Assembly: GCA_028698185.1 (NCBI GenBank)
Contig: JAQVDW010000012.1
Coordinates: 14,667-46,666, forward strand
Reading direction: 5' to 3'
DNA length: 32,000 nucleotides
Origin: Erysipelotrichaceae bacterium
GTDB lineage: Bacteria; Bacillota_I; Bacilli_A; Erysipelotrichales; Coprobacillaceae
The position numbers and the translations under genes are program-made. The notes below the pieces were generated by a model. That model did not search any database. It was not told the origin of the DNA and worked only from the letters and a program-made list of their open reading frames with translations. This document shows positions 1 to 32,000 of the stretch, piece after piece; positions within the stretch are counted from its first letter, which is position 1; each line of letters opens with the position of its first letter.

Positions 1-848
1 TAAGGGCGGACCCGATGGGCGGTCAGCTTATGAACCAACTTTTTCATGATCTTCGAGCAGTCATTGACATTCGCGAGCAAGACGCTCTGGTTGCCTAGTG
101 GGATGCCCGCTTCTGCAAGCTTGTCAAGGGCAACAATCGCTTCTGGCGATATCTCTTTGGGGTGGTTGAAGTGGGTGTTGATCCACAGGTTCTTGTGTTT
201 TTTCAATATGGCAACCAGACTGTCAGTAATCCTGAAAGGCAGCACGACCGGCGTCCGGGTTCCGATGCGGATCACTTCGACGTGCTCGATTTCGCTGATT
301 TTTTCCAGCAACAATTTTATAGTCTCGTCCTCAAGCAGGAAGGGGTCGCCCCCTGAAAGCAGCACATCGCGGATTTCGGGATGGTTGGCGATGTATTCGA
401 TTCCGGCCTGGTAATGTTCGATGGTCGGGTTGAAATCGGTGTCGCCAACCTTCCGTTTCCGGGTGCAGTGACGGCAGTACATGGCGCACACGTTGGAAAC
501 ATGGAACAGGACCCTATCAGGGTAGCGGTGGGTGATCCCGGTCACCGGGCTGTCACCGTCCTCATTAAGAGGGTCCAAGATGTCGCAGCTCGAGACATCG
601 AGCTCCTTGGGACTGGGGAATGCCTGCTGGAAGACCGGGTCGTTCTGGTAGTCGCCCGCGTCCACCAGGGACAGATAATATGGGGTTATCGACAAAGGAA
701 ATGTCGCTATTGTTTTCTCTAGTTGGCCACGCAATTCAGGCTCGAAACGGATTTCGAGGATCTTCTCGACCTGTTCAATCGAGTTGATCCGGTTTTGCAG
801 TTGCCATCTGTAGTCATGCCATTTTTCATTGTTTTTCTTGATATTCAT
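1..848 (-). CDS. kamA: KamA-family radical SAM aminomutase (lysine 2,3-aminomutase-like), N-terminal ~282 codons; C-terminus lies beyond the left window edge
   Basis: Absent from the ORF track (no stop inside the window). My minus-strand translation from ATG (complement of 846-848): MNIKKNNEKWHDYRWQLQNRINSIEQVEKIL..FPLSITPYYLSLVD..SPVTGITHRYPDRVLFHVSNVCAMYCRHCTRKRKVGD..VLLSGGDPFLL..IRIGTRTPVVLP..NTHFNHP..GNQSVLLANVND..KLTAHRVRP(edge). CxxxCxxC radical-SAM motif in the KamA-typical context. AAGGAGGA SD 5 nt upstream. Confidence 0.88.
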   Translation of the reverse strand, partial: MNIKKNNEKWHDYRWQLQNRINSIEQVEKILEIRFEPELRGQLEKTIATFPLSITPYYLSLVDAGDYQNDPVFQQAFPSPKELDVSSCDILDPLNEDGDSPVTGITHRYPDRVLFHVSNVCAMYCRHCTRKRKVGDTDFNPTIEHYQAGIEYIANHPEIRDVLLSGGDPFLLEDETIKLLLEKISEIEHVEVIRIGTRTPVVLPFRITDSLVAILKKHKNLWINTHFNHPKEISPEAIVALDKLAEAGIPLGNQSVLLANVNDCSKIMKKLVHKLTAHRVRP

Positions 849-1148
849 TCATATCCTCCTTGTGTAATTTGTGTTAGACCCTTAAAAATAAAAAAGTACC
901 CCAACTCAAATAGAGTTAGAGTACTTAAACTTCGCTTGCGCTCGAATCATACCACCAAAGTAGTATGGGTCATGATGAATCATCCTAACCAAGTCCCAGT
1001 TCTAAAATTCTGATTTTTCACAGCCAATTTCTTTATTATGCGGCAGACTTATCAATACCGATAGTTATACCTGTATCAACTCATAAGCCAAATACTCAAG
1101 GTGCTACTTTACCATTAATCATAAAAAGTTTCCGGTGAAACCATACTG
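849..1148 (-). promoter_or_regulatory. ~290-nt structured 5' leader of kamA ending in an intrinsic terminator (candidate riboswitch/attenuator, class unresolved)
   Basis: Lies between a good sigma-A-type promoter (1149-1177) and the kamA SD. 7-bp long-range complementarity (plus-strand CCATACT 1141-1147 / AGTATGG 962-968) encloses ~170 nt like a P1 helix. The terminator at 884-924 sits ~24 nt before the SD. Confidence 0.5.
884..924 (-). terminator. Rho-independent terminator inside the kamA leader
   Basis: On the minus strand: GTACTCTAACTC-TATTT-GAGTTGGGGTAC (12 bp including two G-U pairs; extendable by AA/TT), followed by TTTTTTATTTTT. Confidence 0.8.
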
Positions 1149-1177
1149 AATATAACAAATAAATCCGGCTTTGTCAA
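1149..1177 (-). promoter_or_regulatory. promoter of the kamA leader
   Basis: Minus strand TTGACA (1177-1172), 17-nt spacer ending in TGt, TATATT (1154-1149). Confidence 0.6.
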
Positions 1178-1252
1178 ATCGGCATCACGACAACCGGGAA
1201 ATCCCCCTGGACAGCAAAATGTTAGATGCGTCTAATTTTTTTATGGTTTTGG

Positions 1253-1282
1253 TTGACAGGTTTGGGTGTTTTTTGGTATTAT
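1253..1282 (+). promoter_or_regulatory. feoA promoter
   Basis: TTGACA (1253-1258), 18-nt spacer, TGg-TATTAT extended -10 (1274-1282). Confidence 0.6.
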
Positions 1283-1287
1283 CTATT

Positions 1288-1302
1288 TGATAATGAATCT
1301 CA
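1288..1302. promoter_or_regulatory. Fur box (imperfect) just downstream of the feoA -10
   Basis: TGATAATGAATCTCA versus the 7-1-7 consensus TGATAATnATTATCA. 12 of the 14 specified consensus positions match. Confidence 0.6.
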
Positions 1303-1341
1303 ATTAGACAATCACGCTATACGCGCCAGGAGGAAACACTT

Positions 1342-1653
1342 ATGGAAAATTCATTCAAATTCACCGGCCTGTTCAAAAGACGGCGTCGTCATCATTGCAA
1401 TCACGGCAGAAAAAATAACTGTGGCCACGGGCGGGGGAATTCATTGATTCATGCGGAATTGAACCAGGAATATACCATTAAGAAGATACGTGCTGACAAT
1501 GACAAGATCGGGAATTTTCTTTTTTCGCTGGGATGCTTTCCCGGAAGTAAAGTTACTGTTGTTTCAAAAATTGCGAACCAGTATGTTATAGTCATCAAGA
1601 ATGCCCGTTACAGCATCGACAAAGAGCTGGCCTGGTGTATCGTAGTCGACTAG
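1342..1653 (+). CDS. feoA: FeoA ferrous-iron transport protein with a ~40-aa basic Cys/His-rich N-terminal extension
   Basis: C-terminal 60 aa (EYTIKKIRADNDKIGNFLFSLGCFPGSKVTVVSKIANQYVIVIKNARYSIDKELAWCIVV) looks like a FeoA SH3-like domain. AGGAGGA SD 7 nt upstream. Immediately upstream of feoB. Confidence 0.85.
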   Translation: MENSFKFTGLFKRRRRHHCNHGRKNNCGHGRGNSLIHAELNQEYTIKKIRADNDKIGNFLFSLGCFPGSKVTVVSKIANQYVIVIKNARYSIDKELAWCIVVD

Positions 1654-1682
1654 AATGGTGGGTTATTTTTTTAATTAGTTAA

Positions 1683-1697
1683 TGATAATGATTATCA
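1683..1697. promoter_or_regulatory. Fur box, perfect 7-1-7 palindrome, in the feoA-feoB spacer
   Basis: TGATAATGATTATCA, an exact inverted repeat matching the classical Fur consensus. Confidence 0.8.
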
Positions 1698-1725
1698 TTT
1701 GGATAAGATATTGGAGGAGATAGAT

Positions 1726-3720
1726 ATGAAAATAGCATTAGCAGGTAATCCTAACAGCGGCAAGACGACGTTGTTCAATGCGATTACCGGAAAAATCGAG
1801 AAGGTCGGAAACTGGGCGGGGGTGACTATTGCCAAAAAAGAGGCATCCCTGAAAAAATCGCTGAACCGGTATTCCCAAGAAATCACGGTGGTCGACTTGC
1901 CTGGGGCATATTCGATGTCGCCCTACACATCGGAAGAGAGCATCACCCGGGAGTTCGTGGCGAACGCCAATCCGGATGTCATCGTCAACATTGTCGATGC
2001 GACCAATCTTGGGCGCAGTCTGTTTTTCACCACCCAGCTTATCGAGCTGGGAATTCCGGTGGTGATTGCTTTGAACAAATCCGATTTGGCCAAAAAGAGA
2101 AAACTGCGAATCGACCAGGAGCTGCTTGCCGGAGAATTGAACTGTCCGGTTGTGGCCATTTCAGCCCAGAACGGACTGGGGCTGGAAGGACTCGTGGACC
2201 GGGTCATCCAGGCAGTCGGGGCAAAACAGCTTTCGGCTTTTAGTCAGGGTGAAATTTCCGGAATCGGCGAAGCGAAAATCCGGGATCTCGATGAAAAACG
2301 TTATCGATATGTCGATGAAATCGTGGCCAAGGTGGAATTGCGCGATATAAAAGGCGATACGACAAACATCCAGGACAGACTGGATCGTATCCTGGCAAAC
2401 AAATGGCTGGGCATCCCGATATTCGCCTTGATAATCTGGCTGGTGTTTTCGATTTCACAAACATATGTGGGAACATATCTAGCCGACATTCTGGTGGGCT
2501 GGATCGACCGTTTCTACAGCGTTGTCGCCGGGCTGATGGGGGCCAACGTTTCGCCAATCCTGGCAACCTTGCTCCTTGACGGGATCATCGGCGGCCTTGG
2601 TGCCGTGGTTGGCTTCCTGCCTTTGATAATGGTGTTGTTTTTCCTTCTTGCGCTTCTCGAGGACAGCGGCTACATGGCCCGGGTTGCGATGATCATGGAC
2701 CGGTTTTTCAAATGGGTCGGCCTTTCGGGAAAATCGATCATTCCGATGATTGTCGGGACCGGGTGCGCCATTCCGGGAATAATGGCGACCCGGACCATCC
2801 AGGATGACCGGCAGCGGCGGACGACCGCAATGTTGACACCATTCATGCCATGTGGGGCCAAGCTGCCTGTGATTGCCCTGTTTGCAGGGGTATTTTTCGA
2901 AGACGCATCATGGGTCAGCGCATCGATGTATTTCCTGGGAATCACCATCATCATCCTGAGCGCCCTGATCATCCGCAAGATTACCGGGGATGAAAAAGTC
3001 AACGACTATTTCATAATGGAATTGCCCGAGTACCGGATTCCAAGCGTCAAACGGGCGGCGCAATCTATGCTCAACCAGGCCAAAGCCTTCATCGTCAAGG
3101 CATCGACGATAATCCTTTTGTGCAACGCGGCAATCCAGGTCATGTCGACTTTCACCTGGCAGTTAGAGGTAGTAAGCCAAGGTAACGAGGCATCGAGCAT
3201 CCTGGCCAGTGTGGCTGCGCCGTTTGCTCTAATCCTGATTCCCTTGGGATTCGGGGTTTGGCAGCTGGCCGCGGCGGCTATCACGGGCTTCATTGCCAAG
3301 GAGAATGTCGTCGGGACCCTGGCGGTTGTCTTTTCAATCACCAACTTCATCAATGTCGATGAACTCGCATTGGTTGGCGGGGCCGGGAATATTGCCGGGG
3401 TGATGGGACTGACAAGCGCCTCAGCTCTGGCTTATCTGGCTTTCAATCTTTTCACGCCCCCTTGTTTTGCGGCCATCGGGGCCATGAATGCCGAACTGGG
3501 TTCCAAAAAATGGCTCTTTGGGGCAATCGCCTTCCAGCTGGCGATGGGATACGTTGTCGCTTTTGTAATCTATCAGGCAGGCACATTGCTCCAAACCGGT
3601 TCGACCGGCCAAGGGTTCCTGTGGGGACTTGTAGCCGTTGGGGCGATCGTTGCCACAATAGCATACCTGATGTTCAAAAGACCGAATGAACCAATTCGTT
3701 CAAAATTCCAACAGGGATAG
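1726..3720 (+). CDS. feoB: FeoB ferrous-iron transporter (N-terminal GTPase plus polytopic membrane domain)
   Basis: MKIALAGNPNSGKTTLFNAITG (G1), DLPG (G3), NKSD (G4), then a long hydrophobic gate-motif region. ATG 1726 is preferred over the track's TTG 1699 because GGAGGAGA lies 5 nt upstream and the TTG sits next to the Fur box. Confidence 0.95.
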   Translation: MKIALAGNPNSGKTTLFNAITGKIEKVGNWAGVTIAKKEASLKKSLNRYSQEITVVDLPGAYSMSPYTSEESITREFVANANPDVIVNIVDATNLGRSLFFTTQLIELGIPVVIALNKSDLAKKRKLRIDQELLAGELNCPVVAISAQNGLGLEGLVDRVIQAVGAKQLSAFSQGEISGIGEAKIRDLDEKRYRYVDEIVAKVELRDIKGDTTNIQDRLDRILANKWLGIPIFALIIWLVFSISQTYVGTYLADILVGWIDRFYSVVAGLMGANVSPILATLLLDGIIGGLGAVVGFLPLIMVLFFLLALLEDSGYMARVAMIMDRFFKWVGLSGKSIIPMIVGTGCAIPGIMATRTIQDDRQRRTTAMLTPFMPCGAKLPVIALFAGVFFEDASWVSASMYFLGITIIILSALIIRKITGDEKVNDYFIMELPEYRIPSVKRAAQSMLNQAKAFIVKASTIILLCNAAIQVMSTFTWQLEVVSQGNEASSILASVAAPFALILIPLGFGVWQLAAAAITGFIAKENVVGTLAVVFSITNFINVDELALVGGAGNIAGVMGLTSASALAYLAFNLFTPPCFAAIGAMNAELGSKKWLFGAIAFQLAMGYVVAFVIYQAGTLLQTGSTGQGFLWGLVAVGAIVATIAYLMFKRPNEPIRSKFQQG

Positions 3721-3731
3721 AGGTTATTTTA

Positions 3732-3872
3732 ATGGAGAACTACATCATCCTTGCCGTAATCATAACAGTAATCGGCACAGTGACATTCAAGATCATCAAC
3801 GACAAGCGCCACAACCGCAGTTGCATCAGCTGCTGTGGCTGTTCATCGAAAAATAAAAGCTCCAAAATATAG
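3732..3872 (+). CDS. FeoB-associated Cys-rich small membrane protein (46 aa; below the ORF-track size cut-off)
   Basis: My translation: MENYIILAVIITVIGTVTFKIINDKRHNRSCISCCGCSSKNKSSKI. One N-terminal TM helix plus a C-terminal CxxCCxC cluster. Starts 11 nt after the feoB stop, the typical position and architecture of this small family. Confidence 0.7.
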   Translation: MENYIILAVIITVIGTVTFKIINDKRHNRSCISCCGCSSKNKSSKI

Positions 3873-3891
3873 AAGCGTGGAGATGTTCGTG

Positions 3892-3917
3892 AAAAAAGAC
3901 CCGAAGGTCTTTTTTTC
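3892..3917. terminator. bidirectional terminator shared by the feo operon and the convergent 168-aa gene
   Basis: AAAAAAGACC-CGAA-GGTCTTTTTTT. Confidence 0.75.
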
Positions 3918-4422
3918 ATATCTTGCGACTGTCATAGGCCCAGTGGAGCAGTGCCTGACGTTGCTTTTTCCGGCAATCCAGATCCAGGGCGACACAGTTT
4001 TTTTTGATGGCGCCCACATGGCGTCTTATTGCCAGCCACCTTCTGATCTGGCGCCGGTCTTCTTCTGGAAGGCGGCGTCCCATGTAATAGCGGCAGTACC
4101 ACTGGAACCAGCCTCTGGGATCGTTGGGGTTGATCCACCCCTTATCCTGCCAGTGTTTCAAAGGCAAAGAGGCATCCACCTGGAAAAAGTTCAGGCTGAT
4201 GTCTTTTTTTCCTGTCGCCAGTTTGGCATTCACAAACCATTGCGCGGGAAACTCATTTTTGCAATCGGTCATGTACTTGCCGCCAAAAACTCCGAGTTCG
4301 AGCATCTGTGCCGGTGTGAGTTCCGGCTGGAAATCAGGATGGAAATTCTCGCCAACGGGCTCGGTAAGGTAGTATACATAATTGTGCTGAATCAGATCAT
4401 TGACGATAACTTTCTTGTTCAT
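3916..4422 (-). CDS. conserved hypothetical cytoplasmic protein (168 aa), DPRGWFQWYCRYYMGRR motif
   Basis: ORF-track frame 3916..4488. Start moved to MNKKVIVNDL (complement of 4420-4422) because GGAGG lies 5 nt upstream. The motif string ELTPAQMLELGVFGGKY..DPRGWFQWYCRYYMGRR..RQIRRW looks like a conserved family I cannot name. Confidence 0.6.
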   Translation of the reverse strand: MNKKVIVNDLIQHNYVYYLTEPVGENFHPDFQPELTPAQMLELGVFGGKYMTDCKNEFPAQWFVNAKLATGKKDISLNFFQVDASLPLKHWQDKGWINPNDPRGWFQWYCRYYMGRRLPEEDRRQIRRWLAIRRHVGAIKKNCVALDLDCRKKQRQALLHWAYDSRKI

Positions 4423-4581
4423 GGGGCCTCCGGAAAACCAAAGATACAATGTTTTGAAATTTGTAATCTTATTATAACATACAATCAATATTTGTGTGTT
4501 ATAATATGTTTAAGAAAAGGCGGGTTCATCACTTGATGTTCAAGTGGACCTTCCAACGATAAAATATAGAGGAGGTTACAT

Positions 4582-5385
4582 ATGAAAGTATCGAAAAATA
4601 TCCGGTTCAGTTCGCTGGGTGCCCTTGTTTGTTTTCTGACGATGGTCCTGGTAAATTTCCTGGCCAATGCCTTGCCCTTGAATGGTTTGACAACCGGGGC
4701 AGTATCCGATTCCTACGGCAATCTGTTCGCTCCCACCGGTCTGACCTTTGCCATCTGGGGTGTTATCTATCTGCTTTTGGCCGGTTACACCATCTACCAG
4801 CTAAAAGCCGGCCGGGATTACCTGCTTGGCAATCTAATCACCAATCTGAACAACTATTACATCGTTTCATCGATTGCCAACACCATCTGGATATTCGCCT
4901 GGCATTACAAGATCATCTGGCTGACCTTGCTCTTGATGGCAGTGCTTTTGATCAGCCTGATCCGGATCGCACTGCTTCTCAAGGATGAGCATTTTGACAT
5001 GAAGAACAACATCCTGATTCGGATTCCGTTTTTTGTCTATTTTGGGTGGATAACCGTGGCTACGATTGCCAATGTGACAGTATTCCTTGTTTCTTTGGGA
5101 TACCAGGGTTACCCGTTGGCTCCTGATATGATGACTTCGATTATTCTGGTTGTAGGGGCGGTCATCGGCTTTATCGCGACCTTGGCTTATCGAAGCGTTT
5201 TCTATAACCTGGTCCTGGTATGGGCCTATATCGGTATACTCATCAGGCATCTTGGCAGTTCGGGATTTGCGGGCCAATATCCGATTGTCCTGGGAAGTCT
5301 GGCGCTGTCTTTTGTCATTATTCTTGTTGCGCTGGCCTTAGCTTTTCGGGATATGGCTTCTAGAAAATCATCGAGATATCAGTGA
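4582..5385 (+). CDS. polytopic membrane protein, TspO/MBR-related (tryptophan-rich sensory protein-like)
   Basis: AGAGGAGG SD. About 8 hydrophobic helices. N-terminal LANALPLNGLTTGAVSDSYGNLFAPTGLTFAIWGVIYLLLAGY resembles Firmicute proteins annotated as TspO/MBR family. Confidence 0.5.
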   Translation: MKVSKNIRFSSLGALVCFLTMVLVNFLANALPLNGLTTGAVSDSYGNLFAPTGLTFAIWGVIYLLLAGYTIYQLKAGRDYLLGNLITNLNNYYIVSSIANTIWIFAWHYKIIWLTLLLMAVLLISLIRIALLLKDEHFDMKNNILIRIPFFVYFGWITVATIANVTVFLVSLGYQGYPLAPDMMTSIILVVGAVIGFIATLAYRSVFYNLVLVWAYIGILIRHLGSSGFAGQYPIVLGSLALSFVIILVALALAFRDMASRKSSRYQ

Positions 5386-6068
5386 AGGCAAGATTCCTGG
5401 TAGCGGCTTTGCAGGACGATGATGCCAATTACCGGAGGCTGCTTGAAGCAGCCAATGATTCATATGATATCAAGTATTTCAATGACGTCGACGAGCTAAG
5501 ACAAATCATGAAAAGCGACAATAAGGACAGACAAATCAAGGCAATCTTTTTGCCCCGGCCCTGGCAAGATCGAGATGATGGGTGCCGTGAATCATTTCTT
5601 GTCTACATCATCGCCAAAGACCGGTCAATTGACTTTATCAATGCAGGGATTATGGCGCTTGAACGATTTGACAAGGTGACCAGTTTCCAGGATTTGACCT
5701 CATTTCAACAGGACAACAAATATCTTCTGATGCTGTTCAATCAGGCAAACCAGAAAAAGCTGGGCCGGCTGAGTGCCACCAATGATGGCGAACTGGCAAA
5801 CAAGCTGCTTTTGTACCGGACCATATTGGTTAAAAGCCTGTCGGCCATCCCTTCTGGAGGCCAAGCCAACAACGTCTTGCTTCACATCTTCGGCTATTTC
5901 AAGAACAGTCTGAACCGGGCGCAAAAGCATGATTTTCTGGATATTCTAGACAAGTACCATGCCGGAGCTGTACCATTGAATGTCCCTATGGGGCTGTTGT
6001 ATGGATTCGCCATTGCTTTTAATCATGATTATCTGGTAAAACAGACGATTTTCGAATACTTCAGGTAA
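5382..6068 (+). CDS. DUF1722 (YbgA-like) domain protein with an unassigned ~95-aa N-terminal region
   Basis: C-terminal ..NVLLHIFGYFKNSLNRAQKHDFLDILDKYHAGAVPLNVPMGLLYGFAIAFNHDYLVKQTIFEYF matches the YbgA/DUF1722 pattern (H..GYFK..L...EK..F...I..Y..G..PL..P). GTG start overlaps the upstream stop (GTGA). The start is uncertain because no clear SD is present. Confidence 0.6.
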   Translation: MKARFLVAALQDDDANYRRLLEAANDSYDIKYFNDVDELRQIMKSDNKDRQIKAIFLPRPWQDRDDGCRESFLVYIIAKDRSIDFINAGIMALERFDKVTSFQDLTSFQQDNKYLLMLFNQANQKKLGRLSATNDGELANKLLLYRTILVKSLSAIPSGGQANNVLLHIFGYFKNSLNRAQKHDFLDILDKYHAGAVPLNVPMGLLYGFAIAFNHDYLVKQTIFEYFR

Positions 6069-6087
6069 TTTTTCAGGAAAGGGACCT

Positions 6088-6174
6088 ATGTTAAGCAATC
6101 TGTTCAAGGCAATCATATACATACTGCTTATGCCATTCATCGTGATTGTGTTGCTGGTACGTGAAAAGAAGTGA
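6088..6174 (+). CDS. possible 28-aa hydrophobic micro-protein
   Basis: ATG 6088 preceded by GGAAAGGG. Translation MLSNLFKAIIYILLMPFIVIVLLVREKK, one TM-like helix. Stops at the base of the terminator. No homology evidence. Confidence 0.25.
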   Translation: MLSNLFKAIIYILLMPFIVIVLLVREKK

Positions 6175-6199
6175 AAAGCCCCGGAAACCCGGGGCTTTT
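6174..6199. terminator. bidirectional terminator
   Basis: AAAAGCCCCGG-AAAC-CCGGGGCTTTT. Confidence 0.85.
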
Positions 6200-6201
6200 C
6201 A

Positions 6202-8982
6202 CTAATCTATTGATGTTGTCAGGTAATTATAAAGTTCGTCTTGAACCGCTGTATCCAACCGGTAAGTTATCTCAACGGCCTTGTTTTGGGTGTTCTTCAT
6301 CAAAACCTCTTCAAATTCACCCGTAGGTTCAATCTTCCCTAGAAAATAGAAGTCCTTGCTTTGGCTGTCATTCTTGTTTTTTCTGACGAATAACAGGATC
6401 ATGGTGTTGTTTGATGCGGAATTCTTGATTCTTTGAATGTCCGGAGAGTTAATGCTGCGGTTGTTTTTGGAAAGAGCCTTCAGCGTCTTGGGGTTTAAAA
6501 ACCGGTCCTCATACCTGATGGTTTCACTGATTGTCTCATCTTTTGAATAATTGATGAATACCGGAAAGGTGTTTGTCTTCTGGTCATATTTGTAGCCACC
6601 GATATTGGTCGCGACTACATTTGTGTCCCAATCAAGCAGACGGCATACATCTTCGTAGCTGTATTTTTGATACAGCTTAAAATCGGTGTTCAGGTATTTG
6701 TTGCCGTATTTTTCATCGGCCAACGCCAGGGCGTATTCGACCACCTGGTCAAGGTGGTTGGCGAATGCGGGAGTGGCCAGTGCTTTTTCAAAGCTTTTAC
6801 TGATATCAGGCCGTCCGTCAATCAACTCGAGAAACACCGCGTGCTCGAATGTCTTGATGGAATTTGAGCTGACACAAAAATCGTTGGTAAGGACCTTGAA
6901 GGCATTTTTAGTCAACAGATTTTTTATAGCGGGGGCATCGTCATCGTTGCGACCGTACCTTGCAATAAGATTTTTCAATATGAGCAACTCGCTTTTCCGC
7001 TTACCGTTGGCCAGTTTGCTGCACACAAATTCCAGCATGTTCTCCTGGATCAAATCGAATCTAACCTGATAGTCTTCGTCGATTCTTACAAGGAAGTTGT
7101 GGTAACTTTTGCACTTGTCGAAGATGTTCTGGATGTCGATTGCATCGTAGTGGAGAAAATCCACGATATCCGGAATCCGGCCCAGCTTGTTTTTAAGGTC
7201 GAAATACTCCCTTTTCAACAGGGACAGGCTGTTGAATGAGGCCTGGTCGATTGCCTTGAAAATCCTCTTTCTGGAAATCTCATCAAATGAGACGCTCGAA
7301 CAGCCGGGAATGAAGGCTTTCGAGGTGATAATGGTTTTTCTTAGAATATCCTTGTTGTAGCTGCGGTCGCCCGAAAGGGCCAAAGGAATCATGTAGTTGT
7401 TCTGGTAGTTGGCGATAAAATCGAGGACCACGACATATTCCTTGTCATCGACCTTGCGCAAACCGCGGCCCAGCTGCTGGACAAAGACGATTGCCGATTG
7501 GGTCGGCCTGAGCATCACAATCTGGTTGACTTTGGGAATGTCAATCCCCTCGTTGAAGATATCGACGCTGAATATGTAATCCAGGCAGTTGTCGCATTCT
7601 TCGAGTTCAAGCCGGCTGATGGCTTCTTCCCGTTCCTTTTCGCTGCTCGAACCGCTCAAGGCGACGCAACGATAACCGCGCTCGTTGAACAGGCGACACA
7701 GTTCCCGGGCTTCCTCATTGCGGCTGACAAATACCAGCCCCCGGACCTTTGTTCCAAAAAAACCATAAAGTCCGATGTTTTTGATTATATGGTCGAGACG
7801 ATCGGGCGATGTCAGCAGGTTGAACTGCGATACCTCGTCGAAAGTATGGCCGTCAACGGTAAGGTCGGTTATTCCAAAATAATGGAAGGGACAGATCAGA
7901 TCATACTCCAATGCCTGTTTCAGCCTGATTTCATAGGCGACATTGTGGTCGAACAATTCGTAGATGTCGAAACCGTCATTACGCTCGGGAGTGGCACTCA
8001 TCCCAAGAAGGAATTGGGGTCTAAAATAACCAAGCAAGCCCTGGTATGACCCGGCGCCGGCCCGGTGAACCTCGTCAATGATGATGTAATCGAAGTGGTC
8101 GGGGGCGAACCTTTTGTAGAATTCGGGCTTGGAGATGGTCTGGATGGTCGCAAACAGATATGGGCAATCATCCTTTTGCGAACCGGAGAAAATCCCCATT
8201 CGCTTTTCTGGCATCACGTTGCCAAAAGATTCTCGGGCGGTTCGGGCGATATTCTCGCGATGGACCACAAACAGGATCCGGTCAGCCATGGCCGCTTTTA
8301 CGTCAAAGGCGCTCAGGTATGTTTTACCGGTCCCGGTTGCTGATATCAAAAGGGCTTTTTTTTGACCTTTGCGCCGCAGTGTCACAAGTGATTCGAGTGC
8401 CTGTTGCTGCATTGCATTTGGTCTGATTGACCGCTTTGTCAATTTCACTTTGGGTTTGACTGGTGCCTGGTAGCTTGCCTTGTAGTCATTGAGCCATAAT
8501 TCATCGAGTGGGACACTGTTTTGCCATTGGCGTTCAAACTGGCTGGTTATGTCCTGGATGATATCGCTGTCGTGGTAGTTGGAAAATGATATGTTCCACT
8601 CCTGGTTTGTCTTCAGGGCACTTTGGGTCAGGTTTGAGGAACCGACGATGCAGCTTACTTTCTCAACACCATAAAAAAGGTATCCCTTGGGATGGAATCC
8701 GGCATCCTGGAATATCCGGACCTCGATGTTCGGGAATTTGAGCAGTTCCCCGAACGCCTCGGGCGAATTGAAGCCAAGATAGGTTGAGGTCACCAGCCGG
8801 CCCTTGATGTTCTTACCTGCCAGGTCAAGCAGATTTTGCTTGATCAAAGAAATTCCGGATTGGTTGATAAAGGCGACGGAAAAATCGAAAGTGTGACAGC
8901 TTTTAAGCTGATTGTCGATATTGTCAAGAACGACCTGACCGTTTAGGTAGTCGTTTGTCACCAGTTCAATATTTGCATCCAT
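6202..8982 (-). CDS. PLD/Nuc-like nuclease domain + SF2 (ResIII/DEAH) helicase + DUF3427-like C-terminal domain protein (926 aa)
   Basis: HKD-type module FHPKGYLFYGVEKVSCIVGSSNLT. Helicase motifs ISATGTGKT (nt ~8320-8340), IIIDEVH, MSATP, QQLGRGLR. C-terminal ~300 aa ends ..ILLFVRKNKNDSQSKDFYFLGKIEP... ATG at the complement of 8980-8982 is preferred; TTG at 9000 is possible. Confidence 0.85.
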   Translation of the reverse strand: MDANIELVTNDYLNGQVVLDNIDNQLKSCHTFDFSVAFINQSGISLIKQNLLDLAGKNIKGRLVTSTYLGFNSPEAFGELLKFPNIEVRIFQDAGFHPKGYLFYGVEKVSCIVGSSNLTQSALKTNQEWNISFSNYHDSDIIQDITSQFERQWQNSVPLDELWLNDYKASYQAPVKPKVKLTKRSIRPNAMQQQALESLVTLRRKGQKKALLISATGTGKTYLSAFDVKAAMADRILFVVHRENIARTARESFGNVMPEKRMGIFSGSQKDDCPYLFATIQTISKPEFYKRFAPDHFDYIIIDEVHRAGAGSYQGLLGYFRPQFLLGMSATPERNDGFDIYELFDHNVAYEIRLKQALEYDLICPFHYFGITDLTVDGHTFDEVSQFNLLTSPDRLDHIIKNIGLYGFFGTKVRGLVFVSRNEEARELCRLFNERGYRCVALSGSSSEKEREEAISRLELEECDNCLDYIFSVDIFNEGIDIPKVNQIVMLRPTQSAIVFVQQLGRGLRKVDDKEYVVVLDFIANYQNNYMIPLALSGDRSYNKDILRKTIITSKAFIPGCSSVSFDEISRKRIFKAIDQASFNSLSLLKREYFDLKNKLGRIPDIVDFLHYDAIDIQNIFDKCKSYHNFLVRIDEDYQVRFDLIQENMLEFVCSKLANGKRKSELLILKNLIARYGRNDDDAPAIKNLLTKNAFKVLTNDFCVSSNSIKTFEHAVFLELIDGRPDISKSFEKALATPAFANHLDQVVEYALALADEKYGNKYLNTDFKLYQKYSYEDVCRLLDWDTNVVATNIGGYKYDQKTNTFPVFINYSKDETISETIRYEDRFLNPKTLKALSKNNRSINSPDIQRIKNSASNNTMILLFVRKNKNDSQSKDFYFLGKIEPTGEFEEVLMKNTQNKAVEITYRLDTAVQDELYNYLTTSID

Positions 8983-9358
8983 ATTCCTTGATCCTTTCAA
9001 TTATCTGCACGTCAGCAGGTACCCAGTCGATGTCTTTTTGATCCGGTTCAATCCATCTTATCTGGCTGTGGGCCTCCAATTGGAAGTCGTCGGTGGCCAG
9101 GGAGCACCAGTAACAATCCATATCCAGATAGAATCTAGGATAGCTGTAAGTGGCTTTCATGAAAAAGTCCAAAACTGTGATTTCGACGTTGAGCTCCTCG
9201 GATATTTCCCTTTTCAATGCGGCGATCCCATCCTCGCCGTCTTCGATTTTTCCTCCGGGAAATTCCCAGAGACCCTGAAATTCGCCATAACTTCGCCTGG
9301 CAATCAGTATCTTTCCTTGATGCTTGATGATTGCGGCAACAACCCTTATTGTTTTCAT
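8966..9358 (-). CDS. NUDIX hydrolase, MutT/NudG-like (8-oxo-dGTP / (d)CTP pyrophosphohydrolase family)
   Basis: Nudix box GGKIEDGEDGIAALKREISEELNV. N-terminal VVAAIIKHQGKILIARR is typical of the MutT subfamily. GAGGTGG SD. The stop overlaps the start of the downstream helicase gene. Confidence 0.85.
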   Translation of the reverse strand: MKTIRVVAAIIKHQGKILIARRSYGEFQGLWEFPGGKIEDGEDGIAALKREISEELNVEITVLDFFMKATYSYPRFYLDMDCYWCSLATDDFQLEAHSQIRWIEPDQKDIDWVPADVQIIERIKEYGCKY

Positions 9359-9541
9359 AATCCACCTCTAGAAGCATTGTAGCAGATATCAAAACGTTGC
9401 ACCAGATCAAAGGGGTACATTCGATTAAAAAGTATCACTTAAGGTTACAATTGGCAGTCAGTTATTCTTTTAAAAAATCACAATTTGAAATAATCGCCAA
9501 TTTTAAAAATAGTGTGGTACTTTAGATGATGAGGTGATTAT

Positions 9542-10315
9542 ATGGAATTACACGGATTGTTGCTGGGAGTCATTGAAAAAGAGGATCCCGGGAGTACGGA
9601 TTATATAATAGCGGATTATATTTTGCACAATGTCTATGAGCTGGGAAAATGTTCGAGCCTGGAACTGGCCCAGGGGTGCAATGTTTCAAAATCATCGATC
9701 AGCCGGTTCTGCCGGAATATCGGGCTCGAGGATTTTTTCACGCTGAAGGTGCTGATCTCAACCTACCAGCCCTACAAGAGGGTCAACCAGAAATACACGT
9801 TCGAATCGAAAAGTGAAAATAAGGTGATCGATTTTATCGATGAGTCCCTGGCCCATCTAGAAAAATTCAAAAACGAATTCAATCAGGAGGAACTAGTGGA
9901 ACTTGTAAAGGATATCCATGAACATGACAGCGTGATATTCATGGGGCTGTACCAAGCTTCATGCATATCCAACTCGCTCCAAAAGGATCTGCTTAGCTTC
10001 AACAAAGTTGTTGCCAATGTCGGTGACATCTTCAAGCAGCGCTCGATCATTGAAAGGGCGACAAGCGATGATTTGATTGTCGTCTTCTCGGCGACCGCGT
10101 CGTTTTTCGACAGTGTCCTGCTCCGCAAGAATGTCATGAACAGGAAAAACCTGCCCAAGATATACGTGATCACTGTCAATGATTCGCTTGAGGAAAAATT
10201 CGTCCACAAGTACATCAGGCTATCGGACAGCTACAATTTCGCTTCATGCATGCTGCTAAATTTCTATTCGACTGCGATCGCCATCGAGTATAAAACCAAA
10301 TATTTTGTTTCATGA
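9542..10315 (+). CDS. MurR/RpiR-family transcriptional regulator (HTH + SIS domain)
   Basis: N-terminal HTH_6-like ..SSLELAQGCNVSKSSISRFCRNIGLEDF.. and a C-terminal SIS-like segment. GAGGTGA SD. Confidence 0.8.
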   Translation: MELHGLLLGVIEKEDPGSTDYIIADYILHNVYELGKCSSLELAQGCNVSKSSISRFCRNIGLEDFFTLKVLISTYQPYKRVNQKYTFESKSENKVIDFIDESLAHLEKFKNEFNQEELVELVKDIHEHDSVIFMGLYQASCISNSLQKDLLSFNKVVANVGDIFKQRSIIERATSDDLIVVFSATASFFDSVLLRKNVMNRKNLPKIYVITVNDSLEEKFVHKYIRLSDSYNFASCMLLNFYSTAIAIEYKTKYFVS

Positions 10316-10340
10316 TGTGAAACATTGAACCTAATGATTA

Positions 10341-11849
<1,509 letters not shown>

Positions 11850-11862
11850 GGAGAGAGCAACA

Positions 11863-13182
11863 ATGGACAAATTTGCGGACAGATTGGGCTATATCGCCCA
11901 AAAGTTGACATCTAATATTTACATCAGTACTATCAAGGACTCATTTATCCAGACGATTCCTTTCACCATTTTGGGTTCCATCGGGGTCTTGTTGGGGTCG
12001 GTGGTGTTTTCAACCAACGGTCTAGGTGGAATCAAAGGTTTCGAGTCGGTTCTTGCAGTCGCGCCGCTGTTCACCAAATTGAATTATGCGACCATGAATA
12101 TCCTAGCCTTGATCATCGCCTTTAGCATCGGGCGCAACCTGGCCAAACATCACAACCGCGAGGGGACCTATGAAGGTCTGCTTTCCCTGGTGAGTTTCAT
12201 CCTTGTTTCACCTACAACTGTGACTGCGGTATTCGGTGAAGAAACCCAAGTTGTGGCGAACGTCCTTTCGACCAACGTGACTTCTTCAAAGGGTCTCTTC
12301 GTGGCGATGATCGTCGGGATGCTTTCGGTATCGTTCTTCTGTCGTTTGACCAAGGTGGAAAAACTGAGAATCAAACTTCCTGACGCCGTTCCGCCTAACG
12401 TGGCCAAGACATTCTCCGATCTGATTCCAACCATCATTGTCGGATTGGTCATCACCACAGTTGCCTTCGTTTTCGAATTGCTTGTAAAACAGAATATCTC
12501 GGAATTCATTTTCAATATCCTTCAACGTCCGGTTACTATCGCTTTCGAGCATCCTTTAGGGATCATCTTCGCGGCTTTCTTCTCTGGCCTGTTGTGGATC
12601 TGCGGTCTCCATGGGGCTTCGATTGTCGGGGGGATCATCACTCCAATCATGCTCGCTTCATTGCAGACAAACATGGACCTTGTTGCCAACGGAGCTCAGG
12701 CTACCGAAATCATGGCCAAACCTTTCTGGAACCTGTTCGCCACTCAAGGCGGTTCCGGCTGCACCATTTCCTTATTGATCGCCATCTTCCTGATTTCCAA
12801 ACGCGATGACGATAGGGCTATCGCCAAACTTGCTGTGGCGCCGGGGTTCTTTGGAATAAATGAACCGGTCATCTTCGGGTTGCCGATCGTCATGAACCCG
12901 GTCCTGGCGATTCCGTTCATTATTGTGCCGATTGTCAGCTGCGGTATCGGATATGCGGCAATGTATTTTGGATTCGCCGGATTGATCATCTCCGATGTCC
13001 CTTGGTGTCTGCCACCGGTCGTCAATGGTTTCATCGCCACTGGCGGAAACATCGGAATGGTACTGACCCAGATCGCCTGCATCGTCGTGGGGACAGTCAT
13101 CTGGATGCCGTTTGTCAAGATTAGAAATACAGAAGCGGCCAACGCTAACAAAACCCTAGGGGACGTGGCTGTGGAAAACTAA
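11863..13182 (+). CDS. PTS EIIC component, lactose/cellobiose (Lac) family
   Basis: 439 aa, ~10 TM. The N-terminal segment (..IAQKLTSNIYISTIKDSFIQTIPFTILGSIGVLL) and the ..GLHGASIVGGIITPIM.. motif are typical of CelB/ChbC-type EIIC. AAGGAGAG SD. Confidence 0.88.
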   Translation: MDKFADRLGYIAQKLTSNIYISTIKDSFIQTIPFTILGSIGVLLGSVVFSTNGLGGIKGFESVLAVAPLFTKLNYATMNILALIIAFSIGRNLAKHHNREGTYEGLLSLVSFILVSPTTVTAVFGEETQVVANVLSTNVTSSKGLFVAMIVGMLSVSFFCRLTKVEKLRIKLPDAVPPNVAKTFSDLIPTIIVGLVITTVAFVFELLVKQNISEFIFNILQRPVTIAFEHPLGIIFAAFFSGLLWICGLHGASIVGGIITPIMLASLQTNMDLVANGAQATEIMAKPFWNLFATQGGSGCTISLLIAIFLISKRDDDRAIAKLAVAPGFFGINEPVIFGLPIVMNPVLAIPFIIVPIVSCGIGYAAMYFGFAGLIISDVPWCLPPVVNGFIATGGNIGMVLTQIACIVVGTVIWMPFVKIRNTEAANANKTLGDVAVEN

Positions 13183-13186
13183 AAAT

Positions 13187-13212
13187 AGTGCTCATCTGAG
13201 CACTGTTTTTTT
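13187..13212. terminator. bidirectional terminator
   Basis: AGTGCTC-ATCT-GAGCACT followed by G + T7; A-rich on the other side. Confidence 0.7.
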
Positions 13213-13561
13213 AATGGCAACCGCAACCGCTGTCGCCACATCCGCATTCATGATTATCTTCATCGCCGCAGCCACATTCGTGACCTTCATCACCGTGGCA
13301 ACCGCCACCGCAACAAGAGTGTGGAGCCTGAAGTTCGAATCCTTGTTCGCCGGCATCAAGAACGTATCCTTCCAACAATGCCAACACTTCGTCTTCAATC
13401 GCAACTGCGACGTCGTTGAGGTTGACTGTGTTAAGGTCTGCAGTGGCGTTTACAAAGGCGAACTGCACCTGGTTTCCTTCCAGGATAACTTGCAAAGTGT
13501 CAAAGTTTTGTCCAACCAATGCCTGGTTCAATAAATCTCTGGCTGTATCTGTTATTTTCAT
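13211..13561 (-). CDS. HesB/IscA-like fold protein with a C-terminal Cys/His-rich metal-binding tail (116 aa)
   Basis: AAGGAG SD. N-terminal MKITDTARDLLNQAL..LQVILEG.. resembles single-domain HesB/YadR-like proteins. The C-terminal 33 aa, SCCGGGCHGDEGHECGCGDEDNHECGCGDSGCGCH, contain 10 Cys and 5 His. Confidence 0.6.
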   Translation of the reverse strand: MKITDTARDLLNQALVGQNFDTLQVILEGNQVQFAFVNATADLNTVNLNDVAVAIEDEVLALLEGYVLDAGEQGFELQAPHSCCGGGCHGDEGHECGCGDEDNHECGCGDSGCGCH

Positions 13562-13707
13562 ATTTTTCTCCTTGAGTCATTTTTTATAAGTATAGCATAA
13601 ATGCCCTGACAAATGAAATTAATTTGGCTTATTAAATTCAATGACGAGGTCGCCCGGGAAGATTCCTGGCTGTGGGGCCGGCGGAAATTTTACGGTGCGC
13701 CGGATTG

Positions 13708-13736
13708 TTGTCATTGGTCATTGATTATGGTAAAAT
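13708..13736 (+). promoter_or_regulatory. promoter of the lipoprotein gene
   Basis: TTGTCA, 17-nt spacer ending TGg, TAAAAT. Confidence 0.6.
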
Positions 13737-13779
13737 ATGTGAACCGCCAAGCAGGCGATTTATATAAGGAGAGAGATAG

Positions 13780-15927
13780 ATGATTAAGATGAATGGGAGG
13801 ATATGGCTGTCCGTTGTTCTGGCTGGCCTGATGTTGTCGGGCTGTAAGAACAAGTCGGGGGATAAAGTTTATGGGGACCTGGCCAGAGATGGGGTGGAGA
13901 TATCTATGCCTCAAGGGGCCTTGGAAGACAACGATAGCCTGACCATTGTAAAAAGCGATCAGGCCCAGCCCATCAAGGAAGGTGAGGCAATGTTGCTAGG
14001 CGACATCTATGACATGGACATCGCCGTCGCTGATGGGATCAAGAGGTTCTATGAACCGCTGACATTGAAATTTGAGATCAAGCAGGAAAAATGGGATAAG
14101 TTGGAAAACCCCCAGGATCTTGCGATAGCCTACTATGATGGCAGCGCGTGGGAATACCTGATTCCCGATGAAATCGACCCCGAAAACAAGACAGTGACTT
14201 TCACCACCTACCATTGCAGCTTTCTAAGTCCGGTGGAACCAACCGAGGAACAGATCATTGATCAGGAGTCTTACAACCAGGCATTGGCCCAGTACAATCT
14301 GATGAACAACTCCCAGTTGAAAAAGACGACCGAATCGCTGGTAAAAAGCGTGATGGGGGAAAAAGTAGACAAGTCGTTGCTCCAGGATATAGTCGAGGGA
14401 ATGATGAACCAGAACGACTTCACGCAACTGCTCAAAGCCGGAGCCAACGGCAACTCAAAAGAGTTCCAGAATCAGTTTGTGGCGACGTACACCCAGGTTA
14501 CTGCCAACACCCTGTGGGCATATTCGGCCAACCTGGCCGGCGATCTTGGTGATCTGGGAGCCAATCTGGGACTGGCGGGAGCCTTTGGCACAAGTGCGGC
14601 GATGATTGGCGAAGGCAATTACGAGGACGCGGCCAAGGAGCTGGCCCGGGGGATCATTGAGACCCATCCGGTTGGCAAGCTAATGGTCAATGCGGTCAAT
14701 GTCACCCAAAGACAGATCGACCGCTGGAAAAGCGAGGAGATTGAAGCTGCTTACCAGATATATCTAAACGGCAAGGAACCGACCATTCCGTTTTGGGGTT
14801 ATGGCTCGATCGAAGCCGGGGATTTCGATGAAATCTGGAACCAGATGCGGGGCGTCGGACGGCAAATCATAATCGATGCCACTGCCGATTTCAGGGAACT
14901 CAATGGCCGTGAACCGACGGAGACGGAACAAAACCAGATTGAAAAAGATGCCAAGAACACCCTGCGGGATGAGTTCGAACAGCGCCACCTCAAGGAATCA
15001 ATCATCAAGGATGCCCAGAAAAAGAACCAGGAAATGATTGCGATAATGAAGGACCTCAATCTGCTTACCAAGGACCGTTATGGCTACGATCCGGACCAGA
15101 TGACCTACCGCCAGAGAGTGGAGCAGCTGTTGAATGCCCGTAACAGGATCTTGCAGGACACCAGGAAAAAGATCTCATTTGTCGGCTGGGACGAAGGTGA
15201 GTGGATCGATGCCTACACCGTGACCGAACTCGTTTCGATATTGGTTCGCGATGGGCAGGAAGCCTACGAGCAGGCCCTGGTGGAAAAAGGTCTGGTTGAA
15301 ACATTCGACCTGGCCCGAGCGGCCGGTGACTACCAGGCCACTTTGACTTTCGCGAACAACAATGTCACAAGTACAAAAAATGAAAGCGAGACAGCCAAGC
15401 AGGGGGACATGTCCCGTAAGTCAAGCAGGACAATGACCCGCTCAAGCGATTTCGCCAACGTTCCGGTCAATGTCCATCTTGGACTTGACGGGATGCTTAA
15501 GATATCCTATGACCTGACGATGAACGGAAATTATACAATCAATAACGATTATGAATATTCTAATGGCGAAAGCTACAGCAGCGTCTATCAGGAAGTCTAC
15601 AGTTATACTTTCAAGGAATCATTCACGAATATCAAGATTAACACCGGAATCAATGCGACCACCAATCTGAACCGGATCATTGGCGATCGGTACACTACCG
15701 GCCAACAAAAAATAACTGAAGAATCGGGGGTTGTCAGGGATTTGGTCCATGACAGCGGTCCGGTCAGCTGTTATATCGAAAAACTGACGACAAGAGTGGT
15801 CAACAGGAAACTTGTCATAAATGCGCAGTTCGATTTCAACCAGTATGTCGACGGAGTCGTCTATTTCGACAGTGCGATTCCAGCCAGCCTCACTTTGGAA
15901 ATCACCAGCCCGGAAGGGGACTCTTAA
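13780..15927 (+). CDS. large secreted lipoprotein of unknown function (715 aa)
   Basis: Signal peptide plus lipobox: MIKMNGRIWLSVVLAGLMLSGC (LSG|C). AAGGAGAGAG SD. N-terminal beta-rich module, Q/E/K-rich helical centre, C-terminal beta-rich region. No motif I recognise. Confidence 0.7.
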   Translation: MIKMNGRIWLSVVLAGLMLSGCKNKSGDKVYGDLARDGVEISMPQGALEDNDSLTIVKSDQAQPIKEGEAMLLGDIYDMDIAVADGIKRFYEPLTLKFEIKQEKWDKLENPQDLAIAYYDGSAWEYLIPDEIDPENKTVTFTTYHCSFLSPVEPTEEQIIDQESYNQALAQYNLMNNSQLKKTTESLVKSVMGEKVDKSLLQDIVEGMMNQNDFTQLLKAGANGNSKEFQNQFVATYTQVTANTLWAYSANLAGDLGDLGANLGLAGAFGTSAAMIGEGNYEDAAKELARGIIETHPVGKLMVNAVNVTQRQIDRWKSEEIEAAYQIYLNGKEPTIPFWGYGSIEAGDFDEIWNQMRGVGRQIIIDATADFRELNGREPTETEQNQIEKDAKNTLRDEFEQRHLKESIIKDAQKKNQEMIAIMKDLNLLTKDRYGYDPDQMTYRQRVEQLLNARNRILQDTRKKISFVGWDEGEWIDAYTVTELVSILVRDGQEAYEQALVEKGLVETFDLARAAGDYQATLTFANNNVTSTKNESETAKQGDMSRKSSRTMTRSSDFANVPVNVHLGLDGMLKISYDLTMNGNYTINNDYEYSNGESYSSVYQEVYSYTFKESFTNIKINTGINATTNLNRIIGDRYTTGQQKITEESGVVRDLVHDSGPVSCYIEKLTTRVVNRKLVINAQFDFNQYVDGVVYFDSAIPASLTLEITSPEGDS

Positions 15928-16057
15928 AAAAACCAATTGATTTTCTTTTATTGATGAAAATTGGCATAATAGCCAAAACAATGGTGAAATGAAAAAAAAT
16001 GATGAAAAGGGCGTGAAAAATTGGTATCATTATAGTATGAAGAAGGTGGGAACAACT

Positions 16058-17128
16058 ATGGTAAAAAGAATTGGAATTTTAACAAGCGGTGGTGACTGCG
16101 CCGGTCTGAATGCGACCATGCGCGGGGTTGTCCTGGCGGCTGACCAGCTTATGGACTGTGAATTCTATGGGATCCAGAACGGTTTTGAAGGTCTGATGCA
16201 CGGCGAGATTGCTAAGATGGAGGTCAGCGATTTCGCGGATATCCTGGAGCTTGGGGGAACGATTCTCCACTCGCACCGGACTCCTTTTAAAAGAATGCGC
16301 ATAATCGAAGACGGTTTTGACAAAGTAAAGGCGATGATCGACAACTATCAAAAGTTCGAACTGGATTGTCTTGTCTGCCTTGGCGGGGCCGGAACGCACA
16401 AAAATGCGAACATGTTGAAGGGTGAGGGTCTCAACGTCATTGCATTGCCTAAGACAATCGACAATGACATCTTCGGGACCGAACTTTCGTTTGGGTTCTC
16501 GACAGCCGTTGAGATCGCGACTGATGTGATCGACCGGGTCGTTACGACTGCCCGTTCGCATGATAGGGTAATGGTCGTTGAGATAATGGGGAACAAGACC
16601 GGGTGGCTGGCTTTGAATTCCGCAATCGCCACCAAGGCCGATATGGTTTTGATCCCGGAGATCCCTTATGATGAAGAAAAGATTGTCAAATCGATCAGGG
16701 AGATCAAGGATGGCGGCAAAAGATATGCCATTGTGGTGGTTGCCGAAGGAGCCAAGTCAATCGATGAGGCGGCAATGTCCAAAAAGGACTACCTGAAGTT
16801 ATGGGAGACTTATCCGGAAAAAGACGTCGGGGCGCGGATTGTCAACCTGATCACAAAATCGACCGGCCTGGAAGGGCGTCTGGTCAAACCGGGCCATCAG
16901 CTTCGGGGCGGGACTCCCAATTGCGCCGACCGGGTCCTGTCCACCAAAATCGGGGTGTTTGCTGCCCAGCTGATCAAGGATGAAAAATTCGGCAAAGCGG
17001 TATCGATCAGGAAAAACAAGTGCATCGCTTCACCGTTGGAAGATATTGCCGGTAAAACGAAAAAAATCCCCGTTGACGGGGAATTGGTTGCCACAGCACG
17101 CCTGACGGGAATCAAATTTGGTGATTAA
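16058..17128 (+). CDS. pfkA: 6-phosphofructokinase (PfkA family, divergent)
   Basis: MVKRIGILTSGGDCAGLNATMRG, PKTIDNDI, GHQLRGG. Start moved to ATG 16058 (AAGGTGGG SD), removing a 23-aa extension from the track ORF. Confidence 0.88.
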   Translation: MVKRIGILTSGGDCAGLNATMRGVVLAADQLMDCEFYGIQNGFEGLMHGEIAKMEVSDFADILELGGTILHSHRTPFKRMRIIEDGFDKVKAMIDNYQKFELDCLVCLGGAGTHKNANMLKGEGLNVIALPKTIDNDIFGTELSFGFSTAVEIATDVIDRVVTTARSHDRVMVVEIMGNKTGWLALNSAIATKADMVLIPEIPYDEEKIVKSIREIKDGGKRYAIVVVAEGAKSIDEAAMSKKDYLKLWETYPEKDVGARIVNLITKSTGLEGRLVKPGHQLRGGTPNCADRVLSTKIGVFAAQLIKDEKFGKAVSIRKNKCIASPLEDIAGKTKKIPVDGELVATARLTGIKFGD

Positions 17129-17153
17129 GGAGATTTTCAGAAATCTCCTTTTT
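17127..17153. terminator. bidirectional terminator overlapping the last codons of the asnC-type gene
   Basis: AAGGAGATTT-TCAG-AAATCTCCTT followed by TTT. Confidence 0.7.
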
Positions 17154-17589
17154 GCACGTCCAAACCGATCTGGCGTGGCTTGACCGCGGTCGAAAAGACG
17201 ATCTGGGTCATAGTATCGCCAAAACGCTGCAGCTGGCCGATGAAAAGGTCGAGATCCTTGGTCGACTTGAAGGCGACCTTGATGATCATCGCGTAGTCGC
17301 CCGTGACACAACAGCACTCCAATACATTGGGGATCTTCTCGATATAGTCGTAGAATTCCGGTTTCTTTACAGGTTTCATTTCCAAGTGGATATAGGCTTT
17401 GATCGGGTAGCCGACAGTCTCGAGATCCAGATGGGCCTGGATGTCGCGGATATATCCCTTGTCTTTGAGCTTCTCGATCCTCGTGGAAACAGCAGGCGAT
17501 GAAAGGCAGACTTCCTTGGAAAGGTTCTTTAAAGAAATCCGGCCGCGCTTCGCCAGAATCGACAGTATTTTTTTATCTAATTCGTCCAT
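17137..17589 (-). CDS. Lrp/AsnC-family transcriptional regulator
   Basis: MDELDKKILSILAKRGRISLKNLSKEVCLSSPAVSTRIEKLKDKGYI (HTH_AsnC) plus a C-terminal RAM/AsnC_trans_reg-like half. Divergent from aspA. Confidence 0.88.
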   Translation of the reverse strand: MDELDKKILSILAKRGRISLKNLSKEVCLSSPAVSTRIEKLKDKGYIRDIQAHLDLETVGYPIKAYIHLEMKPVKKPEFYDYIEKIPNVLECCCVTGDYAMIIKVAFKSTKDLDLFIGQLQRFGDTMTQIVFSTAVKPRQIGLDVQKGDF

Positions 17590-17805
17590 ATTATCACCTC
17601 TTGAAATGTATTATAGCTAAAAAATTATTAAAATGATAGTTTTTTCTTATTGAAATGGAGTTTTTTTTAAAAATTATCGCAGATAAATTCTTAAATAATA
17701 AAAGCCGGTGATGATTTAAACATCTTTATTTCCGAAATTAACTTGATATCTTAAATGTCCGTATCAGTTGTGTTAAAGTCGCTCTAGAATCAGGAGGGTG
17801 AAATC

Positions 17806-19173
17806 ATGGAAAGATTCGAAACAAATGAAATGGAAAAGACTAGAAAATACTATGGGGACCAGACGAAAATGGCCCAGGCCAACTTCAATATCTCGAAGCG
17901 GATCAATGAAGGCGAAATGATCAGATCGCTCGCGAAGATCAAGCAGGCCTGCGCCATGGCCAATCTCCACGCGGGGACATTGACCACAAGCAAGGCGAAT
18001 GCCATAGTCTATGCTTGTGATGCGATCATCAGGGGCCATTACCATGACCAGTTTGTGGTTGATCCGATCCAGGGTGGGGCGGGGACTTCGGCGAACATGA
18101 ATGCCAATGAGGTGATCGCCAATATTGCCCAGGAATACCTCGACAGACAGAAAGTAAGTCAGCGGGTCCATCCCAACGACGATGTGAACCTGGCCCAGTC
18201 AACCAATGATGTCTATCCCAGCGCCGGGAAACTGACAATCATGGTGTTGATGGAGGGTCTGGTTGAACAGCTGCGCCTGCTCGAAGATGATCTGGGAGTA
18301 AAAAAGGAGGAGTTCAGGGATGTCTACAAGGTCGGACGGACCCAGCTGCAGGATGCCGTGGTGATGAGCCTGGGCCAAAGCTTCCAGGCCTACCGGACCA
18401 TGATCAGCCGTGATATCCGCCGCATCAACCAGGCGACCGGAGCAATGAAGACGCTCAATCTTGGAGCGACCGCAATCGGCTCGTCAATCAACACCAGCCC
18501 GGAATACCTAAAGAGTGTTGTCGGTTTCCTGTCGATGGTGACCGGCTTCGAATTGATCCAGGCCGACGATCTGTTCGATGCCACTTCCAATATCGATAGC
18601 TTTGGCGATGTCTCTTCAAGTCTGAAAAACCTGGCGGTCAACCTCAACAAGATGGCCAACGACCTGCGCCTGCTTGCCAGCGGGCCACGCACCGGGTTTA
18701 ATGAAATCACCCTGCCTTACAAACAGAACGGCTCTTCGATCATGCCCGGGAAAGTCAATCCGGTCATACTTGAGGTGGTCAACCAGGTCGCCTTTCTGGT
18801 CATGGGCAACGACCTTACGGTTTCGCTGGCTTGCCAGAATGGCCAGCTTGAGCTCAACGCCTTCGAACCGGTCGCCTTCTCGTGTCTTTTCGAGTCGATC
18901 ACGACCCTGACCCAGGCCATCAGGACCTTGCGGGTCAATTGCATCCAGGGCATCAAGGCGAACAGGAAGGCCTGCTTGGCCTATCTAGACAACAGCATCT
19001 GGCAGGTTACGCCCCTGGCCCAGGGTATCGGTTATGACCTAGCGGCTTCTCTGGCCAAAGAGGCGCTCCATGAGGATGAACAAGTGAAAAAACTGGCGCT
19101 TAATAAAGGTCTGCTTTCATCTGATGAGTATGATGCGCTGATTGATTACCAAAGACTTTCGGGTATGCGCTAG
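17806..19173 (+). CDS. aspA: aspartate ammonia-lyase (class II fumarase/aspartase superfamily)
   Basis: GSSIMPGKVNP signature. GRTQLQDAV is aspartase-like (fumarase has HLMDA). AGGAGGG SD. Adjacent to an AsnC-type regulator. Confidence 0.82.
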   Translation: MERFETNEMEKTRKYYGDQTKMAQANFNISKRINEGEMIRSLAKIKQACAMANLHAGTLTTSKANAIVYACDAIIRGHYHDQFVVDPIQGGAGTSANMNANEVIANIAQEYLDRQKVSQRVHPNDDVNLAQSTNDVYPSAGKLTIMVLMEGLVEQLRLLEDDLGVKKEEFRDVYKVGRTQLQDAVVMSLGQSFQAYRTMISRDIRRINQATGAMKTLNLGATAIGSSINTSPEYLKSVVGFLSMVTGFELIQADDLFDATSNIDSFGDVSSSLKNLAVNLNKMANDLRLLASGPRTGFNEITLPYKQNGSSIMPGKVNPVILEVVNQVAFLVMGNDLTVSLACQNGQLELNAFEPVAFSCLFESITTLTQAIRTLRVNCIQGIKANRKACLAYLDNSIWQVTPLAQGIGYDLAASLAKEALHEDEQVKKLALNKGLLSSDEYDALIDYQRLSGMR

Positions 19174-19293
19174 CTGCCTGTTTGATTCCAAGGAACATAT
19201 GATGTGAAAAATGGTTACACTTTTCAATGATTAATGCTAGAATGGAGTAAAGAAATACATTCAGCTTATTTTAGCTGGGAAAAGAGGTTTGCC

Positions 19294-19980
19294 ATGAATC
19301 GGAATTTTGATCGCATCTTTTGGGGCTGGTTGCTTGTTTTAGGTGGGGTGCTGGTGTTATTGAGCCGCTACACCGGATTTGAGGACCTCAACCTGTTCTG
19401 GCTTGTTTTAAGTGTGTTCCTGGTGGCCGCCCTGTTCAAGAGCCTTTTTGTCCTTGATTTCACCGGGATATTGTTTCCGCTGGCCTTCCTAGTAATCATA
19501 TATGACGATTATTTGAATCTTACAGCCATCACTCCCTGGCCGGTGCTTTTGGCGGCACTGTTGGGAAGCATCGGATTGAACATGATTTTCCCGAAATCGA
19601 AGATCCGGCAGAAATTCGGGCAGTCCCAAGATTGGTCGCAACCGGACCATGCCAGCGAAATATATCTAAAAGCTTCCTTCAATTCCAGCGTCAAGACAAT
19701 AAGCGCTCCGGACTTCCAAGGGGCGCAGATCGAATGCAGTTTCGCTTCGTTGAAAATCCATTTTGACCAGGCCAGGATCCAGACCAGCCCGGCTGTGATC
19801 GAAGTCGACGTGTCATTTGGCGGGGTCGAACTATACCTGCCCAAAGCATGGCATGTTATCGACAAGACGGTCTGCACCTTCGGGGCGGTCGAACAGAAGA
19901 ATCGCAGCGATTCGACCTATCCCGAAGTTGTTCTTGAAGGCCGCGTGTCATTTGGTGGAATCGAGATAATCTATGTCTAG
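19294..19980 (+). CDS. LiaF-like membrane protein (4 TM + C-terminal beta domain; cell-wall-active-antibiotic response family)
   Basis: MNRNFDRIFWGWLLVLGGVLVLL.. is followed by three more TM helices. The C-terminus carries repeated VSFGGVELYLP / VSFGGIEIIYV strands. Start at ATG 19294 (AAGAGG SD), because the track start at 19234 overlaps a TGcTAGAAT -10-like element. Confidence 0.55.
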   Translation: MNRNFDRIFWGWLLVLGGVLVLLSRYTGFEDLNLFWLVLSVFLVAALFKSLFVLDFTGILFPLAFLVIIYDDYLNLTAITPWPVLLAALLGSIGLNMIFPKSKIRQKFGQSQDWSQPDHASEIYLKASFNSSVKTISAPDFQGAQIECSFASLKIHFDQARIQTSPAVIEVDVSFGGVELYLPKAWHVIDKTVCTFGAVEQKNRSDSTYPEVVLEGRVSFGGIEIIYV

Positions 19981-19992
19981 GAGGATTGGAAA

Positions 19993-20457
19993 ATGGTGAA
20001 AAAAACGGCAAATGAAAAGCTCAATGACAGCAGGGATATGCCTAAAATCGCAATCCTGGAAGATCCAAAGGCAATCGGGCGCTATGGTGGCAACCGGCTT
20101 TTGATTGCCCCGCCACTTGATTACGATGAGTTGATGAAACAGGTGCCACAGGGCCTTCTTACAACAAGCGACCGGATCCGGGATCATCTTGCCCGCAGAT
20201 ACAAGGCGGATGCGACTTGCCCATTGACCGCTGGGATATTCATCAATATCGTCGCCCAGGCGTCATTCGAACGCGACGGCTTGGTGACTCCGTATTGGCG
20301 TACATTGAAAAAAGACGGAGAGATCAACGAAAAATTCCCTGGCGGGCTAGAGGAACAACGGCTTCAACTCGAGGGCGAAGGTCATAGAATTGTCAAAAAG
20401 GGATCTCGGTACTTTGTGGCGGATTACCAGAACCATCTTTTCGATTTCAAGGACTGA
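19993..20457 (+). CDS. MGMT/ATL-like DNA-binding-domain family protein (uncertain)
   Basis: AGGAGGA SD. ..VPQGLLTTSDRIRDHLA..TPYWRTLKKDGEINEKFPGG..Q..LEGEGH.. resembles the winged-helix of MGMT-family proteins, but I see no PCHR active-site Cys motif. Confidence 0.45.
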   Translation: MVKKTANEKLNDSRDMPKIAILEDPKAIGRYGGNRLLIAPPLDYDELMKQVPQGLLTTSDRIRDHLARRYKADATCPLTAGIFINIVAQASFERDGLVTPYWRTLKKDGEINEKFPGGLEEQRLQLEGEGHRIVKKGSRYFVADYQNHLFDFKD

Positions 20458-20495
20458 CAAGAACATCGATTGGTGGTTCGTCAAATATGGTTGGT

Positions 20496-20528
20496 AAAAA
20501 AAAACACGGTAATGGCCGTGTTTTTTTG
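20496..20528 (+). terminator. Rho-independent terminator
   Basis: AAAAACACGG-TAATGG-CCGTGTTTTT followed by TT. Confidence 0.8.
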
Positions 20529-20621
20529 CGGTCAGAAGCATGAAAGGCTATGCGTGAAAAATCACGGCCACTGGAACAAATTATAATGATGGCGTCATGA
20601 TTCCTGAATCGCTCCATAACC

Positions 20622-20650
20622 TTGTCACGGGTGGTGGAAGCGGTTATTAT
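20622..20650 (+). promoter_or_regulatory. promoter of the alpha-glucoside PTS operon
   Basis: TTGTCA, 17-nt spacer, TATTAT. Confidence 0.55.
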
Positions 20651-20685
20651 ATGCATGTAAACTTTTTGAAAAGGAGAGAAATTTG

Positions 20686-22239
20686 ATGATGGAAAAGATT
20701 CAAAGATTTGGTGGGGCAATGTTTACGCCAGTGCTGTTGTTCGCTTTTGCGGGTATAATCATCGGCATTGGAACCTTATTCACGACCCCGGCAATCGTCG
20801 GTCACCTGGCCGACCAAACGGGTTTATGGTTTCAGATTTGGAATGTGGTTTTATCTGGGGGCTGGACGGTATTCAACCAGCTGCCGCTATTGTTTGTGGT
20901 AGGTCTGCCAATCGGCTTGGCCAAGAAGCAACAGGGCCGGGCTTGCATGGAAGCGTTGGTGCTGTATCTTACTTTCCAATATTTTTTAAGCACAATCCTG
21001 AGCCAATGGGGAATGGCTTTTGGGGTTGACTTCAGCCTCGATGTCGGAGGAATCAGCGGGCTGACGACCATCGCAAGCATCAAAACGCTCGACATGGGGA
21101 TGGTCGGAGCCTTGTTGATTTCCGGGATTGTCATCTTCTTGCATAACCGTTTCTTCGAAGTGGAATTGCCTGAATGGCTCGGAACCTTCTCCGGTTCGAC
21201 ATTCATCGTGATGATCGGGTTCTTCGCACTGATTCCGGTTGCATTCCTGTCAGCCTGGCTGTGGCCAATGGTGCAGATGGGAATGCGCTCGTTCCAGCTG
21301 CTTATCGCAAATGCCGGAATCATCGGTGTCTGGGTCTTCGTCTTTATGGAAAGGATTTTGATTCCTTTCGGTCTGCATCACTTGTTGTATTTCCCGTTTT
21401 TCTATGATTCGGTTGTCGTTACCGGGGGCATCTATTCCACTTGGGCGAACAATCTGCCGGCTTTGGCTGGAAGCAGTGCTCCTTTAAAAGCGCTGGCTCC
21501 TTATGCCTGGCCGACTCTGACCGGCCTTTCTAAGGTGTTTGGATGTCCGGGAATAGCTCTTGCTTTCTATGTGACCGCCAAACAAAGCAAGAAAAAGGAA
21601 ATCGCCGGTCTGCTTATACCGATCACCCTGACTGCGATCGTGGCGGGGATCACCGAACCGATCGAATTCACCTTCCTGTTTGTCGCTCCGATGCTTTTTG
21701 TGGTGCATGCCATCCTGGCAGCGACTTTGGCGATGGTTGCCAATGCGTTGGGTGTTGTCGGTGTCCTCTCGGGTGGTTTGATTGAGATGTCAGCCTTGAA
21801 CTTCATCCCTTTGATGAAAAGCCACTGGCCGACTTATCTTACATTGCTTCTGGTCGGACTTGTATTCACGGGAATCTATTTTGTGGTGTTCAGGACCCTT
21901 ATCTTGAAGCTGGATCTGGCCACACCTGGCCGTGAGGCGGATGAACAGGATATCAGGTTCAACACGAAAGCGGAATACCGCGCCAAATTGAACAGCACCG
22001 AAAAGTCGCTTAGCCACAAGGTGCTCGAAGCTTTGGGTGGCAGGGAAAACATTGTCGATGTGACCAACTGTGCGACCCGGCTGAGAGTAAATGTCGTCGA
22101 TGCGAGTCTGGTCCAGGATGACAGTTATTTCAAGTCAATCGGAACCCATGGCATCAAGGTGACCAAAAACAGCGTCCAGGTCATCATCGGATTGAAAGTT
22201 CCGACTGTCCGGGAAGAATTTGAAATTTTATTGAAATAG
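20686..22239 (+). CDS. PTS EIICB component, glucose-family alpha-glucoside/maltose type (GlvC/MalX-like)
   Basis: EIIC N-terminal segment (MEKIQRFGGAMFTPVLLF..) with many TM helices. C-terminal EIIB with phosphorylatable Cys in VTNCATRLRV. AAGGAGAG SD. Same operon as a GH4 6-phospho-alpha-glucosidase. Confidence 0.9.
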   Translation: MMEKIQRFGGAMFTPVLLFAFAGIIIGIGTLFTTPAIVGHLADQTGLWFQIWNVVLSGGWTVFNQLPLLFVVGLPIGLAKKQQGRACMEALVLYLTFQYFLSTILSQWGMAFGVDFSLDVGGISGLTTIASIKTLDMGMVGALLISGIVIFLHNRFFEVELPEWLGTFSGSTFIVMIGFFALIPVAFLSAWLWPMVQMGMRSFQLLIANAGIIGVWVFVFMERILIPFGLHHLLYFPFFYDSVVVTGGIYSTWANNLPALAGSSAPLKALAPYAWPTLTGLSKVFGCPGIALAFYVTAKQSKKKEIAGLLIPITLTAIVAGITEPIEFTFLFVAPMLFVVHAILAATLAMVANALGVVGVLSGGLIEMSALNFIPLMKSHWPTYLTLLLVGLVFTGIYFVVFRTLILKLDLATPGREADEQDIRFNTKAEYRAKLNSTEKSLSHKVLEALGGRENIVDVTNCATRLRVNVVDASLVQDDSYFKSIGTHGIKVTKNSVQVIIGLKVPTVREEFEILLK

Positions 22240-22248
22240 GAGATCGAT

Positions 22249-24086
<1,838 letters not shown>

Positions 24087-24091
24087 GCATT

Positions 24092-24127
24092 AAAAATTCC
24101 AAATCATCATTGATTTGGAATTTTTTT
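24092..24127. terminator. bidirectional terminator
   Basis: AAAAATTCCAAATCA-TCAT-TGATTTGGAATTTTT followed by TT. Confidence 0.85.
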
Positions 24128-24132
24128 GGTTT

Positions 24133-24888
24133 TCATTGCGATAGGCTGCTTACGTATTCGATGTATCTAAGATAAATGAAATACTCGATCAAAAACAAGT
24201 GGGTCGCACAATAGCCGGATTGGCTGGATGAAAACTGATAAGGGGTCGAATTGAAGCCTACATAATGTGTGCAGTACTTGGACAGGGGATTGCCGTTGTC
24301 AATGGCGATTCCGATCGACTTCAAGTCAAGGCGGTTGAGCAGCTTGGCCAAGGTGATCGCACTGGCGTTGTTGCCGCTAAATGAGATGATGACAAACAGG
24401 TCGTTGGGCTTGATTGTTTTGAGAATCGAATCGAGCTCGGAGCCCCCGTCGATAACGTTCATCAGCTTGTTCTTGAAGGTGAAATCTTTTTTGAACTCCT
24501 GGGCGACATGGGTCTGGACGTCTCCGGTCGGGTAGATGTGGATCCGATCGGCCTGGTGAATGTCTTTGACTGTCGCCATAAGATCGAGGCCAACAAGATT
24601 GTCGATTGTGGACTTCAATTCGGCGGCGATGTTGGGAATGGTGTTATGGCTGAAGCTGCCGGTCTGGTCCTGCCACTTTAACAGGACTTTGAGTTCGCTG
24701 TAACCGGCAAGGCCGATCTTCTTGGTCAGCCTCAGGATCGACGTTGTGGAAACGTTGCATTCTTTGGCCAGCTGCTGGATTGACATTGCCAGACATTCCT
24801 TCTGGTGATGGTTGATGTACTGCCAGATGTACAGGTCGATTTCATTTAGCTGGTCGAAGTTTTTATATATGAGTTCCTGTAGATTCAT
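24133..24888 (-). CDS. MurR/RpiR-family regulator (tandem paralogue A, 251 aa)
   Basis: HTH_6-like ..SIQQLAKECNVSTTSILRLTKKIGLAGYSELK.. plus a SIS domain. Starts 1 nt after the stop of paralogue B. Confidence 0.85.
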   Translation of the reverse strand: MNLQELIYKNFDQLNEIDLYIWQYINHHQKECLAMSIQQLAKECNVSTTSILRLTKKIGLAGYSELKVLLKWQDQTGSFSHNTIPNIAAELKSTIDNLVGLDLMATVKDIHQADRIHIYPTGDVQTHVAQEFKKDFTFKNKLMNVIDGGSELDSILKTIKPNDLFVIISFSGNNASAITLAKLLNRLDLKSIGIAIDNGNPLSKYCTHYVGFNSTPYQFSSSQSGYCATHLFLIEYFIYLRYIEYVSSLSQ

Positions 24889-24889
24889 T

Positions 24890-25645
24890 TCACTGCCCTC
24901 GCTTCTGGATGTGATCTAGATATTTGATGGTCAGAAAATCGATCAGGATAAAGGAGTTCACCATTCCATCATGCCGGATGCCGTTGGCGTAAGTGGCTAC
25001 TGGTACTTCGACAATCAAAGCTTCGTCGCAGATCTGGTTTAGCTGATTGTTTTTCGAACAGGTTATGGCGACCATATAGACCCCTTTTGTCTTGAGTTTC
25101 TTGGCAAACTCGATGATTTTCTCGTTTTCGCCCGAATAAGATACCATGAAGATAAAATCATCGGACGTGATGACCTGTTCATAGACTGAAATCTCCTCGA
25201 ACAGTTTGATTTGGTAGATGAATTTTCCTAGACCCACGAAGGTCCGTTTCAACTCGCTAGTGACGCTTGACTGGATGCTGCCTGTAGAACAGGCGTAAAT
25301 TTCAACACTGGAGTTTAAGCGTTCAAGCAGTGGTGCGAAATCCTTTTCCATCAGGTAACCCATATAATCCTTATAGCAGGAATAGAATGTGTCCAGGTTG
25401 TCACTTTTTGTTTTCACTCCCTGGTTGTCAAGCTGGAGATAGGCCTTGAACTGGGAAAATCCTTGGAGTCCGAGCCGTTTGGTGAAACGCAGGATTGTCG
25501 TCCTCGAAACGTTGCATTTCAAGGCAAGGTCATTGATGGATATGGTTTCGCATTCCTTCTTGTGTTTGCCTACATAATCCCAGATATGGTAATCGTTATC
25601 GTTAAGGTAATTACTGTTTTTGTTCATCAGTTCATCAAGGTACAT
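24890..25645 (-). CDS. MurR/RpiR-family regulator (tandem paralogue B, 251 aa)
   Basis: ..SINDLALKCNVSRTTILRFTKRLGLQGFSQFK.. plus a SIS domain. AGAGGAG SD. Upstream TTGTCA / TGgTATAAT promoter-like elements at ~25672-25702. Confidence 0.85.
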   Translation of the reverse strand: MYLDELMNKNSNYLNDNDYHIWDYVGKHKKECETISINDLALKCNVSRTTILRFTKRLGLQGFSQFKAYLQLDNQGVKTKSDNLDTFYSCYKDYMGYLMEKDFAPLLERLNSSVEIYACSTGSIQSSVTSELKRTFVGLGKFIYQIKLFEEISVYEQVITSDDFIFMVSYSGENEKIIEFAKKLKTKGVYMVAITCSKNNQLNQICDEALIVEVPVATYANGIRHDGMVNSFILIDFLTIKYLDHIQKRGQ

Positions 25646-25799
25646 AACAAACTCCTCTCTTGGCTTATTAAATTATACCAAATAATCCCCTTTGACAATA
25701 TCCTTTTTCGGCAATTAACCTGCGATATTGGCGGGTCTTGGGTTCCTGATGCCCATTTCAGGGCATTTAAGAGTCATCATGTTTGCTTGAGGCGTATAG

Positions 25800-25838
25800 A
25801 AAGAAAAGTCAGCTATGAGAAACCGTCTCAAGCTGACT
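25800..25838 (-). terminator. groEL terminator
   Basis: Minus strand: AGTCAGCT-TGAGA-CGGTT-TCTCA-T-AGCTGACT followed by TTTTCTT. Confidence 0.75.
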
Positions 25839-25860
25839 GATCGTTGATACTGGGTAAGAC

Positions 25861-27399
25861 TTATTGATCTTTTTGAGCCGAAGTTATCGCTACTCCGGTT
25901 TGGAGAATCAGTGATGCGATACTTGCGGCGTTTTCCAAAGCGACCCGGACATTTTTTAATGGGTCAATGATACCGTGGCTGCTCAAGTCCTTGAATGTGT
26001 TGTCATATGCGTCAAAGCCGATCTGATAGTGGCTGTTTTGTACTTGCAACAGGGCGATATCGGGATTTTCATCAGCATTTAGCACGATTTGCCGGAACGG
26101 CTGAGTGATTGCTTTGGCAATTATCTGACTGCCGACTTTTTCGTCATCATTTTCAAATTCCATCTCTATCTTGTCCATCGCTTGAAGAAGGGCGATTCCA
26201 CCCCCGGGAACCACACCTTCATCCATGGCGGCCTTCGTAGCTTGCAAGGCATCTTCAATCCGGCTCTGGATTTCCTTGGCTTCACTTTGCGTGCTTGCAC
26301 CTACTTTGATCACGCCTACGCCACCAAGCAATTTTGCGATGCGCTTTTTGTCCTCGTCTTTGTCCCGGTCGATTTTTGCGATATATTCATCGATGTTTTC
26401 GGGCTTGTCATTGATTATTATGGTCTGATTCTTGGCAACTTCGATTTTGGTCGCTTGGCCAAGTTCTTCCAGACTCATTTCTTTGATTTCTTCAAGATTG
26501 TCGATAACCTTTGTATTGGTCAAAAAGGCAATATCTTTGAGTTGGTTGGTGCGATTTTCTCCGAATCCGTTGGCCTTGATCAGTGAAACATTCAATAGAC
26601 CCCGCATTTTGTTTACTATTATTGCCGAAATTAGGTCCTCATTATAGTCATCCCCTATGATGACCAGCTCTTTTCCGGTTTTCAATACCTGCTCGAGGAT
26701 GTTGATAATGTCGTTGATGTGGGATATTTTCTTATTTACAATTAGGACATATGGATTCTCGAAGAAGGTTTTGGCATCCTTGTTTTCGCTGCCAAAATAT
26801 GGTGATGCGAAGCCGCTATCAATATAGTACCCCGTAACTATGTCTATTGTTGTTTCAAAAGATTTACCTTCTTCCACACTGATGACCCCGTTTTTGGTCA
26901 CTTTCTCCATTGCTTCGCCGATTAGAGCCCCGATCGAATCATCTTTGGCACTGACAGCTGCAATGTTTCTGATATCTTCATAGGTTTCAATTGGTTTGGC
27001 GATCTGTTTCAACTGGTCAACCAGCGACTGAGTTGTCTTTTCAATTCCGCTTTTGATGAATCTTGGATTGATACCGTTGTTCACATATTTAAGACCTTGA
27101 TTCAAAATCGACTGAGTCAGTATGGTTGCGGTTGTAGTTCCGTCGCCTGACAGTTCTTCCGTTTTGGAAGACACCTCTTTGATAAGTTTGGCCCCCATAT
27201 TTTCGAATTTGTCTTTCAAATCAATGTTCCGGGCAATGGATACTCCATCGTTGGTAACGATAGGAGAACCATAATCCTGGTCGATAATCACATATTTGCC
27301 TTTTGGGCCCAGGGTCTGTTTGACCGCATCGGCCAATTTGTTGACTCCCGTTTGAAGTTTCAATCTTGCTTGATCATCATATAAGATTTCTTTTGCCAT
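25861..27399 (-). CDS. groL: chaperonin GroEL (short, 512 aa, no Gly-Met tail)
   Basis: [37 protein letters not shown].., [45 protein letters not shown]. Confidence 0.95.
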
Positions 27400-27410
27400 A
27401 TAAGCACCTC

Positions 27411-27668
27411 CTAGATAATTTTCCCAAGAATATTCTCTTCCTTGATGAGCAGGTATTCTTTGTTTTCATATTCGATTTTAGTTGTCTTGTAACTTTCAAA
27501 GATTACCTTGTCACCTTTAACGATTTCCTTGACATCATTTCCTATGGCGATTACTGCAGCGATGTTTTTTTCGTCCTTGCTTTCGCTGCTTAGAATGATG
27601 CCCGACTTACTTACATTTTCAACCTGGATTTTCTCTAATAGTATATTGTCTTTTACTGGTTGAATCAC
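27411..27668 (-). CDS. groES: co-chaperonin GroES (85 aa from a GTG start)
   Basis: (M)IQPVKDNILLEKIQVENVSKSGIILSSESKDEKNIAAVIAIGNDV..GDKVIFESYKTTKIEYENKEYLLIKEENILGKII. GTG at the complement of 27666-27668 has AGAGGAG about 8 nt upstream. The track's ATG 27698 lies inside the CIRCE operator. Confidence 0.85.
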   Translation of the reverse strand: MIQPVKDNILLEKIQVENVSKSGIILSSESKDEKNIAAVIAIGNDVKEIVKGDKVIFESYKTTKIEYENKEYLLIKEENILGKII

Positions 27669-27691
27669 TGTTTTCACTCCTCTCATCGAAA

Positions 27692-27718
27692 TTGGCACTC
27701 ATCGGACCTAAGTGCCAA
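27692..27718 (-). promoter_or_regulatory. CIRCE (HrcA operator) variant
   Basis: Minus strand TTGGCACTT-N9-GAGTGCCAA versus consensus TTAGCACTC-N9-GAGTGCTAA. Positioned between the -10 and the groES SD. Confidence 0.85.
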
Positions 27719-27722
27719 AAAT

Positions 27723-27751
27723 ATTTTAATACACAATATTTTCTGTTGTCA
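27723..27751 (-). promoter_or_regulatory. groES promoter
   Basis: Minus strand TTGACA (27751-27746), 17-nt spacer, TAAAAT (27728-27723). Confidence 0.7.
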
Positions 27752-27847
27752 AGATGTCGTGATCACTTTTTTTTTGAAATTTAGTTTCAATATATAATGC
27801 GATTAACAAAAATGTATGAAACAATGGAACGTAATTGGCTTGGCTTC

Positions 27848-27876
27848 TTGAGACGGTAAAATCCATGTGATATATT
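27848..27876 (+). promoter_or_regulatory. promoter of GH1 paralogue 2
   Basis: TTGAGA, 17-nt spacer ending TGa, TATATT. Confidence 0.55.
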
Positions 27877-27878
27877 GA

Positions 27879-29258
<1,380 letters not shown>

Positions 29259-29271
29259 TTGATAAGAAAAG

Positions 29272-29303
29272 TACCGGCCTTTGCAAGAGGACCGGTATTT
29301 TTC
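29272..29303 (+). terminator. Rho-independent terminator
   Basis: TACCGGCC-TTTGCAAGA-GG(A)CCGGTA followed by TTTTT. Confidence 0.7.
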
Positions 29304-29384
29304 GTTCCGGTCCCGGTCGATGTAAACCGGGGAAGTTGATTGGCGTATGCCCTGTAGGCATACGTGATCATGTTTTATAGGTAA

Positions 29385-29413
29385 TTGATATTTGCGGTGG
29401 AATGAATTAAAAT
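29385..29413 (+). promoter_or_regulatory. promoter of GH1 paralogue 3
   Basis: TTGATA, 17-nt spacer, TAAAAT. Confidence 0.55.
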
Positions 29414-29465
29414 TTAGCTTATAGGAATTGATTGTCCCAGTGGGATTATCGAAAAGGAGAAGAAG

Positions 29466-30938
29466 ATGAAAAAAGGATTTTTATGGGGCGGTGCGATCGC
29501 TGCCAACCAGGCTGAAGGTGCCTGGAATGTCGACGGACGTGGTCCGGCAATGACTGATGTTACAACCGGTGGATCAGTAAACGAACCCCGTTATGTGACC
29601 TATATTGACAAAGATGGAAAACCGGGGAAAATTCCTGCCCATGGCCATGGCAGCAAAATACCCGAAGGAGCCAAATATGCGGTTTTGGAAGATGAACTTT
29701 ACCCAAACCATGACGCTATCGATTTCTACCATCATTACAAGGGAGATATCGCCCTATTTGCCCAAATGGGATTCAAGATTTTCCGGATGTCGGTTTCTTG
29801 GTCAAGACTCTATCCTAATGGTGACGAGGCCACTCCAAATCAAAAAGGGATAGAATTCTACCGCAATGTCTTCAAGGAATGTCAAAAATATGGAATCGAG
29901 CCATTGGTCAGCATCTGGCATTTCGACACTCCGCTTTACCTGGAAGAGAATTATGATGGCTGGAACAACCGCAAGCTTATTGACTTCTATGAAAGATTCG
30001 CGCGGACCTGCTTCGAGGAGTTCAAGGGTCTGGTAAAATACTGGCTGACATTCAACGAGATCAACAACACGGTGATGATGCTTAACCTGTTTGGCAACAG
30101 TGCCGGAGCCAAGGAACATCAGCAGGCTTATCAACAGCTTCACCATCAGTTCGTGGCTAGCGCCCGGGCGGTGAAAATCGGCCATGAAGTCGATGGAAAC
30201 AACATGATTGGTTGTATGATCTGCGGAATCACGTTCTATCCGGGAACATGCGATCCAAAAGATATCATCGCAAACCGCCATATGTGGGAAAAAAGCATTT
30301 TCTACTGCGGCGATGTCCAATGCAAGGGGAAATATCCGACGTTTGCCAAACGGTTGTGGGATGAGCACGACGTCAAGCTGGAAATCACTGATGCCGACTT
30401 GAAAGACCTGGCTGAAGGAACAGTCGACATGTACACGTTCTCATATTACATGTCATCGATTGTGACAACTCACGAAGTCAATGACAAAGTCTCAGGGAAC
30501 TTCTCGGCTGGTGCGCGCAACGAATACCTGCAATATTCGGACTGGGGCTGGGCGCTTGATCCAATCGGACTGCGCTATTACCTGGAAATGATCTATGACC
30601 GCTACGAATTGCCGTTGATGGTAGTGGAAAACGGTCTTGGAGCTTTCGATACGGTTGAAGAAGATGGTGCGATCCACGACCCTTACCGCATCGAATATTT
30701 CAGAATGCATATCGCTGAAATGGAACAGGCATATAGAAACGGGGTTGACCTGATCGGTTACACGACTTGGGGTTGCATTGACTTGGTTTCGGCTGGAACC
30801 GGGGAAATGCGCAAACGTTATGGTTTCATTTATGTCGACAAGCATGATGACGGAAGCGGGACCATGGCAAGAAGCAAGAAAGACTCATTCTACTGGTACA
30901 AAAAAGTGATCGAGTCAAACGGAGCTGACCTGGATTAG
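29466..30938 (+). CDS. GH1 6-phospho-beta-glucosidase (paralogue 3, BglA/AscB-like, 490 aa)
   Basis: [57 protein letters not shown]. Confidence 0.92.
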   Translation: MKKGFLWGGAIAANQAEGAWNVDGRGPAMTDVTTGGSVNEPRYVTYIDKDGKPGKIPAHGHGSKIPEGAKYAVLEDELYPNHDAIDFYHHYKGDIALFAQMGFKIFRMSVSWSRLYPNGDEATPNQKGIEFYRNVFKECQKYGIEPLVSIWHFDTPLYLEENYDGWNNRKLIDFYERFARTCFEEFKGLVKYWLTFNEINNTVMMLNLFGNSAGAKEHQQAYQQLHHQFVASARAVKIGHEVDGNNMIGCMICGITFYPGTCDPKDIIANRHMWEKSIFYCGDVQCKGKYPTFAKRLWDEHDVKLEITDADLKDLAEGTVDMYTFSYYMSSIVTTHEVNDKVSGNFSAGARNEYLQYSDWGWALDPIGLRYYLEMIYDRYELPLMVVENGLGAFDTVEEDGAIHDPYRIEYFRMHIAEMEQAYRNGVDLIGYTTWGCIDLVSAGTGEMRKRYGFIYVDKHDDGSGTMARSKKDSFYWYKKVIESNGADLD

Positions 30939-30973
30939 CCAGTACCATATTTTCCTACTATATAATGAAATTC

Positions 30974-31004
30974 AAAGGCACTTTTTCAATAAAGTGCTTT
31001 TTTG
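30974..31004 (+). terminator. Rho-independent terminator
   Basis: AAAGGCACTTT-TTCAAT-AAAGTGCTTT followed by TTT. Confidence 0.75.
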
Positions 31005-31005
31005 T

Positions 31006-31040
31006 CTGTCCAATTAGCTGTCGGACAGTTGCCAAGACAG
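31006..31040. repeat. nested dyad CTGTC-N7-CTGTC-G-GACAG-N7-GACAG overlapping the nadA -35
   Basis: Read directly: CTGTCcaattagCTGTCgGACAGttgccaaGACAG. The spacer TTGCCA is the -35 of the promoter below. Confidence 0.5.
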
Positions 31041-31057
31041 TGAGGTTGTGCTATATT
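31029..31057 (+). promoter_or_regulatory. nadA promoter
   Basis: TTGCCA, 17-nt spacer ending TGc, TATATT. Confidence 0.55.
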
Positions 31058-31168
31058 GTTTTTTGTAAAACCTATTAAGTTGCTAGGATTTGTATAATTG
31101 AACCGACCGCCTGGGATTGGATCGATTTTCCAGGGCTCGACAGGATATTGAAAAAGGAAAATGATAGT

Positions 31169-31843
31169 ATGATCAAAGAAGAAATTGCCCGTTTGAAAGA
31201 AAAGAAAGATTTTGTCATCCTGGCCCATTACTATGTCGATGGGGCCGTGCAGGAAATTGCCGATTATGTCGGTGATTCCTATTATCTTTCCAAAGTGGCG
31301 ACGGAAGTGAAGTCGGCCAATATCCTTTTCGCCGGCGTCATGTTCATGGGCGAAAGCGCAAAGCTGCTTAATCCCCAAAAACATGTCTACATGGCTGACG
31401 ATTTTGCCGATTGCCCGATGGCCCACATGGTTGACGTCGCGGACATTGAAAAGGTGCGGGAACAGTACAAGGACGTTGCGGTTGTTTGTTATGTCAACTC
31501 GACTGCGGCCATCAAGGCTTTAAGCGATGTCTGCGTGACATCTTCCAATGCCATCAAGGTTGTCAGGAAATTGAAGGAAAAGTACATTTTCTTCATTCCT
31601 GACAACAACCTGGGCCAATATGTGGCCAAACAGGTGCCAGAAAAGCAGTTCATCTTCCATGACGGTTTCTGCCATGTCCACAAAAGCATCAAGGCTCCGT
31701 TGGTAATTGAAGCAAAGCGCAATCATCCCGGGGCCCTGGTTCTCGTCCACCCGGAATGCACCCTTGATGTGGTCGAACTGGCCGATTTTGTGGGAAGCAC
31801 ATCGCAGATCATCGATTATGCGACCCAGGATGACTACCTGTAG
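31169..31843 (+). pseudogene. nadA: quinolinate synthase NadA, 3'-truncated (224 aa versus ~300 expected)
   Basis: MIKEEIARLKEKKDFVILAHYYVDGAVQEIADYVGDSYYLSK.., FADCPMA, VCYVNST, VTSSNA, GFCHVH, VLVHPEC, DFVGSTSQII. Similarity stops after ..YATQDD and a stop follows. The C-terminal third, which carries the third cluster Cys, is not found in any frame downstream. Confidence 0.7.
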
Positions 31844-32000
31844 TTCTTCAATTTATTTGACATATAATTATTCAATTTGAATGACCACATGCTTCAGGTG
31901 AACTTTTTTACTCGGTTTTATCCTAAATTGAATTTGCGATAGAAGTGTGTTCTGCGGTTTCTAAATTTCTTGTTTTCCTTAACTTTTTCACCCTCTTAGC

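Follow-up and report, generated by a model that had tools for sequence, protein, structure and literature searches.

A conserved, terminator-coupled leader RNA upstream of ablA and other osmoprotectant genes, a candidate riboswitch for an osmotic-stress signal

The 5′ leader of the ablA-ablB operon in an Erysipelotrichaceae bacterium, encoded on the minus strand of the 32,000-nucleotide stretch of contig JAQVDW010000012.1 that we analyzed (hereafter the window), belongs to a family of about 85 loci sharing a ~200-nt cis-regulatory RNA, which as far as we can tell has so far not been described. We regard it as practically certain that this is a real, conserved and structured leader family coupled to a terminator. 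On the strength of its architecture and gene context we treat the family as a candidate riboswitch, and we put the probability that it senses an osmotic-stress signal directly, with ON logic, at roughly 60%. The original prediction, made from the letters of this leader, was that of a structured, terminator-containing leader of unrecognized class, and both covariation among homologs and the absence of any Rfam match to the leader agree with it. Little is understood of the way in which Gram-positive bacteria convert high osmolarity into expression of compatible-solute genes, and in B. subtilis, for example, we know of no sensor through which osmotic stress induces opuA and proHJ; the leader presented here is a large and well-defined fold that stands before just such osmoprotectant genes.

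The gene downstream of the leader is ablA, encoding lysine 2,3-aminomutase (TIGR03820, 705 bits), which is overlapped over 8 nt by ablB (TIGR03827 match, 293 bits). The lysine-consuming kamA gene named in the original prediction is thus a lysine 2,3-aminomutase gene as stated, but its supposed catabolic context falls away, since the operon encodes the ablA-ablB osmolyte pathway, not a catabolic one. The near-consensus promoter and the ~290-nt untranslated leader that had been proposed on the minus strand both hold up: the promoter letters match the consensus at 11 of 12 positions and include the extended TG, and transcription likely starts at ~1142, which leaves ~294 nt up to the ATG at 848. 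Relatives carry comparable promoters 10–45 nt 5′ of the conserved element. The first part of the leader (1113–1142) is shared only by this genome and G001 and differs in G002, and in other species transcription apparently begins just 5′ of the UGAAGUA box. A Fur gene lies 3′ of ablB at this locus and has no such counterpart at the other loci. We also considered a tie between the solute-binding protein gene 3′ of ablAB-fur and the motif-controlled solute-binding proteins, and rejected it because an identity of 33% indicates no specific link.

Homologs were reached via ablA loci and then by a sequence pattern. The same leader was found at six distant ablA loci, and the pattern scan yielded 76 loci, 72 of which are homologous along the whole length; a plain BLAST-type search with the leader among 60 relatives matched two sister genomes, the remainder being noise. 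A model of the 3′ domain alone (R1) scores 88 bits (E 9.5e-18) on the window's own leader, the sole copy in its genome, and the 3′-domain model brought further members to light with E values between 1e-10 and 1e-19. In 12 of 12 matches of the 3′-domain-only model the UGAAGUA and GAAAAA boxes are present upstream, and the rod and junction domains of the element always travel together. The hosts comprise Clostridia, Coprobacillaceae, Haloplasma/Izemoplasma relatives, Sphaerochaetaceae and one Fusobacteria MAG, and 10 of 150 evenly sampled genomes (~7%) of one Clostridia-type class contain the element.

Rfam 15 gave no match to the leader at the gathering score in a scan of the whole window, and the Lysine (RF00168), T-box (RF00230), DUF1646 and ydaO models, the first two of which the original prediction had singled out for checking, returned nothing at E ≤ 10 for positions 800–1350 or at E ≤ 1 for eight related loci. 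The terminator hairpin attracted only chance matches of the miRNA/snoRNA type. Across 18 further family loci, Rfam placed no known riboswitch in tandem beside the motif; an unrelated Moco riboswitch and an unrelated NiCo riboswitch occur elsewhere in two of these loci. The literature searched on riboswitches of ablA/kamA, of osmoprotectant/BCCT/opuC genes and for K+ contained no account of the motif and yielded only the Na+-I and c-di-AMP precedents and the unrelated proX motif.

Table 1 Features of the ablA leader, by position in the window (all on the minus strand)
Feature	Position	Details
Promoter, sigma-70-type	1149–1177	−35 TTGACA 1177–1172, 17-nt spacer, extended −10 TG-n-TATATT 1157–1149
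Non-conserved 5′ extension of the leader	1113–1142	Small hairpin GGUUUC..GAAACU; outside the family element
Conserved RNA element	911–1112	5′ rod domain and 3′ four-way junction
AAAGUAG box	1104–1110	Family consensus GAAGUAR; 5′ strand of internal loop 1, opposite GAAAAA
Pa, 5′ strand	1100–1103	CACC; pairs with GGCUG 1021–1025, one internal mismatch or bulge
UUGAGUA box	1093–1099	5′ strand of internal loop 2, opposite GAAAUU 1026–1031
Rod middle arm	1042–1092	Pa′, Pb, 2x2 loop, Pc
Pa′	1090–1092 with 1032–1034	
Pb	1083–1089 with 1042–1048	RNAalifold
2x2 loop	1081–1082 and 1049–1050	GA/AA
Pc hairpin	1073–1080 with 1051–1058	Apical part 1059–1072; RNAalifold
Rod returning strand	1013–1034	AAA 1032–1034 (Pa′), GAAAUU 1026–1031, Pa 1021–1025, UGAAAAAU 1013–1020
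P1, 5′ strand	991–1004	P1a UAGA 1004–1001; loop A1000 C999 U998; P1b GGGACUU 997–991
P2	968–990	GGUUA 990–986 with UGACC 972–968; inner stem 984–982 with 976–974; loop 981–977
P3	948–967	CAUACUAC 967–960, loop UUUG, GUGGUAUG 955–948
P4	927–947	Outer stem, tandem G-A/A-G-type loop, inner GC stem, GCAA cap 939–936
P1, 3′ strand	911–926	AAGU 926–923, bulged A922, CUC 921–919, loop U918 A917 A916 C915, UCUA 914–911
Intrinsic terminator	884–926	5′ arm 926–913, loop 912–908, 3′ arm 907–894, U-tract 893–884
SD and start of ablA	3–860	SD AGGAGG 860–855, ATG 848–846, first 282 ablA codons; ablB past the window edge

Conserved structure supported by covariation in 5′ leaders, a hallmark of riboswitches, extends over the whole element. 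In the whole-element alignment (A3, 65 sequences), 43 of the 58 proposed pairs show compensatory change and 90.5% of cells are paired, compared with 37–43% when partners were slid as a control, so that the covariation check across orthologous leaders suggested by the original prediction did uncover a conserved fold. The alignment of the 3′ domain (A2) has 94.4% of cells paired and compensatory change at 21 of 34 pairs, a result equaled by 0 of 500 shuffles, although this statistic overstates significance because the sequences are related. Independent RNAalifold predictions contain P1, P2, P3, Pb and Pc. That GAACUGGG, UAGGA and CUCUAAC do not vary in A2 and A3 is in part a product of the search pattern; among matches found by the model only, some pattern-fixed positions do vary, with GAAUUGGG and GAACUGUG occurring as variants of GAACUGGG. 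An all-against-all column scan of A3 was very noisy, and its only credible additions were Pa′ (columns 22–24 with 129–131) and the closing pair 3:151.

The 5′ domain is a rod in which Pa sits between two internal loops rich in purines (AGUA facing GAA) and which runs on into an optional Pb/Pc arm. At its base A1110 pairs with U1013, the closing pair 3:151 being canonical in 98% of A3, and all five Pa pairs covary, with five to six pair types each. The UUGAGUA box is a conserved block of A3 with covarying helices on either side, and GAAAWU and YGAAAAAY on the returning strand are likewise conserved; judged from primary sequence, AGUA opposite GAA may adopt a loop-E/S-turn-like conformation. Compensatory change is seen at 14 of 15 Pb/Pc pairs and at 3 of 3 Pa′ pairs, the latter count not being independent because Pa′ came from scanning A3 itself. 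The Pb/Pc arm is absent from four short variants (L123, L165, L166 and L187) and is therefore peripheral.

The 3′ domain is a four-way junction closed by P1, whose P1b columns covary (174:269 GC/AU; 175:268 CG/UA/UG; 176:267 UA/CG). P2 is paired in 98.8% of cells, with pair 179:202 occurring as GC 30, UA 19 and AU 15 times, and a conserved G985 faces A973. Six of the eight P3 pairs show compensatory change, and the P3 loop reads UUUG, UUAA and GAAA in three sister genomes. The outer pairs of P4 covary (AAAC/GUUU, AAAU/AUUU, AAGC/GCUU, AUAC/GUAU) and its GCAA tetraloop becomes UUCG in G002; in the subtype of the window's own genome two U-U mismatches interrupt the outer stem, which could alternatively pair in a UUC/GAA register. 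Among the helices first proposed for this leader, the local CAUAC...GUAUG hairpin proved to be P3. The long-range helix AGUAUGG (1147–1141) with CCAUACU (968–962) is complementary in its letters but is not conserved as a structure: its AGUAUGG arm coincides with or precedes the transcription start and is missing from G002, and its CCAUACU arm is taken by P2 and P3. A second adjacent helix, UUAUGAU/AUCAUGA, is not conserved. By eye, UGAGUA also seemed able to pair with (R)CUC in the terminator arm, a possibility that was rejected as the noisy column scan gave no covarying helix for it.

The strong terminator predicted at 884–924 was recovered as a 14-pair stem (926–894) followed by a U-tract to 884. 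Positions 926–913 of its 5′ arm are also part of the P1 3′ strand, and therefore the folded junction excludes the terminator and the operon is transcribed. The folded RNA is an antiterminator and its wiring that of an ON switch, an idea already contained in the original prediction. In 69 of 70 distinct members a hairpin with a U-rich tail overlaps the P1 3′ strand (mean −22.7 kcal/mol), and such an expression platform, which cannot form together with the conserved fold, is a further property by which riboswitches are recognized. Nearest-neighbor energies favor the terminator fold (−41.8 kcal/mol) over the junction fold (−27.7 kcal/mol), and the ON fold therefore needs extra stabilization.

The genes controlled by the motif form an osmoprotectant regulon for synthesis and uptake, which includes polar-amino-acid ABC transporters. 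At 78 loci the first downstream ORF encodes AblA (42), a family-3 solute-binding protein of an ABC operon (19), a BCCT transporter (6, plus 2 more), AblB (3), a ProV-type ATPase (2), an OpuAC-type binding protein (2) or single others, and OpuB-type betaine/choline transporter genes likewise carry the RNA. Genes for UPF0316 and KamA-family proteins also occur in the regulon. Neither K+ or Na+ transporter genes nor aminoacyl-tRNA or amino-acid biosynthesis genes were found among the motif-controlled genes surveyed, and no conserved neighboring regulator gene was seen across loci. The RNA hence precedes several non-homologous genes with one physiological theme across taxa, in up to three copies per genome and in several phyla, a distribution typical of self-contained RNA sensors. 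Control of ablA by riboswitches has precedent, as the gene is already known to be under Na+-I and c-di-AMP riboswitch control (PMC9337991; PMC5737381).

We propose that, when the signal is lacking, the much more stable terminator would form and transcription would halt before ablA-ablB. Under hyperosmotic or salt stress an intracellular signal would bind the RNA directly and would stabilize a docked rod-junction fold that includes P1, the docking itself being a suggestion drawn from the letters. As ligand we would guess first at K+ or monovalent ionic strength, given a regulon that has compatible-solute genes but lacks genes for K+ or Na+ transport; Na+, glutamate or some other metabolite would also be conceivable. 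In its full form, this guess would make the family a K+ (or monovalent ionic-strength) riboswitch class that reads the rise in cytoplasmic K+ after hyperosmotic shock and turns on the second phase of the response, compatible-solute synthesis and uptake, a proposal that we offer tentatively and that, when specified to this degree, is rather doubtful. If true, it would be the first RNA found to sense K+, and the compatible-solute genes of anaerobic Firmicutes, and of the organisms with which these exchange genes, would have a molecular osmosensor that acts directly. Finding the ligand would add a riboswitch class, possibly for an ion without a known RNA sensor, and would help to annotate the regulon's uncharacterized family-3 ABC transporters and its UPF0316 and KamA-family genes as osmotic-stress genes.

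Among other explanations, the one that survives best, improbable as we consider it, is that a trans-acting partner, either an RNA-binding antiterminator protein or a tRNA as in T-box leaders, binds the RNA and stabilizes P1. The RNA is large and two-domained like a T-box leader, with loops of the AGUA/GAA type found in T-box Stem I. However, the T-box model has no match in the leader (E ≤ 10) or in seven relatives (E ≤ 1), and the GGUGGUA that had been taken for a possible T-box segment is the 3′ strand of the covarying P3, and therefore does not provide a free UGGN bulge. The regulated genes are not those of aminoacyl-tRNA or amino-acid biosynthesis, Fur follows ablB at the window's own locus only, and the spread over several phyla speaks against a dedicated protein partner.

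Less probable still is an OFF switch, in which the junction and P1 would be the default antiterminator and a ligand signaling osmotic relief, such as c-di-AMP or an accumulated compatible solute, would bind elsewhere, for example in the 5′ rod, and free the P1 3′ strand for termination. P1 would be expected to covary just as much if it formed the antiterminator in the absence of ligand, as in an OFF switch, so its covariation cannot by itself separate ON from OFF. In B. subtilis, compatible-solute pools repress osmotically induced genes. Repression of ablA, eam and dapB by riboswitches that bind c-di-AMP is a further point in favor (PMC9337991, PMC5737381). Against it, the conserved complexity lies entirely within the P1-containing fold, and no conserved rival pairing able to tie up the P1 5′ strand emerged from the noisy column scan. 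The terminator is favored over the junction fold by ~14 kcal/mol, and therefore termination, not read-through, looks like the default. K+ transporter genes, which are typical c-di-AMP targets, are absent from the regulon, and betaine and N-acetyl-beta-lysine are too diverse for one shared pocket to be likely.

Very improbable, in our estimation, is constitutive attenuation or a role in mRNA processing or stability without any sensing, in which a strong terminator would simply set a low basal level: such a leader would have no need of a covarying multi-helix structure of ~200 nt whose closing helix precisely overlaps the terminator arm in nearly all members across phyla. Lysine is an unlikely ligand, and the least credible reading of all is a divergent L-box by which abundant lysine would switch on an enzyme that consumes it. 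In its favor, lysine is the AblA substrate, the family-3 binding proteins encoded behind 19 members have Lys/Arg/Orn binders among their best, sub-threshold matches, and letters of the window's own leader resemble part of lysC. Against it, the lysC-like stretch falls in Pb/Pc, which varies and covaries freely or is absent among relatives, the same RNA precedes BCCT, OpuA-type, OpuB-type and amino-acid ABC transporter genes, and the operon is an osmolyte pathway and not a catabolic one.

The candidate riboswitch described here can finally be set beside the known classes that it resembles. It shares with the L-box a large multi-helix junction and, through ablA, a tie to lysine metabolism. The L-box carries a loop-E-type motif in a long helix, for which the leader family has a putative counterpart. 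The L-box has a five-way junction and is an OFF switch, whereas the leader family has a four-way junction, ON wiring and additional betaine/choline transporters; Lysine RF00168 matched neither the window at the gathering score nor positions 800–1350 and the related loci at the relaxed thresholds, and an association with lysine biosynthesis or transport alone was ruled out by the BCCT, ProV/OpuA-type and OpuB-type genes. The likeness to T-box leaders lies in the 5′ rod with its S-turn-like AGUA/GAA loops, in the competition of a 3′ antiterminator with a terminator, and in the ON-type wiring, since read-through in T-boxes is the effector-bound state. The T-box antiterminator, however, is a hairpin with a 7-nt UGGN bulge and that of the leader family a four-way junction, and the Stem I/specifier architecture, specifier-codon logic and aminoacyl-tRNA-related genes of T-boxes are missing.

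The ydaO RNA is an OFF switch with a pseudo-symmetric fold of two three-helix junctions. As in the leader family, this c-di-AMP class (ydaO/kimA, RF00379) places a large, complex leader before osmotic-stress genes, kamA/ablA among them (PMC5737381, PMC9337991), but the leader family is ON-type, has no K+ transporter genes in its regulon and gave no match to RF00379 in the window or at 26 related loci. The Na+-I riboswitch (DUF1646 motif, RF03071), which also had no match in the window or at these 26 loci, is similar in being a transcriptional ON switch of Firmicutes whose aptamer overlaps the terminator arm, and some of its members control osmoprotectant supply through ablA, eam and dapB (PMC9337991). 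It is, however, a ~66-nt motif of two stems (P1, P2), compared with the ~200-nt rod and four-way junction of the leader family, and its regulon consists mostly of Na+ transporters and Na+-ATPases, none of which were seen in the leader family's regulon. The proX motif, a riboswitch candidate in Spiribacter upstream of a glycine-betaine/proline-betaine transporter gene, has been speculated to sense an osmoprotectant or c-di-AMP; it is gammaproteobacterial, has 17 representatives and acts on translation by occluding the RBS (Brewer et al. 2021, PMC8632094), and by this description it is set apart from the leader family in both its taxa and its expression platform.

The original prediction of a candidate riboswitch upstream of kamA included a near-consensus promoter, an untranslated leader of ~290 nt, and a terminator and Shine-Dalgarno sequence ahead of the gene, and all of these were borne out on the minus strand, with ~294 nt between the promoter and the ablA start and no credible ORF in that interval. 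The gene itself encodes a product of 417 aa (read past the window edge) that matches lysine 2,3-aminomutase AblA (TIGR03820, 705 bits, cut-off 525), and it overlaps by 8 nt a gene for a 278-aa beta-lysine N-acetyltransferase AblB (TIGR03827, 293 bits, cut-off 205). Since the AblA/AblB pair makes the compatible solute N-epsilon-acetyl-beta-lysine (PMC9337991), lysine is consumed, as had been proposed, but for osmoprotection and not in a catabolic, fermentative role.

Coordinates of the promoter, leader, terminator and neighboring features (window positions unless a fetched locus is named)
Feature	Position	Strand	Details
Leader promoter	TTGACA 1177-1172; TG-n-TATATT 1157-1149	(-)	17-nt spacer; 11/12 matches
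Conserved leader element	911-1112	(-)	5' rod and 3' four-way junction
Intrinsic terminator	stem 926-894, U-tract to 884	(-)	14-pair stem
Shine-Dalgarno	860-855	(-)	AGGAGG; ATG at 848
feoA-feoB promoter	1253-1282	(+)	TTGACA, 18-nt spacer, TATTAT; 11/12 matches; strong
feoA	1342-1653	(+)	
feoB	1699-3720	(+)	
Fur-family regulator gene	locus L002, 12904-13383	(-)	immediately after ablB
Orphan leader, sister genome G001	locus L004 (G001:C1:2349921-2353245), 1501-1825	(+)	
405-aa ORF, G001	locus L004, 1953-3170	(-)	
Divergent motif	locus L206 (G217:C47:9102-12202), 1501-1601	(+)	

On the 3' side of ablAB, the Fur-family gene is followed by a glnHPQ-like amino-acid ABC operon, while feoA and feoB lie divergently upstream of the leader with their promoter directly opposite it, so that the osmolyte operon is flanked by genes for iron uptake and for their likely regulator. 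The sister genome G001 has the same promoter, leader and terminator but no ablA-ablB behind them; the oppositely oriented ORF follows the orphaned leader instead, and a Fur-family gene sits between feoA and the leader; ablAB has probably been lost or displaced there.

A nucleotide search of the leader in 60 relatives matched only two sister genomes (91% and 77% identity), which carry the Coprobacillaceae label. Fetching ablA loci and reading their upstream regions revealed the same leader in six distant Firmicutes (Acetivibrio, HGW-Firmicutes-3, Lachnotalea, Alkalibaculum, and Lachnospiraceae and Christensenellaceae MAGs), and a pattern of three conserved blocks, searched in a species-representative genome collection, returned 76 loci, 72 homologous over their full length and four that look like chance. 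The 3' domain forms a four-way junction (P1-P4). P1 has an outer part (UAGA/UCUA), a conserved internal loop and an inner part in which GGG-RYUU pairs with AARY-(bulged R)-CUC; P2 spans 10 positions and has a conserved G facing an A; and in P4 a tandem G-A-type loop separates the outer stem from a capped inner stem. In a MAFFT alignment of 71 sequences of this domain, 94.4% of cells are paired and 21/34 pairs show changes on both sides; among the controls, slid partners were 35-44% paired and 0/500 shuffles reached any of five measures, counts that are not probabilities because the sequences are related.

The 5' domain is a rod that runs, 5' to 3', through a UGAAGUA box, Pa, a UGAGUA box, the 3-bp Pa', Pb, a GA/AA loop and the hairpin Pc, and returns through GAAAWU, the Pa 3' strand and YGAAAAAY. 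All five Pa pairs covary, with 5-6 pair types each, and AGUA faces GAA at both ends of Pa, where two loop-E/S-turn-like motifs may form. RNAalifold on the whole element predicted Pb, Pc, P1, P2 and P3 unaided. In the full model, built on 65 sequences, compensatory changes occur at 43 of the 58 pairs, and paired cells make up 90.5% versus 37-43% when slid, although Pa' and the closing pair 3:151 came from a scan of the same alignment and their counts are non-independent. The invariance of GAACUGGG, UAGGA and CUCUAAC, which were fixed by the search pattern, is partly an artefact; matches found by the model only carry the variants GAAUUGGG, GAACUGUG, CAGGU and CUUAAAC with pairing kept. The Pb/Pc arm is missing from short natural variants (Christensenellaceae, Haloplasma and others) and is thus peripheral, and the UGAAGUA/GAAAAA boxes are present in 12/12 members found with a 3'-only model, which makes the two domains one unit.

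This covariation-supported fold includes the local hairpin CAUAC..GUAUG of the original prediction, which is P3, but not its long-range helices. The letters of the 7-bp helix are indeed complementary (1147-1141/968-962), but as a structure it does not stand. The 5' arm sits before or at the point where transcription probably begins, and the sister genome G002 has unrelated sequence in its place; the 3' arm falls in covariation-supported helices. The adjacent UUAUGAU/AUCAUGA helix fails in the same way.

Across all 32 kb of the window, no Rfam 15 model reached its gathering score. Permissive filters (E<=10) on 800-1350 gave chance miRNA/snoRNA/PyrG-type matches alone, all to the terminator hairpin; there was nothing relevant at eight related loci (E<=1) and nothing adjoining the motif at 18 further family loci. 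None of the models for the lysine riboswitch, T-box, Na+-I (DUF1646) or c-di-AMP (ydaO) riboswitch matched the leader; the L-box and T-box resemblance suspected earlier was thus not recovered even at E<=10, and the other two failures matter because both classes are published regulators of ablA/kamA (PMC9337991; PMC5737381). No description of the family was found in Rfam 15 or among the openly searchable papers, a collection that omits most subscription journals.

The family extends across phyla, with several copies per genome upstream of unrelated genes. Carriers include many Clostridia (Lachnospiraceae, Vallitaleaceae, Fusibacter, Natronincolaceae and others), Haloplasma, Izemoplasmatales, one Mycoplasmatota isolate, one Fusobacteria MAG and at least six Sphaerochaetaceae, complete chromosomes among them. 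A covariance model of the 3' domain found a single copy in the genome under study, matches in 3/81 genomes of its family (all of its own genus), in 6/80 of the closest ablA loci and in 10/150 evenly drawn genomes of Mobilitalea's class (four with two copies), and copies missed by the pattern in Fusibacter bizertensis (three in total) and Vallitalea maricola (two). The motif is confined to one genus among these 81 family genomes, and the AblA of that genus is at most ~68% identical to its nearest relatives, which are Clostridia; this points to joint arrival of ablAB and the leader by horizontal transfer.

The regulon, taken as the first downstream ORF at 78 loci, has the synthesis or import of compatible solutes as its theme. 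AblA (42 loci) and a family-3 solute-binding protein (19 loci; head of a three-gene ABC operon in 5/5 loci with enough downstream sequence) predominate, followed by BCCT transporters (TIGR00842 above cut-off at six loci, plus two more), AblB as first gene (three), ProV-type betaine/proline/choline ATPases (TIGR01186 above cut-off, two), OpuAC-type choline/betaine-binding proteins (two), and one locus each for an OpuB-like permease, a UPF0316 membrane protein, a KamA-family enzyme of ambiguous substrate, a PLP-enzyme-like protein and an ORF without assignment. K+ or Na+ transporter genes were not seen among these genes. At L161 (Vallitaleaceae GH51) and L165 (uncultured Eubacteriales), the motif precedes two genes of unassigned role, one for a UPF0316/PRK04164-type membrane protein and the other for a 357-aa KamA-family aminomutase (below cut-off for Arg, Glu and Lys types), and this RNA association suggests that both act in osmotic stress. 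The divergent member L206 (GAAUUGGGG ... CACUUAAACUCUU) precedes a gene for a 458-aa protein (starting MFKGGIMLKSGRTPLIRARNLEKIL..NPTGHKNDR) that looks PLP-dependent and is possibly a further osmolyte-pathway gene. The terminator-to-ORF gap reaches 180-380 nt in L115, L127/L162, L175/L186 and Sphaerochaetaceae loci such as L116 and L119, with nothing from Rfam in the gaps scanned; such a gap might hold another element that Rfam does not recognise, or the start may have been called wrongly, and the ORF called at L175 and at L186 is an N-terminally extended AblA.

The P1 3' strand (926-911) overlaps the terminator 5' arm (926-913), and the two folds are therefore mutually exclusive. Across the family, 69/70 distinct sequences have a hairpin that takes at least 8 nt of the P1 3' strand (mean energy -22.7 kcal/mol), with a U-rich tail after it. 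In the leader under study, the terminator fold (-41.8 kcal/mol) versus the P1-closed fold (-27.7) means that termination is favoured on secondary structure alone, so read-through needs the junction stabilised, which might occur kinetically during transcription or through tertiary contacts and a bound effector. We count the conserved complex fold, this mutual exclusion, the osmoprotectant regulon and the spread across phyla as established, and infer that the leader RNA itself would sense a hyperosmotic-stress signal and turn the operon on. K+ or ionic strength is the first cytoplasmic change after upshift; its sensing by the leader would fit a regulon limited to 'second-phase' compatible-solute genes, but this hypothesis, although the favoured one for the ligand, is doubtful. 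It is unlikely that a protein or tRNA partner does the sensing in place of the RNA, and quite improbable that the signal switches the operon off. Lysine, the signal first put forward, is an unlikely ligand because betaine/choline transporters belong to the regulon, c-di-AMP is improbable too, since it reports the opposite state and K+ transporters are part of its regulon, and one pocket for chemically diverse solutes is also unlikely.

Among known systems, T-box and L-box resemble the element only in large size and AGUA/GAA-type loops, and ydaO shares its theme but neither model nor logic. Termination as the favoured state, with read-through on stabilisation of the junction, is how ON riboswitches are usually arranged, and the published Na+-I class follows the same logic; Na+-I differs from the element in size and fold, but resembles it in ON logic, terminator overlap and control of ablA.
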